Origin: a bacterium
Lineage (GTDB): Bacteria; Patescibacteriota; Microgenomatia; Woykebacterales; RBG-16-39-9b
Direction of reading: 5' to 3'
Assembly: GCA_030704665.1 (NCBI GenBank)
Contig: JAUYID010000009.1
Coordinates: 394,460 to 458,459 of the forward strand
Length of the DNA stretch: 64,000 bases
Shown here: piece by piece, positions 1-64,000 of the stretch
Layout: every line of letters starts with the position of its first letter
How positions within the stretch are numbered: position 1 is the first letter of the stretch
Notes under the pieces: model-generated
Told to the model about the DNA's origin: nothing
The model's input: only the letters and a program-made list of their open reading frames with translations
Databases searched by the model: none
Program-made: the position numbers and the translations under genes

Positions 1-55
1 GCTCGATTTCATCCCAAGCCAGCTTCAAAGCCAAAGGTTGTTGTGTTAAAATGAG

Positions 56-805
56 GTGGCAATGTCCGGTCATTCCAAATGGAGTACTATTAAAAGACAG
101 AAAGGGGCCAATGACGCTAAACGAGGTCAAGCTTTTACTAAAGCCGGGAATGCGCTGACAGTTGCGGCTCGTGAGGGGGGAGGAAACCCCGATTCAAACT
201 TCAAATTGCGTTTGGCAATTGATGCAGCGCGGGCAGTCAATATGCCCAAGGAAAACATAGAACGGGCAATTACGCGTGCGACCGGTACCTCTGGAGAGAA
301 AAGTCTTGAAGAAGTTATTTATGAAGGTTACGGACCGGCCGGAGTGGCGATCATGATTGATGCTGTGACCGACAACAAGATAAGAACTACCTCGGAGATA
401 CGAAGCCTTCTCGAACGGGCTGGGGGTTCTCTTGGAGGCCCAGGAAGTGTAAATTACTTGTTTAAAGCAACCTCAGCAATAGATGTCAAAGCAGCAGATC
501 CAGACCAAGTTTTTTTAGCAGCTGCGGACGCCGGGGCTGAGGATGTTGAACAAAATGGAGAGTCAGTCACTGTTTACACCGTTCCTCAAAAATTAGAAGA
601 GGTCAAAGAAAAGCTTCGTGCAGCTGGTTTTGAAGTTACAGGTTGGGAAGTCAGTAAAAAGGCAGCGAGCCAAGTGGCGGTTAATGATCCAAAACAAGCT
701 GAGACAGTGCTGAATTTGGTTAACAGGCTTGAAGATCTCGACGATGTCCAGAAAGTTTATGCTAATTTCGATATATCCGAGGAGATTTTGGAGAAGGTTA
801 CATGA
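56..805 (+). CDS. yebC: YebC/PmpR-family transcriptional regulator (DUF28)
   Basis: 249-aa ORF with GTG start. N-terminal GHSKWSTIKRQK motif and overall pattern match the YebC/TACO1 family. A ruvC gene lies downstream, as in the conserved yebC-ruvC neighbourhood. Confidence 0.9.
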   Translation: MAMSGHSKWSTIKRQKGANDAKRGQAFTKAGNALTVAAREGGGNPDSNFKLRLAIDAARAVNMPKENIERAITRATGTSGEKSLEEVIYEGYGPAGVAIMIDAVTDNKIRTTSEIRSLLERAGGSLGGPGSVNYLFKATSAIDVKAADPDQVFLAAADAGAEDVEQNGESVTVYTVPQKLEEVKEKLRAAGFEVTGWEVSKKAASQVAVNDPKQAETVLNLVNRLEDLDDVQKVYANFDISEEILEKVT

Positions 806-1098
806 TTGGTTCTACTAAAGGGGAGGTTTCCTATACTAAAGCTATTTTCTCAGCCTTAATTGGTGGGGGTTTAGTATTTGTTTTTCTTGGTTTGTGGTTG
901 AGTCTGGAAGAGGGTAAACTGGTTTTTGATCCCGGAGCGCACCTTGTCTTTGCTACGGCTAAATTCTTTCATTTCTTACCGTTCTTGCACACAGAGGTGT
1001 CAGTAGTTGATTTGCTTCTTCTTGCTTTCCCTACGATTCTGGTGGCCTTGATAATAGCCATTTTGGCTAAGGTAATTTATAAACTAATTAATCGATGA
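802..1098 (+). CDS. small hypothetical membrane protein (2 predicted TM helices)
   Basis: 98-aa ORF whose start overlaps the yebC stop by 4 nt (ATGA). Hydrophobic composition; no recognisable motif. Confidence 0.4.
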   Translation: MIGSTKGEVSYTKAIFSALIGGGLVFVFLGLWLSLEEGKLVFDPGAHLVFATAKFFHFLPFLHTEVSVVDLLLLAFPTILVALIIAILAKVIYKLINR

Positions 1099-1406
1099 AT
1101 CTAAACGAAGCAGTTATTAAGACAAAAGAAGTTTCAGACTCCATGCCAGGAAAACAGTGGGAGATTTACCAAAGATTCAATGATTTGGTCGAGGAGGTGG
1201 GAGAGCTGGCCAATGCTATCCAAGTTAAAGAGGGATGGAAGAGTCCTAAGCGCTCGAAAGCTGATTTAACAGACTCAGTTTGTGATGTCCTTTACTCAAT
1301 TTTTTGTGTTGCCGCAATTTACAATTTAGATTTGGAGGAAGAGTATCCGAAAGTCCTTGCCCAAATAGAGGAGCGAAGAAAAAATGGGGACTTTAACCAT
1401 TTATGA
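1095..1406 (+). CDS. MazG-like nucleotide pyrophosphohydrolase domain protein
   Basis: 103-aa ORF that overlaps the upstream gene by 4 nt. The EEVGELANAI and KxxLxDxL helices resemble the all-alpha MazG/HisE NTP-PPase fold. Confidence 0.55.
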   Translation: MNLNEAVIKTKEVSDSMPGKQWEIYQRFNDLVEEVGELANAIQVKEGWKSPKRSKADLTDSVCDVLYSIFCVAAIYNLDLEEEYPKVLAQIEERRKNGDFNHL

Positions 1407-1512
1407 AATGGGTTATTCGTTTTCTCATAGTTTTGTTTATCTCGATAGTTTTTTGGTTCCTGTATTTTGTTATTAACTTTAAAGTTTGCTTTGGGTTTGG
1501 GTGTTAAAATTT

Positions 1513-2064
1513 ATGCTAATTTTAGGTATTGATCCAGGTACAGCGACGACCGGTTGGGGAGTCCTTAAAGTAGACGGGGCGAACGGCCGGACCAAATTCA
1601 TTGCTCGAAACTTCGGGATAATTGTTACTGATAAGGAAAGGGAAGCCCAGTACCGCTTGCTTTCTTTAAAGGAGGGGATTAGTAAGTTGATTGCCGAGTA
1701 CAAGCCCGATGTGATGAGTGTTGAGCAAATTTTCTTTGGGGTAAATCATCGGACCGCGATTGCAGTGGGTCAAGCGATTGGAGCGATTTATTTAGCCGCA
1801 GCCGAGAAGCATTTGCCGATTTTTGGCTACACTGGACTAACGATGAAACTGATGGTTGGGGGTAGTGGGCGAGCCGACAAGGAACAGGTTCAAAAAGGGG
1901 TTCTCAAATTCCTTGGAGTAAGAAAATTACCCAGTGTCAAAAGTCAGGCTGGAAAAGAATATTTTCGTTTTCGTGATGATGCTTTTGATGCTTTGGCACT
2001 TGCCCTCTGTCATCACTTTAAGACAGCTGGGCTTGACACGGGAGCAAAGATAAAGCCAAAGTAA
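1513..2064 (+). CDS. ruvC: crossover junction endodeoxyribonuclease RuvC
   Basis: ILGIDPGTATTGWGV N-terminus and DAFDALALAL C-terminal motif of the RuvC family. Start moved to the internal ATG at 1513 (MLILGIDPG), in frame with the track ORF at 1486. Confidence 0.9.
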   Translation: MLILGIDPGTATTGWGVLKVDGANGRTKFIARNFGIIVTDKEREAQYRLLSLKEGISKLIAEYKPDVMSVEQIFFGVNHRTAIAVGQAIGAIYLAAAEKHLPIFGYTGLTMKLMVGGSGRADKEQVQKGVLKFLGVRKLPSVKSQAGKEYFRFRDDAFDALALALCHHFKTAGLDTGAKIKPK

Positions 2065-2841
2065 ATGTTAAGCCTTACCAAAAGACAGAAAATTGCTATC
2101 AGTACCTTCTTTTTGGCAGCAGCAATTTTTTTGCTGCCCAATTTGACTCCCGACTACAAACTTTATGCCCTGGGGGCGATTATTCTTTTAAGCTACTTGT
2201 TGTCGGCCTGGTCGATCTTTTCTGATCTTTCTGGTTTGGAATTTCTGACTCTATTTGTTTTGCCGGTGACTTTGACCTCTAGTTTTGCTCTCTTTGTTTT
2301 CAAATTTGATCCTGAGCCGTTTTTACGCTTGTTGCTAGTAGGAGTTTTCGGGACAGTTTATTACACTATCTTGCTCGCGGAAAACATCTTTAACGTTTCG
2401 GCAGAGCGAAACATTCCTTTGCTGCGGGCGGCTACTACGGTTGGTTATCTGACAAGCCTTTTTGTCTCTTTCGCTTTCTTTTCCTTGTTGTTTAGTCTGG
2501 GGCTGTGGGGTTGGGCGTTTAGTCTTTTTGTTTTCGGGGTTGGTTTTTTCCTTTTCGGACAGGCTTTTTGGCAAATAAATCTTGAGGAAACAGACAAAAA
2601 GACCCTTTTTCGTGATTGTCTAGTTTGTGCCTTGATTCTAGCGGAATTTGCTTGGGTGCTTACTTTTTGGCCCCTATCTCCAGCAAAAGTTGGTTTAGCT
2701 CTGGCAGCCTTGGTTTACGTGCTGTTGGGGATAGTGCAGCACTTGGCCAAGGAAGATCTTTCGAGCCGAGCTTTTGTAGAATATCTTTTCGTCTCACTCT
2801 GTGTTTTCTTTCTTTTGTCAGCGACAACTAGTTGGGGATAG
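2065..2841 (+). CDS. polytopic membrane protein, unknown function
   Basis: 258-aa ORF starting immediately after the ruvC stop. About 7 hydrophobic segments. Confidence 0.5.
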   Translation: MLSLTKRQKIAISTFFLAAAIFLLPNLTPDYKLYALGAIILLSYLLSAWSIFSDLSGLEFLTLFVLPVTLTSSFALFVFKFDPEPFLRLLLVGVFGTVYYTILLAENIFNVSAERNIPLLRAATTVGYLTSLFVSFAFFSLLFSLGLWGWAFSLFVFGVGFFLFGQAFWQINLEETDKKTLFRDCLVCALILAEFAWVLTFWPLSPAKVGLALAALVYVLLGIVQHLAKEDLSSRAFVEYLFVSLCVFFLLSATTSWG

Positions 2842-3734
2842 AAGAGAGCAAAAGTCGAGTAGAGGAGTAGAGTCAAAACGGAAGAGGGGTAGATTTTTTG
2901 GAGCGCAAAAGTGATGCACTATGATATAGTAAGTTTCCACGTGTGGAAAGTATTAATACTATAGGGTCTTAAACAATCTTTACAAATCCCTGACAAAACC
3001 AAAAAAACCCGAAAGAGACTTCGTCTGACGCCCACGCGGAGAGAGTGCTAACCCCTTCTCTGTGGATAAGTGGCTCTCTTTTTACCACCTTCACAGTCTG
3101 TTTGGCTAGAAAATTTAATTTTTAGCCTGGTCTAGTGGGCTATTTTTATCCCCAACAAACCTAGCTGGTAATTATGAGTTTAGCCTGAAAATGAGGCTAA
3201 AAGCAAGGCGCTGTAAGGGCCCAGGACGGCTTTTAGATCCAAGAGATGCATCAGTAGTCGTCCGGACTTTAAATTTTAAACAAAAAAGACAGTAGGAGTT
3301 TTAGAAGTGTAGTGTCTCCTTGTTTTTCGAAGGTCTAATCTTCCACACACTCTTCTCTCGAAGCCGAATAAGCCTGGCTGAGGCTAGAGAGGTTCAGATT
3401 GTGATTACGTCGCACAATGTATCTTATCCGACGTAATCTAAGGCCCCCTGCCGAGATAGATTTTTATTTTCTTCTTTCTTCCCTTTCGTTGATTGAACTA
3501 AATTCTTCAGTAAAATCTAACGCGAATCCCCTCTAAGTTCATTCTCTAAAAATCTCTTAGTTTTACTTTAGATAAAAATCGATATTCTGGCTGACAGAAC
3601 GGTCTTTATTTGCTTATTACTTTGGGTGGGTATCCTCTACCACCCCGCTTTTGTCAGACTAAAACTAGAAAATAGATTGATAAATCAAGAAAAAAGCTCA
3701 TATTTAGCCTCAAGATTAAATTAAAGGGATAATT

Positions 3735-3778
3735 GAGAAAAAAAGCCGCGGAGGCCTAAAGGGCAGGTTTGCTTTAGG
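3735..3778 (-). terminator. putative intrinsic terminator of the LPXTG-protein gene
   Basis: On the minus strand an 8-bp stem (CCTAAAG...CTTTAGG) spans the stop codon and is followed after about 10 nt by TTTTTTTCTC. Confidence 0.4.
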
Positions 3779-4562
3779 CGAGGAAACGAGTTCGCAGTTT
3801 TCCTTCAGAGCTTCTTAACAAAAGTCCTGCTGCAAGGGTCAGTAAGACTGGAAGTACGGGAAGGCTGCTACCAGTCACAGGTAGACCACCGACATTTTCT
3901 CCGAGGACTGTCCCGGGTGTTTTAGGAGTTCCCGGCTCTTCTGGATTAGTTCCTGGTGTTGGAGTAGGTCCGACGTTGTTGTTATTGCCAGTATTTCCGA
4001 TCCCGATAGTGAAATTGATATCACCAGTGCTGATCGTTGCTTCCCCAGTATTTTTATCAGCTTCGTTGTTACCAGTGTTCAGATCAACCTGGGCTTGGTT
4101 GTTTATGTTCATCACGTTACTCTGATTGAGAGTCAAGGAGTTGTTTATATCAACCCTTGAAGTGTTGGTTGAGTTAGCACCGGTCTGGGTATTGGCGGAT
4201 GATGACGCTTCTGAGCTTCCACAACACGTTGGTGGGTTGATGTTGCTGCTGTTGAGTGTGTTATTTACAGTCAGAGAACCGTTGATGTCTCCGGTAGTGA
4301 TCGAGGCATCCCCAGTGTTTTTGCTAGCTTGGTTGCCTCCAGTGTTGGCGCTGATTTTGATTGTATTAACTACATTTGCTTCATTGTTTGAAGAAATAGT
4401 AACTTGGTTTGATGTTTCAACAGAGGCGGTATTTTCAGAATCAGCTCCAGTAGTGTCGTTGGTAGCGCTGTCAGCCAAAGCTAACGGTGCGGTCAGCAAC
4501 AGGGCTGCGATCGTGGAGCCGATAAGGGAGCTTTTTACAACTAGATTTTTCGTATGTACCAC
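3774..4562 (-). CDS. secreted cell-surface repeat protein with C-terminal LPXTG sortase anchor
   Basis: Signal peptide (LLLTAPLALADSA), then N/T/G/S-rich repeats of the form ANTGGNQASKNTGDASITTGD. The C-terminus is LPVTG plus a hydrophobic stretch plus RSSEGKLRTRF, a classical cell-wall sorting signal. Confidence 0.75.
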   Translation of the reverse strand: MVHTKNLVVKSSLIGSTIAALLLTAPLALADSATNDTTGADSENTASVETSNQVTISSNNEANVVNTIKISANTGGNQASKNTGDASITTGDINGSLTVNNTLNSSNINPPTCCGSSEASSSANTQTGANSTNTSRVDINNSLTLNQSNVMNINNQAQVDLNTGNNEADKNTGEATISTGDINFTIGIGNTGNNNNVGPTPTPGTNPEEPGTPKTPGTVLGENVGGLPVTGSSLPVLPVLLTLAAGLLLRSSEGKLRTRFLA

Positions 4563-6769
4563 CTCCCTCTGACCAATTTCAGAATTGTTTGGGCAGAGGC
4601 GGCAGTAATAATCAAGATAAAGATAAGGTTGCGCAGTGAGAGTCCACCCGAGGCTTGGTTGACGACCTGAGTAATATTTGGTGTTCCAAAGTTGTCCGAA
4701 ACACCCATGACTAAGGATTTTTTGTCTTGGCTTTCGGCACTGGCGCTCTGCTCGCCCGTGCTGCCGGGGTTGGAACCTGTATTGGAAGATCCTGTTGTGG
4801 TGTTACTACCCAGGATAGAGTTGATCACTTTATTGCTTGGGTTGTTTTTTCCGTGATCTAAGCCAGTAGAGCCAATGTTTTCTGCTGGCTTGCCGTCAGG
4901 AAAGATATCCCCATTGAAGCTTCCAAAAATATTCACAATACTTACGATCATACGAGAACCTAGAAAAGTGTTGTTCAGTATATTGAGGACGTTGGCAGCG
5001 ACGTTGACGTCTCCGGTCTTGATCGAAGCATTGCCGGTGTTCTTGCTAGCTTGGTTGCCTCCAGTGTTGGCGTTGATCTGAATATTGTTGTCAACAGTAC
5101 CTGAGTTGTTGACTTGAACAGTATTTGTGTTGTTGGCGCTAGAGTCAGCACTGTTGCTGCTGTCAGCTCCTGTTTGGTTGTTGACTGCCATCAGAGAGCC
5201 GTCAGGACCAACTACAAAGCTAAAGAAAGGAGAAGCTACTCCATCCTCATTCAGACTCATCAACTGACCAGTCCAGTTACCTAAATTGTTTACCAAAACG
5301 AGCCAGAGAGTACCGTCACTTCCAGCGGTGGTAGTGTTGGCGATGGTTGCTGTTTTAAGGTTGGCGTTGACATCCCCAGTTTGAATACTGGAGGTCCCAG
5401 TGTTTTTGTCAGCTGTATTATCACCAGTGTTGGCGTTGAGATTTATTCCGTTCAAGACGTTGGCGGTGTTGTTTACTCCAAGAGTTGAGCTGTTGTTAGT
5501 TGAGCTATCGGCAAAGTTGGCTGAATCGGAACCAGTAGTTAAGTTGGCGGCATTGAGGCTTTCCGGTGAAAAGATTGTCGAAGTTTCTCCGACTGGGGGT
5601 GGATTGAAGACAATATCTCCATTTAAGTTTCCGAAAACGTTGACTACCCCAAGCAAGAGTTCACCGGCTCCACCCAGAAAAGTGTTGTTCAAAAAGTTGA
5701 TCACGTTGACGGCAACATTGGCATCTCCCGTAGTAATCGTCCCGTCACCGGTGTTTTTACTGGCTGAGTTGTCACCGGTGTTGGCATCTAGAGTCGTAGA
5801 GTTGACCAGATTGCCGTTGTTGTCGATAAAGTAAGTGTTTGAAGTGTTGGAAGTTGCGGAAGCAGTGTTGCTACTCTCAGCTCCGGTGGTGTCGTTGCTA
5901 CTGGCTTGGCCAGTTCCAGCGGCAGTTTGGAGAACTTGAAGATCATCGAAATTCAAGATTAAGTCTCCGCTTTGATCATCCATGACATTGAAAACTTGAG
6001 CTCCCACGTTAACATTGTTACCAACGTTGATGGCGGTGAGAGTCAGGTCAGCATCCCCAGTAACAACCGAGCCGTCGCCAGTATTTTTGTCGGCAGTATT
6101 GTCACCAGAATTGGCTGTCAAAGTGGTCAGATTTTGTACATCGAGGTCGTTGTCAATATAAACATCAGTTGTGCTGTTGCTTTCTGAAGAAGCGTCGTTT
6201 TCCGAACCTGCTCCAGTGTTGGAATTGCTTGCCTCACCACTGACAGCGAGACAAGTTGAGATCGCACAAATGCTTGGATCCATTGCTCCAATTGAAACTT
6301 TGTTTGCATCTGAGCTTAGGTTGGCGACCAAACCTGCATCTCCGCTGACAACCGAGCCGTCGCCAGTGTTTTTATCTGAGCTGCTCTCACCGGTGTTCGC
6401 TTCCCCACTTGTAACGTTGAGGAGACTAGCGGTGTTGTCGACGTTGACCGAAGTATCAGAGTTAGTTGTGGTACTAGCGCTATTGGTTGAATCTGCTCCG
6501 GTGTTGGAATTGGTAGCGGCCGCGGCGGCCGCGGCTGCCTCGGCGGCGGCAGCTTCGGCTTCAGCCTTGCGGGCAGCTCTTTCGGCGGTCCATTTTTCGT
6601 ACCAGTTGTTTGGGTCATTCCAATCGATTTGGCTGCTGTCAGTTGTCGTAGTCGTAGTAGTGCCCGTCTCTCCTTCTGCTAGTACTGGGGCAACCAAACC
6701 AAAGCTTGAATAAGCTACCAAGAGTAAGCTGAGTAAAAGGCTAATTGTTTTTTGACTAAATTTTTTCAT
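4541..6769 (-). CDS. large secreted repeat protein (742 aa), paralogous to the neighbouring genes
   Basis: Signal peptide (LLLSLLLVAYSSFGLVAPVLAEG), a poly-Thr and Ala-rich linker, then at least 6 copies of the NTGDNxAxKNTGDGSVxTGDA unit alternating with NVxNxLNNTFLG segments. A C-terminal hydrophobic segment is followed by a basic tail. Confidence 0.75.
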   Translation of the reverse strand: MKKFSQKTISLLLSLLLVAYSSFGLVAPVLAEGETGTTTTTTTDSSQIDWNDPNNWYEKWTAERAARKAEAEAAAAEAAAAAAAATNSNTGADSTNSASTTTNSDTSVNVDNTASLLNVTSGEANTGESSSDKNTGDGSVVSGDAGLVANLSSDANKVSIGAMDPSICAISTCLAVSGEASNSNTGAGSENDASSESNSTTDVYIDNDLDVQNLTTLTANSGDNTADKNTGDGSVVTGDADLTLTAINVGNNVNVGAQVFNVMDDQSGDLILNFDDLQVLQTAAGTGQASSNDTTGAESSNTASATSNTSNTYFIDNNGNLVNSTTLDANTGDNSASKNTGDGTITTGDANVAVNVINFLNNTFLGGAGELLLGVVNVFGNLNGDIVFNPPPVGETSTIFSPESLNAANLTTGSDSANFADSSTNNSSTLGVNNTANVLNGINLNANTGDNTADKNTGTSSIQTGDVNANLKTATIANTTTAGSDGTLWLVLVNNLGNWTGQLMSLNEDGVASPFFSFVVGPDGSLMAVNNQTGADSSNSADSSANNTNTVQVNNSGTVDNNIQINANTGGNQASKNTGNASIKTGDVNVAANVLNILNNTFLGSRMIVSIVNIFGSFNGDIFPDGKPAENIGSTGLDHGKNNPSNKVINSILGSNTTTGSSNTGSNPGSTGEQSASAESQDKKSLVMGVSDNFGTPNITQVVNQASGGLSLRNLIFILIITAASAQTILKLVRGRWYIRKI

Positions 6770-6906
6770 TTGTTTTTCTATTCTTTCCTGGGCGGTTAAA
6801 AACCCACTTTTCCTTTTGTAAAAAATGTACTTTTAACTACCCGACCTCTTCCCGGCTCCCTGTCTCTCCGGAAAACCCGGAGAGACAAAGGGATCGGTAA
6901 CAGACA

Positions 6907-8070
6907 TTAGTTGCTGCTGTTTACATTTACGTCTACATCGACGTTGTTGTTGCTGCCATCAGCCTCGTCTCCGTTAACGGAGTTTTCGTTGGCACTGCTG
7001 GAAACTTCAACATCAACATCAGCATCACCAGTGTGCTGGTCGTCAGCTGTGTTTTTGTTGGTTTCGTTGTCACCAGTGTTTGCACTGATTTTTCCGCTGT
7101 TCTTCACGTTGGCCTCGTTGTCTTGATCGATGTCAAGATCGTTGTCAGCAGAAGCTTCAGCTTTGTTTTTTGAATCCGCACCAGTTTTTTCATTGGCGGC
7201 TTCGAGTTCAACATCACAGCAAGCGTCGACGTTTGCTGAGTTGGAGTTGGCATTGTTTTCAATTCCAACCTCAACTTTAGCGTCACCAGTGTCGACAGAG
7301 CCTTCACCAGTGTTTTTGTTTGCTTCGTTGTCTCCGGTGTTGGCTTCAACGTCTACGTCATTGCAGAGGTTGGCGTCGTTATCTTGGTCGATATCGACAT
7401 CGGTTTCTACAGATGCGTCGGCGTAGTTTTCAGAATCAGCTCCAGTGGTGTCATTGGAAGCAGAAACACTTCCACCGTCACCCCCGCTGATGCTAACTGA
7501 ATTCTCGTTTACCATATTGGCGATGCTGACAACTACTTCAGCGTCTCCAGTGGTGACGTTACCTTCACCAGTGTTTTTGTTTGCTTCGTTGTCTCCGGTG
7601 TTTGAGCTGACACTTACGCTGTTGAAAACGTTGGCCTCGTTGTCTTGATCGACATCGATGTCGTTGTCAACTGAAGCTTCAGCAATGTTCTTGGAGTCGG
7701 CACCAGTTTTGGTGTTAGAAGCTGAGACATCACCAGTACAAGCTCCACAGTTGTCAAGACTGACAGTGTTGGAGTTGGCGGTGTTGCTCAAAGAAACTGT
7801 GACGGAAGCGTCACCAGTGGTGACGGAACCTTCGCCAGTGTTCTTGTTTGCTGTGTTTCCACCAGTGTTTGAAGAGACGCTAATGTTGTTTACAATATTA
7901 GCTTCATTCTTCTGATCGATATCTACATCGTTATTAGTGCTGACTTCCGCTTCATTGTAGGAACCGTAACCCGTAGTGTCGTTGCTAGCAGTTCCCGCCA
8001 AAGCTGGAGTCAAAGAGAAAGCAAGGGATGCTACCGCAGATGCTGCAGCAGCAATTACTTTTTTGTTCAT
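6907..8070 (-). CDS. secreted acidic repeat protein (387 aa), same repeat family
   Basis: Signal peptide (ASLAFSLTPALAGTAS) and four copies of SSNTGDNEANKNTGEGxVTTGDAxVxV. Asp/Asn rich, consistent with calcium binding. SD AAAGGGGGTG lies upstream of the ATG. Confidence 0.7.
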   Translation of the reverse strand: MNKKVIAAAASAVASLAFSLTPALAGTASNDTTGYGSYNEAEVSTNNDVDIDQKNEANIVNNISVSSNTGGNTANKNTGEGSVTTGDASVTVSLSNTANSNTVSLDNCGACTGDVSASNTKTGADSKNIAEASVDNDIDVDQDNEANVFNSVSVSSNTGDNEANKNTGEGNVTTGDAEVVVSIANMVNENSVSISGGDGGSVSASNDTTGADSENYADASVETDVDIDQDNDANLCNDVDVEANTGDNEANKNTGEGSVDTGDAKVEVGIENNANSNSANVDACCDVELEAANEKTGADSKNKAEASADNDLDIDQDNEANVKNSGKISANTGDNETNKNTADDQHTGDADVDVEVSSSANENSVNGDEADGSNNNVDVDVNVNSSN

Positions 8071-8152
8071 TTGTGTTTCACCCCCTTTCGTGTTTAGATT
8101 TACTAAATTCCTAATAAATTTAGTCTCAACAATTTAGAGTGTTAAACAATTT

Positions 8153-8224
8153 CACCAAACAAAAACCGGAGGCAGAAAACCCTGAGAACAAAATAAATTT
8201 GTTCAGAGTTACCTGCCTCCGGTT
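8153..8224 (-). terminator. intrinsic terminator or attenuator hairpin (minus strand)
   Basis: An 11-bp stem (ACCGGAGGCAG/CTGCCTCCGGT) encloses a nested hairpin. On the minus strand it is followed by TTTTTGTTTGG. It lies between the consensus promoter at 8358-8387 and the start of the repeat-protein gene at 8070. Confidence 0.6.
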
Positions 8225-8357
8225 GCGGTCGGCAAAGAAATAAGTTTTGGGCAATTACTTGTTAAAAAGGAGCAGAAGATGTCGATCTCTCGTTAGTTTG
8301 TATTATGCCGCACTGTGTTCGGCGTAATCAGCGAAGAAGTTAGTCACTTCTTCTTTG

Positions 8358-8387
8358 ATTATAAGTTGCTTTCAAAAAACTTGTCAA
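8358..8387 (-). promoter_or_regulatory. sigma70-type promoter TTGACA-18-TATAAT (minus strand)
   Basis: Exact consensus -35 and -10 hexamers on the minus strand. The promoter points toward the 8153-8224 hairpin and the repeat-protein gene at 8070. Confidence 0.5.
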
Positions 8388-8414
8388 GACCCAACGGGTC
8401 TACCATAAAGCTAG

Positions 8415-8627
8415 CTATTTTAATTTGTTAATAGGCCTTGAGTAAACGTAATTAGGTCTTTTTGCTTCGGGTTTATTTGTTTTCCTGATGATTCTTTCGG
8501 TGATTTGGACGACTCGGCCTGATTCTATGTAGATTTCAATTGAACCAAATTCTTTGTTGGCCACGGCCATCTTTATCTCTTCGAGAAGACGGTCGCTTAT
8601 TGGACTAGTGGAAAACTCATCAATCAT
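8415..8627 (-). CDS. DUF2292 (YezD-like) small protein
   Basis: 70 aa. GSIEIYIESGRVVQITERI matches the conserved core of the YezD/DUF2292 family. Confidence 0.55.
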   Translation of the reverse strand: MIDEFSTSPISDRLLEEIKMAVANKEFGSIEIYIESGRVVQITERIIRKTNKPEAKRPNYVYSRPINKLK

Positions 8628-8751
8628 AATTTTAGTTTACAAACTAAATTTGTTGACTAGCTTTTTTTAATCTCCTTCGGACTCAGGTCCTTCGGTCCTT
8701 TTCTATTTCTATATAGACGGGCCGAAGGCGCTTTCGTTACGGGCTAGCTTA

Positions 8752-9312
8752 CTATCTAAAGTTTATTTGTACGGCTTGTTTTTCCCCACGTATTTCACCT
8801 AGTTCGATGGTGAAGTTTTTTTCATTACGGTCGATGACGAAAGCAACGTTGCTTCTTTTGACTGAAATTGGTCTGACTTCGACGTTGCCTTGAGAAACAC
8901 TCGGAGCGATGCGTTTGCCATCAGAGCGGACGAGACGAAACAAGTCTAGTGGTGTGGTGTAAAGTGGAACTTGATATTTGTTTTCTACTTCAAGGTAAAT
9001 AACGATAAAGGTCTTGCCGTTTCGGGCGGTGGCGTTTTGGCCCTGAACCAAAACTTTGTCGGTGATTTGGGCGTTGGTAAGTTTAATCGGAAGAGTTCCG
9101 TCGGTTGGTCGCCCATCTTTTGTGCGACCAATACTGTCAAAATTTTTCCCAATGTTGACTGAGGTTGAACTTGAAGAAGATCCGGTGTCACTTCCGATTG
9201 CGCCAAGAGCGGTCTTGCCAATGAAAAAGACGATGATGAGCCCGACAATTGCCAAAACTATTTTGCCGCGTTTTCTTGATAGAGTTTTTACTTTTTCGGT
9301 AAGTCTTGTCAT
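8752..9312 (-). CDS. membrane-anchored DUF4352-like protein
   Basis: Basic N-terminus, one TM helix, an S-rich linker and a C-terminal beta-rich domain of the kind seen in DUF4352 lipoprotein-like proteins. Confidence 0.45.
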   Translation of the reverse strand: MTRLTEKVKTLSRKRGKIVLAIVGLIIVFFIGKTALGAIGSDTGSSSSSTSVNIGKNFDSIGRTKDGRPTDGTLPIKLTNAQITDKVLVQGQNATARNGKTFIVIYLEVENKYQVPLYTTPLDLFRLVRSDGKRIAPSVSQGNVEVRPISVKRSNVAFVIDRNEKNFTIELGEIRGEKQAVQINFR

Positions 9313-9320
9313 TTTAAAGA

Positions 9321-9346
9321 TGAAAAACCAGCTTCTGACAAGCTGG
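9321..9346 (-). terminator. putative terminator downstream of the Clp ATPase gene
   Basis: Stem CCAGCTT/AAGCTGG followed on the minus strand by TTTTTCATCTTT. It lies directly 5' of the DUF4352 start codon. Confidence 0.4.
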
Positions 9347-9480
9347 GCAATTTCGTTCGGTTATTATGCGGAACGAAAAAACATTTGTCAAGTAGACAAA
9401 GGGTTCTCTATCAGCCGTAATCCTTTAACTATAAGTTTTTGGCTTATTTAAACAGCGGAAGAAGCTATAAGATAATGTAT

Positions 9481-11925
9481 TTAAGAATTTGGAACAGTGG
9501 GAAGGAGGCTTAAATTGTCGTTTTGGAAATCAAGAATGACACTGCTCCCCCGCTGCAAGGACCCTTCCAAAAGTTTTTTGGAAAGAAGAGCCTCAACTTC
9601 ATCCTGCATGAGGCGGCGCAGGCTGCGGGCCCCATAAGTTGGATCGTAGCCTTTTTTGGCCAAGAACTCGAGGGTTGCTGCTGTGACTTGGAGTTTAATA
9701 TCTTGTTGCTCCATTCTTTTGACTAGGTCAGCAAAAAGGAGTTTGACCACTTCAACTACTTCAGTTTGGGACAAAGGTTTGAAGACGATGACATCATCGA
9801 AGCGGTTGAGGAATTCAGGTTTAAAGGTGCCTTCTCTTTGGAGTTTGTCGAGCAAGGAAGTTTTGATTTGTGTGAGTGGTAGATTTGCGTTGACTGATTC
9901 GCGGATGTACTCGGCCCCCGCGTTGGAAGTAGCGATAATGATAGTATTGGTAAAGGAAATGATACGCCCTGAAGAATCAGCTGCCTTACCTTCGTCAAAA
10001 ATAGCCAAAAAAGTCTCTTGAATTTTTTGGTGCGCTTTTTCCATTTCATCAAGCAGTATCAAGGAAAAAGGTTTTGTCCTTACCGCCTCCATGAGCTGTC
10101 CCCCGCTCTCAAAACCGCTTTGTCCAGGCGGTGGACCGATGAGACGGTTGATCGAAGTCTCATTTTCAAATTCACTCATATCGAGACGAATAATTGCTTT
10201 TTCATCCCCAAAATAAGATTGCGCAAGAGCTTTGGCAGTTTCGGTTTTTCCGACTCCAGTTGGTCCGAGAAAAAGGAAAACCCCGATCGGTCGTGGGCTG
10301 GTTCGGACCATGGTGCGAGCCCGCCGAACCGCTTCAGCAACAGAAGTGATAGCCTCGTTTTGGGAGATAACCCTCTGGTGCAGCGTTTTTTCAAGATTGA
10401 GCAGTTTCTCCGCTTCTTCACCAGAAGCTAAAGCGATTGGAACCTTGGTTTTTGCAGTTAGAACAGATTCAACATCACCTGGCTCAACCACAGCTTTCTT
10501 TTTGAGGTTGACGGCGGCCGCAATTTCGTCGAGTAAGTCAATCCCTTTGCCGGGGAAAACCCGATCAGTCAAATAACGGTTGGCAAGCTCAACACAATAG
10601 GTCAAAGCTTTGTAAGTGACAGTGACCCGGTGTTTCTTTTCAATCTGAGCAAGCCTTCCTTCCAAGATACGGATCGTTTCTTCCTGGCTTGTTTCGGGAA
10701 TGTCGGTTACCTCAAAATGCTCTGAAAAGGCAGGTTTTTGTTCGATATATTGGTGGTAAGCGTTTCTTGTCGAGGTAGCAATGATTTGTAAAGCAGAGTT
10801 GGCGATTTGGTTAAAAATAAGTCCAGAAAGATCATAAGTCGCTCCAGCAATGCTTTCTATTTGGGGAATGTAAAGGACGACGTTGCCGGCATGTGAAAGC
10901 TCGTCAAAGATACTTTTGATTCTGTCTTCCAGCTCCCCACCTTGTGCTTGCGCAACTAAAGAAGTCAGGTCGAGCTGCAAAAAGCGCTTGTATTTGAGCT
11001 CTTCCGGCAGGGTTCCAACCAAAGACTTGAGGGCGAGACCGTAGATCAGAGCTTCTTTACCAATGCCGGGTTCCCCAAGCAAAATTAGATTGCGTTTACT
11101 GCCTCGACCGAGAACCTCTTCGATTTGGGTGATTTCTTTGTCGCGCCCGATCAAGGTCCCGTCAAAACTACCTTTGACCAGACCTTTGCTCAAATCGAGA
11201 GTGTACTGCTCAGTCCAGTAGGTCCAGCCTCCACTCCAGAATTCTCCCATACCCTGGCCCATACGTTTGGGAGATTTTTCCCAGAAAGGGACCGACTCCT
11301 CCCCGCGTATCCAAAAAGCAATATTGAGTAGATCGCTGCTTTTGAGCTTTTTCTGAAAAAGAGCCCGCGCCAGGAGTGGACTTTTTTCAAAGAGAGTTAA
11401 AAGTAAATCGATTTCATCGACAAAGGAGCGTTTTTCTTTTTTTGTATACTCAGCAGCGGTGGTCATCAGTTGGTTGAGGTCAGTTTTTTCATCGGCCAAA
11501 GACTTTTTCAAAGAAGCAGTTTCTTCGCGGCTAAAATCAGCCCTCGTCAAAACTTCAGCAACAAGTTTTGCTGAATCTAGAGAAGAAAAAAGTGAACCGA
11601 CCGCTTTCCAATCTGAGGTTTTAAGCAAGATTTTTGCTAGAGAAAGGCTGATAAATTTTTGGTAGTCCCCTACTTGCCCAACTCTGGCAGCTGGTTTCCA
11701 AAAAGAAAGTTTGTAGCGGTAAAAAGCTTCAAACATGACGAAGAGAATGAAAAGGGAAAAGGCTAAGTAAGGCGGTTTTTCGGTTTGTTGGGTCAGTGGC
11801 AGGATCAGCAACAAGAAAAGCACTACTCCCAGTCCACCACGGGCGACTTTGGCTGGTAGGGAGCCGTAGAAAAGGTCGAAACTGGCAATTTGAAAGATAG
11901 AAGCCTTAACGGAAGATAGATGCAT
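9481..11925 (-). CDS. Clp/Hsp100-family AAA+ ATPase (ClpC/ClpA-like) with N-terminal transmembrane region
   Basis: Two AAA modules (GEPGIGKEALI and GPTGVGKTETAKALA Walker A boxes, and the sensor-2 GARSLRR). The usual Clp-N domain is replaced by about 2 TM helices in the first 80 aa. Confidence 0.85.
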   Translation of the reverse strand: MHLSSVKASIFQIASFDLFYGSLPAKVARGGLGVVLFLLLILPLTQQTEKPPYLAFSLFILFVMFEAFYRYKLSFWKPAARVGQVGDYQKFISLSLAKILLKTSDWKAVGSLFSSLDSAKLVAEVLTRADFSREETASLKKSLADEKTDLNQLMTTAAEYTKKEKRSFVDEIDLLLTLFEKSPLLARALFQKKLKSSDLLNIAFWIRGEESVPFWEKSPKRMGQGMGEFWSGGWTYWTEQYTLDLSKGLVKGSFDGTLIGRDKEITQIEEVLGRGSKRNLILLGEPGIGKEALIYGLALKSLVGTLPEELKYKRFLQLDLTSLVAQAQGGELEDRIKSIFDELSHAGNVVLYIPQIESIAGATYDLSGLIFNQIANSALQIIATSTRNAYHQYIEQKPAFSEHFEVTDIPETSQEETIRILEGRLAQIEKKHRVTVTYKALTYCVELANRYLTDRVFPGKGIDLLDEIAAAVNLKKKAVVEPGDVESVLTAKTKVPIALASGEEAEKLLNLEKTLHQRVISQNEAITSVAEAVRRARTMVRTSPRPIGVFLFLGPTGVGKTETAKALAQSYFGDEKAIIRLDMSEFENETSINRLIGPPPGQSGFESGGQLMEAVRTKPFSLILLDEMEKAHQKIQETFLAIFDEGKAADSSGRIISFTNTIIIATSNAGAEYIRESVNANLPLTQIKTSLLDKLQREGTFKPEFLNRFDDVIVFKPLSQTEVVEVVKLLFADLVKRMEQQDIKLQVTAATLEFLAKKGYDPTYGARSLRRLMQDEVEALLSKKLLEGSLQRGSSVILDFQNDNLSLLPTVPNS

Positions 11926-12268
11926 AAATTCCCCAGAAAAAGATAAACGGTAAAACGACCCAAACTAAAAAGAGGCTGGCCTCGATTGCGATCAACCCAA
12001 CCAAGAAGAAAGCATCAAAGACCAAAAGTAAGCTTTTCAAACCTACTCCGAAAAAGGTCGCAAAGCGCGTCAAACCTTCTCGGTACTCATTTTTCCACGG
12101 TTTGAAGAAAGTTTTGAAGATCGAATCAATGGAAAGCAGCTGGAGAAAGGCGCGAAAGATGTAAATGAGGATTTGGATGAGTTCAACAGTTGCTTCGAGA
12201 AACCACCAAACGACGAAATCAATCGGGAGACGAAGCAAATAACTAGTAAAAGAAACGGCAGGCCGCAT
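11906..12268 (-). CDS. small membrane protein, unknown function
   Basis: 120-aa hydrophobic ORF that overlaps the Clp gene start by 20 nt. Confidence 0.35.
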   Translation of the reverse strand: MRPAVSFTSYLLRLPIDFVVWWFLEATVELIQILIYIFRAFLQLLSIDSIFKTFFKPWKNEYREGLTRFATFFGVGLKSLLLVFDAFFLVGLIAIEASLFLVWVVLPFIFFWGIYASIFR

Positions 12269-12323
12269 GAATTTAATTTTAACCTAATTACCCTACCGCA
12301 GCAACAAGAGCAAAATAAAAAGC

Positions 12324-12382
12324 TGTCATTCTGAAGCGAAGCTGAAGAATCTTGAGATCCTTCACTAGTCGTTCAGGATGAC
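12324..12382. repeat. ORF-less palindromic element (MITE-like derivative of the GIY-YIG element)
   Basis: TGTCATTCTGAAGCGAAGCTGAAGAATCTT followed by GAGATCCTTCACTAGTCGTTCAGGATGACG. The two arms are the left and right TIRs of the GIY-YIG elements fused without an ORF. It sits at the boundary of the GC-rich block. Confidence 0.7.
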
Positions 12383-12500
12383 GTTAGGGTGTTGAATAAG
12401 ACTATTTAAGTAACTTTCGGGTGAGTGTTCGGGAGTTCTTTCGGGTCCTTCGGGTGCGAGCTAGGTTGGTTAAAACCGTTTGTGCTCGCACCCTTGACCT

Positions 12501-13259
12501 CTACTCGATTCTCTGGAATTCGCATGGAATCCAGCCAAGTTCTACGTACTGACCTTGGACCTCACACCAGTAGTGACCATCGTTGCCAAGGACGGGTTCG
12601 GACATCAGGGTAACCCTGTCTCTTCCGTAAGCAAGGTCCGTGCGTCCATACTCATCGATGTGGAGAGGTTCACCGTTCGGTGACGCCCGAAGGATGAAGT
12701 TGTAGCCGACGAGCAACTCCTCTCCAATCTCGAAATCGGGTTTGCGCCGCGAAGGTAGTTCGGGGAAAGGACCGTACAGCTGATCGCTGTCCGAAATGTA
12801 GAAATCCAACCCTTCGACATAGACGCCGCCGCGCAGAACTATCACCGGCCAAAACCAAAAGCCGGCCGGGTACTTCTCGCTCTTACCGAGAATTTCTGGC
12901 TCTCCACGAACCTGGACGAAGTCGCCCTGATGAACGTGAAGCTGTGTCAGACAACGTCCAGGAAGATCAGGAAGGACTTCACAAGTCCAGTAAGTGGCCG
13001 GTACACGCAAAACATCCCCAACCTCGTGTTGTTGAGTCAGAGTCGGTGTGTCAACCTGATTGGCCGAGACATCTGCTTGGTTCTGACCTGTGCTCGCAGT
13101 GTTTTCCGCTTCCTCGTCACTCCCAAAGAAGAAGACGAAGACGGCGACGAAGGTAAGCGAACCGATTACAAGTAACAACCCAAAGAACCAGTCTCGCTTC
13201 CACCACGGTGTTGAGGCGGAAAGCGGAGTTTCCGGTACGCCTTGTGATACTTTACCCAT
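12501..13259 (-). CDS. membrane-anchored hypothetical protein
   Basis: Start moved to the internal Met (MGKVSQG) so that it no longer overlaps the peptidase gene on the other strand. One TM helix followed by an acidic linker and beta-rich domains. Confidence 0.45.
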   Translation of the reverse strand: MGKVSQGVPETPLSASTPWWKRDWFFGLLLVIGSLTFVAVFVFFFGSDEEAENTASTGQNQADVSANQVDTPTLTQQHEVGDVLRVPATYWTCEVLPDLPGRCLTQLHVHQGDFVQVRGEPEILGKSEKYPAGFWFWPVIVLRGGVYVEGLDFYISDSDQLYGPFPELPSRRKPDFEIGEELLVGYNFILRASPNGEPLHIDEYGRTDLAYGRDRVTLMSEPVLGNDGHYWCEVQGQYVELGWIPCEFQRIE

Positions 13260-13326
13260 GAGATCCCTCTCTTTTGAACTCTCGCTCTTGCTTGAGTGCA
13301 TTATACAACTGGTAGGCCAGTTTATA

Positions 13327-13680
13327 ATGAAGATGATGACAAACCCCGAATTTGAAGCCCTTGTCGTAGAGGCGCTGGAAGAAATACCGGCTTTCTTTAA
13401 AGAAAAACTGGACAACGTTGATTTAGTTATCGAAGATTGGCCAGAGAGAAACCCGCCGGGTCAGTTTTTGCTCGGACTTTATCAAGGAGTCCCCCAAACT
13501 GCTTGGGGACGTGGGAGTGTCACTGTTCTTCCTGACAAAATCACTATTTATCAAAAACCGATTGAAATAGTTTCAGCTGGGGATCCGGAAAGAATTAAAA
13601 CTCAGGCGATTGAAACAGTCCAGCACGAGATCGCTCATCACTTCGGGATTTCTGACGAAAGATTAAGAGAACTGAAGTAG
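13327..13680 (+). CDS. zincin-like metallopeptidase (DUF1025/SprT-like minimal HExxH protein)
   Basis: HEIAHHFG is an HExxH zinc-binding motif in a roughly 117-aa protein. Start set at the internal Met (MKMMTNPEF); the upstream extension of the track ORF lies antisense to the neighbouring gene. Confidence 0.5.
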   Translation: MKMMTNPEFEALVVEALEEIPAFFKEKLDNVDLVIEDWPERNPPGQFLLGLYQGVPQTAWGRGSVTVLPDKITIYQKPIEIVSAGDPERIKTQAIETVQHEIAHHFGISDERLRELK

Positions 13681-13683
13681 TAG

Positions 13684-14328
13684 TTATCGTCTAATTTTAA
13701 TCAAGCAAGGGTCTTCCAAATCGCTGTAAGTAGTGGCATACATCCCAAAGATGAAGTCAGAAATTAAATATTTGTGTTCTCCTCCCCTTTTATCCCAAAG
13801 GGGGTCGTTGACGTAGATATGTGTTTCGTCTATTCCAGTGACTACGTTAAAATGAAAATTGAATCTTGGTTTTTCTGAAGTGAGAAACTGGGAAGTTAGA
13901 AGTGCAATTGGCGGTTGAGCCTTTTCCAATTCTGCTCGTATATCTTCGACTGTGGGGACTCGAACGGTGACTTTCCCACCCTCTTCGAGAAATTTGAGGG
14001 TAAATTTTAGCGAGGCTTTCTCTTGTCTTTTCTTCTTCTTTAAAAGCATCTCTTCTAATCTTTTGCGTATTTGATCTTTACTCAGATCAACATCTTTTAG
14101 AGTGTAAAGAGCGGGGTTGAAAGTAACCATTTCGACCTTAAAACCAAGCTTAATTAAATGAGAGCCAAGTTGAGCGCAATAAGTACCGTTTTTGAAAACT
14201 CGAATGGACCTTTTTAAATCTGAAAAAGTGGTTGGCAATTTATAGTATCTAGTCAGCATATTTAGTACTGCTAGACCACAATCTTCAGAACCCTTTTCTT
14301 GTCGAACCAGAGGGACATTAAATTTCAT
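13684..14328 (-). CDS. peptidase C39-like (papain-fold cysteine peptidase) domain protein
   Basis: QEKGSEDCGLAVLNML supplies the catalytic Q and C, and HFNVVTGIDETHIYVNDP the catalytic His, as in C39 bacteriocin-processing-type domains. Confidence 0.6.
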   Translation of the reverse strand: MKFNVPLVRQEKGSEDCGLAVLNMLTRYYKLPTTFSDLKRSIRVFKNGTYCAQLGSHLIKLGFKVEMVTFNPALYTLKDVDLSKDQIRKRLEEMLLKKKKRQEKASLKFTLKFLEEGGKVTVRVPTVEDIRAELEKAQPPIALLTSQFLTSEKPRFNFHFNVVTGIDETHIYVNDPLWDKRGGEHKYLISDFIFGMYATTYSDLEDPCLIKIRR

Positions 14329-14517
14329 AAAATGATTGTAACACTAAAGGGAAATAGGTTCAGAAGTGGAAAAATTTTTGACTGATTATAAAGACAATAA
14401 CACAAAAAATTACCGGCAAACAAGCGGTTGATTTTTCCAATTCCCCACCGGGATAATCAAGCTAGAAAGTCGCACGTTACCAACCCGTAACGTTCTGTAC
14501 CCATTTAAGGAGGGAGT

Positions 14518-15897
14518 ATGGGTAACTCTGGCATAGCCGCGGCGAAAAGGAAAGCCTCGTCATTAAACTTGGCCGAGCTTCTTGACGATGGTAACTACGA
14601 ATACAATTTCCAACCCAGTAGCCTGGAGTTGTCGAACATCAATGTCCTGGCCCAGCCGAGGAAGACTTTCGAGAACATTGCGCTTCTGGCTGAGGACCTC
14701 GCTGCTCACCAGCTACTTCACCCGGTGATTGTAGCTGAATTCGACCGAGGCTATTGCGAACGCTACTTGTCTGCAATCAACGATATTTGGCACTCTGACT
14801 ACGACATAGACCAATTGACTAGTACCCAGACAGCAGAGGGGGAACGTTACTACGTCTTGGTTGCTGGCGAACGGCGTTATCGAGCCTTCAGCTACCTTTG
14901 GTTTGAGGGCTGTATGGTTTGTCGTGAAAAAGGGCGAATCACACCAGGCAAGTGCTTTAGGAAGCACTTTCGGACTGGAAAAATTGAAGTCAGGCTCGCC
15001 CGAAACATTCCTCCGCTACAGGCACTCTATCGGCAACTAGCCGAGAACACGCACGAGAGAGTAGCACCGCATGAGGAGGCGATCGCCATAGGTGAGACCT
15101 ATGCCCTACTCAAGCAGAGGATGCCGGAGATAAGTCCTTCTGCTTTGGCCCGTGAGATTGGTATGGGTGTAGGTAAGGTCAGCGCTGCAGTTGCCTACTT
15201 TGCTCTGCCGGAATCGATCAAGATTGCGACAGCAGCCGGAACGATTTCCTACGGGATCGCCTTGCAGCTGGCAAGACTCAACGAAGACGGTGAATCAGAA
15301 GACTCTCTACACCGTTGGGCGACTCATGCCATCGTGAATGGCGTTCATCGACGGGTTGTTGACTTCAGAGATCTAGTCGATGCCTACCTGCTGAACAAAC
15401 ACTCTGGGCAAGTAGGTCTGTTCGACGAGGAGACTGAAGAGCAGACCAAACGACAACGAAATTACCGTCAAGTGGTGGCGCGAAATTTCGTTGCTAGTTA
15501 TCACTTGGTCATCCAATACTTCACCACTGTTGAGGATCGGTTTGACGATGGGACATTGGGGGCTGCCGACTCCCCTTTCTCGATCAGCAGTCCTATCAAG
15601 GCGATTCGTAAAGCGCTCAACCACTTCGAGAGGGTGCTTTTGCATCTCAAGCGTTATCTTCCTGCGAAGGAGCGCGTCCGGGCAACGGTAGTTGTGGCAG
15701 AATTAACCGAAGCCTTGGTTGTTCAGGAGCAGGGGCGTTTCGCAGAGGAGAAGATCGACGAAATTCTACGCTCTCTGTCCTCCGAGAGTCGTATCCAAGC
15801 CGAACTGCACATTGAACAGCTGGTTCAGCTACTCTCGGGACAAAACGAACGAAGAGAAGCACAGGAAAGGGAGCTCGCAATCACAGCGGTTGGATGA
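14518..15897 (+). CDS. ParB/Srx-domain protein (ParB-like, 459 aa)
   Basis: ParB box VLVAGERRYRA and a central HTH (ALAREIGMGVGKVSAAV). No parA is adjacent. SD GGAGGGAG lies upstream of the ATG. Confidence 0.7.
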   Translation: MGNSGIAAAKRKASSLNLAELLDDGNYEYNFQPSSLELSNINVLAQPRKTFENIALLAEDLAAHQLLHPVIVAEFDRGYCERYLSAINDIWHSDYDIDQLTSTQTAEGERYYVLVAGERRYRAFSYLWFEGCMVCREKGRITPGKCFRKHFRTGKIEVRLARNIPPLQALYRQLAENTHERVAPHEEAIAIGETYALLKQRMPEISPSALAREIGMGVGKVSAAVAYFALPESIKIATAAGTISYGIALQLARLNEDGESEDSLHRWATHAIVNGVHRRVVDFRDLVDAYLLNKHSGQVGLFDEETEEQTKRQRNYRQVVARNFVASYHLVIQYFTTVEDRFDDGTLGAADSPFSISSPIKAIRKALNHFERVLLHLKRYLPAKERVRATVVVAELTEALVVQEQGRFAEEKIDEILRSLSSESRIQAELHIEQLVQLLSGQNERREAQERELAITAVG

Positions 15898-16146
15898 GGC
15901 AGAGGAGACAGGTCGGTAGCCGTGGGAACAATTACCACTACCCACGGCTACCCTCGCCTAGTTTATCCTCTCTAAGTCAGGATCTTTTTGTCATTCTGAA
16001 TGTAATGAAGAATCTCTTTTCCTTCTATCACCCTTGCAGCCAATAGTGACAAAGCTTCTAGATCCTCGTTTTCACGAGGATGACGACTATCATTATTAAA
16101 AATAAGTAATTGGAAGATGAAAAGATCTCCCTCCTTTGAGTTCTTC

Positions 16147-16356
16147 TCATTTGACAAAACCGATGATACAGCCTTCTTCCCCGTAAACCGGCACATAACC
16201 CTCGGTTCGTTTTGGAGAATTGGCCCCAAGTTCACGGTTGCAATCACGGTGCATCACCCCGTCGTAAAGCACTCGCCCACCGACATAGACTGGTGAGAGG
16301 GTCAGAACCAAGATGGTTAACCAGAGTCTTAGTAGGTCTTTGCCGGAGTTGAACAA
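16147..16356 (-). CDS. small secreted Cys-containing protein
   Basis: 69 aa with a TTG start preceded by AAGGAGGG. N-terminal hydrophobic signal-like segment. Confidence 0.3.
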   Translation of the reverse strand: MFNSGKDLLRLWLTILVLTLSPVYVGGRVLYDGVMHRDCNRELGANSPKRTEGYVPVYGEEGCIIGFVK

Positions 16357-16368
16357 ATTTCTCCCTCC

Positions 16369-16518
16369 TTACTCTAGACTGGGTGTTGCTGTTTGCTGGA
16401 CAGTTGGACTTGTCTCAGGGATAAGGTCGTCTGTTGGCGAAGTCACTAGCAAGACCAACATCAAGGTCAGTCCCACCAACAGGGTCACGCTCAGACCGAG
16501 GCGGTATTCCTTCTTCAA
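16369..16518 (-). CDS. small single-TM peptide (49 aa), not in the ORF track
   Basis: TTG start 4 nt after AAGGAGG. LKKEYRLGLSVTLLVGLTLMLVLLV. Lies tandem to the 16147 gene. Confidence 0.25.
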   Translation of the reverse strand: MKKEYRLGLSVTLLVGLTLMLVLLVTSPTDDLIPETSPTVQQTATPSLE

Positions 16519-16570
16519 ATCCCCTCCTTAACTAACATTGTTATAGGTCATTATAACACTTCGTCGGTGG

Positions 16571-17431
16571 TTAGGCACTGAAGATTGAAAGGAGAACGAT
16601 ACCAAAAAGAGTGATCACAATACCAAAGATCTCTTTTTTTCGCAGAGGATCACGAAAGACAAAATAAGCTAAAACTGCGAAGAGAGCGCTGTAGGCTCCA
16701 GCAATCGGAGCAACAACCGCTACCAGTCCCCTTTCAATACCGAGGTTATAACTAAAAGAACCAATGCCAAGAATCAAAGAATTCAAAATTAAAACTGGCA
16801 AAATTCCCTGAAAAGTGGGTTTAACCAGCTTGATTCTTCTTACTCTCATAAAAAAGTAAACAAAGACATACATGAGCTGGGAGAGAACAATCGGCCAGTA
16901 CCAGCCGAGCTCTTGGACCGGAATTTTCAAAAAAGCCCAATAGACTCCCCAACACACCATGGAGACAAGAGCAAAAAGAACCGAGCGAGAGGAAAGAAGT
17001 TTTTGAGCTTTTAAATCCTGGAAATCCAGAGATGAAATCACGATCCCGGCAAAGATAATGATAATCGAGAGACTTTGCGGCTGGTTAATCTTCTCACCGA
17101 GGAAAATTAAAGAGAGGATGACTGTCAGAGCTGCAAAGGAGCCAACCAGGGTTCCAGCCAAAGAAGCGCTCCCTTCTTTCATCGCTTCATAAAAAGTAGT
17201 TGAAGCGGCGGCGGCGACGAGGCCGAGAGCCAGATTCAGAAGCAAAAGCGCAAAAGTTAAGTTTTTTAAATCAGAAAGAAAAAAAGGAGCAAAAACGATA
17301 AAGAGAAGAAACTGGAAGACAATAAACCAGATCGTAGTTGAGTAGGGTCCGATTTTGCGGGTGGCGACCGCCCCAAAGATGTCCCCCACTCCCCAGCCAA
17401 AGAAAGCAAGAAAGGCAAAAAGAATGGCCAT
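16571..17431 (-). CDS. EamA/DMT-superfamily transporter
   Basis: 286 aa with 10 predicted TM helices and two EamA-like halves (FGWGVGDIFGAV...). Confidence 0.8.
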   Translation of the reverse strand: MAILFAFLAFFGWGVGDIFGAVATRKIGPYSTTIWFIVFQFLLFIVFAPFFLSDLKNLTFALLLLNLALGLVAAAASTTFYEAMKEGSASLAGTLVGSFAALTVILSLIFLGEKINQPQSLSIIIIFAGIVISSLDFQDLKAQKLLSSRSVLFALVSMVCWGVYWAFLKIPVQELGWYWPIVLSQLMYVFVYFFMRVRRIKLVKPTFQGILPVLILNSLILGIGSFSYNLGIERGLVAVVAPIAGAYSALFAVLAYFVFRDPLRKKEIFGIVITLFGIVLLSIFSA

Positions 17432-17525
17432 TAAAGAAAATTGTACGTTCGGATGAGGATAAAGTCAAAGACGAATGATCTCTCCCCCAACTACCAAATT
17501 GATCACCCGTCCTTTGGAGCACTTG

Positions 17526-17783
17526 TCAGCTAGCTGAGTCGTTGTCCCACCAGCTTGGGCGGTGCACACGGAAGCGTCTCTTCTTGAATTCTCGGCGGTG
17601 CTTGCGTTCAACCACGTAGAGTAGGCCGAGTGTGACAGGAATGAGCGGTAGCCAGGTAGCGATGAAAGCCTCAAACCTGCTCAGTGAGGTCACGTCGAAG
17701 AACACCGAGGTTATCATGGCAATGGTAGAGCTCAAGACTACGGCAACGACGAAGATCTCGATGTCAGTCCAGCGGCGCTTCAT
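17526..17783 (-). CDS. small membrane protein
   Basis: 85 aa with 2 hydrophobic helices and a basic C-terminus. Confidence 0.3.
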   Translation of the reverse strand: MKRRWTDIEIFVVAVVLSSTIAMITSVFFDVTSLSRFEAFIATWLPLIPVTLGLLYVVERKHRREFKKRRFRVHRPSWWDNDSAS

Positions 17784-17786
17784 GAC

Positions 17787-18086
17787 TTATCTCCCGCTTT
17801 TGACAGGTTCGAACTTGATGAAGAGCGGTTGGATGGCGTTTGGAACACGTCCGTGAGTTTTGCAGGTGACTTTCTTTTTTTCTCCGCAAAACACGCCGCA
17901 GCTGGGACAGGCAAAGCCGCGTTCCGCTCCCTCGTCGAGAAACTCGATTGTCGCTTGAGCGATCTTCTGAGCTTGTACCTTGGAGATCCCGGCTTTTTCA
18001 GCCCACTTCTCGACCTTTTCTAAAGCGGCTTGAACTCGCAGATTGGGAAAAGCCAACGGCTTCCAAGAGTTGGTGGTGGCAACCAT
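17787..18086 (-). CDS. zinc-ribbon hypothetical protein
   Basis: CPSCGVFCGEKKKVTCKTHG contains a CxxC...C...H cluster. Confidence 0.4.
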   Translation of the reverse strand: MVATTNSWKPLAFPNLRVQAALEKVEKWAEKAGISKVQAQKIAQATIEFLDEGAERGFACPSCGVFCGEKKKVTCKTHGRVPNAIQPLFIKFEPVKSGR

Positions 18087-18187
18087 TATCAGTCTCCTTT
18101 GTGAGTATTGAGTTGTTGTTTGTGATTTTAAGCTGAGGTTGATCGTTTGTCAAAGAGGTGGTGGCGGGGTGAGTGGTTTGGACTCCA

Positions 18188-18730
18188 CTACTTGGATTTA
18201 CCCCGCCTCTTTTCTCTCTTCTTTCCTCTCCAAACTTCTTCGGTGACGAGAAGGAGGAGTCCGGAAAGGACTACGATATCTCCGGGACTGGCTATCACAC
18301 CACCACGAATTAGTTTGATGACGATTTGATCTCTTAGCGCAGTAAGGTTGCCCTCACCCTCTTCGACGACAACGTTTTTTGTTTGCGGCGCCCACGCCCC
18401 AGCTTCATAGTTTAGAGCGTAATCTGAGTTGATCGCTCTAGCTAGGACGGGTCTTTCTACCGGCATGAGCCCACCGTTGGCGAGTATCACGGAAAGATTC
18501 GTAGCCAAACCCACAAACATAACCACTACTCCGAGGCGATCGCGGTAAATCCAGAGCACTATCGGAGCGCAGGCAATGGTCAAGGGGACAAGGATCCGAA
18601 CCGTCAGGTCTGTGTCCGCGAGGCGGATAGCGGCAAACTGAACTACAAGTAGTAATAGCGCCGCTACGGCACTGCAGCCCTTCAACAGTTCTCGATCTAC
18701 CGCCTGTTTCTTGGTCAGAGATCCTTGCAT
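18188..18730 (-). CDS. membrane protein, unknown function (ANGGLMPV motif)
   Basis: 180 aa with 3-4 TM helices. Confidence 0.4.
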   Translation of the reverse strand: MQGSLTKKQAVDRELLKGCSAVAALLLLVVQFAAIRLADTDLTVRILVPLTIACAPIVLWIYRDRLGVVVMFVGLATNLSVILANGGLMPVERPVLARAINSDYALNYEAGAWAPQTKNVVVEEGEGNLTALRDQIVIKLIRGGVIASPGDIVVLSGLLLLVTEEVWRGKKREKRRGKSK

Positions 18731-18969
18731 TGGCCGTTTCCTTTGCTCTCACCGCGGATTTTCAGGTAGCCGAAGACCAAAGCCGTTGGCAGCCAGCAAG
18801 CCAAGAACAGTAGCAGAATTGCCCCTGTGGCTGCCGGTCCGGTCCAGTTGACGAAGAAGGACCAGCTTAGGGTTAGAGCATACATGAGGATTAAACTTAG
18901 AAAGGTGCTCCAGATGAAAAGAGGCACTTCTTTCGCCCACTCAATCCATTCCTTGAACCAGGTTTTCAT
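18715..18969 (-). CDS. small membrane protein
   Basis: 84 aa, Trp-rich, 2 TM helices. Overlaps the downstream gene by 16 nt. Confidence 0.35.
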   Translation of the reverse strand: MKTWFKEWIEWAKEVPLFIWSTFLSLILMYALTLSWSFFVNWTGPAATGAILLLFLACWLPTALVFGYLKIRGESKGNGQCKDL

Positions 18970-19037
18970 GTGATCGACCCTCCTTGGTTATTGAATTGTT
19001 CTTGCTCATTATACAGTTTGTGGGGAAATTTTGATTA

Positions 19038-19095
19038 AAATAATAAAGGCGGTGGGCAGGGGTTAAAAAATGATTGTCTCTCCCCTGCCCGCACC
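19038..19095 (-). terminator. intrinsic terminator downstream of the Flp pilin gene
   Basis: GC-rich 12-bp stem (GGTGGGCAGGGG/CCCCTGCCCGCACC) followed on the minus strand by a T/A-rich tract. Confidence 0.5.
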
Positions 19096-19114
19096 TTTCT
19101 TCCAAATTACCGGT

Positions 19115-19294
19115 TTACCAGTCGAAGAGGAGATCAGCGATTGGTTCTCGGAAGGCGACGACTGCTGCCACGACGACGGCGACGGCGACAACTGCTATGA
19201 TCAGACCGTACTCGGCAAGCTCTTGACCACCTTCCCTCTTCAGTTTCTGACCGAAGAGTGTCAGTTGTACCCAAAGACCGAGAATCAAGTTCAT
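19115..19294 (-). CDS. Flp/Fap-family type IVb prepilin (59 aa), missed by the ORF track
   Basis: MNLILGLWVQLTLFGQKLKREGG/QELAEYGLIIAVVAVAVVVA contains the G-XXXX-EY Flp processing motif and a hydrophobic stem. SD GGAAAGGAAG lies 8 nt upstream. The track's plus-strand ORF 19070..19405 is its antisense artefact. Confidence 0.6.
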   Translation of the reverse strand: MNLILGLWVQLTLFGQKLKREGGQELAEYGLIIAVVAVAVVVAAVVAFREPIADLLFDW

Positions 19295-19337
19295 CCGGTT
19301 TTCTTCCTTTCCTTTTCCTACCTGCTTGTCTGCAGGG

Positions 19338-20486
19338 CTATTCGCTTCGACTGTCTGTGGGCGGGTCGAAGTTCGGATGCTCTTCTCCCACAGGTACTAC
19401 AGTGACGGTTATCTGGTTGGGACGCAGGTTCTCAGCCAGAGCTTCAGCGAGAGCAATAGCAGGGGCAACCTCGGATGGCCCCGTCACCTTATCATCGATC
19501 CAAACTTTGAGGACAGCTTTGAAACCGTCGTAGTCCACTAATGCAAGGTCACGGACTGCAGGGTGTGCTCCGATGGTATCGTCTACGATCGTAAGATCGA
19601 TGGGTTTGCCACTGTTGCTCTTGATCTGGAGGCGGAAATCGACGAGACTATTTTCCTCAGTGCTTGCGGTCTCACTTTCGTTCGCAGCCTCTACATGCAC
19701 TTCCCGCAAAGCTTCCAGCAAGGTTTCACCAAGTGGACTGAGCCCTTCGTCTTCGGCCGGGTCGGAGTCAGCCTGATCTCTTTCTCTTGATAGAGTCAGG
19801 GGTAGATCTTCTTCGCGCTGTAGTTCAGGGTCGACCTCTGCCTCAGCGGTCGGGCCAGACTCTTCGCCTGGAGACTGAGAGCCGTGTTCGTGTCGAAGTG
19901 ACGGAAAGAGTTCGTCGAATTGGCCAAATAGCTCCTCGAGAAACTCTAGTTTGTCGGAATTCTCCATGACCACGATGAGGGCCTCAATATCCTCGTCTCT
20001 GACACCAAAACGCTGCCCGTCGATCTCGAAGTAGAGAATCATCGAGTCGAGTCCGTCTTCCCAAAATACCCCAGCTTCGATACGGCGCAGACGCTTCTTC
20101 AAGACGCGTTTCAAGGCTTTCACCTTGAGGTCTGTTGGGCCGCGGAGCAATTCCGTCTGCTCGTACCGGCGCTTTTGGCGTCGAAGTCTCTGCGCCTCGT
20201 CCTGTTCTTTGAGTCTCTTCTCTCCTTCAGAAGTGAGTTCGTGGAGAAACTTCATGTTTCCACCAACGACTGCTGAGGGAAAGCGCTCTTGGAGTAATCC
20301 TGCAGCGGTGAGCACGCGCACATGCTTTTGGCAAGTGCGCAGATAGATCTTTACCCGCCCTTGCGTTTGGGTTGGTAGGATCTGACAAACCATTGAAGTG
20401 GTTAGTGGCCCGAGCTTGAAAGCGGCCAAGACTTCGTAGCCAATTTCCCGCATCGGCTGGACTTGTGGTAGGCGTTTGCCGTTCAT
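19338..20486 (-). CDS. hypothetical protein with N-terminal winged-helix-like domain and acidic central region
   Basis: 382 aa. The N-terminus (GYEVLAAFKLGPLTTSMVCQIL...) looks like a wHTH. Confidence 0.4.
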   Translation of the reverse strand: MNGKRLPQVQPMREIGYEVLAAFKLGPLTTSMVCQILPTQTQGRVKIYLRTCQKHVRVLTAAGLLQERFPSAVVGGNMKFLHELTSEGEKRLKEQDEAQRLRRQKRRYEQTELLRGPTDLKVKALKRVLKKRLRRIEAGVFWEDGLDSMILYFEIDGQRFGVRDEDIEALIVVMENSDKLEFLEELFGQFDELFPSLRHEHGSQSPGEESGPTAEAEVDPELQREEDLPLTLSRERDQADSDPAEDEGLSPLGETLLEALREVHVEAANESETASTEENSLVDFRLQIKSNSGKPIDLTIVDDTIGAHPAVRDLALVDYDGFKAVLKVWIDDKVTGPSEVAPAIALAEALAENLRPNQITVTVVPVGEEHPNFDPPTDSRSE

Positions 20487-20646
20487 GATCAGCTCTCCTT
20501 CACTTCACTCTTCCGTTCTTTTCGAAGTGGATCTTAGCATTTTTGGGCACAACAGGCAAATATTTACTCGCTTGGTTGCTAAAGAGAAAAGTGGTATAAA
20601 TGAACAAAAGCTCGAGGGAAGGATCCCAAGAAAGGGGAGGCTTTGG

Positions 20647-21057
20647 ATGAAGACCAAAATGTTGGCTGTCTTTACGGTCGTGTCGGTGTTCTCAGCTGTG
20701 CTTTTGGTGGTACTCTCGATGGTTCCAGTCAGCTGGACGTTCATCAGCCCAGAGCTGGACCCTCTCGCTCACATCGCGGGCGGTTTGAGCCTGACGGTCA
20801 TGGTGGGATTGGGCCTATCAACAACAACGAACCACCGGGACAACCCGCTCATCACTACGCTAAGGATTTTGGCGGCGGCTGTTTTCGCATTTGCGGTTTG
20901 GGCGGCTATTGAGGCGCTTCAGTCTTTTGTTCCCAACCACGGCCCGGAAATGGCAGATGTGAGAGCGGATCTAGCCGGAGTGTTGATTGGCTTGGCGATT
21001 TTGTTTCTGCTTGAGCCAGCCATCGCCCTTGTACTCAGGAGACAGATCGAGTCGTGA
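20647..21057 (+). CDS. VanZ-like membrane protein
   Basis: Start set at M58 after SD AAAGGGGAGG. Four TM helices. Confidence 0.45.
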   Translation: MKTKMLAVFTVVSVFSAVLLVVLSMVPVSWTFISPELDPLAHIAGGLSLTVMVGLGLSTTTNHRDNPLITTLRILAAAVFAFAVWAAIEALQSFVPNHGPEMADVRADLAGVLIGLAILFLLEPAIALVLRRQIES

Positions 21058-21060
21058 GTT

Positions 21061-21101
21061 GGCACGGTTTCCTGAGCTTCACCGTGCCCTCCCCTGTTTT
21101 T
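21061..21101 (+). terminator. intrinsic terminator
   Basis: Perfect 8-bp stem GGCACGGT/ACCGTGCC followed by CTCCCCTGTTTTT, directly after the stop of the VanZ-like gene. Confidence 0.6.
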
Positions 21102-21194
21102 GACGTCGGTAGTGAGTTGACTTTCCCACAGTTTTGTTAGAACATTGTTATAACGTAAACGTTACACTCGTCTTTCTAACAGGAGGAAGTTTTT

Positions 21195-21407
21195 ATGCGA
21201 CAAAAAATTATTAAAGTTGGCAATTCGGCTGCAGTTACCATCCCAAAAAATATTCTTGAGGAAAAAAATCTTAAGATTGGTGACTTAGCTGAGTTTGATA
21301 TTCAGTCGATTAGCAAAAAAACAAAAGTTACCCCAGAATTTGTTGAATGGGTTGATAAGTATATCGAAAACAACCGCCCAGCACTTGAAGAGCTAGCCAA
21401 CAAATAA
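21195..21407 (+). CDS. AbrB/MazE/SpoVT-fold antitoxin
   Basis: IIKVGNSAAVTIPKNIL is the swapped-hairpin AbrB-type DNA-binding motif. 70 aa; 6 nt upstream of the doc gene. Confidence 0.8.
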   Translation: MRQKIIKVGNSAAVTIPKNILEEKNLKIGDLAEFDIQSISKKTKVTPEFVEWVDKYIENNRPALEELANK

Positions 21408-21413
21408 AGCAAC

Positions 21414-21791
21414 ATGAAATATCCTTCTTTGGACGAAGTAGTTGCTTTGCATTTTCGTATTACTGAAAAGACAGGCGGTTCTCAAGGAGTTCGAGACTGG
21501 GGCCTTTTAGCCTCGGCTTTAGGTCGTCCCCAAGCGAGTTTTGCTGGTGAAGATCTCTACCCTTCTTTGGAACTTAAAGCAGCGGCTCTAATCCAGTCTT
21601 TATCCTCCAACCATCCTTTTGTTGATGGTAATAAACGAACAGCTTTAGCAACACTGGAATATTTTTTGTTTTTAAATAAAGGTGAATTAAGAGCAACACA
21701 AAGAGAAAGGGTCGACTTTACACTTTGGGTGGAGAACGAAAAACCAAGTCTCGAAGAAATTTCACTTTGGATCAAGAAACACTTTAAATAA
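21414..21791 (+). CDS. doc: Doc (death-on-curing) Fic-fold toxin
   Basis: HPFVDGNKRTALA is the Fic/Doc active-site motif. 125 aa. Confidence 0.85.
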   Translation: MKYPSLDEVVALHFRITEKTGGSQGVRDWGLLASALGRPQASFAGEDLYPSLELKAAALIQSLSSNHPFVDGNKRTALATLEYFLFLNKGELRATQRERVDFTLWVENEKPSLEEISLWIKKHFK

Positions 21792-21826
21792 CAAAATTGG
21801 GGTTGGTGGACTAGATCCCTCTCCTT

Positions 21827-22600
21827 TCAACTAGTCCAAGTGTAGTGACCGCTCGTACACGTAAAGCTTCTCTTCCCGTCTTTGTTTGTTTCGGAAAGCT
21901 CAGAGTTGCAGCTGGGACAGAGAGCTTTTCCGGAAGAAAAGATCGGCGAGATGACTCGGATCCCTGACCGCGGCGGAAGATCACTTTCTTCCCGCTGTCT
22001 TAGGGCTGATTGGGCCGGGCTTTTTGGTACGGACCGACGAGGTCGCGGTTCTGGCAGGCGCTCTCGAGGTGGTGTTGGAAGTGCGAGACTTTGCTCATAC
22101 TTGGGCCACGGCTTTTTTCGTACAACCGGTTTTTTGGTTGGGCGGCGCCAAATGTGGTAGCCGGTGTATCTTTTCAGTGGGCCGGTGACTTCGAGTTCTG
22201 TAATTTCAGGACGTGACTCGAAAAGAAGCTTGGCTACTGCACCTATTTGACGTAAGGCGCGTTCCCGAGGAATTAAGAACTCTTTGTTTAGGTCGGTTTC
22301 CAGGTCAGCCGAAAACAGTAGATCACGGAGTCGCACTTCTGAAAGAAGCGGTTTTCCGTACCAGTCTGCCTTTACTTTTCCCCCGCCGTTCTCGAATGTG
22401 AGGCGGTAGTCCCCTTCCCAACGAAAGGCTCCCTTTCCATTCAGAACAACTTTGGCGGTTCCGTCGCCTAGACGTTCAATACCAAAGAAAGTCATTCCCA
22501 GACTACCGTACATCTCGAAGTCGTGCCAGAACAACCACATCATAAAGGCAACAAAGCCAATTAGAGCGGCTGGAACGGTAAGACCAATCAGAACTTCCAT
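21827..22600 (-). CDS. membrane-anchored protein with C-terminal zinc ribbon
   Basis: Start moved to MEVLIGL (SD AAGGAGAG). The first 161 codons of the track ORF are R/S/P-rich antisense of the DUF336 gene and are rejected. One TM helix; C-terminal CPSCN...CTSGH. Confidence 0.45.
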   Translation of the reverse strand: MEVLIGLTVPAALIGFVAFMMWLFWHDFEMYGSLGMTFFGIERLGDGTAKVVLNGKGAFRWEGDYRLTFENGGGKVKADWYGKPLLSEVRLRDLLFSADLETDLNKEFLIPRERALRQIGAVAKLLFESRPEITELEVTGPLKRYTGYHIWRRPTKKPVVRKKPWPKYEQSLALPTPPRERLPEPRPRRSVPKSPAQSALRQREESDLPPRSGIRVISPIFSSGKALCPSCNSELSETNKDGKRSFTCTSGHYTWTS

Positions 22601-22745
22601 AACCCTCTCCTTGTTTAGTTTGGTTTGGATTGTAAGTTTCTTTTGGGTTGTTGTCAAAGTGAAAAATTTGAGAAAATTTGCCAATGAAAAAGGGAAGTCC
22701 TTTGCTGGGGCTTCCCTTGTTCGTGTTGTTCGCGCGGTTCGGATC

Positions 22746-23201
22746 TCAGGACTGGGCGAAGAGTCTGACACTGTTGGCCGCCTCGACGACGAGTTCGACG
22801 TCCTTCTTTGAATCGGGAACACCGGAGAAGGCAGCGACGCCGACGAAACTTTCGGGGCTGCAATCATCCAATGCGAAGAGAGCAACACCGCCTTCGAAGG
22901 TGGTCTCGATGTCCTTGCCGTGCCCGTTGCGGATCTTCTGTTCCAGCGGGCCGGTGTTGGCCTGCAGGAAGAGGGCGGTCCTAGCTTTCTTGTGCGCGGT
23001 TGCGTTGTGGCGCGGCTGCCAGTCTCCCATTGGAGTTTGAACGAGCACCTCGCCGGCCGGGTCGAGCACAATGAAGGCACCACGTCTGGGTTGCTTGCCG
23101 ATAAACTTCTCGCGAAAGTGTTCCCGTACGTAGGTTGCCATCTCCATCGCTGTCACGTCGCTGATCGAGCGTCTGATCCGAAGCTTGGACGGGTCAATCA
23201 T
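22746..23201 (-). CDS. GlcG/DUF336-family protein
   Basis: HKKARTALF...TFEGGVALFALDD...GVAAFSGVPDSKKDVELVVEAA match the conserved blocks of DUF336/GlcG. Confidence 0.6.
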   Translation of the reverse strand: MIDPSKLRIRRSISDVTAMEMATYVREHFREKFIGKQPRRGAFIVLDPAGEVLVQTPMGDWQPRHNATAHKKARTALFLQANTGPLEQKIRNGHGKDIETTFEGGVALFALDDCSPESFVGVAAFSGVPDSKKDVELVVEAANSVRLFAQS

Positions 23202-23339
23202 GTCTCTTCTCCCTCTGGAAAGCCAGATAGACTGGCGAACAAAACGTTATCGGAAATTATAGCAAAAATTGAGGCTAAAGTCAAATACTATAAGTCACTC
23301 GTAGCTGATATTTCCTACCGGAAATCAGCTACTGCGTGT

Positions 23340-23567
23340 CTTGCGTTCAAGCATAGTCTGACGACTATTTGCTTGATCTTGGGATTTTCAAAAGAAGTTG
23401 AGTTTTAAAGTCCCGCAACCACTGCGTGGTTGTAGGCTAATCTTTGAGGGCTCTATCAAGAAAAGCTTGCGTTCTACGAACTTGGGATTTTCGAAAGAGA
23501 ATAAGTTTTAAAGTCCCGCAACTGCTGCGCAGCTGTAGGCCTCTTTGAGGGCTAGATCAAGAAAAGC
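23340..23567. repeat. tandem direct repeat (about 126 bp then about 102 bp) with internal hairpin
   Basis: Both copies begin CTTGCGTTC...CTTGGGATTTTC...GTTTTAAAGTCCCGCAAC[hairpin]GTAGGC...TTTGAGGGCT..ATCAAGAAAAGC. The hairpin stems differ by compensatory changes (CCAC/GTGG versus CTGC/GCAG). Confidence 0.7.
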
Positions 23568-23618
23568 CAGGGATCCTAAAAATTGTTTTGATTGGAATAA
23601 AAACTGAGGTGTGAGGAG

Positions 23619-23648
23619 ACTCCCGTTGTTTGTTGCGCCAACGGGAGT
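23619..23648. repeat. conserved hairpin element, copy 1 (ACTCCCGTTG-N10-CAACGGGAGT)
   Basis: Perfect 10-bp inverted repeat 26 nt 3' of the TetR stop. Shares flanks GGAATAAAAA...GAGACTCCCG...GGGAGTCCCT with copy 3. Confidence 0.7.
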
Positions 23649-23673
23649 CCCTGGTCCTGTCTGGAAGAGCTCT

Positions 23674-24321
23674 TCAGTACTCTTTCAGGACAGCGCCTTG
23701 GGCAATCGAGAAGAGAGTCGCAGCGATCTCCCTGACGCTGGGTTCGGTTTCCCTGCGCAGGTGGTCAAAGGCCGCGAAGTTTGAGAGTTGGTTGAAAGTG
23801 CCAAAGCTGCAGAGCAGACAGAGCGTCCGAACCGCTTGGGCTTGGCTGACTCCCTTCTTCAGTTTTCCGGCAGAGAGGCGTTTCACCAAGTTTTCGATTT
23901 GGTGGCGCTGAAGGATCTCGAGCTCTTCTTGCGGCTGGAACTTCTCGCCCCGCAGAGTGAAGAAGCCTTCGAGACTGCGCATGATCTCGTAGTATCTGCA
24001 CCAGACTCTGACCCAAGTCTTCAGCACTTCTCGGAGTGCGACCACTGGGTCAGCGTGGAGAGAAGCTGTTTCAGTGCTATGAAGATCCCCTTCCTTGATT
24101 CGCCCGACTTCATCCTCGAAGATCGTGATGAGAAGAGCTTCCAAAGAGTGAAAGTGCTGGTAAACAGTGGGGCGGGTGAAACCGGCACTTTTGGCGATCG
24201 TCCGAATGTTGGCTGCGCAGAGACCCTCGTCTATGATCAGGGCTAGAGCAGAGTCAAGAATACGACGACGCGTCCGTGTAACAGTCTCGAGACGTTTGAC
24301 CGAGTGATACGGTCTTGGCAT
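23674..24321 (-). CDS. TetR/AcrR-family transcriptional regulator
   Basis: N-terminal HTH (RRRILDSALALIIDEGLCAANIRTIAKSAGFTRPTVYQHF) typical of TetR. Confidence 0.8.
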   Translation of the reverse strand: MPRPYHSVKRLETVTRTRRRILDSALALIIDEGLCAANIRTIAKSAGFTRPTVYQHFHSLEALLITIFEDEVGRIKEGDLHSTETASLHADPVVALREVLKTWVRVWCRYYEIMRSLEGFFTLRGEKFQPQEELEILQRHQIENLVKRLSAGKLKKGVSQAQAVRTLCLLCSFGTFNQLSNFAAFDHLRRETEPSVREIAATLFSIAQGAVLKEY

Positions 24322-24356
24322 TGCGGGTCCCTTTCTTTCCCTGGTAGTGGGTGGGA

Positions 24357-24386
24357 ACTCCCGTTGTTTGTTGCGCCAACGGGAGT
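24357..24386. repeat. conserved hairpin element, copy 2
   Basis: Identical 10-bp stems and loop to copy 1. Lies 22 nt 3' of the 24408 gene stop and 35 nt 5' of the TetR start. Confidence 0.7.
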
Positions 24387-24407
24387 CCCTGCTCTTTGTT
24401 TTTCCGC

Positions 24408-24926
24408 TTAGTCGACCAAACGCACTCCGTCAAGTGGTGGGGCGATGATCTGTCTGGCGCGAAATTCCAGGGTTACCGCTTCTTGCTCGACATTGTCAGC
24501 CTCGGAACGTTTCTTTCGTGCTTCTTCAGCCTTGACGGAGATTTGGGCGAGAAGAACGGTCCGCAGGGTCTGAAGTGTGAGAGAAACGTGAGCGTCCCAG
24601 TTGTAGGGTAGATTCTCAATCCCGCTTTCCATCCGGGCAATTCTTCCTTCTCTTCTTGAGAACAGGTACGAGAAGCTAGAATCGCTGGCGAAAGCGATCT
24701 TTAACCAGAACGACCCTCCCAGAAGTGTGAAGTAGAGCTGGTAGACTGTCGTTGCCTCAGCAGGAGGATACCGGTCCTCGTAGAAATTGATGCGGTGCAG
24801 CTCGTTGCTGAGACCAGAGAGATTGAAGATCTTGGTTCCAGCTTCCAGAGCACCTTTGTTAACGCTCGGATCAACTTCGCCTAGCGGCAAAGTGATACGA
24901 CAGCCCCTTGTCTCTTCCTGATCCAT
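24408..24926 (-). CDS. hypothetical protein
   Basis: 172 aa with no recognised motif. GC-rich codon usage like its neighbours. Confidence 0.4.
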   Translation of the reverse strand: MDQEETRGCRITLPLGEVDPSVNKGALEAGTKIFNLSGLSNELHRINFYEDRYPPAEATTVYQLYFTLLGGSFWLKIAFASDSSFSYLFSRREGRIARMESGIENLPYNWDAHVSLTLQTLRTVLLAQISVKAEEARKKRSEADNVEQEAVTLEFRARQIIAPPLDGVRLVD

Positions 24927-25059
24927 GACTCATCCCTTTCTTGCGGACTATCCGCAAAAACTTGTTCTGACACGACTATCGTGCAGATCAGAATGGATTT
25001 TACTAAAAATGGTTGGGTGATGCAACTATGGGTCTTGTGGAATAAAAATGTTGGTAGAG

Positions 25060-25086
25060 ACTCCCGTTTGTGGGCGAAACGGGAGT
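25060..25086. repeat. conserved hairpin element, copy 3 (ACTCCCGTTT-N7-AAACGGGAGT)
   Basis: 10-bp stem with a matching stem change (G to T and C to A) and a shorter loop. Lies 20 nt 3' of the 25106 gene stop. Confidence 0.65.
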
Positions 25087-25105
25087 CCCTTGATCTCTGC
25101 TTCTT

Positions 25106-25705
25106 CTAGCGGCGCCGTGTCAGCTCGCCCAGATCGATGACGTGGACTCCTCTCAGGTTGAGACCAGGTCGATGATCCTGTTGACAGGGGCGGATGTGAA
25201 GGTGGCAGTCCGGCGCGAAGCTTGGGTGTTCCTCGATCCACTTTCGGTGTGCTTCACGAACTGGCTCCATCAAGCCGGCGACGAACTCCTTCTCGAGGTG
25301 GTTCTGGGCCACATGCTGGAAGTGAGCGAAGACGTTGGTGTAGACGGTTTGGAAAGCCGGGGCTCCATCTTCCCTGGTCCAGGCTTCTTCCACCATTTCG
25401 CGTACCACGATTCGGTAGAGGGCCAAGATCTCCCGGGTCAGGGCTTCTCGATTCTCTGCCACCACGAAGTCACCTATCTCGGGGTCATTTTCGACCGCCT
25501 CCCTGACCGCGTCGATGTGATTTGTGACTCGGATGTCGCGGATAAGTCGTGCGGTGCTTTGCCCAGAGAGTGTGGGAAAAAGACCTCCCACCTCGGCCTC
25601 AACGGTGTCTGGGTTGTCCAAGAGGTAACCAAGACTGTAACCGGTTGTCACGATTGATCCTTCCTTTCGATCGCTAGGTTCCTTTTTGTGTTTAAATTTT
25701 AACAC
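25106..25705 (-). CDS. hypothetical protein
   Basis: 199 aa, largely helical. No confident family assignment. Confidence 0.4.
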   Translation of the reverse strand: MLKFKHKKEPSDRKEGSIVTTGYSLGYLLDNPDTVEAEVGGLFPTLSGQSTARLIRDIRVTNHIDAVREAVENDPEIGDFVVAENREALTREILALYRIVVREMVEEAWTREDGAPAFQTVYTNVFAHFQHVAQNHLEKEFVAGLMEPVREAHRKWIEEHPSFAPDCHLHIRPCQQDHRPGLNLRGVHVIDLGELTRRR

Positions 25706-25791
25706 ACTGCATCAACTATAGGGTAAGATGGGAGGTGGAAAGGAATTTATTTTAGAACTTGGGAGTGGAGTTGGATTTCGCTTCTGGAAAA

Positions 25792-26184
25792 TTAGGAAAT
25801 TTCTTTGATACTTCTCTTACAGTTCTTACTTCCGCAGTTGCAGGCCATCTCCATACCTGGAGGCATATCTTGAGAGTAATCGCTGGTTATTTCTTCACCT
25901 TTTTGAATAGTTCGTGTTGCTATATCAGAAAATTCTCTAGGTTCGGTATTGGCATCGCAAGAATGGTTGACGTATCTTTCAGGCTCTTGCATAGCGACAT
26001 ACTTACCGTCCTTGAAAGCAACATATTCTTGGTCTTTGTCTGAAAGTTGGGCAAACTCTTTTTTAGTCAAAAGGTGTGAGGTGTCCCACTGCAGCACCAC
26101 TTCGCCTTTGTGGAAGTTGCGAGCGGCGAAAACTCCCTGACCATCGATGTTTGAGTGTTCAAGAAAAACTTGGTCTGTTTTCAT
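25792..26184 (-). CDS. SET-domain protein (putative protein-lysine methyltransferase)
   Basis: NHSCDAN (the SET NHSC motif) plus a post-SET Cys cluster (CNCGSKNC) in a 130-aa protein. Confidence 0.75.
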   Translation of the reverse strand: MKTDQVFLEHSNIDGQGVFAARNFHKGEVVLQWDTSHLLTKKEFAQLSDKDQEYVAFKDGKYVAMQEPERYVNHSCDANTEPREFSDIATRTIQKGEEITSDYSQDMPPGMEMACNCGSKNCKRSIKEIS

Positions 26185-26585
26185 TTTACCTTGACTACAA
26201 GTTCTTCAAAACTAGTTTCGGGGTCTAGTTCTCGACTGAAGACGCGGTCTTCAAACTCGACTAGAGTCACCTCGGCGGTGATGCGCACAGTCCCTTCTTT
26301 GAGGTGGCCGCCCACTACTGAGCCATCTTTGCGGGAGACGCTGATGTGGATGTGAGACTCCCCTTCTCCGAGAGTTCCTTCGACAGAGACGATCTCCAAG
26401 TCTTCTTCAAAAACTTTTTTATCTGCCTTTTCCGGAGTGGCTCCGGGCATCCGTAAAGTTACTTGGTTCAAGCCGCCGACAATACTTATTATAGTAGAGG
26501 CCGTGATCGAGTTGTCCGCACAATATTGGAGCAAAGAGGCACGAAGTTTTTCTCTCGGGTGGAGTCGGAAGGTGTGGAATTTCAA
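26181..26585 (-). CDS. PPC-domain (DUF296) protein
   Basis: TIISIVGGLNQVTLRMPG...EIVSVEGTLGEGESHIHISVS...VVGGHL match PCC/DUF296 conserved blocks. Overlaps the SET gene by 4 nt. Confidence 0.65.
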   Translation of the reverse strand: MKFHTFRLHPREKLRASLLQYCADNSITASTIISIVGGLNQVTLRMPGATPEKADKKVFEEDLEIVSVEGTLGEGESHIHISVSRKDGSVVGGHLKEGTVRITAEVTLVEFEDRVFSRELDPETSFEELVVKVK

Positions 26586-26914
26586 AAAAGCTTACCCCCA
26601 ATTTTGGCGTCTTTGTCTGGTCGGACTAGTACTACTCTCCCCTGCTCGTCTGGGACACCTAAAGTTAAACATTCGGAAATAAAGGGGCCAATTTGTTTGG
26701 CTGGGAAGTTGACGACACCGAGTACCAACGTTCCGGTTAGTTCTTCTTTTTTGTAAAGATCGGCGACTCGAGCGCTGGATTTTTTAATACCAATTTCCGG
26801 ACCAAAATCGATAGTCAACTTATAAGCCGGTTTTCGAGCCTGCGGAAAATCCTCAACTTTAATTATCTCGCCGAGCCGAATATCGAGCTTAGAAAAATCT
26901 TCGTAGGAAATCAT
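26582..26914 (-). CDS. tRNA-binding OB-fold protein (CsaA/Trbp111-like)
   Basis: EDFSKLDIRLGEIIKVEDFPQARKPAYKLTIDFG is the tRNA-binding Myf-domain signature. Confidence 0.75.
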   Translation of the reverse strand: MISYEDFSKLDIRLGEIIKVEDFPQARKPAYKLTIDFGPEIGIKKSSARVADLYKKEELTGTLVLGVVNFPAKQIGPFISECLTLGVPDEQGRVVLVRPDKDAKIGGKLF

Positions 26915-26919
26915 AAAAG

Positions 26920-26990
26920 GAGTTTAACACTGAAAAAAGAAGCTGACAAATGGGTGGCTTTTGATCTCTCTCCTTTTTCAGAGATCGAAA
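26920..26990. repeat. about 70-nt repeat with GATCTCT...AGAGATC hairpin, copy 1
   Basis: TTTAACACTGAAAAAAGAAGCTGACAAATGGGTGGCTTTTGATCTCTCTCCTTTTTCAGAGATC. Similar to the copy at 27925-27995. Confidence 0.5.
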
Positions 26991-27014
26991 ACCTTTCAAC
27001 CAGTCTTTGATTCA

Positions 27015-27185
27015 CTAAAGTCGGGGTCTTGTGACTGGAAGATAGTACCAGCCCAGACCCAGAACGACCAGACTAACCCCGACACCACAGAGAGCAGCGG
27101 GATTATCAGGAATCTGGGTCGATAAAGCCAGTGTCACGGCCAACCCCAGAATAAATGCAGCCACAATAAGCTTCACCGCAGTCAT
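27015..27185 (-). CDS. small 2-TM membrane peptide (56 aa), not in the ORF track
   Basis: MTAVKLIVAAFILGLAVTLALS...GVGVSLVVLGLGWYYL; weak SD AGGTGG. The track ORF 27106..27339 is an overlapping artefact. Confidence 0.3.
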   Translation of the reverse strand: MTAVKLIVAAFILGLAVTLALSTQIPDNPAALCGVGVSLVVLGLGWYYLPVTRPRL

Positions 27186-27196
27186 GACCACCTACT

Positions 27197-27760
27197 TTAG
27201 GGTAGAGACCCTTCGTAGATGACAGCGTAAGTGTAGCGACCGCTCTCGGCGATGACAACCCCAATTCCGATCCGCTCGTAGTGCGGATTGAGAGTGTTGG
27301 CCCGATGAGGCAGACTCTCCCAGAGCATCTTTGCCGCACGAGTGGCCGTTCCTTCGATTGGCCAGTTGTTCCAAGCCAGATTCTCCCCCGCCCAAGCGTG
27401 TCCTATTCGCGCTTGGTCCATGAGACAGACGAAGTTGCAACCATCCGGTGGTGCGTGACCGAAGTAGTGATTGAGCGCCATGTCTTCGGCTCGATACTGA
27501 GCTACTATACTCAGAGTTGGATCGAGTCGGAGCGCGTTTCTACCAGTCCTCATTCTTTGTTCGTTGAGTAGAAGAAAGAGCTGGTCGGCCGGGTTTGCGG
27601 GTGGTGCTGGAGTCGCTGTTGGTAAGACAACCACAGTTGCGGTTGGTACCGGCTCGACTGTTGCTCCCGCGACCGCAGCTTCTTTCTTGGCTTCAGAACG
27701 GCAGGCCAGAGTCAGGAGCATCAGCCCCGTTGCGACGGCAACTATAAGTTTAGAGCGCAT
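27197..27760 (-). CDS. secreted CAP/SCP/PR-1-domain protein
   Basis: Signal peptide with LTLAC. LNEQRMRTGRNALRLDP...HYFGH...GENLAW are CAP-domain conserved motifs. Confidence 0.7.
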   Translation of the reverse strand: MRSKLIVAVATGLMLLTLACRSEAKKEAAVAGATVEPVPTATVVVLPTATPAPPANPADQLFLLLNEQRMRTGRNALRLDPTLSIVAQYRAEDMALNHYFGHAPPDGCNFVCLMDQARIGHAWAGENLAWNNWPIEGTATRAAKMLWESLPHRANTLNPHYERIGIGVVIAESGRYTYAVIYEGSLP

Positions 27761-27924
27761 GATCTCACCCTTTCAGTTGGTTGAGTCCTCACACAAGGAG
27801 GAGACTCAGACAAAACCGCCGCAATACGCAGACAGTCAAGCCTTGATACGATCTTTCTGAGTTTCTTCACGATCGACTCCTTCAGAGCCCGCTTGCTTGT
27901 TCGAAAGTGATTTTAACACTAAAG

Positions 27925-27995
27925 GTAAAGTTTGGAACTAGTTAAAAAAGGGAAAAGTGGTCGTGACCTCTCTCCTTTTCAGAGATCTCGACCTT
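27925..27995. repeat. about 70-nt repeat, copy 2
   Basis: TTTTAACACTAAAGG...AAAAAAGGGAAAAGTGGTCGTGACCTCTCTCCTTTTCAGAGATCTCGACC. Lies immediately 3' of the 28000 gene stop. Confidence 0.45.
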
Positions 27996-27999
27996 ATTG

Positions 28000-28479
28000 T
28001 CAGTTCTTGATCCAGCCGCCGGCGAAACTGCTCTCGTAGAAATCATCAGGTCCCATATAGATCCCGGCAGTTTCGTAACCGGCGAACTTACCGAAGCCGG
28101 AGTTGAACATCTCGTAGGTTTGGGAGTAGTAGACCATACCACCGTCTTCGAAGTCGATTTCTCCCCGACCGAGTCTGACTGAGTGCAGCAGTTGTCGTGA
28201 GACTTGTCTTAGAAAGGCATCCGCATCGCGTCTTGTGGTACGGAGTAAACCTCGAAGTGTCATCCCCCAGATCGGCTCTTCATCGGCAAAGACCAGTTCT
28301 TGGCTTTGGGTTACTTTGCTCCCAACAGACCAAATCTCGAAGCGGAAGCGCTTTCGGCTGTAAACCCAGACTTCGGCTCGCGGAAGCAGCACTGCCGCAG
28401 GTCGCTCGCTTTCTTTTCCCGACAAGTGGTGGTAGCGAGACTCAATGACGAAGTCGCGAACTTCTTTTACTCTTAACAT
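28000..28479 (-). CDS. hypothetical protein
   Basis: 159 aa with no motif recognised. Confidence 0.4.
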   Translation of the reverse strand: MLRVKEVRDFVIESRYHHLSGKESERPAAVLLPRAEVWVYSRKRFRFEIWSVGSKVTQSQELVFADEEPIWGMTLRGLLRTTRRDADAFLRQVSRQLLHSVRLGRGEIDFEDGGMVYYSQTYEMFNSGFGKFAGYETAGIYMGPDDFYESSFAGGWIKN

Positions 28480-28496
28480 GAGTCCAACTCCTTTAC

Positions 28497-28613
28497 TTAA
28501 GCCCGAGTTCGGTAATCAGCTCTGGCTTGACCTCTGACATTGAAGTTGCGCAGGAACCGCGCAGCCGAAAGGTTGCGCATGTCCGCTCCTGAGCCAAGAT
28601 TGACCGCTTTCAT
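28497..28613 (-). CDS. possible 38-aa basic peptide
   Basis: ATG lies 7 nt after GAGGGGG. MKAVNLGSGADMRNLSAARFLRNF. Speculative. Confidence 0.2.
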   Translation of the reverse strand: MKAVNLGSGADMRNLSAARFLRNFNVRGQARADYRTRA

Positions 28614-28659
28614 CTTGATCCCCCTCTTTCTTGATTGGAGCTATTTTAGCAGAAACCAC

Positions 28660-28680
28660 CAAACAAGAGTGTTATACTAG
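28660..28680 (+). promoter_or_regulatory. extended -10 promoter (TGTTATACT) upstream of the histidine kinase gene
   Basis: TGnTATACT lies about 25 nt upstream of the ATG. Similar GTTATAAT or GTTATAAC elements precede the genes at 49080, 21195 and 16571. Confidence 0.35.
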
Positions 28681-28702
28681 AAAAATAAGTTAATTTCAAA
28701 AA

Positions 28703-30496
28703 ATGTTTGCTGATCTGTCCATCATTTTTGACTTTCGTTTTAACCTCTACGCTCTACCTTCACTTCTGACGATCATTATTAATATTGTCCTTTTGCTTCT
28801 GATTCAGAGGCGTGGAGCAAAAAACCAAGCCAACCGTTGGTTCAGTTTGGTGCTCGGAGTTTTGGTTCTTTGGGGGATTTCGGAATTTCTCGATCGTTCC
28901 AGTGCCAACCCGACGACCTCTCTTTTTTGGGATTACGTCGGCCGTCCAGCTTGGATCGGACTGCCGACACTACTTTTTACTTTCGTTATTCATTTTACCG
29001 GCAGAGAAAGTTTTTTTCGCTCCCGCCTCAACCAGCTTCTGGTCTTTCTCCCTAGTTTGGTCTTTCTTTTTCTCGCCTGGAATACCAATGTCATTCTCAA
29101 CAACACTGTCAGCGATAACCACCCAGCTTTTTGGGGCTGGCAAATCTCACCACAAGCTGATCTCTACTCTCTTTTTCTTGTTTGGTTTAGCTTTTTGACG
29201 ATTGCTTCAGTAGGACTGTTGACCCGTTTTTATTTGCGTACCCCAGATTTGATCAACAAACGCCAAACTCTTTTTATCATCATCGGTACCTTGATTCCGA
29301 TTGTTGGTGGTTTGGTGACTGATGCGATTTTGCCAGCCTTGGGTGTAGAGACTGTTTTGCCCATTGCGGTTCTGCTTTCTTGTGGTTTGAGTCTGTCGAT
29401 TTCTTACGCGATTCTGCGTTATAGTCTTTTTGTGGTCAACCCAACACTGACTTCGGAAACAGTGCTGGATAACATGTCCGAGGCAATTTTTGTCATCCGT
29501 CCGAACAATATCGTCGAGCAAGTCAATAAAGCCATTTCGCGGCTTTTGGGTTTCAAAAAAGAAGAACTGATTGGAGCCAATGTCAGCCGAATTTTTTCTG
29601 ATCAGGAGACTTGGCAGAGATTTTCAGAAGAGATTTTGAAAAAATTGCCAGAGAAGGACGTGATCGCCAATTTCGAAACAAAATTTCGCAGCCGTCAAGG
29701 AGACAAAATACCAATCAGTTTTTCCGCAGCCGCTTTGAAGGAAGATGGACAAGTCCAAGGTATTGTCGGAATTGCTCGTGATGTGCGAGAAGAAAAACAA
29801 CTTGAGGAAATGAAACTCGATTTCGTTTCTATGGCAGCGCATCAACTCCGCACTCCCTTGACCGCTATCAGAGGCTATCTGTCTCTTCTTCAAGAGCAAA
29901 TTGCCGACAAATTGAGCCCGGATGAAAGAGCTTTTTTGACGAAAACTTCAATTGCTTCAAACCGGCTCGCTGCTTTGGTCGAAAATCTCCTTTCCGTTTC
30001 CGGAGTTGAGCACGGAGAAATCAAGATTTCCAAAAGCGAAGTCAACTGGGAGGATTTAATTGCCGAAGTGGTTGGGATTTTCAAACAAGAAGCAGAAACA
30101 CACAAAGTTGAGCTGGTTTTCCACAAACCGGAGAAGGAACTAGCCAAAATCTCGGTTGATAAATTTCGGATGAGTGAGGTTCTTTCCAATTTAATTAGCA
30201 ACGCTGTCGCTTACAACAAAGAGGGTGGCAAAGTTGAGGTCTTCGTGCGGGAAAAGGACGACCAAATCGTTACTTATGTTCGCGATACCGGCAGTGGAAT
30301 ACCAGCTGAAGATCTACCCAAACTTTTTAGCAAATTTTTTCACGTCTCCCGCTCTCTCGTGCAAGGAACCAAAGGTACCGGCCTGGGTCTCTACATTGCC
30401 AAAGGTTTGATTGAGGCACACGGAGGGAAAATTGAGGTTGAGTCAGAGCTAGGCAAAGGCAGTACTTTTTCTTTTTCGCTTCCGATTGGTAATTAA
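28703..30496 (+). CDS. sensor histidine kinase (7-TM sensor, PAS, HisKA, HATPase_c)
   Basis: H-box [20 protein letters not shown]-box [12 protein letters not shown] and G-boxes DTGSGIP / [18 protein letters not shown]. The N-terminus is polytopic. Confidence 0.85.
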
Positions 30497-30506
30497 AATC
30501 GTGTTA

Positions 30507-30839
30507 TGTCATCCTGAGCGATTAGCGAAGGATCTCGTCCCCCAAGTCTTTCCAAACCTGATTGTTGGTTTCTATTAAACTGATCTTTTTTGATCTCAGC
30601 CAACCTTTTATTCTCTTCTCGCTTTCAATAGCTTGACTTGAATTTTCAAATTCTTCAAAGAAAACAAGCTTATTCAGATTGTACTTTTTGCTAAACCCAT
30701 CGATCAGTTTATTTTTATTCTCAAAAAGTCTTCTTTTTAGATTGTTTGTAACACCTGTGTAGAGAACTCTGTTTAGCTTGTTGGTAATAATATAAACGTA
30801 ATAACTCATGAGATTCTTCAGCTCCGCCTCAGAATGACA
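30507..30839 (-). mobile_element. GIY-YIG element bounded by about 30-bp terminal inverted repeats
   Basis: Left arm TGTCATCCTGAGCGATTAGCGAAGGATCTC and right arm GAGATTCTTCAGCTCCGCCTCAGAATGACA are inverted repeats. The GIY-YIG ORF fills the space between them exactly: its ATG abuts the right arm and its last codons (EILR, stop) are encoded by the left arm. Confidence 0.7.
30522..30809 (-). CDS. GIY-YIG nuclease-family protein (95 aa)
   Basis: YYVYIITNKLNRVLYTGVTNNLKRRLFEH contains the GIY-YIG motifs and matches the COG2827/YhbQ-like small URI-domain proteins. Confidence 0.85.
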   Translation of the reverse strand: MSYYVYIITNKLNRVLYTGVTNNLKRRLFENKNKLIDGFSKKYNLNKLVFFEEFENSSQAIESEKRIKGWLRSKKISLIETNNQVWKDLGDEILR

Positions 30840-30841
30840 GG

Positions 30842-31264
30842 TTAGCCAATGTATTTGTTGAATTCGACGAAATCTTTTTTGTTGTAGTAGTAAGGAATTT
30901 GGGCGGTCAGTTTGTAGCCAAGGGACTGGTAAAATTTGACCGCCGACCAGTGTTTGCCAGTGACCAAATCAATGTTGTGGCAACCCTCTTCTTTGGCAAT
31001 TTTCTCAGCCTCTTCCATCAGAGCACGGCCGACACCCTTGCCTCTCTTGCCCTCAGCGACAATCACGACTTGAAGATCAGCTACCCCAGCCTCTATTTTC
31101 ATCTTTAGACTGCCAGCTATTTCTCCGTTCTCCTCTGCTTTCAAAACGACATACTTTTCTCTCCACTCAACATCTTGCCCGTATTTTTCCTGATCAACCT
31201 TCGCCCATTCGCGGAGATTGAACTCCTCAACTTCTTTTTCAGTTGTTGGAGTCACTTTTACCAT
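30842..31264 (-). CDS. GNAT-family N-acetyltransferase
   Basis: RGKGVGRALMEEAEKIAKEEGC is the acetyl-CoA binding motif A. Confidence 0.75.
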   Translation of the reverse strand: MVKVTPTTEKEVEEFNLREWAKVDQEKYGQDVEWREKYVVLKAEENGEIAGSLKMKIEAGVADLQVVIVAEGKRGKGVGRALMEEAEKIAKEEGCHNIDLVTGKHWSAVKFYQSLGYKLTAQIPYYYNKKDFVEFNKYIG

Positions 31265-31339
31265 AAAGCTCTACCTGGTCAGTGTAGCACGGAGTTTTGG
31301 CTAAGACAACTTAAATAAATTTCTTTTCAAAGATAAAAC

Positions 31340-31396
31340 TGTCATTCTGAAGCTAGCTTCGATTACGAAACTAAGCGAGCGGAGCTGAAGAATCTC
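31340..31396. repeat. solo left-arm copy of the TIR with internal palindrome GAAGCTAGCTTC
   Basis: TGTCATTCTGAAGC..GAGCGGAGCTGAAGAATCTC. Followed by the motif TTGCTTGTCCAA, which also occurs at about 45450 and 55625. Confidence 0.55.
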
Positions 31397-31457
31397 TTGT
31401 TGCAAACTTAACTTCTTCTTTTTGCTTGTCCAATGTAAGTTCTTAATTCTGAATTCA

Positions 31458-32810
31458 TCATTCTCCATTCTTCGTTCTTAACTTTTCCAGGTGCTCCTTG
31501 ATGTAACGTTCGTAACCGATCGCTTTTGGTTCATAATATTTTCTGCCTTTTAACCGCTGCGGCAGAAAGTCTTGTTTGACCCATCCACCTTCGAAATCAT
31601 GGGCATATTTGTAGCCCTTGCCATAGTCAATCTCTTTCATCAACTTAGTGACGGCGTTGCGTAGATGCAGTGGAACCGGCTCGTTGAGAGTAGCTCGCAC
31701 GTCACGTTGGGCCTTTTGGAGAGCGATGTAGGAAGCATTGCTTTTTGGGGTTGTTGCTAGGTAGGTTGCTGCCTGGGCAAGGTTGAGAGCAGCTTCAGGT
31801 AGACCTACATATTGTAGAGCGGTAGCGGCCGCCACCGCGATGGTGAGAGCTTTCGGATCAGCATTGCCCACGTCTTCAGAGGCAAGAATGATCATCCGTC
31901 GGGCGATGAACTCCGGGTCTTCGCCTGCTTCCAGCATTCTGGCTAGCCAGTAGACCGCCGCATCGGGATCAGAGCCACGCATGGATTTGATGAAGGCGGA
32001 AACCACGTTGTAGTGTTCTTCTCCGGTTTTATCATACAAAAGTTTTTTATCTCCCAGAGCTTGAGCAATTTTTTCTTCGCTAACTTTGCGCTCGCCGTCT
32101 CGTTGTCCGGTCAAATTGACCGCAATCTCCAGAGCATTGAGAATTGTTCGAGCGTCCCCGTTGGCGGTCCCCAAAAGTAAATCAAAGGCTTTGCTTTCAA
32201 CTTTGGGATTCAAACTACCCAGGCCCTTGGCCTTATCCCTTAAGGCACGTTTAACTAGTTCTTTAATATCGTCAACTTCCAAGCGTTCTAAAATTAAAAC
32301 CTTAGTGCGGGACAAAAGTGGAGCGATGACTTCAAAGGAAGGATTTTCAGTGGTAGCGCCGATCAAAGTAATCGTTCCGTCCTCAACGAAAGGAAGAAGG
32401 TAAGCTTGCTGGGATTTGTTCCAGCGGTGCATTTCGTCAATACAGAGAACGGTGCGCTCCCCCTTTTCCTCAGCGCGAATCTTGGCTTCGGAAATTACTT
32501 TCTTGATATCATTGACTCCGACCTCGACCGCAGAGTGAAACTCAAAGAAACTTTTGGTTTCGGCAGCAATTATCTTTGCAAGAGTTGTTTTCCCACTGCC
32601 TGGTGGCCCCCAGAAAATCAAAGAGGGAATTTGATCTTTTTTGATCAAAGTTGAAATCAATTTGCCCGGCCCAACTAGGTGATTTTGACCGACAAATTCA
32701 GCTAGAGACTCCGGGCGCAAGCGCTCGGCCAAAGGTTTTTGGTCGTTTTGGTCTTGGGGTTGGCGCAGAAGTTTTTTGGTGCGAGCTTTGCTGACAAGTT
32801 TCATACCCAT
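31458..32810 (-). CDS. rarA: replication-associated recombination protein A (MgsA/RarA AAA+ ATPase)
   Basis: GPPGSGKTTLA Walker A, DEMHRWNKSQQ Walker B and the C-terminal MgsA helical domain. 450 aa. Confidence 0.9.
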   Translation of the reverse strand: MGMKLVSKARTKKLLRQPQDQNDQKPLAERLRPESLAEFVGQNHLVGPGKLISTLIKKDQIPSLIFWGPPGSGKTTLAKIIAAETKSFFEFHSAVEVGVNDIKKVISEAKIRAEEKGERTVLCIDEMHRWNKSQQAYLLPFVEDGTITLIGATTENPSFEVIAPLLSRTKVLILERLEVDDIKELVKRALRDKAKGLGSLNPKVESKAFDLLLGTANGDARTILNALEIAVNLTGQRDGERKVSEEKIAQALGDKKLLYDKTGEEHYNVVSAFIKSMRGSDPDAAVYWLARMLEAGEDPEFIARRMIILASEDVGNADPKALTIAVAAATALQYVGLPEAALNLAQAATYLATTPKSNASYIALQKAQRDVRATLNEPVPLHLRNAVTKLMKEIDYGKGYKYAHDFEGGWVKQDFLPQRLKGRKYYEPKAIGYERYIKEHLEKLRTKNGE

Positions 32811-32861
32811 TGGTATGAGCTATCTTACTTCGGGAAAGGTTTCGGGTCAACAAAATTTGAG

Positions 32862-32891
32862 GATAGATTCTTCACTGTGCTCAGAATGACA
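32862..32891. repeat. solo right-arm TIR copy
   Basis: GATAGATTCTTCACTGTGCTCAGAATGACA, 52 nt upstream of the rarA start. Confidence 0.5.
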
Positions 32892-32963
32892 AGAGAGTTG
32901 GTTAAAGGCTAGAATTAGAGAGACCTCCTTTCTTCCGTTTTGGTCTCTTTCCTAGTCTTGCAG

Positions 32964-33368
32964 TTAGTCGTACAGACGCTCGATGCAGCTGACGATTTCA
33001 CCGACTTTGCGGTCAGTGTAGACGTTGATTCCGTAAGCTTTCTGCCACTGCCGTTGCGTAGTTTTGGGCAAGATCTGGTGAACAGCGAAAGCAATCAGCT
33101 TGCGTTGGCCAACTACTGACTCAAGATGTTCGATGGAATTGCGAATTAGGACCAGATCCGTTTCGTCCAACTGGTCAGTGATGGCGACGAAGAGAGTCCC
33201 GAGCGAGAGCTTGAGACTCAAAATCGAGGCTCGTGGGTAGTTGCCCCAGTAATGAGTCTTAAAGCCAAGCTTCTTGAGTCTGCGCCCCACTTCGCTGACT
33301 CGGGCCGGCAAGGTCAGCGAGTCCGGCAGACCTGGGATAGCCAGGATTAACTGATTGAACCAGTGCAT
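32964..33368 (-). CDS. hypothetical protein (135 aa)
   Basis: Start set at MHWFN after AAGGAGGAG. The longer track ORF overlaps the upstream gene. Confidence 0.4.
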   Translation of the reverse strand: MHWFNQLILAIPGLPDSLTLPARVSEVGRRLKKLGFKTHYWGNYPRASILSLKLSLGTLFVAITDQLDETDLVLIRNSIEHLESVVGQRKLIAFAVHQILPKTTQRQWQKAYGINVYTDRKVGEIVSCIERLYD

Positions 33369-33441
33369 GATCTTCTCCTCCTTAACCATGATCGTTGCGC
33401 TTCGGTGAGTCTTCGCTTCAGGGAAACCCTGAATGCTGAAT

Positions 33442-33867
33442 TTAGTTTGGCCAGGAACCACAGCGGGACTCGTTCGCTTTTTCCTTAAGCCAGTGAGCAA
33501 TCTCTTTTGGTTTGGAGCCAAACACCAAAAGAACCTTTTGTTTGAAGGCATCCTGAATCAAGAGTTCGTCAGGAGCTTGGTTGGAAACGAAAAGAACACA
33601 AAGGTAGTCTTTTCCGGCGTAAGCCCGCGCGAAGCTTCTGATTTGTTCAGGTGCAATGCTCGGGCGGATGGCGATTTCGATCCGACCTTTGAAAGGGAGA
33701 ATGTAGAAGTCACTGCGGAAAGTACCAACCGGAGCGCCCCAAGAGCGATTGACGTCCAGACCAAACAGAAAGCACTCTTCCATGGCTCGCTTTGCCAAGC
33801 TTCGACGAACGGTTTCTTCCGAAAACCAGTTGCCGAAAGCGAGGATGACTCGATCAGCGATGGTCAT
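33442..33867 (-). CDS. hypothetical protein (141 aa)
   Basis: No recognised motif. Forms a two-gene cassette with 32964..33368. Confidence 0.4.
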   Translation of the reverse strand: MTIADRVILAFGNWFSEETVRRSLAKRAMEECFLFGLDVNRSWGAPVGTFRSDFYILPFKGRIEIAIRPSIAPEQIRSFARAYAGKDYLCVLFVSNQAPDELLIQDAFKQKVLLVFGSKPKEIAHWLKEKANESRCGSWPN

Positions 33868-33981
33868 GACTCTGTCCTTTCACTATTCAATTAATGGTCA
33901 TTTTATCACGCCAGGGGAAATTAAATTAAAAAAAGGGTGAACTCTGAGGGGCTCGTGTCTCCTTTCAAAAAAAGAGCACCC

Positions 33982-34659
33982 TCAGAGTGAGACGGTTCTT
34001 GGTCCACGACGGCGTAGTCTCCTGTTAGTTAGAAGATCCTCAGAGAGGGTTTCCACCGGGGAGGTGTCTGAGACAGTAAAGGCCCAGCCGCAGGAGAAAC
34101 AATTCCAGATGTCTCTATCTTCCCGATCCTGGATAATTCTTCCCGCGCAGCGCTTGCAGTTCTTGGGCGGGGTAGGTCCGCGGTCGATGAAGACTGGGTC
34201 GCCAAAGTGTTGACTGACTATTTCAGCAACAGCAGCGACGACTGGTTTTCTACCTTTGGAAGTCTTGGTCTTGTCCTCGCGTCGACTTTTGGACTGCGGA
34301 ATAAGGCCTTGGTTGCGAAGAGCACCTCCAATTCGCCGCTTGATGCGGGCGATTTTCTCTTCTTCTTCCATGGGGGTGCAAACCAGTAGCTGAATCTGCT
34401 CGACCATAGACCCATAACCGGTCGTTTTCGTTTGGGGATTCGGAACAATCGTTTCAAAGACACGGTCAATATAGCCCGAGATCTTTTTGACGACATCTTG
34501 GTTACCGTAACCATAGAGAGTTTCAGCAATAACCCGCTTACTCATTCCCAACCCGTGATACCAAGCAAAGCAGGTCATCTCGACTGCTCCCAAACCCCAC
34601 GGGTTCTTCAGTTCCAAGAGCCGGACGTGCTCTTGAAGTTGGTAAGTTCTCGCAGACAC
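33982..34659 (-). CDS. putative DNA-binding protein (sigma-70 region-4-like HTH plus C-terminal zinc ribbon)
   Basis: GMSKRVIAETLYGYGNQDVVKKISGY resembles sigma region 4. C-terminal CKRCAG...CFSCG. Confidence 0.35.
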   Translation of the reverse strand: MSARTYQLQEHVRLLELKNPWGLGAVEMTCFAWYHGLGMSKRVIAETLYGYGNQDVVKKISGYIDRVFETIVPNPQTKTTGYGSMVEQIQLLVCTPMEEEEKIARIKRRIGGALRNQGLIPQSKSRREDKTKTSKGRKPVVAAVAEIVSQHFGDPVFIDRGPTPPKNCKRCAGRIIQDREDRDIWNCFSCGWAFTVSDTSPVETLSEDLLTNRRLRRRGPRTVSL

Positions 34660-34760
34660 GTCTCGCCTCCTTTCTCTTCGAGGTGGATCTTAACAGTTTT
34701 TTAGCTTTAAATCAAACCTGGAGATTCGTGTCACCACGACGGATGGTCCTGGTATCTTTC

Positions 34761-35300
34761 CTAAAGACCTTTTAGCCGAGCAACCTTGAGGATTGCAGTT
34801 ACGGAAGCAGAATGAGTGATTTCTCCCCTGTCTACCATCTCTAAAACTTTTTCAAAGGGAAATTTCTCAATTTTGATCAAGTCTGTTTCTTCGTCGGTAG
34901 GTTCCCCTTCATCGAGACCTTCGGCGAGAAACATGTGATTGGGGGCATTCAGTAAAACAGTAAGTGGGTTGACGATGCCAAGAGTAGTCCAGCGTTTGGC
35001 TATAATTCCAGTCTCTTCTTGCAATTCTCTTTTGGCAGCGTTAAGGGCAGTTTCTCCTTTATCAATACCACCAGAAGGGAGCTCATAGCTGGAATCTCCA
35101 AGCGCATAATGAAACTCTTTAATCAAATAAACTTCATTTTCTTCTGTCAAAGCAACGATTGATGAGCCACTTCCCCCAGTGACAACCCCGAAAAGACCTT
35201 CTTTGCCGTTTGGCCGAATGATTTTATCCTCTCTTACTTCAATCCAAGGATTTTTGTAAACTATTTTTGTTGTCGTTACTTCAAAAGGCCCGCGTTTCAT
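34761..35300 (-). CDS. NUDIX hydrolase
   Basis: Nudix box GGIDKGETALNAAKRELQEETGI. Confidence 0.8.
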   Translation of the reverse strand: MKRGPFEVTTTKIVYKNPWIEVREDKIIRPNGKEGLFGVVTGGSGSSIVALTEENEVYLIKEFHYALGDSSYELPSGGIDKGETALNAAKRELQEETGIIAKRWTTLGIVNPLTVLLNAPNHMFLAEGLDEGEPTDEETDLIKIEKFPFEKVLEMVDRGEITHSASVTAILKVARLKGL

Positions 35301-35303
35301 AAA

Positions 35304-35699
35304 TTAATTTTGATAAAGTTCAACCAAGATTCCGTTACAATCTTTAAAGAAGATATATCTTCCACCAAAACCGGCATCGTCTGTTTCCATCACAAACTCA
35401 ACTCCTTTACTCTTCAAATCTTTAACTACTTTATCTAAGTTTTCTACCTCAATACAAAGATGCTTAGTACCAACTGTGTGAAGATCTTCCATTAAAGTTT
35501 GCCTGTAGTTGGGTAAAGGTTTTGTGCTTTCCTCGAAGCTGAAAAGTTCAATCAGCACTTCTTTAAGTCGCAAGAGAATAATCTCCATACCTTGTTTTTT
35601 GTAGTGGTGCAGAGTTTGAAAACCCAATTTTTCATGGTACCAGCGGGATGATTCTTCGACATTATTTACGGTTAGTGCAATATGATGGGGCTTAAACAT
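35304..35699 (-). CDS. VOC/glyoxalase-family protein
   Basis: HIALTVNNVEESSRWY...HLCIEVENLD are paired beta-alpha-beta-beta-beta glyoxalase-fold motifs. Confidence 0.7.
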   Translation of the reverse strand: MFKPHHIALTVNNVEESSRWYHEKLGFQTLHHYKKQGMEIILLRLKEVLIELFSFEESTKPLPNYRQTLMEDLHTVGTKHLCIEVENLDKVVKDLKSKGVEFVMETDDAGFGGRYIFFKDCNGILVELYQN

Positions 35700-36153
35700 T
35701 ATTTAAATTGAGTTCTTGTCTAGAGTTTTCCGGAAAGTTGACGACGTCAAAAAGGACAAACTGAGTTGGTTTGATTCGGTAAAATTTGTGGGGGCGATCC
35801 GGGTTGTTCATAAATTCTAGAATCTGCTCTTGAGTAAAAATTCGATCAGCGTAGACGGAGATTGCTTTGTCGATATCTTTTTGATCGGTGAGAAGTTTTG
35901 CTACACCTTGGAGCTGCAGTCCTCTAGCAGGATCAGCTGGGGTGTGTGGTAGAACGATAGCGGCCGCTACCTTGTTATTTTTAACAACTTCAGCAGAATG
36001 ACGACGAGTGGTTGAGGAGAACCAATAAAGGTTTAGGTCTTCGTCAGCGGCAAACCAAACACTGCAAGCCCAGGGCTGCCCGTCAACAGAAGTTGCCAGC
36101 TGCATCAGTTTCGCTTCTTTCAAATACTCTTCGATCAATTTTCGCAGGTCCAT
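35692..36153 (-). CDS. pyridoxamine 5'-phosphate oxidase-like FMN-binding protein
   Basis: MQLATSVDGQPWACSVWF matches the split-barrel PNPOx/general stress protein 26 family. Overlaps the VOC gene by 8 nt. Confidence 0.7.
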   Translation of the reverse strand: MDLRKLIEEYLKEAKLMQLATSVDGQPWACSVWFAADEDLNLYWFSSTTRRHSAEVVKNNKVAAAIVLPHTPADPARGLQLQGVAKLLTDQKDIDKAISVYADRIFTQEQILEFMNNPDRPHKFYRIKPTQFVLFDVVNFPENSRQELNLNNV

Positions 36154-36202
36154 CGGAAAGATTCTACCACTTTCAAAAAGAAGCTGACAATTGAGTTATT
36201 TC

Positions 36203-36254
36203 GTCATCCTCGCGTAGGTGAGGATCTAGATTCTCAGTCAAGCTGAGAATGACA
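36203..36254. repeat. palindromic element variant (two short hairpins, GTCATCC...GAATGACA ends)
   Basis: GTCATCCTCGCGTAGGTGAGGATCTAGATTCTCAGTCAAGCTGAGAATGACA. Same architecture as the copy at 55517. Confidence 0.55.
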
Positions 36255-36260
36255 GCCTTA

Positions 36261-36959
36261 CTATTGAACTTGGGTGACGTCGTGAAGGATGATTTGACCA
36301 ACTTGCAGATCGACTTGGCGGGCTGGAATCGGAGTGTTTTGCAGATCAAAGCCCACTTTGGCAAAGGCGGTGTAGATGACGTTGTTGGTCAGAAGCGGTG
36401 GTAGAGTTTGCTGACCAAAAGTAGTTTTAAGAATATCAAGCTTAAAGACACCACTATCTACATTTATAGTCCCTTTTACTTTGATCGGAGCTGAGGTTGA
36501 AGATAGGTTGCCGGTGAAGACAAAGTTGTTGGAATCAAGGGTGAGATGAGGGTTGATGATATCAGTTTTAGTTTTCTCAAAATTCTCAGTCAGTAAAGCG
36601 TTGATTTCAGCTTCAGTAAAAGTGATTTCCGGTATTGATTGGCCGGCAGCAAGAGAGGCAATTTGGTCAGCTTTTTTTTGCGCGCTCTTGAGAGAATCGG
36701 CATTCGTCTCGACTTTGGCCGGAGTTTTAAACATAAGATTGGTTAAGACTGGGACTCGTACTAGTCCAGTGGAAGCAATAAAGTAAATGGTCAGCAAACC
36801 GATGATCGAGCCAAGGATGAGATTGCCGAGTAGCCAACCGGCGAGCATGAGGCGCAAAGTACGAAAACGTGGGGTTTTGCCTTTCTCACTTTTCGTAGTT
36901 TCAGCACTGGTGGGATTTAAAATGATTGGCTCAAGAACTGTTTCGGCAGAGTTTTCCAT
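36261..36959 (-). CDS. membrane-anchored hypothetical protein
   Basis: One TM helix followed by a beta-rich ectodomain. Confidence 0.4.
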   Translation of the reverse strand: MENSAETVLEPIILNPTSAETTKSEKGKTPRFRTLRLMLAGWLLGNLILGSIIGLLTIYFIASTGLVRVPVLTNLMFKTPAKVETNADSLKSAQKKADQIASLAAGQSIPEITFTEAEINALLTENFEKTKTDIINPHLTLDSNNFVFTGNLSSTSAPIKVKGTINVDSGVFKLDILKTTFGQQTLPPLLTNNVIYTAFAKVGFDLQNTPIPARQVDLQVGQIILHDVTQVQ

Positions 36960-37038
36960 TCTCGTCTTTAATCCTACCTTTCAAGGTCTCGGCCTGTCAA
37001 CTGCTTGATAAAAGTTGCTAAATTGTTACTATATAATC

Positions 37039-37395
37039 ATGCATGTTGCTGTTCGAGGTAAACATTTGGAAGAAAACGAAGCTTTGGAAAACCACGCTCT
37101 TGAAAAAGCAAAAAAGCTTTCTCGTTTCGCCAAAGACATCACTCGTCTGGAAATCGAGTTGATCAGTGAGCCGGCGCATCTAAAAAAAGAGGAGGACTAT
37201 ATTGTTGACGTCACTCTTCATGTCAGCGGGCATACCTTTCAGATCCGGGACTCAGAAAATGATATGTACAAGGCAATCGACAAAGCAATCGAGCGCATGA
37301 TTGAAACTCTGCGGCGAAGAAAAGAAAAGGAAGTTTTGGAGCCTCGGCGCAAGCAGAGCCAAGAAAAAAGGAAACTTCCAGTTGATTTAGCTTAG
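37039..37395 (+). CDS. hpf: ribosome hibernation promoting factor (HPF/RaiA)
   Basis: MHVAVRGKHLEENEALENHALEKAKKLSRF and HVSGHTFQ match the HPF family. Start set at the internal ATG, which is preceded by TTGATA...TATAAT. Confidence 0.8.
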   Translation: MHVAVRGKHLEENEALENHALEKAKKLSRFAKDITRLEIELISEPAHLKKEEDYIVDVTLHVSGHTFQIRDSENDMYKAIDKAIERMIETLRRRKEKEVLEPRRKQSQEKRKLPVDLA

Positions 37396-37992
37396 TTCAA
37401 TATAATCACTCTCAACTAAATTGCAAGCCTCGTCCAAAACAATTTTGGTGATTGAGCCGGTAGCTTTGTTGATCGCCTTTATTTCTTCAAGGGGCTGGTT
37501 TTTTAGTCTTAATTCAAGAGCACTGATCGGAAACTCGTGAGTAACACAGATAATTTGCCTGCCAGCATGCTTTTGGCAAATGCCGGCCGCGACTTGTTTC
37601 ATCCGTTCGGAAATTTGAGTCAGGTTTTCCCCTTGTAAGCTCGCCAGGCTATCGTTCATGAAATGCTCGTGTTCTTCGTTTTTTAAAGCTTCGTCGTACT
37701 TCAGGCTCTGCCAACCGATCATATTGACTTCGATCAAATCGTAGTCGTGAATAATATTTACTTTGGGCAAACTTTCCGAGATGATGTTGGCGGTTTCGTA
37801 GGTACGCTCCAGGGGCGAGGTGTAAATGATTTCGATTGGTTTGTCTTTGAAATATTCACCGAGTTTTTTGGCTTGCTCCCTCCCCTCACTACTTAAATGA
37901 AAACCAGGCATACGGCCATAATAGATTCCATTGGGATTTTCAGCTTGCGCGTGACGAACGAAATAGATTGTGGTTTTTGGTGATTCGGGCAT
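37387..37992 (-). CDS. histidine phosphatase (phosphoglycerate mutase-like) family protein
   Basis: IYFVRHAQAENP (RHG motif) and a downstream catalytic His region. Confidence 0.75.
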   Translation of the reverse strand: MPESPKTTIYFVRHAQAENPNGIYYGRMPGFHLSSEGREQAKKLGEYFKDKPIEIIYTSPLERTYETANIISESLPKVNIIHDYDLIEVNMIGWQSLKYDEALKNEEHEHFMNDSLASLQGENLTQISERMKQVAAGICQKHAGRQIICVTHEFPISALELRLKNQPLEEIKAINKATGSITKIVLDEACNLVESDYIELS

Positions 37993-38030
37993 TGGCTAAA
38001 TTGTCTCAGCAAAGTAAGCAAAAAGCAAGA

Positions 38031-38087
38031 AGACCAAAAACCGCGTGCAGTGCATCTTTCCTCAGTTGTTGCATCGATGCAGTGCAC
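38031..38087 (-). terminator. intrinsic terminator of the 38104 gene
   Basis: 12-bp imperfect stem GTGCAGTGCATC/GATGCAGTGCAC followed on the minus strand by GCGGTTTTTGG. Confidence 0.5.
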
Positions 38088-38103
38088 ACGGCTATTGGAC
38101 AGG

Positions 38104-39336
38104 TTAGTTGTTGTTCCTCCTCCTAAATTGCCTCATGAAAACATCTTCCGGCCGACCGATACGACGGCGAGGGCCCGGTTCTGGCAGAGGGTTGAGCATT
38201 TCACGTAGGCGTTTGTCGTTCCGTCGTGCTTCTGGTGAATCTTGTCCTGTCACCACGAAGTAAAAGACAGGGTGACCGTTTTCCGGTATCAACTGGGCCA
38301 GGGTTGACTCGAAATGCATCTCCCGAAAGGTGCGTAGCGCGTCCACCAGAAGACCCTTGCGATCCTGAGTTTTCAGGAACTCATAGCGGAGACCACCGCC
38401 AGTGATATCGCCATCTGCCTGGGCAAGCATCCGGAAGCGTCGACGCAGGGATCGGCGTGGCCCTCTCGGCATTTTGGGAAGCCGTTTCTTGATTCTGCGT
38501 TTGAACTCCTCGAGCCCAACACTCTCGACCAAGTCGTTTCTTATTCCCAGCAGAGCTCCGATTCTCTGGTCAATGATCTTGATTGTCTCCGGCCCTTCAT
38601 AGAGACCCTCTAGGTTGACATCAAGTTGGTGAGGGTCGAAGTAGCCTGACATAGCGTACTCACCTAGAAAGACCAGAGCGGCTGGGCCACCTGCCACTTC
38701 AATGGCCTGGTGGAAAGGAAAACCGGCGTGTTTTTGCACTTCTGCCGATTCCAGTGCCCCAAGCCACTTTGAGTTCTGGGAAGCTCCGGTGAGAACGTTG
38801 TGGATCTCGAGATCAACATCGAAGACTGTCATCACCTTTCTCGCCTGGAGGTACAAGATAAAGTGAATAACCTCCTCTGGTGTTGGGCCTCCCTTCTGGA
38901 CTTTGGGCTCAACCAAGTAGCCAAGTAGTCCAGGTCTGCCTCGTGGTTTGGCTCCAGAGCCTTTGATAAGGTGACAGAATGCCAAACCAACTCCAAGTTC
39001 GCTAGCCAGATCAATTTGTTCGTCAGCCAGAGCCATGACCGAGTTTGGAACCGGAACGGTGGATCCAATGACGATGACCGTACCGGCCCGTACTACTGGC
39101 AGAATATCAGCAATGATGTGCCAGGTTTCTGCCATTGGCATGACAAAGATCCAGATCAGATCCGCACCCGCAGCAGCTTCGCGATTGCTCAGAGAGCTGC
39201 TGTCAGCTGGATCCGACTTGAACAACGGTATCCCGAGCTCTTCATGCCAGGGATTGATGTCTGCTTTTGCCATGGAGCTTGAACTGCCGATGACAGCAAC
39301 AGATTTGGGTATCCAGGTTGGAACCTTGAGTGCCAA
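38104..39336 (-). CDS. hypothetical protein with Rossmann-like N-terminus and ACT-like C-terminus (TyrA-like?)
   Basis: VAVIGSSSSMAKA glycine-rich loop and a C-terminal VFYFVVTGQDSPEARR ACT-like segment. GC-rich. Confidence 0.35.
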   Translation of the reverse strand: MALKVPTWIPKSVAVIGSSSSMAKADINPWHEELGIPLFKSDPADSSSLSNREAAAGADLIWIFVMPMAETWHIIADILPVVRAGTVIVIGSTVPVPNSVMALADEQIDLASELGVGLAFCHLIKGSGAKPRGRPGLLGYLVEPKVQKGGPTPEEVIHFILYLQARKVMTVFDVDLEIHNVLTGASQNSKWLGALESAEVQKHAGFPFHQAIEVAGGPAALVFLGEYAMSGYFDPHQLDVNLEGLYEGPETIKIIDQRIGALLGIRNDLVESVGLEEFKRRIKKRLPKMPRGPRRSLRRRFRMLAQADGDITGGGLRYEFLKTQDRKGLLVDALRTFREMHFESTLAQLIPENGHPVFYFVVTGQDSPEARRNDKRLREMLNPLPEPGPRRRIGRPEDVFMRQFRRRNNN

Positions 39337-39453
39337 GGATCTCCTCCTCTCTAGTGAGTTTCACACTCACAGTTTAAGCCATCCTTGGCTGATTGGCTCG
39401 TTGGCCGGAAGTTTACTCTAGATTCGATTGTCAGTCAAATAGGGAGAGGATAG

Positions 39454-39594
39454 TTAGGTATTGGGAAGAAGACGAATGCTCAAAAAAATTCCACCGAAGA
39501 TTAAAATCAAAAGACCAAGGAAAATTAGGAGTCCCCAAAAAAGTGGATGGGCAAAGACATTGTCACTCCCAGAAGAGTGGTGTTCTGAGCTCAT
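39454..39594 (-). CDS. small 2-TM membrane peptide (46 aa), translationally coupled to the cupin gene
   Basis: Its ATG overlaps the cupin TGA (ATGA). SD GAAGGA. AHPLFWGLLIFLGLLILIFGGIFL. Confidence 0.35.
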   Translation of the reverse strand: MSSEHHSSGSDNVFAHPLFWGLLIFLGLLILIFGGIFLSIRLLPNT

Positions 39595-39953
39595 AGCCGT
39601 CCTTCTTCGCTCTTAAAATCCTTTTCTGGTCCGGAAGGAGAGAAAATCCAGAGTTGAGTAAAATTTTCAGTTGAGTTGTTCTCGTGACGATGGGTGGTAC
39701 CAGCAGGTAAATGGATACAGTCCCCTTCTTCAAGTTGAAAACGCTCTTCATCGTTCACTACGACGGTGGTACGGCCTTCAATAATATAGAGAGTTTCATC
39801 TACTTCTCGGGTGTGGTTTTCAGTTTTTTGACCTGGTTGGAAAGTGATTGAGCCGATACTGAGAGACTCTACCTCATCGACAAAAATTGCCACTTCAGTT
39901 TCAGCAGGGCCAATCGCTTTTTTACCCTGACCGCGCTTAACTACTTTCACCAT
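39591..39953 (-). CDS. cupin-domain protein
   Basis: Two cupin motifs (HTREVDETLYIIEG and GDCIHLPAGTTHR). Confidence 0.65.
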   Translation of the reverse strand: MVKVVKRGQGKKAIGPAETEVAIFVDEVESLSIGSITFQPGQKTENHTREVDETLYIIEGRTTVVVNDEERFQLEEGDCIHLPAGTTHRHENNSTENFTQLWIFSPSGPEKDFKSEEGRL

Positions 39954-40083
39954 AACTTTATTATTAAAAACTTTAGCTGCGAAAGCAAGTTTGGTTTCTG
40001 AACCAACAAAATAATTAAATTGTTCGCTATATCGTGTTAAAACTAAAGGAAAAGGAATAATTAGTTTGTCTTAAAGAAGAAAA

Positions 40084-41037
40084 CTACTTCCCTGTTTTGA
40101 AAATGACGGGAATAACGATTTTGTTTTGCTCCTTACCATCCTTGGCAGAGATTGTGAAAATTTCTATACTCCCCTGCTTTGTGCTTGGCTTTTTGTATTT
40201 GACAGTCTTGGAAAAATTCGACAGTTCCTGACCGACGGCGGTCTTGGTCGTGGTGCTGATGAGAATATTGCCGTCTTTATCTTTGATACGCAGGTTGATA
40301 ACTGCCTCGAAGACCTCGCCTTGACCACGAATTGTGACTGGGTTGGCGATAGTGTCTCCTGTCCACGGTGTCTCGACGATGAACATGCCGCTGCTTGACC
40401 AAGGCGGATCAGAGGTTCCTTCCAGGAAACGAAGGTTGTCCAAGAGAGCTTGGAGAAAGGAAGAATCAGTCGCGAAGTTTTTGATTTCCGAAGTAAATTT
40501 AAAACTAAAATGTCTTTTGAACTTGGTTAGGCTCACTACTTCAGTGCGGAAGCCAGGTTTTTTCGGGGTATTGTAAACAGCCTTTTCTGCCTCAGTTCCA
40601 GCAACTTTTAGGCTTTGCGTTTTGACGATATCAAGATTGCTGCTGACTTGGACGAGTGCAGGAGGCGCGACTTCAATTGAAACTGCCGAGGCAGAAGCAG
40701 TTGCCTGCTTTGCGCTTTGCGTAGCGACAAAAACTGATTTGAGCTCTAGAGTCAAACTTGTTCCGTTTTGGGCTTTGGAGGTGTCTTTGATTTCCTCGAC
40801 ACTACGTAGACAGAGCTGGTAGCCTTGTTTTTTGTTTTGGTAAACTACCCCACCTTGGCAGTAAGGCGTTGCTGAGTCGGTTGCGGTTTTGGGTGATTTG
40901 TTTTCCGGCAAAACCCTTTTGTTTTGCACAACATCAATAGCCCAGGCGAGAGCACCGACCACCAAAAGCATGCCGAAAGCGATGATCACAATTTCACGTT
41001 TGCGCAGGCGGATATTTTGTTTTGGTGGCGTTTCCAT
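40084..41037 (-). CDS. membrane-anchored secreted protein with C-terminal Ig-like/GerMN-like domain
   Basis: N-terminal TM helix and a C-terminal beta domain (TIRGQGEVFEAVINLRIKDKDGNIL). Confidence 0.4.
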   Translation of the reverse strand: METPPKQNIRLRKREIVIIAFGMLLVVGALAWAIDVVQNKRVLPENKSPKTATDSATPYCQGGVVYQNKKQGYQLCLRSVEEIKDTSKAQNGTSLTLELKSVFVATQSAKQATASASAVSIEVAPPALVQVSSNLDIVKTQSLKVAGTEAEKAVYNTPKKPGFRTEVVSLTKFKRHFSFKFTSEIKNFATDSSFLQALLDNLRFLEGTSDPPWSSSGMFIVETPWTGDTIANPVTIRGQGEVFEAVINLRIKDKDGNILISTTTKTAVGQELSNFSKTVKYKKPSTKQGSIEIFTISAKDGKEQNKIVIPVIFKTGK

Positions 41038-41041
41038 TTGT

Positions 41042-41416
41042 TTAGACGACCCAACTTTCCAGTTTAAAGAAAATTTGAAAAAGACTGCTTAAAAGCAAAA
41101 CTACCACTGGAATGAGGAGGTAATAAAAATAAAACGGATGTTCAAGAATCGGAGTTAGGAAAGGCACGACACTGAAGGCAAAGAGCAGAAAAGGCAGGAC
41201 CAAAAGAATGATGGCAAACTGGACAGCCGCACGTAAGGTCGGGAAAGTGCGGTGAATGAAACTTTCAAAAACGAGCCATTGTAGTAGCGTCCGGCTGAAA
41301 AGAAAAACGAGAATAAAAGCCCCCAGATTGGGCTGATAGTTGGTACCAAACTGCAAAGCAGTGGCTGAGGCAAAGATAACTGTCAAACAGTCAATAAAAA
41401 CAAAAATATATTTCAT
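41042..41416 (-). CDS. small polytopic membrane protein
   Basis: The first ATG of the track ORF is contributed by the inverted-repeat element (ATGACA), so the start is set at the downstream MKYIFV. Confidence 0.35.
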   Translation of the reverse strand: MKYIFVFIDCLTVIFASATALQFGTNYQPNLGAFILVFLFSRTLLQWLVFESFIHRTFPTLRAAVQFAIILLVLPFLLFAFSVVPFLTPILEHPFYFYYLLIPVVVLLLSSLFQIFFKLESWVV

Positions 41417-41428
41417 GGCAGTAGTAAA

Positions 41429-41529
41429 TGTCATCCTGAACTTGGTTCAGGATCTAGAGATTCCGAAACGAGTCTTCGACCGTGAGCTCAGACCGAATCG
41501 GTTCGGAATGACACAAGGACGGGATGACA
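41429..41529. repeat. composite palindromic element (two nested hairpins with TGTCATCC...GGGATGACA ends)
   Basis: ATCCTGAAC/GTTCAGGAT and ATTCCGAAC/GTTCGGAAT stems. Confidence 0.55.
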
Positions 41530-41812
41530 AGTATTAAGCAAGTCCCTTTTTATCTTAAACTAAGAAGTCCAAAACAAGCAAGAATTACAATCTTTCTGGA
41601 AACTTTGCTATCTTTCTGTTGCTTGTTTGTTGCAGGCTTTTGAAAAAAGGTGTAAAAAATTTCTCGCAGCTCATCTCTGCACCAAACCGCAAGGTTTGGA
41701 GGACAGAGTAAAATCTGGACGGCAAGGTGGGCTGCATCAAGAAAACGATCTGAAAGTTTCGTAATAGCAATATTATGAAAAAAGAAGGTCGTTTTCTTTT
41801 GTTTTCAATGAC

Positions 41813-42211
41813 TCACTTCTGAATTTGTGGGATAGAACTTTGAGGAATTTTGCGGACTTTGACTTTTTTAAAGCCCAAAGAGCTTAGTTTAGCGAGTCGA
41901 TGCAGACCATCAAGTAGGAGCCACCGATTTTTCCAAAACATGATATCAAGTGGGTGTGTTAAATCCGCTGTTTCAACTCTAGCGAGGTGTTCTTTGTGCT
42001 TCTCGGGATGAGCAAGAACCTCACTGGGTTTCAAATCATAAAACCCATTAGTTGAGCCCCAAAACGGTATTTCGAAGTGCCAAGAAAGTTCGCCTATATC
42101 CATTTCTTCTACTGGTATATTTAAGGTCCAGACTTTGCCTTCGTCCCAAGAAAAATCAAAGCCAACTTCTTTAATTATTTTTGGTAGTTGTTTTTCAGTC
42201 ATGATTGCCAA
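41813..42211 (-). CDS. hypothetical protein, possibly ParB/Srx-fold
   Basis: LLLDGLHRLAKL resembles the DGHHR motif of ParB/sulfiredoxin domains. Confidence 0.3.
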   Translation of the reverse strand: MAIMTEKQLPKIIKEVGFDFSWDEGKVWTLNIPVEEMDIGELSWHFEIPFWGSTNGFYDLKPSEVLAHPEKHKEHLARVETADLTHPLDIMFWKNRWLLLDGLHRLAKLSSLGFKKVKVRKIPQSSIPQIQK

Positions 42212-42840
42212 CCGTACTTGCCGAGAAGAGGGACAAAATAAACTAGACCATGGCTAGTTTTTTCCAATCCGCCCGCGGTTTTAACTACTTTGGTGAGTTC
42301 TTGCTCCTGCCTACTTCCGACAGGAATGACGAGTCGGCCACCAACTTTGAGTTGTTCGACGAGATTTTGCGGGATTGTTGGAGAAGCAGCAGTGACGATG
42401 ATTGCTTCGTAAAGTGCCTCAGGATTGTAGCCCTCCGAGCCGTCACCGACAACTACCGTGACATTATCAATTCCTAGTTTCATCAAACGCAATTCGGCGC
42501 TCGCTGCTAGCTCTCGTTCATACTCAACAGTAAAAACCTGCCGAGCTAGTTGGGCGAGAATCGCAGCTTGGTAGCCGCTGCCGGTGCCAATTTCGAGGAC
42601 TTTGTCGCTTGCCTTCAAATCCAGAAGATCCGTCATCAGAGCAACGAGGGAAGGTTGGGAGATAGTTTGTCCTTTGCCAATGCCCAGGGCTTGGTCAGAA
42701 TAAGCAGCCTCTCGCAGCTCTGCGGGAACAAATTTGTCTCTGGGGAGGCGCGACATCGCGTCAAGGACCGGCTTACTTATCGGTAAGTGAAAAGAACCGA
42801 CCATGTACTGTGCTTGTTTAACTTTGGGAAGAACTCTCAT
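42199..42840 (-). CDS. pcm: protein-L-isoaspartate O-methyltransferase
   Basis: GQTISQPSLVALMTDLL and VLEIGTGSGYQAAILA are PIMT signature motifs. Confidence 0.85.
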   Translation of the reverse strand: MRVLPKVKQAQYMVGSFHLPISKPVLDAMSRLPRDKFVPAELREAAYSDQALGIGKGQTISQPSLVALMTDLLDLKASDKVLEIGTGSGYQAAILAQLARQVFTVEYERELAASAELRLMKLGIDNVTVVVGDGSEGYNPEALYEAIIVTAASPTIPQNLVEQLKVGGRLVIPVGSRQEQELTKVVKTAGGLEKTSHGLVYFVPLLGKYGWQS

Positions 42841-42856
42841 TTCTAAAAATAACTTT

Positions 42857-43654
42857 TTAAGAATCTTGACTAGCTAGTTCAACTGCGCCAACGAGGGTCG
42901 AATCGGCACCAAGAGCAGGGATGGCGATCAGAGGCAGCGGGTAAATTGTCAGAAAATCGCGGATTTTTTCTACCAAAGGCTCGAAGAAAGCCTCTTTGTT
43001 GGTGGTCAGTCCCCCGCCAATTATTACAACCTCCGGTGAGAAGTGAACGATTGAATTGGTAATGCCGCGGGCGAGTCGTTCCAAGACTTTGTCCCAGTCG
43101 GGAGTACCAACGATTTCGGCTGGGTCTTTGCCGTAAAGCTCTTTTAGGCCTGTACCAGAAGAAAGTTTTTCCAAATTTTTGTTAACACCGGTGACGATTT
43201 GCTGACCACCTTCAGGATTGTAGACTCCTTTGTAGATTTGGCCGCCCGCGACTAGACCAGTACCAATTCCGGTACTGACGGTGTAATAAAGGACTGGATC
43301 CTTCTCTTTTCCAGATCCGTAAAGCGATTCCGCCAAAGCTGCCAAAGAAGCGTCATGCTCAACTTTGACTTCAAGATCAAGTTCTTGGGAAAGAATTTCG
43401 CGCAAAGGTTGGTCGCGCCAAGTTGGGAGGTTCGGCAGGGCGCGTAGCAAACCAGTTTTGGTTTCGATCGGTCCAGGAATGGCCACCCCGACTTGAGCTT
43501 TTTGGTCCCCCGCCACTTCTCGAACACGACTGACAATTTCTCGTAGAGTTTCTTTAAATTCGAGAGTGGGAAAATCAAACTTCTTGTCAACTTTTCCAAG
43601 ATTTCCAGTCGCTATACGAGTGTGAGTGCCACCGATGTCAATACCGATGTTCAT
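42857..43654 (-). CDS. ROK-family sugar kinase/regulator
   Basis: MNIGIDIGGTHTRIA N-terminal ATPase motif and ROK-type central region. The start codon abuts the TIR of the GIY-YIG element. Confidence 0.8.
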   Translation of the reverse strand: MNIGIDIGGTHTRIATGNLGKVDKKFDFPTLEFKETLREIVSRVREVAGDQKAQVGVAIPGPIETKTGLLRALPNLPTWRDQPLREILSQELDLEVKVEHDASLAALAESLYGSGKEKDPVLYYTVSTGIGTGLVAGGQIYKGVYNPEGGQQIVTGVNKNLEKLSSGTGLKELYGKDPAEIVGTPDWDKVLERLARGITNSIVHFSPEVVIIGGGLTTNKEAFFEPLVEKIRDFLTIYPLPLIAIPALGADSTLVGAVELASQDS

Positions 43655-43659
43655 AGTGC

Positions 43660-43992
43660 TGTCATCCTGAGTGACTAGCGAAGGATCTCTTCTGCTAAGT
43701 CATTCAAATTAGGGTTTTTAGCTTGAATTAAATTTATCTTTTTAATTCTTAGCCAGCCTTTAATCTTCTTTTCTGCTCTCAAAGCGTCCTCAACATTGTT
43801 AAATTCTTCAAAGAAGATCAGCTTAGTTAGATTGTACCTCTTTGTAAACCCCTCAATCAATTCGCCTTTATGCTCCAAAACTCTCCGCTCCAGGTTGTTT
43901 GTTACTCCTGTGTACAGGGAAGTATTAGTTTTGTTAGTTAAAATATAAACGTAATAACCCACTAGATTCTTCGCCTTTAGCTCAGAATGACA
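43660..43992 (-). mobile_element. second GIY-YIG element bounded by TIRs
   Basis: Left arm TGTCATCCTGAGTGACTAGCGAAGGATCTC, right arm TAGATTCTTCGCCTTTAGCTCAGAATGACA. The ORF spans from the right arm (GTG start) to the left arm (EEILR, stop). Confidence 0.7.
43675..43962 (-). CDS. GIY-YIG nuclease-family protein (95 aa), paralogue of 30522..30809
   Basis: GYYVYILTNKTNTSLYTGVTNNLERRVLEHK; about 65 percent identical to the first copy. GTG start. Confidence 0.85.
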   Translation of the reverse strand: MGYYVYILTNKTNTSLYTGVTNNLERRVLEHKGELIEGFTKRYNLTKLIFFEEFNNVEDALRAEKKIKGWLRIKKINLIQAKNPNLNDLAEEILR

Positions 43993-44013
43993 CCCCTTTT
44001 TTACCAGGGGAGT

Positions 44014-44706
44014 TTATTTCACGGTAATTGGAAAGGTTTGCTCTTCGTAGAAAAAGGTGTAGTTTTTAGTGCTTTTCGGTAGAGACCCAAAAGCTATCTC
44101 ACCACTGATAGTCTCGCCTGGTTGCACACCTTGGTCCGGAATTCGGGTGAACCCAGTCGGTTTGGTGGTGCAATCGGCGGCTCCACCTTCAGTACAGACG
44201 GTTGTCGGTGGGTCGTAAGGGTTGCCGTAGGTGTGGTTTTGGGCATCCTTAAGCTTCATGGCGAACTTTGAATAGTAAAGAGGTTGGTCGGTGTTGTTTT
44301 TGATGTCCAAAGACATGATTATCTCGAGAGTGTCATCATCAGCCAGGTTCATAGGATCATCCCATTCTTTGACACTGTTTATTGTGATTGTTAGACTGCC
44401 TATTTCCTGATTGGCACTAGCGGTTGCCTCACGCAAGGCTTTGTCGAGGAAAGCGACTTTGGCAGCTAGATCGGCGTTCTTTTTTTCAACTTTGTTCAGC
44501 TTGTCGAGCTGTGAAGTGAGAGAGTCAACTTTGCTGTTGAGGTCCTTTTTGTCTTGGCTCAAACCAGCGACAAGCCCCTGCTGCCAAAGATAAACTGCAA
44601 TCGCAGCTATTAAAGCGAGAAAAATTGAAACAGCAGCGGTGATGAGAAGGGGTTTTTTGTTCTTGGGAGTTTTGGGCTGGCTCAGGTCAACTGTCTCCAT
44701 GGGCAA
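44014..44706 (-). CDS. membrane-anchored coiled-coil protein with C-terminal DUF4352-like beta domain
   Basis: TM helix, a coiled coil (LNSKVDSLTSQLDKLNKVEKKNADLAAKVAFLDKAL) and then a beta-rich domain. Confidence 0.45.
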   Translation of the reverse strand: MPMETVDLSQPKTPKNKKPLLITAAVSIFLALIAAIAVYLWQQGLVAGLSQDKKDLNSKVDSLTSQLDKLNKVEKKNADLAAKVAFLDKALREATASANQEIGSLTITINSVKEWDDPMNLADDDTLEIIMSLDIKNNTDQPLYYSKFAMKLKDAQNHTYGNPYDPPTTVCTEGGAADCTTKPTGFTRIPDQGVQPGETISGEIAFGSLPKSTKNYTFFYEEQTFPITVK

Positions 44707-44755
44707 AAACGATTATGCTTTATTAGCTAAGTCTTGTCAATGGAAGTTGAGAGTC

Positions 44756-45343
44756 TTATTCGGGTTGATCAACTTTAAGAGCTCGGTGCTCTTCTCGGAT
44801 GTGATGACGATCTTGCCGCAGATCAGCAATCAGACCGCCGATGAGCTTGTCAGGATCAGTATCGTAAATGATAGAACACTGATGTTTGTGGGCGATTTCA
44901 GTCAGTTCTTTGATTTCGTCAGCCATGCCTCCAGTCTCTTCCAAAACAGCCAAGGGTTTACGGTCTTCAAAGGCAACGGTAAATTCGTTCAAAGTCCCCA
45001 TCCGCCCGCCGATGGTGACGACCGCATCAGCCGAGCGCGTCAAAATCAAATTTCGTCCAGAGTAACCAAAACCAGTGTAAACAATGAGATCGAAATAATT
45101 GACCGGCAGGTGGTAGCGGTAAACGTGGTCTTGGTAAGTTGAAGCTGGTGAAAAGCCGATGCTAATACCCTTCGCTTCTTTGCAGCCAACGGCAGCGTAG
45201 TGCGGTAGGCCGGTAGTAGCACCGGTGATGAGGATACAATCTCGGGCAGCAATGGCACGGCCAAGTTCTTTAGCCTTTTCGGCGTTGTCGCGGTTTAGAG
45301 TTTCTCCGGCGGCAGCACCGGAAACGCAAATCTTGAATTTCAT
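44756..45343 (-). CDS. LOG/TIGR00725-family Rossmann-fold protein
   Basis: VTIGGRMGTLNEF matches the GGxGTxxE motif of LOG/SLOG proteins. Confidence 0.6.
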   Translation of the reverse strand: MKFKICVSGAAAGETLNRDNAEKAKELGRAIAARDCILITGATTGLPHYAAVGCKEAKGISIGFSPASTYQDHVYRYHLPVNYFDLIVYTGFGYSGRNLILTRSADAVVTIGGRMGTLNEFTVAFEDRKPLAVLEETGGMADEIKELTEIAHKHQCSIIYDTDPDKLIGGLIADLRQDRHHIREEHRALKVDQPE

Positions 45344-45404
45344 GGGCAGTACTTAAAATAACTTTACCACAATTTGGCTTTTTGGGAAAAACTAAAGTCG
45401 TAGC

Positions 45405-45566
45405 TGTCACTCTGAGCGTTGAGCGAAGAATCTCTTTCTCTACTTCTTTTGCTTGTCCAAAAAGAAGTAGACAAGAAAAAGACACCCTAGAGCTGCGTCA
45501 GCTGTTGCACTAAAAGCAAAAAGACTTCGGGACTTCCTCTGGAATTCTCTCACTTCGTTCGGTCAG
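45405..45566. repeat. extended TIR-derived element (left arm, internal hairpin, degenerate right arm)
   Basis: TGTCACTCTGAGCGTTGAGCGAAGAATCTC, then the hairpin CTACTTCTTTTGCTTGTCCAAAAAGAAGTAG, then ...ATTCTCTCACTTCGTTCGGTCAG. Confidence 0.5.
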
Positions 45567-45636
45567 TTCCAGTTTCCTCTTTGTCTTTTTGCTAGTTCAA
45601 AGACGCTGTCTTCGCTAAGGCAATTTAACTTAAACG

Positions 45637-46818
45637 TTATTTGATTCCGACCCAAGAAAGGAGAAAGAGGTTGTTGTTTTTTCTTTCAACCTCGAGTTTG
45701 TCGAGAGCGTCGTTTTGCTTACCGGCAAGAAACTCGAAGCCGGAAAGTGCTTCATTGCCTTTCCAAAAGCTGACTTGATCTGTTTGCAGACGCAAGGCTA
45801 AGGACTTTTCCTTTTCAAGCCAATTCTCAGCCGCTTGTGTCACCTTGCCTATTTTGTTCTTGTCCGAGCCAAAAGTAAGCTCTGTGAAGCTGTCAAGAAA
45901 ATCGACTGCTCCGTTGACTTCCTCCAAAATATCCTGATGAAAACTCGCCATCGCCACTGGCAAATTAGCCTCATTGATCTTGTTTAAACTTTCCGCAATA
46001 GCCTTGGCTTTGGTTAGGTTGCTCTTTGCCTTTTCTTGGCTACTACCTTGCAAGGATTCAATGATCATAGAAGATAAATCAACATAGGAGTTGGCGTAGG
46101 TCAGGTAGTACTGGGCAGTTTTTTCCGCTTCATTCAAATAATCTTGGGTATCTTCGCGCACATTGTCCAGGCTATCAGCAACTGGAGCGAGACGCGCACT
46201 AGTTGAGTTTTCTTTGACCAAACTCGAGAATTTATTGACCGAGGTGAGACCATCCTCACTGACCCGTTTAGCCGCTTGGGACAGCTCCAAAAGATTGCGG
46301 TAGCCCTTCAAAGGATCCAAATCTGGGGTTGAAAAACCCTTAACATTTTTGTTTTTGGCACTAGCTGTAGCTTCGTTAACTGCTTTTTTCAAAGCTAGAA
46401 AACTTAGCTCAGCTTTTTCCCCTCCTCCCCCACCGTTGGCAGTAAGTTCGATAGTACTAACTGTGGTTGAACTTGAAGAGTTGGTTACGTAGCTATAGAT
46501 TGCTTCGAGAGATTGGTTGACTTTAGCAGTCTTGTCACTGGTTTCGGCTAGAGCCTGCCGAGTAGTTTTGATGAAAGAAAGAGCGTTTACTCGAGGTAAA
46601 ATAGCGAAGAAAGTTATCCCTGCGCCAAGAGCCAAAACAAAGGCACCTGAGGCAAGGAGAACTTTGTTGATTCCGAAGACTTTGCCGCGCCCAACCACGG
46701 TTGGAACGGTGCCCTCTCTCTGGTGAAAAAAACTGGAAGGGTGGTCCATGGGAGTGCCACAGACGTGACAGAAGTGATCAGTCGGGGCGATTTGAGTTCC
46801 ACAATTGCGGCATTCCAT
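45637..46818 (-). CDS. membrane protein with N-terminal zinc ribbon
   Basis: MECRNCGTQIAPTDHFCHVCG, then a TM helix and a long helical ectodomain. Confidence 0.45.
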   Translation of the reverse strand: MECRNCGTQIAPTDHFCHVCGTPMDHPSSFFHQREGTVPTVVGRGKVFGINKVLLASGAFVLALGAGITFFAILPRVNALSFIKTTRQALAETSDKTAKVNQSLEAIYSYVTNSSSSTTVSTIELTANGGGGGEKAELSFLALKKAVNEATASAKNKNVKGFSTPDLDPLKGYRNLLELSQAAKRVSEDGLTSVNKFSSLVKENSTSARLAPVADSLDNVREDTQDYLNEAEKTAQYYLTYANSYVDLSSMIIESLQGSSQEKAKSNLTKAKAIAESLNKINEANLPVAMASFHQDILEEVNGAVDFLDSFTELTFGSDKNKIGKVTQAAENWLEKEKSLALRLQTDQVSFWKGNEALSGFEFLAGKQNDALDKLEVERKNNNLFLLSWVGIK

Positions 46819-47226
46819 AAGCTCATCTAATTTAGACTAAAGATTGGCTGCTTGTCAAAGATTAATTAAAGAGTTGGAGATTGGTTGGGAAGGAGTGTGC
46901 GAGGTCCTTCCCGGTTGTGTGTTGTTTTGGTTACCTTCGCACTTAGGTATCTGAATCGGCTTCATCGATCTCGCCGCCGCCTTCTAGGAGGTTAAGCAAG
47001 ATGAGTTCCGGCAAGAAGAAACCGACCGTACTTCCTACTCCAAACCACAGCAAGATCTCATGTAAGGCAGGTAGCTGTCGGGGCTGGGCTGGATTGATCC
47101 AATGCGCTCTTACCAGAGCTGCGGCCAAACCCGGACCAGTGATTGCAGCTCCGCCCAAATGGAGACCCAGAATCACACGGAATGGTTTTTTCAAAGTCGT
47201 CCCTCCTAACCTTTTCTTGGCTGGCT

Positions 47227-47442
47227 TTAGCGGTTGATTGGAACGAAGAGGAAAAAAAGGCCCAAAGCCAAAATTACCCCTCCGATGGCGGTGAAGCCGA
47301 AAGCAAAACCGCTTTCCTGCCCAGAGCTGATACTAAGGTAGATGACGACGCTTCCGACTACCGCAGCTACCAAACAGGTGAGACTGAAGAGATTCCTCCG
47401 GTTCAGGTCACTCTGTCGGGTTCGACCAAGATTGCGATCCAT
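47227..47442 (-). CDS. small 2-TM membrane protein (71 aa)
   Basis: Start set at MDRNLGRT. The N-terminal extension in the track reads through the terminator palindrome and is rejected. Confidence 0.35.
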   Translation of the reverse strand: MDRNLGRTRQSDLNRRNLFSLTCLVAAVVGSVVIYLSISSGQESGFAFGFTAIGGVILALGLFFLFVPINR

Positions 47443-47528
47443 GCACTTGCTCCCCTTCTGAAAGTGAAATCCCTTTCCGATATGAAAATTATACTCTAGG
47501 GAAGCAAGGTTTATTTGTGAATTATGTG

Positions 47529-47559
47529 TGAAAAACAAAATGTCCACCCGACGGGTGGA
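47529..47559 (-). terminator. intrinsic terminator (TGTCCACCCG..CGGGTGGACA) of the 47615 gene
   Basis: GC-rich palindrome followed on the minus strand by TTTTGTTTTTC. A near-identical copy lies at 55465-55487. Confidence 0.55.
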
Positions 47560-47614
47560 CAAAGGTTATCAGGAGTGTTGGGCAGGTGTTGGACGGGCCC
47601 TCTACTCCTTTGTC

Positions 47615-47845
47615 CTACTTGTTAACACTTTTCCGAATGGTGTCCACGATCGAAAAGGTTGCATAGAGAATCGTTAAGAGGAAAAAGGATGCTCCTGCAA
47701 GAACGATCACCGAGTAACCGGGGTTGTCGAGGACGATAGCTGCGGAAGTAACAAGAAACCCATATGAAACAAGGGCGCTTCCTAGTACTATGTCGGCGAC
47801 CGGAGACTCTTTTCTGGACCCTGAGGTCCTACTTTTCTGAATCAC
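47615..47845 (-). CDS. small membrane protein
   Basis: 76 aa with 2 TM helices. Confidence 0.35.
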   Translation of the reverse strand: MIQKSRTSGSRKESPVADIVLGSALVSYGFLVTSAAIVLDNPGYSVIVLAGASFFLLTILYATFSIVDTIRKSVNK

Positions 47846-47943
47846 GATCTTTCTCCTTGAGGTAGTAGCAGAAAAAGAGGTGCGTGCTCTTTTCCTGCCT
47901 TGGGTTGTTGGAACCTATCAGACGACGCACTAGATTTTCGATC

Positions 47944-48378
47944 TCACTCCTTCCGGGCTGCGGTCTTCTTGGCGGCGGGCTTGGTTTTGACCGTCATCGA
48001 GCTGAAGCTCTTGGGCCGTCCACGTCTCTGTACTGCTTTGGTCAGGTAGCCTTCAGCCGACTGACGGACGAAGCGGCGCACCGCGGTCGAGAAGGTAAAG
48101 TGGACTCCACAGCTTGGGCAGATGAAAACGAAGCTCCAACGCGACCTTCTGAAGGTGCCGTTCAGGTCTTCGAATAGCGCATTAAGCTCCTTGGCGCGGA
48201 GATCGCTGACCTTGAGACTTTTCTCCTCGTGACCTAGCCGCAGATAGCTAGCTATATCGTAGCGGATTTTGTCCCAGCCACGGCAACCTTCGGCTTGGCG
48301 TGGACAGCTGATACGGCCGTCCATCAGAAGACCTGCCTCATCGTACTTTGCGTGTAGGGTCAGAATAAACTCAAGCAT
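47944..48378 (-). CDS. hypothetical Cys-rich protein with basic tail
   Basis: CPRQAEGC and CPSCG clusters; C-terminal KPAAKKTAARKE. Confidence 0.35.
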   Translation of the reverse strand: MLEFILTLHAKYDEAGLLMDGRISCPRQAEGCRGWDKIRYDIASYLRLGHEEKSLKVSDLRAKELNALFEDLNGTFRRSRWSFVFICPSCGVHFTFSTAVRRFVRQSAEGYLTKAVQRRGRPKSFSSMTVKTKPAAKKTAARKE

Positions 48379-48415
48379 GATTCTCCTTCTTCCTCCACCG
48401 ATCAGGTGGGCTGAG

Positions 48416-48958
48416 TCAGTCGTTGCCTGACGGTGTTGTGCTCAAGGATCGCTCAAGCGTACGGATCTCATGGCGTTGCGCCAGTATTGTTCGGCCGACT
48501 CGGTACAAGGACCGATTTCCTTGCTCGTGGATCTCATCGAGGCGGACTTTGACAAGCCCGTTTGGAGACAGTTCCCGGATCGTGGCACGTGCAACCAGGT
48601 GATACTCACCAGTGCCTCCGACAAACTTGATTCGGTCTCCAACCTTCATGGAAAAGCTCAACCGAGCTTGTTCAAGAACGTACTCCTTTAGCCCTTCAAG
48701 TTGTGTTGGTTGTCTCAGTCCCCTTGAGACGACACAATAAATGAGAGCGAAGGGTGTTAGTGCCGCTGCCATTGAACTACCAAAGAAGATGGTGGGTATG
48801 GCTAGAGGCGTAGGTATGGCCGGACCATGCTTGTCAGGCCTCATTAGCTCCCCTACCTTTTCTGGGCGAAAGATAAGGAGGTGGATAGTCAGGCCCATAC
48901 CTCCCAGAGCTGACAGAGCGAGATAGACTTTTGCTGCTCGGGCCAAAAGCCTTTTCAA
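48416..48958 (-). CDS. membrane-anchored hypothetical protein
   Basis: 180 aa with two N-terminal TM helices. Confidence 0.35.
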   Translation of the reverse strand: MKRLLARAAKVYLALSALGGMGLTIHLLIFRPEKVGELMRPDKHGPAIPTPLAIPTIFFGSSMAAALTPFALIYCVVSRGLRQPTQLEGLKEYVLEQARLSFSMKVGDRIKFVGGTGEYHLVARATIRELSPNGLVKVRLDEIHEQGNRSLYRVGRTILAQRHEIRTLERSLSTTPSGND

Positions 48959-49079
48959 GAGATCACCTCCATAGTTTCTTCCGATGATACTACTCCCGTT
49001 TCAGTTAGGAGTATTATACGTCGAGCTAGCAAACAAGAGTTATAATGAGAGCAACGAAGAGTGAGAAAGGAAGAAAGCA

Positions 49080-49466
49080 GTGAACGTGTGGATTGTGACC
49101 CAGGGACGAGGTGCAAGACGGTTCATCGAAAGATTGGCTGCTGATGAAAGCATTCACGTCAATCCAGCGATGGAAAGAAAGGGCTTGGAGACGATTCTCA
49201 AAGACCCAAAGCTCTGTGCTGAGATGGACGCGCTCATCATTCATGGCGATGTGCTTGTGAGGGCAACTTGGGTTGATCCAGAACTGATCGGTCAGTTGAA
49301 ACTCCTCTCTTTTTGGAAAGAGAAGGTCGAGGTGATCCTCTTTTTCACCAACAAACGTACTGAGTCAAGTCTGCGCCGTTTCGCGTCAGGCTTTCGTTTT
49401 GTTGCCCATCCGGCTGATCCAGGTGATCTCTACGAGCAAGTGAAAGCACTCGCGGTGCGGAGCTGA
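49080..49466 (+). CDS. hypothetical protein
   Basis: GTG start after AAAGGAAG and a GTTATAAT -10-like box. 128 aa. Confidence 0.35.
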   Translation: MNVWIVTQGRGARRFIERLAADESIHVNPAMERKGLETILKDPKLCAEMDALIIHGDVLVRATWVDPELIGQLKLLSFWKEKVEVILFFTNKRTESSLRRFASGFRFVAHPADPGDLYEQVKALAVRS

Positions 49467-49485
49467 AAGAAGGAGAAGAAGAACC

Positions 49486-49833
49486 ATGGTCAAGACCGCG
49501 ACGAAAAAGCCTGTTGGGAAGAAAGCCCGCAAGGCAGTCTCTCGGGTAGCGGGAAGAAAGATCCGTGTCCAGCGCAAGCCGAAGGTCTACCTGAACGTAG
49601 GCATTGAGGTTTTCTCCGAGGAAGACGGGAGCTTGGTGAGAGCGGCTCTTCCAAAACCAGTTCCCGAGGTTTTAGCTGCAGGCAAGATTCTTCGTAGAGC
49701 CAAACAATATGCAAAGAAGCTCTGCAAGGAAAGAGGACGCACCTTCGCTAAGGTAGGCATCAGGTACATCACGCCAGTGTCCAGTCCTTCAGGAATTGTG
49801 CGCAGTCCTCGTTCCCACAAGGGTGGTCCCTGA
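49486..49833 (+). CDS. basic (Lys/Arg-rich) histone-like hypothetical protein
   Basis: KKPVGKKARKAVSRVAGRKIRVQRKPK N-terminus. Confidence 0.35.
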   Translation: MVKTATKKPVGKKARKAVSRVAGRKIRVQRKPKVYLNVGIEVFSEEDGSLVRAALPKPVPEVLAAGKILRRAKQYAKKLCKERGRTFAKVGIRYITPVSSPSGIVRSPRSHKGGP

Positions 49834-49868
49834 TCACCCTTCCCCCTCCCTTTAATTTAAGTACGGGT

Positions 49869-50288
49869 TTAGTCGTTGAGGATTTTAAAAAGCCTTTCCC
49901 TTTCTTCTTTCGGTAGATCTAAATAGAGGGGTGTGCGGTGCTTGTCGATTTTCTCATAAATCTCATCTCCGAGTTCTCTGGGAATGATATGAAAGTGAAG
50001 GTGGTTGACGTGGATGCGGCTTTCGGCCATGTAAGGTTTAAAATTTTGACGTATCTCAGTCCCACTTGCCAATTTATCAAGAATTCTCTCTTGAAAGAGA
50101 GACAAAAAGTCTAGAATCTCACTTTTCTCTTTTTCCGAAAGTTCAATGAGTTTTTCAATGTGTCTCTTGGGGATGACCAGGAGGTGTCCGGGAGCGACGC
50201 GGGGGTTGCTGAAAATCACGTAGGAGAATTCCCCTTCTTTCAAAGTCCGGCTTTGGGTTTCTGGACTACAAAAAGGACAAATAATCAT
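49869..50288 (-). CDS. HIT-family hydrolase
   Basis: Histidine triad HVNHLHFHIIPR. Confidence 0.8.
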   Translation of the reverse strand: MIICPFCSPETQSRTLKEGEFSYVIFSNPRVAPGHLLVIPKRHIEKLIELSEKEKSEILDFLSLFQERILDKLASGTEIRQNFKPYMAESRIHVNHLHFHIIPRELGDEIYEKIDKHRTPLYLDLPKEERERLFKILND

Positions 50289-50319
50289 TTGGGTAAATAA
50301 TAACGGAACTGGAGGTAAA

Positions 50320-50428
50320 TGTCATTCTGAGCGCTTAGCGAAGAATCTAAAAGAGATCTTTCACGGAGCCTGCACTTGAGACTCTTCACTTCGTTCAGAG
50401 TGACAGAGTCGAAGTGTTCAGGATGACA
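50320..50428. repeat. nested composite of TIR-derived palindromes
   Basis: TGTCATTCTGAGCGCTTAGCGAAGAATCT, then GAGATCTTTCACGG..., then GAGACTCTTCACTTCGTTCAGAGTGACA, ending ...TTCAGGATGACA. Confidence 0.6.
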
Positions 50429-50750
50429 ACTTGGGTTTCTAGGTAATAAAAGAAGGTGAGGGTGAGGTTGCCGCCTTGAGAAATGATTCTTGGTGGCAAC
50501 CCCAGTTTGTCTCTCCGCTCCTGATACCAGCTAAGTTCAGGTTACCTCGAAAGGTGCCCGACTGCGGTTAACTCCGCGATGACAGGAACGGAGGAGACGG
50601 CGGGTGGTTGTGGCAGCGTGTCAGTGCAGAACCTTGCGGTCACTTTTGCTCATAGGTAGGGTCACCGTGAGGCGTCTGCGAACACAACCACCCTAAGACG
50701 AACGGAAGGATCCCTCTCCCGCTATCCTCCTTGCGATCCACTTCTCCTTC

Positions 50751-51101
50751 TCAGCACTTGGGCCGACTGCGTTTACCGGCCTTACTGAAACGCTTGAGCG
50801 TCCCGATCACCGGATCTTCGGCTTCTTCCGTGTTGAAGATGATGCGGCACTTCCTGCAGTAGGTGTCGGATACATTGAACGGGTCGCTAAACATCCGTAG
50901 ACCTGCCAGTAAGTCGCTGACTGCCTGCGGTAGAGAAAAGACTCGGACGTGAATTGCCAAGTCGTGTTTCCCTCTATCGACTGGACAGGGCCAGTCCGGA
51001 AGTTTGGCCATCCGTTGTTGAAGAGCCTTGCCGACTTCTCCGGTCGGGGTGATGTTTGTATCCCCACCCATTCCCCGGTTCAGCTTGGTTGCTAAAACCA
51101 T
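50751..51101 (-). CDS. hypothetical protein
   Basis: 116 aa with a Cys pair. Low confidence. Confidence 0.3.
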   Translation of the reverse strand: MVLATKLNRGMGGDTNITPTGEVGKALQQRMAKLPDWPCPVDRGKHDLAIHVRVFSLPQAVSDLLAGLRMFSDPFNVSDTYCRKCRIIFNTEEAEDPVIGTLKRFSKAGKRSRPKC

Positions 51102-51196
51102 GATCCTTCCTCTCCTTCTAACTACCGTTGATTAAAAAGATTATACTGCGAGATCGCAAACAATGTGGATATTTAAAAAAGCTTAAATTTTGCCAT

Positions 51197-51248
51197 GAAA
51201 AAGCCCGATGATCAGTGGTTGCTCACGTTGCAACTTGATCGATCGGGC
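51197..51248 (-). terminator. intrinsic terminator of the helicase gene
   Basis: Stem GCCCGAT...ATCGGGC followed on the minus strand by TTTTTCATGG. Confidence 0.5.
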
Positions 51249-51292
51249 TCCGCGCTTTTGGAATGAGGTGCGCGTTTTCCTCTTTTGTCTCT

Positions 51293-54200
51293 CTATTTGG
51301 CCGAGGTCACCTGTAGGTGATCTGGTTCTTCCATGACTTCGAGTAGGATGGCGACTTTCCGGTGAGGTCGATCAGAGATCGTGTACTCTTGCGAGACACA
51401 ACCCCAATAATCGGAAACTCCGTCCGGAATTGCCAGGAAGTTGTCCGTATCGAAGTGGTAGGTCGCACTGTCTCTTTGGAAGGCAAGAGGGTTGCCCTTC
51501 AAGTCGAGCTTGAAGCACCAGAGGCCGAACTCGTGGTAGGAGCGGTACTCTTCCTCGAGGCGGGTTTTGTTGGCTAGATAGGTCTCCCACTCCTTCTCCG
51601 CTGCTTCTTGCACTCGGCGCTCGGCTAGGGCTTCTTCGCTTGCTCGCCGGGCCTTTTCTCTCGCTTCGTCTTCCCGTCGAGCTTCTTCAGTACGGCGTGT
51701 GGCCCTACGCTCTTTGAGGTGAGCATAGTTCTGGAGCTTGCCCTCGATCGCCTCGAGACTTTCAAAGATCTCCTTCTCAAAGAAAGTCTCGTTCAGCTGA
51801 ATCTCGAGGTGAATAAGTTGGGAGCGGGTGCGCGTTATTTCCGTTTGGGAAGCGTTCCAGCTTTCCCAGTCAGTACGCAGTTCCCTCTCAATCTCGAGGT
51901 GTTCGTCCTTGAGTTCTCGGATCCGCTGTCGAAGCTTTTCGACGATAGGGACAGCTTTCTCTGCTCGGCTCGGATCCCACAGAGGAGATCTTGGGTCGAG
52001 ACAGATGCTGCCCCAACGTGTTAAAGCTTGCTCCCCGACGAAGTCGGAGACTCGCAGAAAGAGCTCTTTGTCCTCGGTTTCTGCCACACTGGTTGCTTCT
52101 CCGAGAGCTTCAAGATAGAAAGTCTCGAGTCGGGTGGGGAGGGGAGTCGAAATTACTCCTCCACTACGGCGGTTGATCAGCTCCAGCTCCCTGAGAATGA
52201 TACGGTTGTGCTCTTGACAAGGGTGGAGGTTTTGGTAACCGGCCAGATCGCGAGCAAAGCGTGCGACCACCTCTGGTCCTTGCGCTCGAGCTTCGCGACT
52301 CGTGATCGCCGTGCCGCGGAAATAGAGACTTTCCGTCACCACGTAGGCCTGATGCTGAGCCGACCAGTAAGGGTCGCCCTCAGACTTAGCGCGAATCATG
52401 TGCGGAGCGATCTCAACAATCCAGTCCGGCTTGATCGCTGTGTTGTTGCGGGCGTAGGTCTTTGCTCCCCGCTTGCCGATGGACTCAACCACATTTTCGC
52501 AAACCAGAAGGTTTGGTCCGAAGTGGAAGAGGACGCTGCCGGGGTGAATGAAGACACTGCCACGCTTGGCCATGCGGTAAGCGTAGTTCCAGTCTGCCTT
52601 GGCGATGTTCTGGATCAGTCCAGCGGCGATCGCCTTGCAGATTTTGTCGGCAACTGCCCTTTCTTCGTCAGTGCGGTCGCGGTTTTCGAGAAAACCGAGG
52701 CGGCTGAATTGGATTGGGCTGCGGTCGATGACCTCCAGCAACTGGTCACGGATGTTGATGATCTCGTCCAGTGATCGGCTGTTGAGGAAGTTTGCTTCCG
52801 CCACTTGCCGATTGCGCCCTTCCCGTTCGTACCAGTAGATGGCGTTGAGACGGGTGAGCAGATCGCTGCGCGGGTGAAGGAACTTTCTTTGGGACTCTTT
52901 CGCCTCGTACTTCTTATCGTCTTGGGGACGGAAGAAGATTTCTTTGGCGGAAAGGGCGGCGGCAATGGTGACGATTTCCTCGACACAACCGTAGTCCTCC
53001 GCTGCCAAAATCATGCGGCCGATACGCGGTTCCAAAGGAAGATCGAGCAGGCGCTCCCCGATTTCGGTAAGCGTCCTTTCCGAGGTGATCGCCTCGAAGT
53101 CGGTCAAAGCCTCCAGTGCGTGCTGGATGTTTTCCCAACTTGGGTTGTCGACGAACTCGAAATCCTCCGGCCGCGTGATTCTCAGACCGAGCATCCGCAA
53201 GACGACTCCAGAGAGATCCGTCCTTTGGATCTCTGGCTCGGTAAAGTCGGGTCGTTGGTAGTCAAATTCTTCCTCGCGAAAGAGTCGCCAACACACTCCC
53301 GGTTGCGTCCGTCCAGCTCGGCCAGCTCGTTGCGCCAGCCCAGCTTTGCTGTGCTTGCGCGGCTTGAGCGAGCCGATACCAGTGATTGGATCGAAGTTGG
53401 TCTGGTTGATCAGACCAGAATCGAGGACGTAGACGACGCCATCAATGGTGATTGAGGTTTCGGCCACGTTGGTCGCGACGATGACCTTGCGGACATTCGC
53501 CGGTTCCAAAATGCGCCGTTGTTCCTCCACTGACATCTCACCATGAGCTGGAAGACACACTAGCCCGGAAAGTTCCAATCGACCAATCAACTCGATGACT
53601 CGGTTGATCTGAGCCTTGCTCGTCATGAAGACGAGGATGTCCCCGGCTTTGCCCGAGCGGTGGATTTCCGCCACCTTGAGCGCGGCCAGGCCTTCGGGTA
53701 GAAACTCGTAGCCGAACTTGTCGCGGGCGTTGCTGCTGAAGCTTTGATCAATGTAATTGACCGAGACCTCATACATACGACCCTCGACGTTGAGAACGGG
53801 TGCCCTGTTGAAAAAGTCCGAAAACTTTTCCGCATCGATGGTCGCCGACATGACGACGACGCGCAGCTCTGGACGTACTACCAAGGCCCTTTTGACTAGG
53901 CCGAGACAGAAGTCGGTGTTGAGACTGCGCTCATGACATTCGTCCAGCACCAAGACGTTGTAGGCGCTGAAGTTTGGGTCGTTGCGGGCCTCTTGAAGAA
54001 GGATGCCGTCGGTCATGAATTTGACCAGGGTTCCCTCTGCGGTGCGGTCGTCGAAGCGAATCTTGTAGCCGACATCTTCACCGACTCGGGTTCCCAGCTG
54101 TCCGGCGACATATTCGGCTACTGAAGTAGCGGCCAGACGACGGGGTTGGGTGACTCCGATTTTGGTGAAGCCGTCCCCCACCAAGTAGAGTGGAGTTTGA

Positions 54201-54319
54201 GTGGTCTTACCGCTGCCGGTTTCGCCGACGATGATGACCACCTGATTGTTTTTCACCGCCTCGATGATCTTGTGGCGGTGAGCTGCAATGGGTAAATCAG
54301 TGCGTCCTAGCACGTGCAC
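51293..54319 (-). CDS. DEAH-box ATP-dependent helicase (HrpA/HrpB-like) with long C-terminal coiled-coil extension
   Basis: GETGSGKTTQ (motif I), DECHERS (motif II), SATIDAEKF, TNVAETSITIDGV and QRAGRAGR, plus HA2 and OB regions, followed by about 350 unassigned residues. Confidence 0.85.
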   Translation of the reverse strand: MHVLGRTDLPIAAHRHKIIEAVKNNQVVIIVGETGSGKTTQTPLYLVGDGFTKIGVTQPRRLAATSVAEYVAGQLGTRVGEDVGYKIRFDDRTAEGTLVKFMTDGILLQEARNDPNFSAYNVLVLDECHERSLNTDFCLGLVKRALVVRPELRVVVMSATIDAEKFSDFFNRAPVLNVEGRMYEVSVNYIDQSFSSNARDKFGYEFLPEGLAALKVAEIHRSGKAGDILVFMTSKAQINRVIELIGRLELSGLVCLPAHGEMSVEEQRRILEPANVRKVIVATNVAETSITIDGVVYVLDSGLINQTNFDPITGIGSLKPRKHSKAGLAQRAGRAGRTQPGVCWRLFREEEFDYQRPDFTEPEIQRTDLSGVVLRMLGLRITRPEDFEFVDNPSWENIQHALEALTDFEAITSERTLTEIGERLLDLPLEPRIGRMILAAEDYGCVEEIVTIAAALSAKEIFFRPQDDKKYEAKESQRKFLHPRSDLLTRLNAIYWYEREGRNRQVAEANFLNSRSLDEIINIRDQLLEVIDRSPIQFSRLGFLENRDRTDEERAVADKICKAIAAGLIQNIAKADWNYAYRMAKRGSVFIHPGSVLFHFGPNLLVCENVVESIGKRGAKTYARNNTAIKPDWIVEIAPHMIRAKSEGDPYWSAQHQAYVVTESLYFRGTAITSREARAQGPEVVARFARDLAGYQNLHPCQEHNRIILRELELINRRSGGVISTPLPTRLETFYLEALGEATSVAETEDKELFLRVSDFVGEQALTRWGSICLDPRSPLWDPSRAEKAVPIVEKLRQRIRELKDEHLEIERELRTDWESWNASQTEITRTRSQLIHLEIQLNETFFEKEIFESLEAIEGKLQNYAHLKERRATRRTEEARREDEAREKARRASEEALAERRVQEAAEKEWETYLANKTRLEEEYRSYHEFGLWCFKLDLKGNPLAFQRDSATYHFDTDNFLAIPDGVSDYWGCVSQEYTISDRPHRKVAILLEVMEEPDHLQVTSAK

Positions 54320-54804
54320 ACCCTTTCTACACTGCTTTCTTCTAGGTTTCGTTTGTCAACACAAGCAGAGTCCCCTTTCGGGAAGACCCACCCTGCCTGG
54401 TCCAGATTTGGCTGGACTTGCGCGCCATTTTGTCGGCGAGCCATTCTTGTCGAGCAGGGTTGCTCGGTTGCCTCTCGATTCTTTTAGAAAGAGAGCAAAA
54501 AGGTTGGCGTTGCTAAGTCATCACTTCACTCCTTGACTATTCGTTGGTTGATTTCCTCAACTTGAGGTAGCTACCTACTTTTTATGAAAAATAGACAATT
54601 ACCTCAAGAGAGGAGTTTTTCAAAGTGCGAGTTTTCTAGCCACAATTTTAGCACAAATTTAAAATAAAGTAAAGACTATAAGCCACTTTGTGGCTTGCGT
54701 AGTTACACAACTAAAGCTGCTTCTTGGCTTGTATTAACTTGGCTAACTAAGGACCTTCTATAGTCTGTCTCTTTGCTTGAAGTTGGGTCAGGTTTGGGGG
54801 ATAA

Positions 54805-55353
54805 TTGGAATCTATGGAAACTGCAACTCTGGCAGGCGGGTGTTTTTGGTGCACCGAGGCTATTTTCAAAAGGCTCAAAGGAGTGGAAAAAATTATTCCG
54901 GGCTATTCTGGTGGTAGCGTGGGCCGGCCCACCTACTATAATGTATCTGAAGGCAGGAGCGGGCACGCTGAGGCAATCCAGATAGAATTCGATCCGAAGG
55001 TTATCACCTACGAGAAACTGCTTGAAGTTTTTTTCAAACTTCACGATCCCACTACTCTCAACCAACAAGGTAACGATGTTGGGACTCAATACCGCTCGGT
55101 GATTTTTTATCACGATGAAAGGCAAAAAACAGCGGCGGAGAAAATAAAAAAACAAATTGAGAAAGAGAAGATCTATTCTAAACCCCTTGTCACTGAGGTT
55201 GTCGCCTTTGAAAAATTCTTCAAAGCTGAGGATTACCACTTGGACTACTACGCCAAAAATCCTGAGCAGCCCTACTGTCGAGTCATCATCGATCCGAAGA
55301 TAACGAAGCTGTATAAACTTTTCGCTCCCGAAATCAAAGAGAAGCAAAATTAG
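54805..55353 (+). CDS. msrA: peptide methionine sulfoxide reductase MsrA
   Basis: AGGCFWCTEAIF is the active-site GCFWC motif; followed by HDPTTLNQQGNDVGTQYRS. The start may be the Met 9 nt downstream. Confidence 0.9.
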   Translation: MESMETATLAGGCFWCTEAIFKRLKGVEKIIPGYSGGSVGRPTYYNVSEGRSGHAEAIQIEFDPKVITYEKLLEVFFKLHDPTTLNQQGNDVGTQYRSVIFYHDERQKTAAEKIKKQIEKEKIYSKPLVTEVVAFEKFFKAEDYHLDYYAKNPEQPYCRVIIDPKITKLYKLFAPEIKEKQN

Positions 55354-55458
55354 AGGGTTTTAGGCTTGCGAAAGTTTGCGAAAAGACTGTACTTGTCTTA
55401 GAAATTTTTGAGTAAATGGTTAGCCAAGTATAAAGAATTCAAAGATATGGTCAAGGAA

Positions 55459-55487
55459 TGAAAAGTGTCCACCCGTCGGGTGGACAC
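55459..55487 (-). terminator. second copy of the GTGTCCACCCG..CGGGTGGACAC palindrome
   Basis: 10-bp perfect stem followed on the minus strand by TTTTCATTCC. Confidence 0.4.
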
Positions 55488-55516
55488 TTACGAGGCAACA
55501 AAAAACTAGCCTTCCT

Positions 55517-55604
55517 CTGTCACCCTCGAGAAATCGAGGATCTAGATTCTCAGTAGAGCGCTACACACTCTGCGCTTGATTACAATCTTCAAGCTGAGAA
55601 TGAC
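55517..55604. repeat. palindromic element variant with 40-nt internal insertion
   Basis: TGTCACCCTCGAGAAATCGAGGATCTAGATTCTCAG...CAAGCTGAGAATGACG. Same architecture as the copy at 36203. Confidence 0.55.
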
Positions 55605-55722
55605 GATTAATAAGCTAGTTGCTTGTCCAAAAGAAACCTTAAAATTAAAAAGACTTCCTTTGGGAAACGGTCTTCCAGGGGGTGGAAAACCGGATCTCTC
55701 TTCCTGTCACAAGCGGTTTGGT

Positions 55723-56034
55723 TCAGGTGGTAGTGCTCGTCCCCAATCCCTTCTCAGTGTGTTGACTGAAGAAACGAACACCTCTACCGAGACTTACCGT
55801 CATGATGATCATGAGGGTCAAGCCGCCCAGCCAGTAAAAGGGTAGGTCTGTCGGCTGCTCGTACCGGCCGTGATCCATGGCAGTGTCAACGAGCCATAGC
55901 CAGATTGCGATGACGCTGGTAGCAAGAGCCAGGCTCCCCCAGATGAGCCAGAAGCGGATCAGCTGGTTCTTGATTGGCACGAACGATGCACCGAAGACGA
56001 CCAGAACCAAGAACAACGGCATGTAAGCTACCAT
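55723..56034 (-). CDS. small membrane protein
   Basis: 103 aa with 3 TM helices. Confidence 0.3.
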   Translation of the reverse strand: MVAYMPLFLVLVVFGASFVPIKNQLIRFWLIWGSLALATSVIAIWLWLVDTAMDHGRYEQPTDLPFYWLGGLTLMIIMTVSLGRGVRFFSQHTEKGLGTSTTT

Positions 56035-56103
56035 GAAAATCCTCTCTTTCCTGAACTGACCTTCCAGTAGTCAATTATACATCTTGATCCACCTTTCCCG
56101 TCG

Positions 56104-56361
56104 TTAGCCGATCCTTGTGAGCAAGAGACCGCCGGAGGCAATTGCTCCAAAGCAGAGCATGAGGACCAGCGAAACTACTGATCCTTTGAGTCTTCCCTCC
56201 TCGTTGAACTTGGTAGCCAGGCAGAGACAACTCGAGGCTACCATCAAACTGATCACCAAGATTGTTAGTCCAAGAGCGTTGAGCATCCTCGTTTTCTCCC
56301 CAGGATTTCTTGGTTGATCACTGGTACTTGATCTGGTCTTCCCGTTGGAGGTTTGCTCCAC
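56104..56361 (-). CDS. small membrane protein
   Basis: 85 aa with 2 TM helices. Confidence 0.3.
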   Translation of the reverse strand: MEQTSNGKTRSSTSDQPRNPGEKTRMLNALGLTILVISLMVASSCLCLATKFNEEGRLKGSVVSLVLMLCFGAIASGGLLLTRIG

Positions 56362-56854
56362 ACTCGAGACAGCGCACCAAGAGATTTGGGTCGAATTGAC
56401 CAGGTATGCTCACCCAACTTCCAGTCGGAGTTCTCACCTCAGTGGGATGTTTGCTCCCGTCACCGTGGACGTGAGAAAAAACGATTCTTCCCAGTCCGGG
56501 CGCGGACCCGTCGGGGGCGTGATCGATCCAGTATGGTTGCATGTTCCCTCCTTGATCTTGCTGACCAGCTCTAGCAACTGCTAGTGGGGTCTCCCACATT
56601 CGGATAAGCGTTTGCCTTTCACACTTGCGGCAGTAGGTGCTAGAGTTATTTTCGCAGGAGCTGCAAACAGCAACAGCAGGAATTAGGACAGAGCCGCAAA
56701 CTGGACAAAGATCAAGCTCTTGCACAGCAGGTTCTTCCCTGCAGCTACCGCATGGTCCCAAACCAGAGTCAAGGACCAGCGTTTCTTCGAGTTCGTCCCA
56801 GAGAACCTCATCACTGTTGTCCCGGTCGATGAGGTCATCATAGTCCTCGCCCAT
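56318..56854 (-). CDS. zinc-ribbon-rich hypothetical protein
   Basis: Start set at MGEDYDD after GAAGGAGG. Several CxxC pairs (CPVCG, CSSCE, CRKCE, CLECG). Confidence 0.35.
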   Translation of the reverse strand: MGEDYDDLIDRDNSDEVLWDELEETLVLDSGLGPCGSCREEPAVQELDLCPVCGSVLIPAVAVCSSCENNSSTYCRKCERQTLIRMWETPLAVARAGQQDQGGNMQPYWIDHAPDGSAPGLGRIVFSHVHGDGSKHPTEVRTPTGSWVSIPGQFDPNLLVRCLECGANLQREDQIKYQ

Positions 56855-56885
56855 GCTACTGCCTCCTTCGACTAGTTCAAGCGGG

Positions 56886-57083
56886 TTACTCTCGGATGAC
56901 GTCGACCTTCTGGGTAGGGTCAAAGTCAACTTGTCCCAGAACCGGTAGTTCAACGCTGACGCTGTCGGTCCTTTTCTCAACCGTGAGAACCTCTCGAGTG
57001 CTTCCATCGAGACGGTCAACGATTTGATCCCCCGCTTTGAGTTCAAAAGCCGGGATCGTCTGCTTGGTTTCAGGAAAGGGCAT
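56886..57083 (-). CDS. small hypothetical protein
   Basis: Start set at MPFPETKQ. Confidence 0.25.
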   Translation of the reverse strand: MPFPETKQTIPAFELKAGDQIVDRLDGSTREVLTVEKRTDSVSVELPVLGQVDFDPTQKVDVIRE

Positions 57084-57394
57084 CCTTTTACCTCGATTCT
57101 TTAAGCTAGTTTCCCAGTGTGGGCCAGATCCAGCAGAGCTCGATCGAGGCTGGCAAACCAAGAGCCAGGCCGATGGTCAGGGCGAGGCGGTTTCCTTTGT
57201 AGTTAAGGTAGCTCACCACCCAGCCGATGATCAGAGCGGCGCTGATGACCCCAATCACAGATATTACCAGCCCGCTCAGGTTCTCGGTTTCGAGTATTGT
57301 GTCCAACACGAGGACCGACTCCTTTCGAACTTGAGTTGGATTTCTCTCCAGTTGAGGACATTATACAATAGGTTGCGAAGCAAGAACCTACTAT

Positions 57395-57476
57395 TGTCAT
57401 CCTGAGTGTTAACGAAGGATCTCTGAGGTTCTAGCGGAATATGAACTTGAGACTCTTCGCCCTGCTAAAAGTGACA
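57395..57476. repeat. ORF-less TIR pair (left arm plus variant right arm GAGACTCTTCGCCCTGCTAAAAGTGACA)
   Basis: TGTCATCCTGAGTGTTAACGAAGGATCTC on the left. Confidence 0.6.
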
Positions 57477-57516
57477 AAGCTGGAGTTCAAAACGACAAGG
57501 CTAAAGAATCGGAAGG

Positions 57517-58692
57517 CTATTTGGCTAGTTTTTTCGAAGAGTCCACCATCTGTTTGAGGATTTTAGTAGCAGTTTTACCAGTGGCAAAAAAGGGCTGGTA
57601 TTTGATGCCAACCTTGATCGGAGTGTAGTGAACACGAACTAGCTCACCCTTATAAAAGGAATAAGTTCCCACTACCCCTTCTTGGGTTTCTGCTGACCAG
57701 GTTTGGTCAAAAATAAAATTGCCATGAGCATAGGTGATGAGCTTGCCTTTAGCGCTTGCGCTGGGCAAACCTTTCGGTTGGTAAATTTCCACTCCCTGAA
57801 CCCAATGGGGGTGGTTGCCGACCACTAGGTCAGCGCCGGAATCAATCATCAGGTGTCCCAGCTCAACTGGGTCATCTGGGGCAATGTTGCCATCTGTCAT
57901 GGGTAGAGACTCATACTCTTTGCCCCAATGAACGGAGACGACTAGGATATCAACTTTTGGTTTGGCTTTTTTTATTTCAGAGGCCAGGGCAGCTCGATCA
58001 ATTTTGACCCCGATGCCGTTGTAGGCAAGGAAACCAAAGCTGACTCCTTTGACTTTCTTTCTTCCCAGGTGCCCAAAGCCGGAATACTCAACCTTGGCCC
58101 TTTCTAAAATTTCAATCGTTTCGCTGATACCTTCGGAGCCAAAATTGCCAATGTGGTTGTTGGCTAGGCTAGCAACATCGACCCCGGCCCAGACTATTCC
58201 TTGTATATGGCGGCTGTCACCGCAGAAAGTAAAACCAGTACTGATCAAAGGACAACCTTTGATGATTGGCGCTTCAAGGTTGATCAAAGTGATGTCCCCT
58301 GCTTTGAGAAAAGCGCGGGTCTTTTCCCAGTTGTAGTGAAAATTGCCTGATTTAACCGGTGGATAGTTGGCCCCGCGTGCCGGAATGACATCACCAGTGG
58401 CAATCAGGGTAACAATTTTACTTTGGTCAAGATCAGACAAAGAAACAGGTTGCCCCGCAAAAATGTTTTCCAAAGTTAAATCAGGTGGTTTTGGCTCTGC
58501 CTTGGTGGCGACTTTAGCCGAACTAGAAGAATCGCTATTTGGGCTCAGCATGGGAGCGGTGGCAGTTTTTTTAAAAACGAAAAAGAAAACCGCTAGAGCA
58601 GTAGAAGTTAAAATAATTAAAACCCAGAGGGCAAGGTTACTTTTTCTTCCAGGCAATATCTTGACCATGGTTTTCGGCTCGAGCCAGAACAA
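57517..58692 (-). CDS. CapA-family metallophosphatase (poly-gamma-glutamate synthesis-like)
   Basis: GDVIPARG, GDITLINLEAP, ANNHIGNFG and GNHPHWVQG are CapA/PgsA-type calcineurin-like motifs. N-terminal TM helix. Confidence 0.75.
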   Translation of the reverse strand: MFWLEPKTMVKILPGRKSNLALWVLIILTSTALAVFFFVFKKTATAPMLSPNSDSSSSAKVATKAEPKPPDLTLENIFAGQPVSLSDLDQSKIVTLIATGDVIPARGANYPPVKSGNFHYNWEKTRAFLKAGDITLINLEAPIIKGCPLISTGFTFCGDSRHIQGIVWAGVDVASLANNHIGNFGSEGISETIEILERAKVEYSGFGHLGRKKVKGVSFGFLAYNGIGVKIDRAALASEIKKAKPKVDILVVSVHWGKEYESLPMTDGNIAPDDPVELGHLMIDSGADLVVGNHPHWVQGVEIYQPKGLPSASAKGKLITYAHGNFIFDQTWSAETQEGVVGTYSFYKGELVRVHYTPIKVGIKYQPFFATGKTATKILKQMVDSSKKLAK

Positions 58693-59194
58693 AAAGAAGA
58701 TCAGAAAGGCGATTTAAATAAGCAACTAAAATTGGGTTAATACTGACACTTTCAGAAAGGCTAGAGACTTCTCTTTCTGCTCGCCGACAGATGGTGCGAG
58801 CAAGATGGAGACAAGAAGCAGAGGGGGTACCGCCAGGCAGTATAAATGTATGCAGCGGGGGAAGACTTGCGTCAAAGCTATCAATACAAACCTCCAACTC
58901 AGTTAGTTTCTCCGCCTTCAACTCAAAATAACCGCCAGAAGCAGAATTCTTCATTTTTTTGGGACTAGAAAGCTCAGCCCCAATGTTAAAGAGTTCGTTT
59001 TGGATTTTCATTAAAATTTTTGCAATCTCAGGATTTTTGGCAAAACTAGTAGCGAGACCAAGAGCTGCGCTGAGCTCATCGACACTGCCGTAAGCGCGCA
59101 CGCGAGGATGGTTTTTTTTGACTCTTTCACCGCCAAGCAAGGAGGTTTGTCCTTTGTCTCCGGCTTTGGTGTAAATGGTAGATTTTTTTGTCAT
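58637..59194 (-). CDS. PduO-type ATP:cob(I)alamin adenosyltransferase
   Basis: IYTKAGDKGQTSLLGGERVKKNHPRVRAYGSVDELSAALG matches the PduO/MMAB N-terminus. ATG start chosen 6 nt inside the track's TTG start. Confidence 0.75.
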   Translation of the reverse strand: MTKKSTIYTKAGDKGQTSLLGGERVKKNHPRVRAYGSVDELSAALGLATSFAKNPEIAKILMKIQNELFNIGAELSSPKKMKNSASGGYFELKAEKLTELEVCIDSFDASLPPLHTFILPGGTPSASCLHLARTICRRAEREVSSLSESVSINPILVAYLNRLSDLLFVLARAENHGQDIAWKKK

Positions 59195-59582
59195 TGGCAA
59201 AAGGGATTATAGAAGTGTTCTTGCCTACAATTCAAGAGGTGCTTGTTTGTTGTTTGAAGAAATGGTCGGCGTATAATCAACACTGCCCCGGACGGGATTT
59301 TGGTACCAGATGCGGAGTCTCCCACGACACGCCCCTTGTTCCAAAATTAACCACGCAGCTCCTTATTCCCGGGCGGGAGGGAGGCTAGCTTGTCGGTGAA
59401 CCTGAAGGGGCAAAAACAAAAGCAAACCTACACGCGCTGCGCATCAAGTGGTCGACGTGTACTTGCTTCTTGGGGCCAAAGGTCAGTCTCTGGATTTGAA
59501 GCACACCTCCTTGGAAGATCCGCGGCCCCACCCTCCTATTTTCCCCGAACTTAAACCAATTTGCATCTTTGTGTTGTATTTT

Positions 59583-60236
59583 TTATTTAAATTCAAAAGA
59601 ATTAACGATTTTGGTGGTCAGATCGCGAGCTTCGCTGTCATCAGCTGAAACCCAAAAAGTAACTTGGACGGTTTTTTCTGTCGCGGGCAGGACGATGATG
59701 TTCAAGAAGTTTCCCGCCTTGTACTCATAAGTTGTCAAAATAGCCGGCTGACCCTTGATTTCCAAATTTGTCGTCTCCTGTTTTTTTAAACCTTCTTTTT
59801 GTTCCGTTGAAAGCTCCAGCCTCTGATCAAATTTGAGCCAGAGCTCGACCGAATCCACTCCCTTTTCGAGGCGAACTCCGGCGGGAGCAGTTCTTTCATG
59901 AGCAGTTGCTTTCCAATCCTTCGGGTAGCCAATTTGATACTTGCTAGCCTTGTCTGCAAAAGTTTGCCAGTCCTCTGGTGTTGCTGAGGAGGTGGCGACT
60001 AGAGCTTTCTTAGTTGTCGCTTGGCCGAGGTTTGGAACTAGACTTGAAACTAGAATACCCCCTCCAAAACTAAAAACTCCCAGGGTAAAAAGGAAAACGA
60101 GTCCAATCAAGACGGCTCCCCAGTGAACGTGCTTTTTCTCGGGAGAAACCATTTCAATGATTTGCGGTGAAAAAATGCCGGGATGAGGTTCGGTTGGTAG
60201 ACTTGAATTGGGCTGTTCTTCGTCCATGCATTTCAA
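59583..60236 (-). CDS. membrane-anchored hypothetical protein
   Basis: 217 aa with one TM helix and a beta-rich C-terminal domain. Confidence 0.4.
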   Translation of the reverse strand: MKCMDEEQPNSSLPTEPHPGIFSPQIIEMVSPEKKHVHWGAVLIGLVFLFTLGVFSFGGGILVSSLVPNLGQATTKKALVATSSATPEDWQTFADKASKYQIGYPKDWKATAHERTAPAGVRLEKGVDSVELWLKFDQRLELSTEQKEGLKKQETTNLEIKGQPAILTTYEYKAGNFLNIIVLPATEKTVQVTFWVSADDSEARDLTTKIVNSFEFK

Positions 60237-60307
60237 AGCATAGTAAAAACTTGTTGTTAAAGCAAGATTCTTGCTTGTCAGTCACCAGCTCTGTTAAGAT
60301 TTAGCAA

Positions 60308-60841
60308 ATGGTTGGCGACCCTTTCAACTTTGACCAAAGAACTCTCAACATCCTTGTTTATTTTGTAGTTGCGGTCTTTCTCTGGATCTTGGTTCAGCTC
60401 CTCAACAAAAGTTTGGTAAACGCAGTCACAATCGGCACACCCAGAGGTAAAAGACTGCGGACTCTTTCCTCGATCATCAAAAACACCCTTTCAACTATCA
60501 TCATCGCCTTTTTGCTGATTGAGATTCTTTCGCAGTTTGGAATTTCTTTAGCTCCAATCCTTGCTTCGGCTTCGATCATTGGCTTGGCGGTGGGCTTTGG
60601 TGCTCAGACTTTGATCAAAGACGTCATTTCCGGCTTCTTTTTGCTCGCCGAAGACCAGTTCGATGAAGGAGATGAAATTTCGGTTAACGACAAACGTGGT
60701 GTAGTTGAGAAAGTGACCCTGCGCACAGTTTGGCTGCGAGACAAAGAGGAAGCCCAGCACATCATTCCCAACGGCTCAATTGCTGTGGTTTCCAACTACT
60801 CACGCAAGAAAAAGATAGACAGGGCGGACAAAGATTCTTAA
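60308..60841 (+). CDS. small-conductance mechanosensitive channel (MscS family)
   Basis: ASIIGLAVGFGAQTLIKDVISGFFLLAEDQF is the MscS TM3 pore-helix signature. Confidence 0.7.
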   Translation: MVGDPFNFDQRTLNILVYFVVAVFLWILVQLLNKSLVNAVTIGTPRGKRLRTLSSIIKNTLSTIIIAFLLIEILSQFGISLAPILASASIIGLAVGFGAQTLIKDVISGFFLLAEDQFDEGDEISVNDKRGVVEKVTLRTVWLRDKEEAQHIIPNGSIAVVSNYSRKKKIDRADKDS

Positions 60842-60861
60842 TCACATTCCGATAATAATTC

Positions 60862-60921
60862 TGTCATTCTGAGGCGAAGCCGAAGAATCTCTTGAGATCC
60901 TTCGTTGCACTCAGGATGACA
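60862..60921. repeat. archetypal ORF-less TIR pair (MITE-like)
   Basis: TGTCATTCTGAGGCGAAGCCGAAGAATCTC-tt-GAGATCCTTCGTTGCACTCAGGATGACA. This is the GIY-YIG element with its ORF precisely removed. Confidence 0.7.
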
Positions 60922-60991
60922 AGGAGGACGGTTAATGAGACTACTGGACACTTAGCAACATGGTAGCTATGATTAAAAAAGGAGCAAATTA

Positions 60992-61405
60992 ATGTCAAGA
61001 AAAATCCTTTTGATTGAAGACGATGTGTTTGTCAAAGATATTTACATGCGCGAGCTCGTTAAAGGTGGCTACGATGTCATCCCGGCCGAAGACGGCCAAC
61101 TCGGAATTGATAAGGCCGAGTCCGAAAAGCCAGAGCTGATTTTGCTCGATATCATGCTTCCGAAGAAAACCGGGATTGATGTTCTCAAGGAAATCAGAAC
61201 TGAAGGATCTGCGGCCAAGGACATTCCTGTTTATTTGCTTACCAATCTTGGCCAGGGTTCAATCATCAAACAAGCTCTAGAAATTGGTGCGCAGGGTTAC
61301 CTTCTTAAGGCCCGTGTCCTACCCTCTCAGGTTCTAGAAGCGGTCAATGAGTTTTTCGAAAAAGGCCCGATGAAAGTTGATCTCAAAGAATTCGGTCTTG
61401 AATGA
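60992..61405 (+). CDS. single-domain response regulator (CheY-like receiver)
   Basis: LLIEDD..., the phospho-acceptor LILLDIMLP, and T...K downstream. Confidence 0.85.
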   Translation: MSRKILLIEDDVFVKDIYMRELVKGGYDVIPAEDGQLGIDKAESEKPELILLDIMLPKKTGIDVLKEIRTEGSAAKDIPVYLLTNLGQGSIIKQALEIGAQGYLLKARVLPSQVLEAVNEFFEKGPMKVDLKEFGLE

Positions 61406-61412
61406 TGAATTC

Positions 61413-61452
61413 GTCATCCTCAACTAGATTACCGATCAGGTCGGGAATGACA
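61413..61452. repeat. short palindromic element variant
   Basis: GTCATCCTCAACTAGATTACCGATCAGGTCGGGAATGACA, 8 nt after the receiver gene stop. Confidence 0.45.
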
Positions 61453-61465
61453 GGTTAAAACTAAT

Positions 61466-62497
61466 ATGTTCCCAATCGGCGAACCAGGCGAAAACCCAGT
61501 AACCCCTGAAGAAATTGTTGGTATCCCCTCCCCTGCTCCAAAAACTGAAGATGAGGAAAAAAGAAAGTCCCCGGATCGAGTCGTTCCTCCTGAAGCCCAA
61601 AAAGCTTTTGAAGACTATATCAAGACAGAGCTAACTAGAAAAGATCACCCCTTTTACTTTTCAGACGAAGAAGAAAAAGACACAGCTAATTTGTTCTTTG
61701 CTCAAAGGGGTAGCAACGGAGAGGTGGCAAGGCGTTATTTCCGTTATCTTAAAGATGATGAGTCTGATGAACCTATTAAATTTTTTACCCAAAGCACTAT
61801 GCATATTAACAAAGGTTATGCGGCTATTTACAAAGCAGATGTAGCACCAAACTCTCAAAGAGGTTATTTCCAAGGCTATATGGATAGTGACGCTACTGTG
61901 TTGAGAGCAACTCCCAAAGGACTGGATTTTGTTCGCGTCTTTGATGATCAGACCATGATACTCAACCACAATCCCGAGAATCAGCTAAATTACCTAGCTT
62001 TCCACAAGGTTGGCAATATCAAAAGTTTGAGTGAAATAATAGAGCAAGCTGATTCAACAGATGCTCAGCCAGTGGCGGCAGAAGCCCCTTCTTTTGCATT
62101 GGTTTTTTCTCCCGATACTCTGAACACAATGGTTTATGACGAAGCGGGAAATCGGAAAATTACTGAAGTGAAAATGGTTGAGGAATTCGCCGTCGATGGC
62201 AGGCGTGTTCAAGTAGCCAATGCTGGTGAAACTGTTAAACTCGTTTTTTACCTACCGGATGATCCGAACAAAGTTGACTATGAGATTACTCTACCAAGAA
62301 AACAAGAGACTGAGGAGTACTGGACTGGTGATATGAACCAGACGAAGCCAATCAGGAGATACACTTGGGAAAAGGATCTTATTCCCGAGCCTTTGCGGAC
62401 GAACGTGCATGCCCCTCAAGAACTCGATGATGCTTGGAAGCGGGCCGATCTAGCCCGAACTATTGGAATAAAAATAGAAAAGAATTTAGCTGCCTAG
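61466..62497 (+). CDS. hypothetical protein (343 aa)
   Basis: No motif recognised. Confidence 0.4.
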   Translation: MFPIGEPGENPVTPEEIVGIPSPAPKTEDEEKRKSPDRVVPPEAQKAFEDYIKTELTRKDHPFYFSDEEEKDTANLFFAQRGSNGEVARRYFRYLKDDESDEPIKFFTQSTMHINKGYAAIYKADVAPNSQRGYFQGYMDSDATVLRATPKGLDFVRVFDDQTMILNHNPENQLNYLAFHKVGNIKSLSEIIEQADSTDAQPVAAEAPSFALVFSPDTLNTMVYDEAGNRKITEVKMVEEFAVDGRRVQVANAGETVKLVFYLPDDPNKVDYEITLPRKQETEEYWTGDMNQTKPIRRYTWEKDLIPEPLRTNVHAPQELDDAWKRADLARTIGIKIEKNLAA

Positions 62498-62565
62498 AAA
62501 CCGAAAGGCGTTCTGAGGGAATTGCTTCCGTACTCAGAACGCCTGTTGGTCTCCTCCTACTTCCA

Positions 62566-62670
62566 CTACGGATACTCGTTGTAATTGCTGTTTGGGTCGA
62601 GGCCTTCGATCATGAGCCACAGACCGACCAAAGCGAGCACAAAGAGCGAGCCGATGAGTAGTTTCTTCAA
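62566..62670 (-). CDS. small single-TM peptide (34 aa), not in the ORF track
   Basis: TTG start after GGAGG. LKKLLIGSLFVLALVGLWLMIEGLDP. Confidence 0.3.
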   Translation of the reverse strand: MKKLLIGSLFVLALVGLWLMIEGLDPNSNYNEYP

Positions 62671-62706
62671 GACAGCCTCCAAGCCAATGTCTGGGCATCT
62701 GTTCCC

Positions 62707-62787
62707 TTAGTTTGGATCTTCACAGATGAACCAGATCACGAAGATGGCAAGAGCTCCAATCACAGCTCCTAGCAGGAACTTCTTCAT
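62707..62787 (-). CDS. small single-TM peptide (26 aa), not in the ORF track
   Basis: MKKFLLGAVIGALAIFVIWFICEDPN; SD GAGGAGAG. Confidence 0.3.
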   Translation of the reverse strand: MKKFLLGAVIGALAIFVIWFICEDPN

Positions 62788-62789
62788 TT

Positions 62790-62903
62790 TCAGCTCTCCT
62801 CATCCCGGTCGATTGGGTAGCGCCGGCGGTCGTCCTCCAGAGCAATGATGACGATGGTCACGCCAATTGCTGCACCGATCACTAGTGCTAGTGCTTTGAT
62901 CAC
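62790..62903 (-). CDS. small single-TM peptide (37 aa)
   Basis: GTG start after AAGGAGA. VIKALALVIGAAIGVTIVIIALEDD. Trimmed from the 83-aa track ORF. Confidence 0.3.
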   Translation of the reverse strand: MIKALALVIGAAIGVTIVIIALEDDRRRYPIDRDEES

Positions 62904-63075
62904 GCTGCCAGTCTCCTTTCTTCCCTCTCTGTGTGGGTGTTCACTATCAAGCGGAGTCTGCTCCCACCCTTCGGTCCTGGTCGGGTCGGACGCTCTTGTT
63001 TTGGGTAGAGGTAGTGGAAGAGCCAAGTTCCCCTGAGCCAACCACTGATAGTCGTTATTACGAGGAGGAGATTGG

Positions 63076-63270
63076 TCATTCCACTTCTCCTAGTCTCCAC
63101 ATTTCGCGGTGGAGAGCCGAACGGTTCCCTAATTGCGTCGCAATGAGCTTGCCACGGTGGAGAAGCCTTTCGTGCTCATCTCTAGGCGACTCGGGTTTCG
63201 GTTTCTTTCTCTCGAAGGGCCAGAAAAGGCCGAGGACTAGGGCGATACAAATGACTTTCCAGATTTTCAA
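63076..63270 (-). CDS. small single-TM protein (64 aa)
   Basis: TTG start after AAGGAGG. LKIWKVICIALVLGLFWPF. Confidence 0.3.
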   Translation of the reverse strand: MKIWKVICIALVLGLFWPFERKKPKPESPRDEHERLLHRGKLIATQLGNRSALHREMWRLGEVE

Positions 63271-63283
63271 CTCGACCTCCTTG

Positions 63284-63472
63284 TCAGAGATGCTGTTCTG
63301 GCTGCCAGACAGTGTTAGCAGCACCTGGTTCGGCGGCCGTTTCCGTTGGAGATTTCCTTTTCGGATTGGGACTTGGTCCCGAAGGCCTGAAGGGCGGGTC
63401 TCCCCAGAATTTGCCGATGACGTACCAGACACTGCCAATGATGAGCAGGGCTTGGAGCAGGGTTTTCATCAC
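63284..63472 (-). CDS. small single-TM protein (62 aa)
   Basis: MMKTLLQALLIIGSVWYVIGKFWGDPP; SD GAAAGGAG. Confidence 0.35.
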   Translation of the reverse strand: MMKTLLQALLIIGSVWYVIGKFWGDPPFRPSGPSPNPKRKSPTETAAEPGAANTVWQPEQHL

Positions 63473-63485
63473 CCTCGGACTCCTT

Positions 63486-63890
63486 TCAGTCGATGCGGTT
63501 GCCGATGTGCCGTACTTGTTGGTCAGGCTTTCCGCTGTAGAGAGCCAGGTAGAGGATCTTCCATTCGTCTTCGGGACGGAAGTCAGTTCGTGCAGACCTC
63601 TTAATTTTTCTCATCCGTCCTTGGTGTGGTCGGTTTTGACCAGAAGATTCGTCGAGAAACTCGAGAAGCTTCCAGACGAAAATGCCGATGAAGACAGCCA
63701 CTGCCAAGAGTGCAGCAGCCGGGTTGAGTATTTCCGAGCCGCTGACAATGACAAGAAGCGAAAGGCCAAGAACCAAGATTGCGGTGGCCAGGTCCCCGAT
63801 CAAGTGGGCCTCAAGGATCCTTTTGCTTGGGTTTTGGTCCTCGTTCTTTACTAGAGCAAAGATGAGGAGGTAGAACCCCAGACCTAGCAT
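63486..63890 (-). CDS. polytopic membrane protein
   Basis: 134 aa with 3-4 TM helices. Confidence 0.35.
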   Translation of the reverse strand: MLGLGFYLLIFALVKNEDQNPSKRILEAHLIGDLATAILVLGLSLLVIVSGSEILNPAAALLAVAVFIGIFVWKLLEFLDESSGQNRPHQGRMRKIKRSARTDFRPEDEWKILYLALYSGKPDQQVRHIGNRID

Positions 63891-64000
63891 CGGTGCGAAC
63901 CAACCTAGAAAGCCAGTTGCTTTTTCGGGGTCCTTGAGCTGCTCTAGGCAGATAATTGAGCTGATTCCAACTCCGAGCGCAAGTAAGCCAAGGCTGAAGG

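What the first reader, a model, noticed from the sequence alone, without database searches (positions are those of the whole stretch)
3774..8070. Three tandem paralogous secreted proteins built from an unrecognised roughly 28-60-aa NTG-rich repeat, one with an LPXTG anchor
All three genes have signal peptides and share the unit N-T-G-(D/G)-N-x-A-x-K-N-T-G-(D/E)-(G/A)-S-(V/I)-x-T-G-D-(A/I/V), alternating with N-V-x-N-x-L-N-N-T-F-L-G stretches. The composition is extremely N/T/G/S/D-biased. The smallest protein ends in LPVTG, a hydrophobic segment and a basic tail, which is a sortase substrate. The largest has a poly-Thr linker and a C-terminal TM anchor. I do not recognise the repeat as a named Pfam family. 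It may be a novel beta-solenoid surface or adhesin module, possibly calcium-binding because the third protein is very Asp-rich. No sortase gene lies within the window.
Basis: partly seen in the sequence, partly recalled or inferred. Interest (0 to 1): 0.7.

Follow-up and report, generated by a model that had tools for sequence, protein, structure and literature searches.

The report
Sortase-linked beta-sheet surface proteins of CPR bacteria
Three neighbouring genes of an ultra-small (CPR) bacterium encode secreted proteins built from an undescribed ~87-residue all-beta repeat, and they belong to a gene cassette conserved across CPR bacteria, often with its own sortase, that probably builds a fibre or coat on a cell surface whose make-up is unknown.

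Summary
Three minus-strand genes (6907-8070, 4541-6769, 3774-4562) encode signal-peptide proteins with 4, 5 and 2 copies of one module. The true period is 87-89 aa, not 28-60. The first protein has no anchor and is very acidic. The second ends in a transmembrane helix. The third ends in LPVTG, a hydrophobic segment and a basic tail.

Pfam, NCBIfam and PDB sequence searches find nothing, and all homologues are named "hypothetical". About 2,750 protein clusters carry the module, and those with an organism name are CPR bacteria.

Across 77 related loci the order is conserved: a DUF4352-like membrane protein, the free 4-module protein, a strong RNA hairpin (51 of 52 loci), the membrane-anchored protein, then the protein with a sorting signal. 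In 30 loci a sortase gene lies immediately downstream.

Best reading: a surface assembly in which an abundant free subunit stacks onto two anchored paralogues. That the proteins are secreted and two of them anchored is well supported. Co-assembly is inferred, not shown.

The parts
8752..9312 (-). DUF4352-like protein (186 aa) with an N-terminal membrane anchor. It is a conserved upstream member of the cassette.
   Evidence: Pfam PF11611, E 1.8e-6, above the cutoff. A homologue lies within 1.5 kb upstream on the same strand of the C-like gene in 49 of 54 related loci.
8415..8627 (-). Small DUF2292 protein (70 aa), a frequent upstream neighbour.
   Evidence: Pfam PF10055, E 6.9e-6. It is found immediately upstream of the C-like gene in 17 of 54 loci.
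8358..8387 (-). Sigma-70-like promoter, TTGACA-18-TATAAT, about 290 nt upstream of the C start codon.
   Evidence: 12 of 12 consensus matches. A strong Shine-Dalgarno sequence, AAAGGGGGTGA, lies 9 nt before the ATG. This is a consensus match only; function is not shown.
6907..8070 (-). Gene C: 387-aa secreted protein with no anchor. Signal peptide 1-25, then four modules with cores at 7756-7989, 7489-7722, 7228-7461 and 6970-7200. Very acidic. Proposed major subunit.
   Evidence: AlphaFold pLDDT 83.6, all-beta. 336 homologues.
6846..6903 (-). Intercistronic RNA stem-loop immediately after the stop codon of C.
   Evidence: dG -34.6 kcal/mol, z -4.6. A hairpin of dG <= -20 occupies the same position in 51 of 52 related loci, against 24% of 119 control intergenic regions.
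4541..6769 (-). Gene B: 742-aa protein. Signal peptide 1-31, Thr7 run, Ala/Glu helix 53-79, five modules (cores 6284-6517, 5999-6232, 5669-5902, 5318-5551, 4955-5188) with beta insertions between them, disordered stalk 631-711, and a C-terminal transmembrane helix (DNA 4547-4636) with a basic tail.
   Evidence: Identical to GenBank MDP2671264.1, 'hypothetical protein'.
3774..4562 (-). Gene A: 262-aa protein. Signal peptide 1-30, two modules (cores 4233-4466 and 3966-4199), a Pro/Thr/Gly wall-spanning linker and a cell-wall sorting signal. Its start overlaps the end of B by 22 nt.
3777..3884 (-). Cell-wall sorting signal of A: LPVTG (3870-3884), 18 hydrophobic residues and the basic tail RSSEGKLRTRFLA.
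   Evidence: It is the only such signal in the window. Orthologues sit directly upstream of a sortase in 30 loci.
3743..3757 (-). Weak terminator-like hairpin plus a T7 run, 17 nt after the stop codon of A.
   Evidence: Pattern match. Folding energy is only -6.5 kcal/mol with z 0.2, so support is weak.

Best explanation
The three genes are the core of a cell-envelope cassette conserved in CPR bacteria. All three proteins are exported by Sec. All three are built from one ~87-residue all-beta module: two long strands ('arms' of about 31 residues) joined by a Gly/Asn/Thr-rich tip, NTG-x-N-x-A-x-KNTG-x-GS-V-x-TGD.

The arms of one module pack face to face. AlphaFold stacks successive modules into a flattened two-sheet parallel beta-solenoid.

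A (2 modules) is cleaved at LPVTG and linked covalently to peptidoglycan by a sortase encoded elsewhere in this genome. B (5 modules) is held in the membrane by a C-terminal helix below an ~80-residue flexible stalk.

C (4 modules) has no anchor and is highly acidic. It is promoter-proximal and followed by a conserved RNA hairpin. I read it as the abundant major subunit, kept on the cell by stacking its open beta-sheet edges onto the homologous modules of A and B, so extending a fibre or sheet on the cell surface.

Shown here: the genes, the module, the signals, the conserved cassette, the sortase linkage and the arm-to-arm contact. Predicted: the solenoid fold. Inferred: one module per rung, co-assembly, and C as the major subunit.
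For: Gene and module anatomy.

The family is large and unannotated. 336 and 505 homologues were found, all 'hypothetical' and without Pfam domains except one B-like homologue (P0228) that carries PF00404. 2,751 clusters at 50% identity carry 2-10 modules each.

Independent coevolution on 1,078-2,065 modules. The strongest couplings form an antiparallel ladder between columns 24-40 and 61-76. They show size-swap pairs (A-A, G-L, L-G) and polar/apolar swaps (Q-N against I-V) and involve inward-facing positions only. These contacts are intra-module: z is 13 within a module against 1 across modules. Arm 2 of module k couples to arm 1 of module k+1 more than the reverse, as successive rungs would.

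Same-column identity is higher for adjacent modules than for modules two apart only at inward or tip columns.

Cassette. The order C-like, B-like, A-like recurs in most of the 77 related loci. In 30 loci the sorting-signal paralogue is -55 to +137 nt upstream of a sortase. All 7 sampled sortases pass the Pfam cutoff. The sorting-motif type (LPxTG, or GLSxTS in most of the other cases) largely follows the sortase subfamily.

A DUF4352-like gene lies upstream in 49 of 54 loci.

A hairpin follows the C-like gene in 51 of 52 loci, against 24% of controls. A perfect promoter precedes C in the window.

C-like proteins consist of modules and little else and have no anchor or wall-binding domain. A-like proteins have only 2-3 modules, too few to make a stable stack alone (inference).
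Against: No result here shows that the three proteins touch each other or polymerise.

Foldseek found no significant global match.

Same-column similarity between modules is confounded by concerted evolution.

The dense Asp face of C should repel like subunits unless cations bridge them.

The fourth module of C has a degenerate tip (KNTADDQ-HTGD), which could cap the stack.

No sortase is in the window, and the rest of the 938-kb genome could not be scanned.

The terminator after A is weak.
Confidence: 0.45

Rival explanations
1. The three proteins are independent, monomeric surface stalks or adhesins. Each projects a rigid beta-solenoid from the cell, or is released in the case of C, to bind a host cell or a substrate. 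The paralogues do not co-assemble.
Against: Module number and gene order are almost fixed across very divergent CPR lineages, unlike fast-evolving host-specific adhesins. C and A have no head or ligand-binding domain beyond the modules. A free adhesin with no anchor does not help the cell attach. A 2-module solenoid is unlikely to be stable alone. The conserved hairpin after C suggests graded stoichiometry within one complex.
Confidence: 0.25
2. The modules are calcium-dependent (or other cation-dependent) beta-rolls analogous to RTX repeats. They are exported unfolded and fold outside the cell on cation binding. Their main role is cation-bridged lattice formation (as in the S-layer protein RsaA), or cation or mineral binding by the poly-Asp face of C. 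This can coexist with the best explanation.
Against: The RTX consensus GGxGxDxUx is absent, and Pfam HemolysinCabind does not hit at E<=1. No Ca2+ ligand geometry could be checked. B and A are far less acidic.
Confidence: 0.15
3. This is a classical sortase-polymerised Gram-positive pilus, in which a class C sortase joins subunits covalently through LPXTG-to-lysine isopeptide bonds.
For: A sortase lies adjacent in 30 related loci. The LPxTG-type sortases score best, though weakly, against the class C model.
Against: Only one of the three paralogues has a sorting signal. The sortases reach 48-69 bits against a class C cutoff of 160. No pilin-type (SpaA/CnaB) Pfam domains are present. The only module lysine (KNTG) is invariant in this window but variable across the family.
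Confidence: 0.04
4. These are ice-binding or antifreeze-type solenoids.
Confidence: 0.02

Closest known systems
Curli (CsgA major subunit, CsgB surface-bound nucleator)
   Different: There is no sequence relationship: Pfam Curlin_rpt gives no hit and hhalign against CsgA gives probability below 1%. The curli rung is about 22 aa, while the repeating unit here is 87 aa with 31-residue strands. Curli needs the diderm CsgEFG export machinery. Here export is by Sec, and anchoring is by sortase or a transmembrane helix in a monoderm-type envelope.
Streptomyces chaplins (long ChpA-C with an LAXTG sorting signal, short secreted ChpD-H, class E sortases). From my own knowledge.
   Same: The system logic is the same. 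Paralogues share one domain. Some are sortase-anchored to the wall and some are secreted free. They are thought to co-assemble into a surface amyloid layer. Conserved Cys pairs are present in both.
   Different: There is no homology: no Pfam chaplin hit. The chaplin domain is about 40 aa and hydrophobic, whereas this module is 87 aa and very polar or acidic. This system has an additional transmembrane-anchored paralogue, a DUF4352-like partner and an intercistronic hairpin. The sortases here reach no class-specific cutoff.
RTX beta-roll proteins (CyaA RTX blocks, RTX adhesins, the S-layer protein RsaA)
   Same: Flattened two-sheet parallel beta-roll. Gly-rich turns with an acidic residue at roughly nine-residue spacing in the tip. 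Acidic secreted proteins. Local structural matches with low rmsd.
   Different: The GGxGxDxUx motif is absent and there is no HemolysinCabind hit. There is no type I secretion signal or ABC/MFP/TolC genes; the proteins have Sec signal peptides instead. The long arms have no RTX counterpart.
LPXTG cell-wall-anchored proteins of Gram-positive bacteria, and sortase
   Same: A has the tripartite sorting signal and a Pro/Thr-rich wall-spanning linker. Orthologues are adjacent to sortase genes. Sortase is reported as near-ubiquitous in Microgenomates (PMC6744442).
   Different: The anchor HMMs (Pfam Gram_pos_anchor, TIGR01167) do not score at E<=1. The passenger domain is a new family. Some lineages use variant motifs: LAAAG, LAATG or GLSxTS.
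SufB/SufD beta-helix
   Different: SufBD is a cytoplasmic Fe-S assembly scaffold with helical domains and an ABC ATPase partner. There is no sequence, context or localisation similarity. The resemblance is fold class only.

Membership tests
Curli / Curlin_rpt (PF07012) | Curlin repeat sequence signature (S-x5-Q-x-G-x-G-N-x-A-x3-Q) detectable by profile | tested here: not met
   No Pfam hit at E<=1 for any of the three proteins.
Curli / Curlin_rpt (PF07012) | Two-sheet parallel beta-solenoid of stacked strand-turn-strand repeats | tested here: inconclusive
Curli / Curlin_rpt (PF07012) | csgEFG-type outer-membrane secretion and assembly genes nearby | tested here: not met
   No such domains among the 43 window ORFs scanned or in the annotated related loci.
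Sortase substrate (cell-wall sorting signal) | LPXTG-type pentapeptide followed by a hydrophobic segment and a positively charged C-terminal tail | tested here: met
   A ends in LPVTG-SSLPVLPVLLTLAAGLLL-RSSEGKLRTRFLA. 41 A-like orthologues end in a hydrophobic C-terminal segment, and most carry an LPxTG-type or variant motif.
Sortase substrate (cell-wall sorting signal) | Recognised by curated anchor HMMs (PF00746, TIGR01167) | tested here: not met
   No hit at E<=1 in Pfam or NCBIfam. These short HMMs are trained on Firmicutes and Actinobacteria.
Sortase substrate (cell-wall sorting signal) | A sortase encoded in the same genome | not testable with these tools
   None in the 64-kb window, and the rest of the 938-kb contig could not be read. 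Indirect support: a sortase lies directly downstream of the orthologue in 30 loci. PMC6744442 reports sortase as near-ubiquitous in Microgenomates.
RTX / HemolysinCabind (PF00353) | Tandem GGxGxDxUx nonapeptides | tested here: not met
   No Pfam hit. The tip motif is NTGxNxAxK / NTGxGSVxT / GDA.
RTX / HemolysinCabind (PF00353) | Ca2+ bound between stacked turns | not testable with these tools
   Needs coordinates with ions, or biophysics.
Sortase-assembled pili | All pilins carry LPXTG. Pilin-motif lysine. Class C sortase. | tested here: not met
   Only one of three paralogues has a sorting signal. The sortases score 48-69 bits against a class C cutoff of 160. There are no SpaA/CnaB domains.
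   No Pfam families and no meaningful NCBIfam families at E<=1. A CLIPPER/SdrD_B protein exists in locus L001, but it is a separate downstream gene.
S-layer proteins with SLH or other wall-binding modules | SLH, CWB2, LysM or similar non-covalent wall-binding domain | tested here: not met
   No such Pfam hits in C, B or A.
Chaplins (PF03777) | Chaplin domain | tested here: not met
   No Pfam hit. The resemblance is in system logic only.

The most novel reading that the evidence does not exclude
The cassette encodes the main proteinaceous surface structure of Microgenomates and many other CPR bacteria: a covalently concatenated, amyloid-like cross-beta assembly. Each rung would be a whole 87-residue module, with two ~31-residue strands and an RTX-like tip, several times longer than the coils of the curli and RTX solenoids it most resembles. 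The assembly would be nucleated on a sortase-anchored and a membrane-anchored paralogue and extended by an abundant acidic free subunit. This would identify a major unknown component of the CPR cell envelope and define a new structural class of functional-amyloid-like surface polymer in monoderm-type bacteria.
Probability: 0.2. Interest if true: 0.85.

Novelty: new variant of a known kind. Interest (0 to 1): 0.68.

Why it matters
The make-up of the CPR (Patescibacteria) cell envelope is an open question. A 2017 genome paper states that for all CPR studied the formation and structure of the envelope remain unclear (PMC5220378). Most CPR-enriched protein families are unannotated membrane or surface proteins (PMC6744442).

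This finding gives a concrete, testable candidate:
- a large unannotated family of about 2,750 clusters;
- a nearly fixed multi-gene cassette: DUF4352-like protein, free subunit, hairpin, membrane-anchored paralogue, wall-anchored paralogue, sortase;
- a predicted unusual long-strand beta-solenoid fold.

It also supplies probable natural substrates for the sortases that are near-ubiquitous in Microgenomates. Relatives occur in Saccharibacteria MAGs, a lineage that has cultivated members, so the hypothesis can be tested experimentally. At the least, the family deserves a Pfam/InterPro entry.

Tried and rejected
1. Known-family assignment. Pfam, NCBIfam and PDB sequence searches were empty. Foldseek against PDB gave nothing significant. 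The afdb50 library was unavailable.

2. Curli homology. Rejected by hhalign.

3. A regular solenoid with coils of about 16-18 residues. This was suggested by the spacing of conserved N/G residues (columns 12, 28, 43, 59, 72). I rejected it because the strongest couplings link positions 20-52 residues apart in an antiparallel ladder, and because DSSP gives unbroken 31-residue strands.

4. A contact between the N-terminal 'TGADS' turn and the KNTG tip (couplings 6-54, 7-51, 8-49). I first considered it a possible intermolecular interface. I rejected it because the coupling is equally strong between different modules of one protein, and column 6 is identical in 99% of module pairs within a protein. 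It is therefore a lineage or protein-wide state.

5. Sortase in the window: none found.

6. Phage origin: no relatives in IMG/VR.

7. tRNA or Rfam RNA in the 930-bp gap downstream: none.

8. Exact look-ups of C and A in the protein collection failed, probably because of start-codon differences. Only B is on record.

9. Literature searches for a description of this repeat, or of CPR solenoid, amyloid or S-layer proteins, found nothing relevant. Luef et al. 2015 is not held.

10. Full-length DCA to prove in-register stacking was not attempted, because only 129 four-module sequences were available.
Full report
OBSERVATION. The window carries three consecutive minus-strand ORFs at exactly the reported coordinates. 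I call them C (6907-8070, 387 aa), B (4541-6769, 742 aa) and A (3774-4562, 262 aa, GTG start overlapping the end of B by 22 nt). Each starts with a typical Sec signal peptide ending in ALA or VLA. The quoted motif NTG-x-N-x-A-x-KNTG-x-GS-V-x-TGD occurs 4, 5 and 2 times.

That motif is the conserved tip of a larger module. An HMM built from the 11 copies matches each over 77-78 residues at E 1e-24 to 4e-31. Mean pairwise identity is 44%, and nothing else in the six-frame translation of the window matches. The period is 89/87/87 aa in C and 89 aa in A. In B it is 95-121 aa, because beta-rich insertions follow the modules.

There is no DNA-level tandem repeat. A ends in LPVTG, 18 hydrophobic residues and a basic tail, preceded by a Pro/Thr/Gly linker. 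B has a Thr7 run, an Ala/Glu helix, an ~80-residue low-complexity stalk and a C-terminal transmembrane helix with a basic tail. C has 73 acidic and 15 basic residues. Cysteines sit as CC or CxxC pairs in the linkers between modules.

KNOWN FAMILIES. Pfam-A and NCBIfam give no meaningful hit at E<=1 for any of the three proteins. That includes DUF11/CLIPPER, choice-of-anchor, Curlin_rpt, HemolysinCabind, chaplin, SLH and the LPXTG anchor HMMs. PDB sequences give none.

FAMILY SIZE AND TAXONOMY. C has 336 and B 505 homologues among the candidates scored. All are 'hypothetical' and none has a Pfam domain, except one B-like homologue (P0228) that carries PF00404. The named ones are Microgenomates-group and other CPR bacteria. 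B is 100% identical to GenBank MDP2671264.1 on a 938,369-bp MAG contig.

A profile of the 11 modules finds 2,751 clusters at 50% identity at E<=1e-3 (1,638 at E<=1e-10), with 2-10 modules per protein. In GTDB species representatives, 71 loci were recovered. They come from Woyke-, Davies-, Gottesman-, Woese-, Curtiss-, Levy-, Chisholm-, Roizman- and Doudnabacteria, Saccharibacteria and unnamed Patescibacteria.

Many further records are titled 'uncultured Gammaproteobacteria', but their contigs are small and they carry the same cassette. I take these titles to be placeholders. Two 'Nanoarchaeia' labels and one 'Limnocylindrales' label are unverified. No relatives occur in IMG/VR viral contigs.

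FOLD. With a 56-sequence alignment, AlphaFold2 gives C a mean pLDDT of 83.6 and pTM of 0.75. The model is all-beta, and every module has the same elements: a 31-residue strand segment, two mini-strands in the tip, and a second long segment of 18 plus 6-8 residues. Caveat: the other four models scored 66-45. B (60 sequences) gives pLDDT 68.5 overall but 85-97 in the module cores, with the same 31-residue segments.

COEVOLUTION. As an independent check I ran mean-field DCA on 1,078-2,065 modules extracted from homologues. The top couplings form an antiparallel ladder between columns 24-40 and 61-76. Pair 30-71 shows A-A, A-V, G-L and L-G size swaps. Pair 26-74 shows Q-N against I-V/V-T swaps. 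Only the inward-facing alternate positions are involved, and the signal holds separately in the C-like and B-like subsets.

On concatenated adjacent modules these couplings are strictly intra-module: z is 13 within a module against 1 across modules. Arm 2 of module k couples to arm 1 of module k+1 (z 5.5, 3.9, 3.4) more than arm 1 of k couples to arm 2 of k+1 (3.9, 1.4, 0.1). Same-column identity is higher for adjacent modules than for modules two apart only at inward or tip columns.

CONSERVED CASSETTE. I called ORFs in all 77 fetched loci and searched them with the module HMM and a sortase profile. The recurrent order is as follows.
- A C-like protein: 4 modules, 370-450 aa, signal peptide, no anchor.
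- A B-like protein: 4-5 modules, 700-800 aa, C-terminal transmembrane helix.
- An A-like protein: 2-3 modules, 260-420 aa, sorting signal plus hydrophobic segment.
- A sortase of 165-245 aa.
- Often an opposite-strand free 2-module protein of about 200 aa.

Thirty loci have the sorting-signal paralogue -55 to +137 nt upstream of the sortase, and 38 loci have a sortase within the fetched flanks. All 7 sampled sortases pass the Pfam PF04203 cutoff. They pass the general TIGR01076 cutoff but no class-specific one.

Sorting motifs are LP[VAITMLN]TG, LAAAG/LAATG or GLSxTS. The last type mostly goes with a distinct sortase subfamily, which fits dedicated enzyme-substrate pairs. The window's lineage (Woykebacteria-like loci L001, L007-L011) has a 2-module LPXTG protein and no adjacent sortase.

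Upstream, a DUF4352-like membrane-anchored protein lies within 1.5 kb on the same strand in 49 of 54 loci. A small DUF2292 protein does so in 17. The window has both, at 8752-9312 and 8415-8627.

EXPRESSION SIGNALS. A 12/12 sigma-70 consensus promoter lies at 8387-8358, and a strong Shine-Dalgarno sequence precedes C. Directly after the stop codon of C is a stem-loop of -34.6 kcal/mol, z -4.6. The same position holds a hairpin of <= -20 kcal/mol in 51 of 52 related loci (median -31, median z -6). Only 24% of 119 control same-strand intergenic regions from the same loci do so (median -14.5).

Such promoter-proximal gene-plus-hairpin arrangements are typical of major structural subunits made in excess over minor ones (own knowledge, for example pilin operons). 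The terminator-like site after A is weak.

MECHANISM. Surface export and the two kinds of anchoring follow directly from the sequence signals and the sortase synteny. That the three proteins form one assembly is inferred from five points.
- The cassette and the module numbers are nearly invariant.
- C has no anchor, no wall-binding domain and nothing but modules.
- Stacks of 2-3 modules are too short to be stable alone.
- The solenoid edges appear uncapped.
- The hairpin implies graded stoichiometry.

C-like module regions are 17.9% acidic against 9.6-10.1% for B-like and A-like ones. The outer face of the putative major subunit is therefore a regular Asp array, and cation bridging (RTX-like or RsaA-like) is a plausible co-requirement.

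Rivals are independent adhesins, a primarily Ca2+-binding role, a classical sortase-polymerised pilus (largely excluded) and ice binding (unlikely).

COMPARISON AND NOVELTY. Structurally the nearest known things are curli, Fap-type amyloid subunits, and RTX and SufD beta-rolls. In system logic the nearest is the chaplin system, with sortase-anchored long and free short paralogues. None is homologous, and defining sequence features of each were tested and not met. I found no paper describing the repeat or the cassette.

I classify it as a new variant of a known kind: a sortase-linked surface repeat-protein or fibre system. What is new is a domain family, a possibly unprecedented rung length and a CPR-wide conserved operon. 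It matters because the CPR envelope is uncharacterised (PMC5220378), and sortase is near-ubiquitous in Microgenomates without known dedicated substrates (PMC6744442).

Noticed in passing
window 2842-3773: A 930-bp stretch downstream of gene A has no ORF of 60 aa or more and no convincing small ORF, tRNA or Rfam hit. Read on the minus strand it holds two blocks conserved at the syntenic position in related CPR loci (L009, L010, L011, partly L014). The first, near 3440-3400, is a perfect 8-bp stem with a 12-nt loop (ACGTCGCA-TAAGATACATTG-TGCGACGT). The second, near 3060-2900, has a CCGAAAG..TTTCGGG+T7 terminator-like hairpin, the palindrome TTTCCAC-AC-GTGGAAA and a doubled ACTATATCA. This may be an unannotated small RNA or a regulatory region.
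   Followed up: partly
related loci L023, L024, L028, L037, L046, L048, L052, L055, L059 (C-termini of the A-like genes): Instead of LPXTG, these orthologues carry a (I/V/M)(L/I/M)GL(S/A)xx(S/G) motif, for example ILGLSKTSS, before the hydrophobic segment. They sit next to a distinct sortase subfamily (jackhmmer E about 1e-35 to 1e-42, against 1e-59 to 1e-76 for the LPXTG-type). One of the two sampled members (L023) scores closest to class E. L003, L057 and L064 use LAAAG or LAATG. This may be a new sortase recognition motif.
   Followed up: partly
related loci, for example L013 15631-, L019 9667-, L022 14648-, L036 13844-: A fourth paralogue is encoded on the opposite strand just beyond the sortase in about 20 loci. 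It is about 200 aa with two modules, usually a signal peptide, no anchor and near-neutral charge. It is absent from the window.
   Followed up: no
L009 (OZ246414.1, 915 kb 'chromosome'), L012, L013 and many others; L014 and L025; L072: GenBank titles read 'uncultured Gammaproteobacteria/Pseudomonadales bacterium' for MAG contigs, the largest a 915-kb 'chromosome', that carry the typical CPR cassette. These look like placeholder or wrong taxonomy. Two records are labelled 'Candidatus Nanoarchaeia archaeon' (L025 has the full bacterial cassette with LPITG) and one 'Limnocylindrales'. L017 (Curtissbacteria) and L018 (Doudnabacteria) gave identical ORF coordinates and sizes in my survey.
   Followed up: no
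L006 2759-3190 (same organism, Logan assembly); window 3774-4562: The gene caller used for that assembly missed gene A and called a 143-aa opposite-strand ORF instead. The exact sequences of A and C are not in the protein collection, while B is. The LPXTG member of the trio may therefore be missing or mis-started in public annotation.
   Followed up: no
window 44014-44706 (-) and 27197-27760 (-): A second DUF4352 protein (230 aa) lies elsewhere in the window. A CAP/SCP-domain secreted protein is also present, and CAP-domain genes lie a few kb from the cassette in L001 and L004 as well.
   Followed up: no
window 13684-14328 (-): A stand-alone peptidase C39-like protein (214 aa) has no fused ABC-transporter domain.
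   Followed up: no
L001 14127-16266: In the closest syntenic locus the trio is followed by two further LPNTG proteins, one with SdrD_B/SpaA/CLIPPER domains. Sortase substrates therefore cluster there. These genes are absent from the window, where the ORF-free gap lies instead.
   Followed up: no

What the first reader, a model, noticed from the sequence alone, without database searches (positions are those of the whole stretch)
8153..8390. Consensus promoter plus strong terminator hairpin with no ORF between them, a candidate small RNA or attenuator leader upstream of the surface-repeat gene
On the minus strand a textbook TTGACA-18-TATAAT promoter (8387-8358) is followed about 120 nt later by an 11-bp GC stem with a nested hairpin and a U-tract (8224-8153). 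The SD and ATG of the 6907..8070 gene come about 80 nt after that. The roughly 200-nt interval has no plausible ORF. This fits either a stand-alone sRNA or a regulated leader (riboswitch or attenuator) controlling the secreted repeat protein. An additional perfect 8-bp hairpin (GAAGAAGT..ACTTCTTC) sits near the predicted TSS.
Basis: seen in the sequence. Interest (0 to 1): 0.55.

Follow-up and report, generated by a model that had tools for sequence, protein, structure and literature searches.

The report
Conserved attenuator leader of surface-protein gene
The flagged promoter and terminator are real, and they belong to a conserved RNA leader, not found in Rfam 15 or in my literature searches, that ultra-small Patescibacteria place before their main cell-surface protein genes, probably to decide whether transcription stops early or reads on.

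Summary
It has the only perfect TTGACA-18-TATAAT promoter in the 64 kb, a hairpin at the transcript start, and a long hairpin plus U-tract. About 70 nt further on lie an extended ribosome-binding site and the gene for a secreted repeat protein. Comparison with 36 other unique copies from Patescibacteria genomes and metagenomes shows what matters. The key element is a near-invariant 17-nt box, CYGACCGCAANCGGAGG (window 8232-8216). In every copy it folds into a small hairpin whose outer stem covaries. That stem uses the same bases as the 5' strand of the covarying terminator, so the two structures exclude each other, as in an antiterminator/terminator pair. No good promoter lies between terminator and gene in any locus, so the gene must be read through the terminator. 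The box usually precedes secreted surface proteins, and sometimes glycan-synthesis genes. It co-occurs with the small DUF2292 gene just upstream. Nothing in Rfam 15 or the searched literature matches it. Best reading: a factor-dependent transcription attenuator that works like RAT/BglG or HutP, with DUF2292 as the candidate factor. There are no expression data, and the factor is inferred.

The parts
8382..8387 (-). -35 hexamer TTGACA
   Evidence: An exact TTGACA lies within 150 nt upstream of the box in 19 of 31 unique loci, an 8.5-fold enrichment.
8358..8363 (-). -10 hexamer TATAAT (18-nt spacer); predicted start site about 8352-8350
   Evidence: This is the only 12/12 consensus promoter in the window, with 0.02 expected by chance. 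The start site is inferred, not measured.
8333..8353 (-). Stem-loop at the 5' end of the transcript, GAAGAAGU-gacua-ACUUCUUC
   Evidence: Similar hairpins near the start site occur in other loci. A role in mRNA stability is inferred from general knowledge.
8259..8275 (-). CUGCUCCUUUUUAACAA, the window's first copy of the recurrent YUGCCC/CUGCUC leader motif; it resembles boxA
   Evidence: The motif occurs at 12 per kb in leaders against 0.8 per kb background. The resemblance to E. coli rrn boxA is recalled from memory and was not tested.
8247..8254 (-). UUGCCCAA, second copy of the YUGCCC leader motif
   Evidence: The motif is present in 16 of 17 leaders longer than 70 nt.
8216..8232 (-). Near-invariant 17-nt box CCGACCGCAACCGGAGG (family consensus CYGACCGCAANCGGAGG)
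   Evidence: In 37 unique copies only positions 2 (C/U) and 11 (A/C/U) vary. The covariance model finds a single hit in the window, at 37.1 bits, with the next best at 10.1 bits.
8212..8236 (-). Box hairpin (putative antiterminator). Outer stem UUUGCC/GGCAGG, internal loop GA/A, inner stem CCG/CGG, tetraloop CAAC.
   Evidence: The same fold is the minimum-energy structure in 37 of 37 copies. The outer stem covaries: the -1/+1 pair is GC in 23, AU in 8 and GU in 3 copies (Fisher p = 2.8e-4). Bases 8221-8212 are also the 5' strand of the terminator.
8166..8222 (-). Terminator hairpin: 11-bp lower stem (8222-8212 with 8176-8166) and nested upper hairpin
   Evidence: Stem covariation across 17 copies: 95% of cells paired, 10 of 16 pairs with compensatory changes, score 0.553 against 0.178 when shuffled.
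8157..8165 (-). U-tract UUUUUGUUU, the predicted 3' end of the terminated leader RNA (about 190 nt)
   Evidence: A hairpin closed just before a run of at least four U occurs in 37 of 38 copies. Termination itself was not measured.
8089..8156 (-). Spacer between terminator and ribosome-binding site; contains only a weak promoter-like site (TTAACA-17-TAAATT, 9/12, 8145-8117)
   Evidence: Spacers are not conserved between loci and have no strong promoter.
8068..8088 (-). Extended Shine-Dalgarno AAAGGGGGUGA (8088-8078) and ATG (8070-8068)
   Evidence: GGRGGTG lies within 320 nt downstream of the box in 31 of 38 copies.
6907..8070 (-). Regulated gene: a 387-aa secreted repeat protein of a surface-protein family seen only in candidate-phyla bacteria, with no Pfam domain
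   Evidence: There are 331 homologues; every source name given among the 120 listed reads 'hypothetical protein', and the organisms named in them are Patescibacteria.
8415..8627 (-). DUF2292 gene (70 aa) just upstream on the same strand; candidate trans-acting factor
   Evidence: It co-occurs with the box. The regulatory role is inferred.

Best explanation
The region is the 5' leader of the surface-protein operon and most likely acts as a factor-dependent transcription attenuator.

Transcription starts at the consensus promoter (about 8351). The nascent RNA first forms the small box hairpin (8236-8212). Its invariant internal loop (GA/A), CCG/CGG stem and CAAN tetraloop would be the recognition surface for a trans-acting factor. 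If the factor holds this hairpin closed, bases 8221-8212 cannot form the lower stem of the terminator. RNA polymerase then reads through the U-tract into the strong ribosome-binding site and the 6907..8070 gene. Without the factor, the much more stable terminator (about -36 against -10 kcal/mol) displaces the box hairpin. Transcription then ends at 8165-8157, leaving a leader RNA of about 190 nt.

The most likely factor is a protein. The candidate is the small DUF2292 protein encoded directly upstream, an arrangement like hutP and its terminator.

Shown here:
- the promoter, box, both structures, their mutual exclusivity and their conservation;
- the association with envelope genes and with DUF2292.

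Inferred:
- that termination and read-through actually occur;
- the direction of regulation;
- the identity of the factor.
For: 1. All features are present, and the promoter is unique in the window.
2. The 17-nt box is exact in 8 of 8 loci found through DUF2292. In 6 loci found through the surface protein it is exact or differs only at positions 2 and 11. So its invariance is not just a product of the pattern search.
3. The box hairpin is the minimum-energy fold in 37 of 37 copies. Mean energy is -9.9 kcal/mol against -8.03 +/- 0.26 when 3' flanks are swapped between loci, and 0 of 200 swaps were as stable.
4. The outer stem covaries. The score is 0.318 against 0.207 when shuffled (0 of 500) and at most 0.187 when the partners are slid. 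The C2-to-U variant keeps a G-U pair.
5. The terminator stem covaries strongly, and a hairpin plus U-tract is found in 37 of 38 copies.
6. The two structures share G16, G17 and the following bases in both the long-stem and short-stem terminator classes.
7. No strong promoter lies between terminator and ribosome-binding site in any locus.
8. The position of the box varies within the leader, 1-265 nt after the best promoter-like -10. Its orientation always matches the downstream gene. This fits action on RNA or on the elongating polymerase rather than an operator on DNA.
9. DUF2292 lies upstream on the same strand in 13 of 26 independently found metagenome loci. Among 9 loci found through the surface protein, 6 have both DUF2292 and the box and 3 have neither. 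My own exact test gives 1/84.
10. Known systems use the same logic. The RAT hairpin partly overlaps a terminator, and hutP lies just upstream of its target terminator (PMC12591593).
Against: - There are no transcript data of any kind. Termination, read-through and the start site are all predicted.
- The inner 3-bp stem and the loops never vary, so covariation cannot support them.
- The box hairpin is about 26 kcal/mol weaker than the terminator.
- Some boxes have no terminator: L065 and two variant copies in L027. In one of these the box's GGAAG serves as the real ribosome-binding site 4 nt before the ATG. The box therefore has a role beyond antitermination.
- Half of the box loci have no adjacent DUF2292.
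- The DUF2292 model is confident over residues 1-50 (mean pLDDT 83), but it has no significant structural match, so nothing shows that it binds RNA.
- A distant DUF2292 homologue has no box.
- Related sequences share ancestry, which inflates the shuffle statistics.
- A weak 9/12 promoter-like site exists in the window's spacer at 8145-8117.
Confidence: 0.5

Rival explanations
1. Stand-alone small RNA. The consensus promoter and strong terminator make an abundant RNA of about 190 nt. Its conserved box is a seed or a protein-binding site that acts in trans, and the surface gene is expressed separately.
For: A strong promoter followed by a strong terminator must yield a short RNA. Some copies have a short unit of promoter, box and terminator with no ribosome-binding site nearby (L082, L100).
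Against: Apart from the box, the body of the RNA is not conserved, and its length ranges from about 25 to more than 250 nt. In 26 of 34 loci the unit sits directly upstream of, and in the same orientation as, a surface-protein gene that has no promoter of its own. Even the copies that look stand-alone precede envelope-glycan genes. No complementary target lies in the window at up to 3 mismatches.
Confidence: 0.12
2. Small-molecule riboswitch. The box hairpin is a minimal aptamer, and ligand binding shifts the balance between antiterminator and terminator.
For: The element has invariant nucleotides and an alternative pairing with a terminator. A candidate riboswitch upstream of S-layer-homology genes, the SLH motif, has been proposed (PMC6429828).
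Against: The conserved core is a single 7-bp hairpin with a 2x1 internal loop and a tetraloop. It has no junction or pseudoknot. No Rfam family matches even at E up to 10. The co-occurrence with a specific small protein gene points to a protein partner. The box also occurs without a terminator.
Confidence: 0.12
3. Recruitment site for processive antitermination, like ops/RfaH, nut/N or LoaP. The box, as RNA or as non-template DNA, loads a factor onto RNA polymerase. The modified polymerase then ignores the leader terminator and later ones in long envelope operons.
For: The box marks several envelope loci, including surface proteins, a TasA-like protein and glycosyltransferase or deacetylase operons, with three boxes in L027 alone. 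Its position in the leader is flexible, and some boxes lack an adjacent terminator. A boxA-like CUGCUC..UUUAACAA lies upstream in the window (the resemblance is recalled from memory).
Against: The covarying overlap of box hairpin and terminator is what simple hairpin competition predicts, and a processive mechanism does not need it. No NusG-like gene was seen in the 27 window proteins scanned, though this covers only part of one genome. The ops sequence is absent, and the loop is not like that of boxB.
Confidence: 0.12
4. Ordinary, unregulated features. The hairpin and U-tract simply terminate the upstream DUF4352-DUF2292 unit or stabilise mRNA ends, and constitutive partial read-through from a very strong promoter expresses the surface gene.
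For: Genes for abundant surface proteins are known to have long structured 5' UTRs (general knowledge). In some loci the terminator directly follows the DUF2292 stop codon, 13-34 nt away.
Against: This does not explain a 17-nt sequence kept unchanged between genomes whose neighbouring proteins are only 50-60% identical. It also does not explain the covarying stem that encloses the box and competes with the terminator.
Confidence: 0.06
5. Translation-level element. The box is a hairpin containing a Shine-Dalgarno sequence (GGAGG). It acts as a translational operator or as a decoy or stand-by site for the 30S subunit, possibly with extra pairing to 16S rRNA.
For: GGAGG is invariant. In L027 a variant box supplies the real ribosome-binding site of a TasA-like gene. 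CCGACCGC is complementary to GCGGYUGG next to the anti-SD in 16S rRNA, but this is recalled from memory and was not tested.
Against: In 36 of 37 copies no start codon follows the box at a suitable distance. The order of the two complementary segments does not allow one continuous duplex with 16S (my own reasoning). No 16S sequence was available to check.
Confidence: 0.05

Closest known systems
RAT/CAT antitermination (BglG, SacY, LicT, GlcT)
   Same: A small antiterminator hairpin in the leader partly overlaps an intrinsic terminator, and a bound protein prevents the terminator from forming (PMC12591593). Here too the box hairpin is the weaker structure and shares bases with the 5' strand of the terminator.
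   Different: The sequence and shape differ: a 17-nt box with a GA/A internal loop and CAAN tetraloop, against a 30-nt RAT palindrome. The neighbouring proteins have no CAT or PRD domain. The targets are envelope genes, not sugar catabolism.
HutP and the hut operon terminator (Bacillus subtilis)
   Same: The regulator gene lies immediately upstream of an intercistronic terminator whose RNA it binds to allow read-through. The order DUF2292 - box/terminator - target gene has the same layout, and some loci have no promoter in between.
   Different: HutP recognises repeated NAG triplets as a hexamer activated by histidine and Mg2+. The box has no such repeats, and DUF2292 is not a HutP homologue.
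ops/JUMPStart with RfaH, and LoaP/UpxY leaders (from my own knowledge)
   Same: A short conserved element in the long 5' leaders of operons for surface structures. Here the box precedes surface proteins and glycan-synthesis genes.
   Different: There is no ops sequence and no NusG paralogue was identified. The structural competition with the adjacent terminator points to hairpin competition rather than modification of the polymerase.
Lambda nut site (boxA + boxB) with N protein (from my own knowledge)
   Same: A small hairpin with an invariant loop lies downstream of a boxA-like sequence in a leader. The candidate partner is a small protein with a basic, disordered tail.
   Different: The tetraloop is CAAN, not a GNRA-like pentaloop. 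The boxA resemblance is weak and is not general across loci.
SLH motif RNA (candidate riboswitch upstream of S-layer-homology genes)
   Same: A conserved structured leader upstream of cell-surface protein genes (PMC6429828).
   Different: There is no Rfam match to it or to any family. The host lineages differ (Synergistaceae and Firmicutes) and so does the structure.
ANTAR-type antitermination (EutV, NasR, AmiR)
   Same: Protein-stabilised leader hairpins prevent a terminator from forming.
   Different: ANTAR targets are dual hairpins with hexaloops (from my own knowledge). Here there is one hairpin with a tetraloop.

Membership tests
Intrinsic (Rho-independent) terminator | G+C-rich stem-loop immediately followed by a U-tract | tested here: met
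   The 11-bp lower stem at 8222-8212/8176-8166 is followed by UUUUUGUUU at 8165-8157. The same is seen in 37 of 38 homologous copies.
Intrinsic (Rho-independent) terminator | Stem maintained by compensatory changes | tested here: met
   95% of cells are paired and 10 of 16 pairs have changes on both sides. The covariation score is 0.553 against 0.178 when shuffled, and at most 0.15 in the slid controls.
Intrinsic (Rho-independent) terminator | Transcripts actually end at the U-tract | not testable with these tools
   No transcript data are available.
Sigma-70-type promoter | -35 and -10 hexamers at 16-18 nt spacing, conserved at homologous loci | tested here: met
   The match is 12/12 and unique in 64 kb. 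The best upstream promoter scores 10-12 of 12 in 27 of 37 loci.
Antiterminator/terminator attenuator (general class) | Two mutually exclusive structures in the leader, one of them a terminator | tested here: met
   The box hairpin and the terminator share G16, G17 and the bases after them. Both structures have covariation support.
Antiterminator/terminator attenuator (general class) | The downstream gene depends on read-through, with no promoter of its own | tested here: inconclusive
   Spacer promoter scores are at background level, mostly 7-8 of 12. However, weak sites exist, such as 8145-8117 at 9/12, and no start-site data are available.
RAT/CAT (BglG family) | A regulator with a CAT RNA-binding domain and PRD domains | tested here: not met
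   A Pfam scan of the neighbouring genes finds only DUF2292, DUF4352 and a Clp-type AAA+ protein. The rest of the genome was not available.
RAT/CAT (BglG family) | A RAT palindrome of about 30 nt as the antiterminator | tested here: not met
   The conserved element is a 17-nt box in a 25-33-nt hairpin with a different sequence and loop layout.
HutP-type antitermination | Two sets of three NAG triplets bound by a HutP hexamer | tested here: not met
   The box and its flanks have no NAG-triplet periodicity, and there is no HutP homologue next to it.
ANTAR targets | Two tandem hairpins with hexanucleotide loops, the second overlapping the terminator | tested here: not met
   There is a single conserved hairpin with a 4-nt loop. 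The hairpins further upstream are optional and not conserved.
Known riboswitch, T-box or leader families (Rfam 15) | Match to a curated covariance model | tested here: not met
   There are no hits at gathering score in the 64 kb. At E up to 10 on 8050-8450 the hits are microRNA-precursor models that simply fit the long hairpin, plus weak sub-threshold matches such as L20_leader at 18.3 bits against a cutoff of 58.7. Seven related loci also gave nothing relevant.
ops/RfaH (JUMPStart) | The 12-nt ops element GGCGGTAGCGTG in the leader and a NusG paralogue | tested here: not met
   The leader sequence contains no ops-like string. No NGN/KOW protein was found among the 27 window proteins scanned. 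The genome-wide search was not done.
Trans-acting sRNA gene | Own promoter and terminator, conserved RNA body, position independent of the neighbouring gene | tested here: inconclusive
   A promoter and terminator are present. However, only the box is conserved, and position and orientation are tied to the downstream envelope gene in most loci.

The most novel reading that the evidence does not exclude
DUF2292 is a widespread family of small proteins of about 55-75 aa with no known function; my recollection, not tested here, is that it includes Bacillus YezD. The window protein also weakly matches the NCBIfam model for Pseudomonas OscA (24.5 bits against a cutoff of 85). It may be a new class of RNA-binding antiterminator. 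It would recognise the invariant box hairpin and so control a regulon of cell-envelope genes (major surface proteins, TasA-like fibres, glycan synthesis) in Microgenomates-group Patescibacteria. That would be the first regulatory circuit defined for these uncultivated, host-dependent bacteria.
Probability: 0.3. Interest if true: 0.8.

Novelty: new variant of a known kind. Interest (0 to 1): 0.68.

Why it matters
To my knowledge (not searched systematically), almost nothing is known about gene regulation in Patescibacteria (the candidate phyla radiation). Their surface proteins are thought to mediate attachment to host cells.

This element is a compact, sharply defined RNA signal: a 17-nt box, a covarying antiterminator stem and a terminator. 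It sits in front of their most strongly signalled genes, those with a consensus promoter and an extended ribosome-binding site. It also marks several envelope loci. It has three practical consequences:
- it defines a putative envelope regulon that can be mapped by sequence search alone;
- it gives a testable function to a widespread protein family of unknown function (DUF2292);
- it adds a new RNA motif to the catalogue of antitermination systems.

It can be tested in vitro without cultivating the organism.

Tried and rejected
- **Rfam.** I scanned the whole window, then the region at E up to 10, then seven related loci. The region scan returned microRNA-precursor models that fit the long hairpin and weak sub-threshold matches; the only hit in the related loci was an unrelated tRNA.
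- **Literature.** The exact box sequence appears in no paper. Searches on DUF2292 and on regulatory RNA in candidate-phyla bacteria found nothing relevant.
- **Leader peptide.** No start codon follows GGAGG at a usable distance, and hairpin interiors are not conserved. Rejected.
- **Upstream CUGCC motifs as antiterminator strands.** They would have to pair with GGCAG. Rejected because loci whose stem begins GGAGGUAAG keep the same motifs.
- **Pseudoknot or extended stem** between ACCGC and a GGU after the U-tract. It is present in only about 7 loci. Rejected as a general feature.
- **Trans target in the window.** No complementary site was found at up to 3 mismatches.
- **Phage copies.** The 10 viral-contig hits lack the box's hairpin-plus-U-tract architecture; nine are from high-GC contigs and several are ordinary ribosome-binding sites.
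- **NusG paralogue.** None was found among the 27 window proteins scanned.
- **DUF2292 fold.** A 147-sequence alignment gave pLDDT 83, but Foldseek against the PDB gave no significant match. The best hit, at E = 3, is an entry I recall as AbrB-like, and I do not rely on it. A PDB sequence search also found nothing.
- **16S rRNA complementarity of CCGACCGC.** No 16S 3' end is present in any held locus, so this was left untested.
- **Distant DUF2292 homologue** (P0042, L148/L149). It has no box, so the link holds only for the closer subfamily.
Full report
**Observation.**
- The promoter is TTGACA (8387-8382), an 18-nt spacer and TATAAT (8363-8358), a 12/12 match.
- It is the only exact TTGACA-N16-18-TATAAT in the 64-kb window, where 0.02 are expected by chance.
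- The 8-bp hairpin GAAGAAGU/ACUUCUUC (8353-8333) begins at the predicted transcription start.
- The large hairpin has an 11-bp lower stem (8222-8212 with 8176-8166), a nested upper hairpin, and the tail UUUUUGUUU (8165-8157).
- The ribosome-binding site AAAGGGGGUGA (8088-8078) and the ATG (8070) of the 387-aa gene follow.
- The 203-nt leader folds at -65.3 kcal/mol against -42.5 +/- 4.0 for shuffles (z = -5.7).
- The only ORF in the interval is a 42-aa TTG ORF with no ribosome-binding site. It crosses hairpin sequence that is not conserved elsewhere.

**Context.**
- The upstream gene on the same strand (8415..8627) encodes a 70-aa DUF2292 protein. Before it lie a DUF4352 protein and a Clp-type AAA+ ATPase.
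- The downstream 387-aa and 742-aa proteins have signal peptides and NTG/TGD-type repeats and no Pfam domain.
- The 387-aa protein has 331 homologues. Every source name given among the 120 listed reads 'hypothetical protein', and the organisms named are Patescibacteria.
- An identical DUF2292 protein is on record from a 938-kb contig labelled only 'bacterium'.
- Named relatives that carry the element belong to the Microgenomates group: Woykebacteria, Levybacteria and a Microgenomates group bacterium.

**A conserved module.** I gathered related loci in three independent ways.
- *Through DUF2292.* Seven loci from species-representative genomes all showed the same order of parts. The order is DUF2292, a consensus promoter, a leader of variable length, the sequence CCGACCGCAA(A/C)CGGAGG, a hairpin plus U-tract, a spacer, and GAAAGGRGGUGA with the ATG of a secreted repeat protein.
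- *Through the exact 17-nt pattern in metagenomes.* This scan returned 120 stretches. Those from high-GC contigs are chance matches. Of the 33 from low-GC contigs, 26 show the full architecture.
- *Through surface-protein homologues.* This gave nine loci chosen without reference to the box. Six have DUF2292 upstream, and all six have the box with a hairpin and U-tract. The other three lack both; two are from named Parcubacteria-group bacteria (Andersenbacteria L129, Staskawiczbacteria L130) and the third (L146) is unnamed.

In total there are 37 unique copies. Only box position 2 (C or U) and position 11 (A, C or U) vary. The box is exact in all eight DUF2292-anchored loci. In the six protein-anchored loci it differs only at those two positions. 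Its invariance is therefore not simply a result of searching with the pattern.

A covariance model built from these copies finds one hit in the window (37.1 bits, E = 3e-9). The next best scores 10.1 bits.

**The terminator is a real, selected structure.** Hairpins range from about 17 to about 100 nt, with entirely different interiors. I aligned 17 long-stem copies by fixed offsets from the box and from CCUCC, so the register did not depend on any predicted pairing.
- 95% of cells are paired.
- 10 of 16 stem pairs carry compensatory changes.
- The covariation score is 0.553 against 0.178 when shuffled (0 of 500 shuffles as high) and at most 0.15 when the partners are slid.

A hairpin closed just before a run of at least four U occurs in 37 of 38 copies.

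**The box is itself a hairpin that competes with the terminator.** When the window leader is folded without the 3' strand of the terminator, the box folds as follows:
- outer stem UUUGCC/GGCAGG;
- a 2x1 internal loop, GA opposite A;
- inner stem CCG/CGG;
- tetraloop CAAC.

The same fold is the minimum-energy structure of the 33-nt segment in 37 of 37 copies. Mean energy is -9.9 kcal/mol, against -8.03 +/- 0.26 when the 3' flanks are exchanged between loci (0 of 200 exchanges as stable).

The outer stem covaries. The pair formed by the base just before and the base just after the box is GC in 23 copies, AU in 8, GU in 3 and unpaired in 3 (Fisher p = 2.8e-4). The next pair is formed in 25 of 37 copies. 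The C2-to-U variant keeps a G-U pair. The overall score is 0.318 against 0.207 when shuffled (0 of 500) and at most 0.187 when slid.

The 3' strand of this outer stem (G16, G17 and the bases after them) is also the base of the terminator's 5' strand. This holds in both the long-stem class (CGGAGG.../...CCUCCG) and the short-stem class (GGC.../...GCC). The two structures therefore exclude each other.

In the window the box hairpin occupies 10 of the 11 bases in the 5' strand of the terminator's lower stem. It is much weaker than the terminator, about -10 against -36 kcal/mol. Termination should therefore be the default, and read-through needs something that holds the small hairpin closed.

**The gene must be read through the terminator.** The best promoter score upstream of the box is 10-12 of 12 in 27 of 37 loci. 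In the spacer between terminator and ribosome-binding site it is mostly 7-8, which is background level. The window's spacer has only a 9/12 site. Spacers can be as short as about 35 nt, as in L070.

**What the box marks.**
- In 26 of 34 loci the next gene encodes a secreted surface protein with a very strong ribosome-binding site (and reading). In L029 it is TasA/camelysin-like.
- Copies that look stand-alone precede envelope-glycan genes. These are a PIG-L-type deacetylase (L082), an NAD-dependent epimerase (L073), and an operon of glycosyltransferases and a deacetylase (L027) (I assigned these functions by reading sequence motifs, not by a family scan).
- L027 carries three boxes within 1.5 kb. 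One variant lacks a terminator. In another, the GGAAG of the box is the true ribosome-binding site of a TasA-like gene.
- L006 has two boxes, each before a surface protein.

The box therefore looks like the signature of an envelope regulon, and antitermination may not be its only mode of action.

**The DUF2292 link.** DUF2292 lies upstream on the same strand, 13-990 nt away, in 13 of 26 independently found metagenome loci. In several of these, 13-34 nt separate its stop codon from the box, with no obvious strong promoter in between. With the 6-versus-0-of-3 split in the protein-anchored sample (my exact test, 1/84), this is the pattern expected of a regulator encoded next to its main target with further targets elsewhere.

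A model built from 147 sequences is confident over residues 1-50 (mean pLDDT 83). It shows a strand, a helix and a beta-hairpin, followed by a basic tail modelled with low confidence. The conserved strand reads Q-I-T-E-R-x-I-K. No solved structure matches significantly. RNA binding is therefore a hypothesis, not a finding. A distant DUF2292 homologue has no box.

**Comparison with known systems.** The logic matches two known systems (PMC12591593). In RAT/CAT antitermination, a hairpin partly overlapping the terminator is stabilised by BglG-type proteins. In the hut operon, hutP lies immediately upstream of its target terminator.

Membership in these families fails on their defining features. 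There is no CAT/PRD or HutP homologue next door, no RAT palindrome, no NAG triplets, and no ANTAR-type dual hairpins. No Rfam family matches, including the SLH candidate riboswitch described upstream of S-layer-homology genes. The resemblance of the regulon to ops/JUMPStart-RfaH, LoaP and lambda nut rests on my own knowledge. No ops sequence is in the leader, and no NusG paralogue was among the 27 window proteins scanned.

**Verdict.** The window holds one copy of a conserved antiterminator/terminator leader of Microgenomates-group Patescibacteria that I found in neither Rfam 15 nor the searched literature.

The mechanism I favour is factor-stabilised antitermination, with DUF2292 as the candidate factor (confidence 0.5). 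The structural parts are shown by comparative analysis. The occurrence of termination, the direction of regulation and the identity of the factor are inferred. No expression data were available.

Noticed in passing
window 8275-8270 and 8254-8249 (minus strand); leaders of L002-L147: A second recurrent leader motif, YUGCCC/CUGCUC (often CUGCCC(C)AAA). It occurs at 12 per kb in leaders against 0.8 per kb background (Poisson p about 6e-22). It is present in 16 of 17 leaders longer than 70 nt and absent from short ones. Its function is unknown. The window copy CUGCUCCUUUUUAACAA resembles E. coli rrn boxA, but that comparison is from memory only.
   Followed up: partly
L148 1975-2003 and 2999-3030: In a locus with a distant DUF2292 homologue, CUGCCC motifs sit just upstream of start codons that have no Shine-Dalgarno sequence (CTGCCCCAAAGATG). 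One of them lies after another consensus TTGACA-17-TATAAT promoter. The motif may be a general 5'-UTR signal in these bacteria.
   Followed up: no
L027 2585-2617(-), 3847-3879(-), 4030-4046(+): Three box hairpins lie within 1.5 kb. Two variants (CUGACCGCAAUCGGAAG and CCGACCGCUCUCGGAGG) lack a terminator. In the first, the GGAAG of the box is the ribosome-binding site 4 nt before the ATG of a 457-aa TasA/camelysin-like protein. The canonical copy precedes a glycosyltransferase operon.
   Followed up: partly
L021 995-1011, L031 376-392, L071 1144-1160: Three unrelated low-GC contigs share the window's exact box variant CCGACCGCAACCGGAGG, followed by nnnnGGCTCAGnTTGCCA and no terminator. They appear to be a different, unidentified conserved element. 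The only Rfam hit in these loci is a tRNA on the L021 fragment, about 840 nt from the box.
   Followed up: partly
window 8660-8745 (minus strand): The region between the DUF4352 and DUF2292 genes contains several short CGAAGG/CCUUCGG-type hairpins (gcgccttcggc, ggaccgaaggacc, gagtccgaaggag). They were not analysed.
   Followed up: no
window 9481-11925 (minus strand): A Clp/ClpB-like double AAA+ ATPase of 814 aa scores well below the ClpB and ClpA equivalog cutoffs. Its long N-terminal region looks hydrophobic, which suggests membrane anchoring. It is conserved next to the DUF4352-DUF2292 module in L001.
   Followed up: no
window 4541-6769 and 3774-4562 (minus strand): The gene after the 387-aa protein encodes a 742-aa paralogous repeat protein with a C-terminal hydrophobic anchor. 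A large second gene of 709-791 aa follows the surface-protein gene in most related loci (L131, L132, L143-L147). This suggests a conserved two-gene surface operon.
   Followed up: partly
L129 2380-2450: An Andersenbacteria (Parcubacteria group) homologue of the surface gene lacks the box and DUF2292. It still has a long hairpin plus UUUUUUGUUU in its leader, preceded by GCCAACCUAAGAGGAC, which could be a degenerate relative of the box.
   Followed up: no
window 51293-54319 (minus strand): A 1008-aa DEAH-box (HrpA-like) helicase with HA2 and OB domains. It is unrelated to the finding.
   Followed up: no

What the first reader, a model, noticed from the sequence alone, without database searches (positions are those of the whole stretch)
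19115..19294. Unannotated Flp/Fap-type prepilin gene hidden under a spurious plus-strand ORF
The 59-aa minus-strand ORF MNLILGLWVQLTLFGQKLKREGG|QELAEYGLIIAVVAVAVVVAAVVAF... carries the diagnostic G-XXXX-EY processing site and hydrophobic stem of Flp pilins of Tad (tight adherence) systems. It has a strong SD and is followed by a GC-rich terminator hairpin. No tad ATPase, secretin or prepilin peptidase is visible in this window, so the pilin may be an orphan or its partners lie elsewhere. The adjacent membrane protein 18188..18730 is unassigned.
Basis: partly seen in the sequence, partly recalled or inferred. Interest (0 to 1): 0.55.

Follow-up and report, generated by a model that had tools for sequence, protein, structure and literature searches.

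The report
Orphan Flp pilin gene in CPR bacterium
The 59-codon minus-strand ORF is a real, divergent gene for a Flp-type (Tad pilus) prepilin in a small-genome Patescibacteria bacterium, but none of the machinery needed to cut or assemble it lies within these 64 kb, and the neighbouring membrane protein is not the missing peptidase.

Summary
The ORF at 19115..19294(-) exists exactly as quoted. It is a genuine Flp-family prepilin homologue, not a chance hydrophobic peptide. Pfam Flp_Fap alone is sub-threshold (14.3 vs 32.2 bits). However, a profile of relatives built without the query scores it 67.5 bits (next window ORF 3.6; best of 2,000 shuffles 7.6). 81 of its 150 nearest family representatives hit Flp_Fap. 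The family profile also hits the solved Tad pilins 8u1k and 8u2b (E about 1e-7). Substitutions against 44 homologues fall 58% on third codon positions of this frame, so the plus-strand ORF is an antisense shadow. Relatives head canonical Tad operons in at least nine loci. The window itself has no T2SSE, T2SSF, RcpC, TadE or A24 gene. The host is a CPR/Patescibacteria MAG, while all close relatives of the pilin come from high-GC contigs. The gene is not unannotated: GenBank lists it as a hypothetical protein (MDP2671280.1). The neighbour 18188..18730 is DUF5317. It has no A24 sequence or fold signal, forms a separate transcription unit, and its linkage to flp is not conserved. Whether the genome has Tad machinery could not be tested. 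Verdict: an ordinary new member of a known family, modestly interesting for its host.

The parts
19115..19294 (-). flp-family prepilin CDS (59 codons plus TAA); GenBank MDP2671280.1, locus tag Q8P13_02345
   Evidence: ORF and translation. Leave-out family HMM 67.5 bits. 81 of 150 relatives hit PF04964. Family profile hits solved Tad pilins 8u1k and 8u2b. 58% of substitutions fall on codon position 3 of this frame.
19226..19294 (-). Predicted leader peptide, residues 1-23 (MNLILGLWVQLTLFGQKLKREGG), with cleavage predicted after G23
   Evidence: G23, Q24, E28 and Y29 are at least 90% conserved in 150 relatives. 139 of 150 have G-x4-E[YF], with a median leader of 25 residues. E28-Y29 align to positions 5-6 of the solved mature pilins. 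Cleavage itself is inferred.
19118..19225 (-). Predicted mature pilin, 36 residues (QELAEYGLIIAVVAVAVVVAAVVAFREPIADLLFDW)
   Evidence: AF2 model: helix 3-47 and helix 49-57, pLDDT 96 over residues 31-50. It is at the short extreme of the family: median mature length is 44, and only 3 of 139 are 36 or shorter. It lacks the C-x-[DG]-G-[ST]-C tail of most relatives, but its tail resembles that of L011/L012.
19299..19319 (-). Purine-rich Shine-Dalgarno-like tract; the AGGAAG core at 19303..19308 ends 8 nt before the ATG
   Evidence: Read directly from the sequence. Neighbouring genes use AAGGAGG-type SDs at similar spacing.
19037..19098 (-). Terminator-like GC-rich hairpin plus U-rich tail, 17 nt after the stop codon
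   Evidence: RNA fold -30.6 kcal/mol, z = -3.0; the stem includes 9 consecutive pairs (8 G-C, 1 A-U), followed by UUUAUUAUUUU. Not found by the consensus scan because the loop exceeds 8 nt.
19338..20486 (-). Upstream 382-aa ORF of unknown function, 43 nt from the flp start; probably co-transcribed with flp
   Evidence: No terminator or promoter consensus between the two genes. Only a weak Replic_Relax hit (E = 0.095) and no PHROG hit. Co-transcription is inferred.
19070..19405 (+). 111-aa plus-strand ORF: the antisense shadow of flp, not a gene
   Evidence: Substitutions fall 58% on its codon position 1. Its only 'homologues' are antisense ORFs over other flp genes. It is not called in the Logan annotation.
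19008..19015 (-). TGTATAAT (extended -10-like), between the flp terminator and the 84-aa/DUF5317 genes; it marks a separate transcription unit
   Evidence: Read from the sequence. Not flagged by the consensus scan, which requires a -35 element. Inference only.
18188..18730 (-). Neighbour, not part of the system: DUF5317 membrane protein (GenBank MDP2671278.1); not an A24 prepilin peptidase
   Evidence: PF17248 54.6 bits and no A24 hit at E <= 1. AF2 pLDDT 87.8, four TM helices plus a small beta domain. No PDB fold match at E <= 0.001. No A24 in the PDB profile search. Relatives sit beside nuo operons with no pilin.

Best explanation
The ORF at 19115..19294(-) is a bona fide, divergent and unusually short member of the Flp/Fap (type IVc, Tad) pilin family, in a Patescibacteria (CPR) genome.

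Shown:
- It is homologous to Flp pilins, with the class III signal in the correct register.
- Its reading frame is under purifying selection.
- It has host-like base composition.
- It has plausible translation and termination signals.

Inferred mechanism:
- The gene is transcribed as the last gene of a two-gene unit with the upstream 382-aa ORF.
- The 59-aa prepilin inserts into the membrane.
- A TadV/CpaA-type A24 aspartyl peptidase cuts after Gly23, releasing a 36-residue mature pilin that begins Q-E-L-A-E-Y.
- The hydrophobic helix, with Glu at +5, is polymerised into a thin filament by a TadA-type ATPase on a TadB/TadC platform.

All of that machinery must be encoded outside this 64-kb window. 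The adjacent DUF5317 gene plays no demonstrable part.
For: Identity:
- A leave-out profile of 149 relatives scores the ORF 67.5 bits (E = 2.6e-20). The next best of 699 window ORFs scores 3.6 bits, and the best of 2,000 shuffles scores 7.6 bits.
- The family has 1,552 representative clusters at E <= 1e-3.
- 81 of the top 150 hit PF04964 (best 4e-19), with no rival family.
- The family profile hits the solved Tad pilins 8u1k PilA (9e-8) and 8u2b/8ucr Flp (2e-7).
- The query's own two best PDB hits are the same proteins, with E28-Y29 on mature positions 5-6.
- G23, Q24, E28 and Y29 are at least 90% conserved.

Real gene:
- Substitutions against 44 homologous genes are 25/18/58% at codon positions 1/2/3.
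- GC3 is 0.59 against 0.52 +/- 0.06 expected from host usage, while all relatives' contigs are 57-70% GC. This implies long residence in the host.
- It is called by both PGAP and the Logan gene caller.
- It has an SD-like tract and a hairpin with a U-tail.

Family function: relatives head Tad operons (Flp, RcpC/CpaB, TadZ, T2SSE, two T2SSF) on P0002's contig, in L013 and L027, and have Tad genes adjacent in L015, L017, L020, L024, L026 and L036.

Dispersed flp copies away from Tad genes also exist in relatives (L002, L016, L008, L011, L029), so an flp gene distant from its machinery is normal.
Against: - PF04964 itself is far below its gathering score (14.3 vs 32.2 bits), tied with the archaeal Class_IIIsignal model.
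- No Tad ATPase, platform, RcpC, TadE-like pseudopilin or A24 peptidase is in the 64 kb.
- No other class III signal ORF is in the window.
- The mature part (36 aa) is at the short extreme, and the conserved Cys-containing tail is missing.
- No close orthologue from another CPR genome was found. All relatives come from high-GC, non-CPR-like contigs.
- The literature searched describes T4aP but not Tad in Patescibacteria (PMC11623550, PMC10469934).
- The selection signal sums over both lineages, so it cannot prove current function in this one.
- The relatives in the leave-out profile were first collected with a profile that included the query.
Confidence: 0.62

Rival explanations
1. Stranded relic. 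The gene is a genuine flp homologue acquired long ago from a high-GC (Chloroflexota-like) donor, but this reduced CPR genome has no Tad machinery. The intact ORF is then either drifting towards loss or makes a small membrane peptide that is never assembled into a filament.
For: - No Tad gene in the 64 kb.
- Nearest relatives are all on 57-70% GC contigs, and the one named genome is a Dehalococcoidia MAG.
- The C-terminal Cys motif is lost and the mature part is at the short extreme.
- Neighbouring DUF5317 and Zincin_1 also have their best relatives on high-GC contigs.
- GC3 is mildly raised across 14.5-21 kb.
- TM7x, the best-studied CPR bacterium, has only T4aP (PMC11623550).
Against: - The ORF is intact, with start, SD-like tract and terminator.
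- 24 of 28 core residues are identical to relatives, even though third codon positions differ at 13-14 of 28 codons.
- Composition is fully ameliorated to the host. That implies long retention, which is unexpected for a useless gene in a 0.94-Mb genome.
- A short tail like this occurs in other family members (L011, L012).
Confidence: 0.22
2. Cross-system use. The Flp-like prepilin is processed by the PilD-type A24 peptidase and polymerised by the T4aP machinery (PilB/PilC) that Patescibacteria typically encode, rather than by a dedicated Tad system.
For: - Most Patescibacteria MAGs encode PilBCDT, including PilD (PMC10469934; PMC11623550).
- The prepilin keeps Gly at -1 and Glu at +5, the two features shared by all class III signals.
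- No Tad genes are in the window.
Against: - No T4aP gene or T4a pilin is in this window either.
- From my own knowledge (not checked here), in Pseudomonas aeruginosa Flp processing needs the dedicated FppA peptidase rather than PilD.
- In all informative relatives the pilin is tied to Tad-type, not Pil-type, genes.
Confidence: 0.12
3. Chance resemblance. The ORF is a small hydrophobic ORF, or not a gene at all, that merely mimics the G-x4-EY motif; alternatively the plus-strand 111-aa ORF is the real gene.
For: - PF04964 is sub-threshold.
- The bare motif arises in about 4% of random 64-kb windows.
Against: - 67.5 bits against a profile that excludes the ORF, versus 7.6 bits for the best of 2,000 shuffles.
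- 78% identity to P0002 across 61% of the query.
- Substitutions concentrate on codon position 3 of the minus-strand frame, which is position 1 of the plus-strand ORF.
- Two independent gene callers chose the minus-strand ORF.
Confidence: 0.01

Closest known systems
Flp/Fap pilins of Tad (type IVc) pili, Pfam PF04964. Examples: Caulobacter PilA (PDB 8u1k) and the 'Flp family type IVb pilin' of PDB 8u2b/8ucr.
   Same: - Short prepilin (59 aa).
- Class III leader ending in Gly, with Glu-Tyr at +5/+6 in the same register as the solved mature pilins.
- About 20 hydrophobic residues predicted as one helix.
- Profile-level homology.
   Different: - Its own PF04964 score is below the gathering threshold.
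- Residue +1 is Gln, as in 138 of 139 subfamily members.
- The mature part is only 36 aa.
- No tad genes lie within 64 kb.
- The host is a Patescibacteria genome.
The 'G|QTLAEYGLI' Flp subfamily of high-GC, Chloroflexota-like organisms (P0002-P0004, L002-L036). These pilins often occur in tandem arrays and often head Flp-RcpC-TadZ-TadA-TadB-TadC operons.
   Same: - 24 of 28 identical residues across the cleavage site and hydrophobic stem.
- Similar leader length (23 residues vs a median of 25).
- A Phe-Arg-Glu boundary after the stem.
   Different: - GQELAEY instead of GQTLAEY.
- Lacks the C-terminal C-L-D-G-[ST]-C motif.
- Single copy rather than a tandem array.
- 53% GC against 57-70% for the relatives' contigs.
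- No adjacent RcpC or Tad genes.
Archaeal class III signal peptide proteins (PF04021; pilins and archaellins processed by PibD/FlaK/EppA)
   Same: A Gly|Gln cleavage context and a hydrophobic helix; weak tie score of 14.3 bits.
   Different: - Below the 23.7-bit cutoff.
- Only 4 of 150 relatives hit PF04021, against 81 for Flp_Fap.
- The host is bacterial.
A24 prepilin peptidases (TadV/CpaA, PilD, FlaK), considered for the neighbour 18188..18730
   Same: A small polytopic membrane protein next to a prepilin gene, with an invariant S-P-G-D motif at the start of a TM helix that superficially recalls GxGD.
   Different: - It belongs to DUF5317, with no A24 hit.
- Four TM helices plus a beta domain, with no fold match to FlaK, presenilin or anything else in the PDB.
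- No A24 chain found by profile search of the PDB.
- Relatives are syntenic with nuo, ferredoxin and peroxiredoxin genes, not with pilins.
- Separated from flp by a terminator and a promoter-like site.

Membership tests
Flp/Fap pilin (PF04964; Tad / type IVc pilin) | Score at or above Pfam's gathering threshold for PF04964 | tested here: not met
   14.3 bits, E = 0.036, against a cutoff of 32.2; only residues 28-44 match. No NCBIfam Flp hit.
Flp/Fap pilin (PF04964; Tad / type IVc pilin) | Demonstrable homology to accepted family members (profile or transitive) | tested here: met
   81 of the 150 nearest representatives hit PF04964 at E <= 1e-3, best 4e-19. Leave-out HMM 67.5 bits against a shuffle maximum of 7.6. 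Family profile hits the solved Flp pilins 8u1k and 8u2b at about 1e-7.
Flp/Fap pilin (PF04964; Tad / type IVc pilin) | Short prepilin with a class III leader ending in Gly and the G/XXXXEY processing motif, followed by about 20 hydrophobic residues | tested here: met
   59 aa; G23|QELAEY29, then GLIIAVVAVAVVVAAVVAF. The motif columns are at least 90% conserved in relatives. The register matches mature positions 5-6 in the solved pilins. It is the only such ORF in the window.
Flp/Fap pilin (PF04964; Tad / type IVc pilin) | Genetic association with tad/cpa assembly genes (tadV, rcpC/cpaB, tadZ, tadA, tadB, tadC) | tested here: not met
   None within the 64-kb window, by Pfam scans of 38 ORFs and by tblastn with RcpC/TadA/TadB/TadC probes (best E = 0.3). 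The feature is met for relatives. The rest of the 938-kb contig could not be read.
Flp/Fap pilin (PF04964; Tad / type IVc pilin) | Cleavage by a TadV/CpaA-type peptidase and assembly into a filament | not testable with these tools
   Requires the whole genome and experiments.
Archaeal class III signal peptide (PF04021) | Score at or above the gathering threshold; relatives in the same family | tested here: not met
   14.3 bits against 23.7. Only 4 of 150 relatives hit it.
Peptidase A24 (prepilin peptidase), for ORF 18188..18730 | Sequence match to Peptidase_A24 (PF01478) or to solved A24/GxGD proteases | tested here: not met
   No A24 hit at E <= 1; instead DUF5317 at 54.6 bits. A profile of 31 homologues against PDB sequences finds no peptidase.
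Peptidase A24 (prepilin peptidase), for ORF 18188..18730 | Polytopic GxGD-protease fold, with two catalytic Asp residues in the membrane core | tested here: not met
   The confident AF2 model (pLDDT 87.8, pTM 0.79) has four TM helices plus a small beta domain. Foldseek against the PDB gives no match at E <= 0.001 and no FlaK or presenilin hit. The invariant residues D134 and S-P-G-D151 exist, but not in an A24 context.
Peptidase A24 (prepilin peptidase), for ORF 18188..18730 | Conserved linkage to pilin or pilus genes | tested here: not met
   Five loci of 45-50% identical relatives lie between a nuo operon and ferredoxin/peroxiredoxin genes, with no pilin. No DUF5317 is found in any of the 27 flp loci.

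The most novel reading that the evidence does not exclude
A Patescibacteria episymbiont has kept, for a long time and under selection, a lone Flp-type pilin of Chloroflexota-like ancestry with no Tad system of its own. It would then either thread the pilin through its T4aP machinery or use it as a small membrane or surface peptide in host interaction. This would be an example of pilin exchange between type IV filament classes in a reduced genome.
Probability: 0.12. Interest if true: 0.55.

Novelty: new member of a known kind. Interest (0 to 1): 0.27.

Why it matters
It upgrades a GenBank 'hypothetical protein' to a Flp-family prepilin and shows why threshold-based annotation missed it. It also documents a large, coherent 'G|Q-T-L-A-E-Y' Flp subfamily. 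If the host genome does carry Tad machinery, this adds a second class of type IV filament to Patescibacteria, whose known surface appendages are T4a pili used for host attachment. If it does not, the gene is a case of an orphan pilin retained in a minimal genome. In either case the practical consequence is small. The finding is correct but ordinary.

Tried and rejected
1. DUF5317 as a cryptic A24 peptidase. Pfam, a PDB profile search, an AF2 model plus Foldseek and synteny of relatives were all negative. The SPGD motif is only a superficial resemblance.

2. Recent horizontal transfer. Codon usage is not foreign (p = 0.14). DNA identity to the nearest genes is only about 78%, with third positions heavily diverged. 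So any transfer was old.

3. C-terminal truncation or frameshift. No remnant of the CLDGSC tail appears in other frames (read), and L011/L012 have similar short tails.

4. Foldseek with the pilin model gave no hits. This is uninformative for a single helix.

5. Prophage or mobile-element origin. PHROGs found only a ParB-like hit for the 459-aa neighbour. No direct repeats flank the region.

6. Locating the rest of the genome. The genome-contig scan did not return this MAG, and the look-up of encoding contigs returned only an 11-kb Logan contig. The whole-genome Tad search was therefore impossible.

7. Literature. No paper mentions DUF5317, and none links Flp pilins to Patescibacteria.

8. Rfam and tRNA scans of the window were empty.

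Full report
**What is there.**
- An AGGAAG core within a purine-rich tract ends 8 nt before the ATG.
- Seventeen nt after the stop codon lies a GC-rich hairpin (-30.6 kcal/mol, z = -3.0 against 200 shuffles), followed by UUUAUUAUUUU. The consensus terminator scan missed it only because its loop exceeds 8 nt.
- The gene lies 43 nt downstream of a 382-aa ORF of unknown function, with no terminator between them. Co-transcription is therefore likely, though this is inferred.
- Past the hairpin there is a TGTATAAT box (19008..19015), ahead of the overlapping 84-aa and DUF5317 genes. Those two genes therefore form a separate transcription unit (inferred).

**Is it annotated?** Yes, contrary to the finding's title. 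The identical protein is GenBank MDP2671280.1, 'MAG: hypothetical protein Q8P13_02345 [bacterium]', on a 938,369-bp contig. An independent Logan assembly calls the same 59-aa gene and does not call the plus-strand 111-aa ORF. What was missing is a functional name.

**Is it an Flp pilin?** Pfam alone does not settle it. Flp_Fap scores 14.3 bits (E = 0.036, gathering cutoff 32.2), tied with the archaeal Class_IIIsignal model. NCBIfam has nothing relevant. Family-level evidence is decisive.
- The nearest database proteins are 70-78% identical across the cleavage site and hydrophobic stem. They are named Flp pilin, and one carries PF04964.
- A profile of these four sequences finds 1,552 representative clusters at E <= 1e-3 among 1.84 billion proteins. 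Almost all are 55-110 aa.
- Of the top 150, 81 hit PF04964 at E <= 1e-3 (best 4e-19), and no other family competes.
- G23, Q24, E28 and Y29 are at least 90% conserved.
- 139 of 150 carry G-x4-E[YF], with Gln at +1 in 138 and a median leader of 25 residues against 23 here.
- An HMM built from 149 relatives without the query scores the ORF at 67.5 bits (E = 2.6e-20). The next best of the 699 window ORFs gets 3.6 bits, and the best of 2,000 shuffles of the query gets 7.6 bits.
- The family profile hits the only solved Tad-pilus subunits in the PDB: 8u1k PilA (9e-8) and 8u2b/8ucr 'Flp family type IVb pilin' (2e-7).
- The query's own two best PDB hits are the same proteins. They place E28-Y29 on mature positions 5-6, the register expected for cleavage after G23.
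- The bare motif would arise in about 4% of random 64-kb windows, so the profile evidence carries the claim.
- The AF2 model is a long helix (residues 3-47) plus a short one (49-57), with pLDDT 96 over the hydrophobic core.

**Which strand is the gene?** Against 44 homologous genes, substitutions in the 28-codon core fall 25/18/58% on codon positions 1/2/3 of the minus-strand frame. In the plus-strand ORF's frame the same substitutions fall mostly on position 1. The plus-strand ORF's only 'homologues' are antisense ORFs over other flp genes. It is a shadow ORF.

**What do relatives do?**
- P0002's contig reads sigma factor, Flp, RcpC/CpaB, TadZ, T2SSE, two T2SSF.
- L013 and L027 show the same Tad operon.
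- tblastn with their RcpC, TadA, TadB and TadC finds Tad genes beside the pilins in L015, L017, L020, L024, L026 and L036.
- Other copies are dispersed. There are tandem triplets in the Dehalococcoidia MAG L002 and in L016 with no Tad gene within 10 kb, a pair next to a GT87 glycosyltransferase, and copies behind a Zincin_1 gene.
- An flp gene away from its machinery is therefore normal in this subfamily.

**Host and history.**
- RarA in the window is 72-79% identical to proteins named Saccharimonadales, Patescibacteria group or Woykebacteria, and a DUF5656 protein is present. Together with the 0.94-Mb contig, this indicates a CPR/Patescibacteria genome.
- Every locus carrying a relative of the pilin or of DUF5317 is 57-70% GC, and the one named genome is Dehalococcoidia.
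- The window gene is 53% GC with host-like codon usage (GC3 0.59 against 0.52 +/- 0.06 expected, p = 0.14).
- It is only about 78% identical in DNA to its nearest relatives, with 13-14 of 28 third positions changed.
- If it came by transfer, that was long ago. Retention of 24 of 28 core residues since then argues that it has been useful.

**Machinery.**
- Pfam scans of 38 window ORFs, including every multi-TM ORF of at least 100 aa not nested in a larger scanned gene, found no T2SSE, T2SSF, RcpC, TadE, secretin or A24.
- Six-frame tblastn with Tad probes gave nothing better than E = 0.3.
- No other class III signal ORF exists in the window.
- The remaining ~874 kb of the contig could not be read with these tools.
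- Papers in the library describe T4aP with PilD as typical of Patescibacteria, and only T4aP in TM7x (PMC11623550, PMC10469934). None links Flp to this group.

**The neighbour at 18188..18730.** It is a DUF5317 protein (54.6 bits) with no A24 signal.
- Thirty relatives share invariant ANGGLMP, L-x-D and S-P-G-D motifs.
- The AF2 model is confident (pLDDT 87.8, pTM 0.79): four TM helices plus a small beta domain.
- It has no PDB neighbour at E <= 0.001, and no peptidase appears in a PDB profile search.
- In five loci its 45-50% identical relatives sit between a nuo operon and ferredoxin/peroxiredoxin genes, without any pilin.
- None of the 27 flp loci has a DUF5317 gene.
- The A24 suggestion is rejected.

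**Verdict.** This is a correct identification of a divergent, short Flp-family prepilin, and a new member of a known kind. Its identity is near certain. Its function in this host depends on machinery that could not be checked. Interest is modest.

Noticed in passing
window 13327..13680 (+); L029 9489..9857, L022 3449..3856, L033 724..1092: A Zincin_1 (PF06262) gene in the window has 41-42% identical homologues lying immediately upstream of Flp pilin genes in three metagenome loci (probably one lineage). In the window it is about 5.4 kb from flp and divergent from a C39 peptidase gene. This could be coincidence or an Flp-associated accessory protein.
   Followed up: partly
window 23375..23567: Two tandem copies of about 100 nt (83-92% identical) lie in the intergenic region. 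Each has a hairpin whose stem differs between copies at two positions on both sides (CAACCAC...GTGGTTG vs CAACTGC...GCAGCTG), which looks compensatory by eye. There is no Rfam hit. The independent Logan contig ends exactly here.
   Followed up: partly
window 18188..18730 (-); L003-L007: DUF5317 gives a confident model with no structural neighbour in the PDB. It has invariant ANGGLMP and S-P-G-D motifs, and conserved synteny in high-GC relatives (divergent from a nuo operon, next to ferredoxin and peroxiredoxin). No paper in the library mentions the family.
   Followed up: partly
window 13.3-21 kb: A patch of genes (ParB-like 459 aa, 85 aa, 99 aa, DUF5317, 84 aa, flp, 382 aa, VanZ-like) has GC3 of 0.53-0.72 against about 0.48 for reference genes, though the EamA gene inside this span is 0.45. 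Three genes here (flp, DUF5317, Zincin_1) have their best relatives on high-GC, non-CPR contigs. This may be an old horizontally acquired patch. The 382-aa ORF has only a weak Replic_Relax hit.
   Followed up: partly
family alignment A2; L002, L010, L014, L019, L021: The 'G|QTLAEYGLI' Flp subfamily has Gln at +1 in 138 of 139 members and usually a C-terminal C-L-[DG]-G-[ST]-C motif. It is often present as two or three tandem paralogues. The window protein is single-copy and lacks the Cys motif.
   Followed up: yes
window 21195..21791 (+): An AbrB/MazE-like antitoxin (70 aa) and a Fic-domain protein (125 aa) form an apparent toxin-antitoxin pair about 2 kb from flp.
   Followed up: no
window 4541..6769 (-), 6907..8070 (-), 38104..39336 (-), 61466..62497 (+): Several large ORFs (742, 387, 410 and 343 aa) have no Pfam hit at E <= 0.01, which is typical of CPR genomes. 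The window also has no tRNA gene and no Rfam family at gathering score in 64 kb.
   Followed up: no
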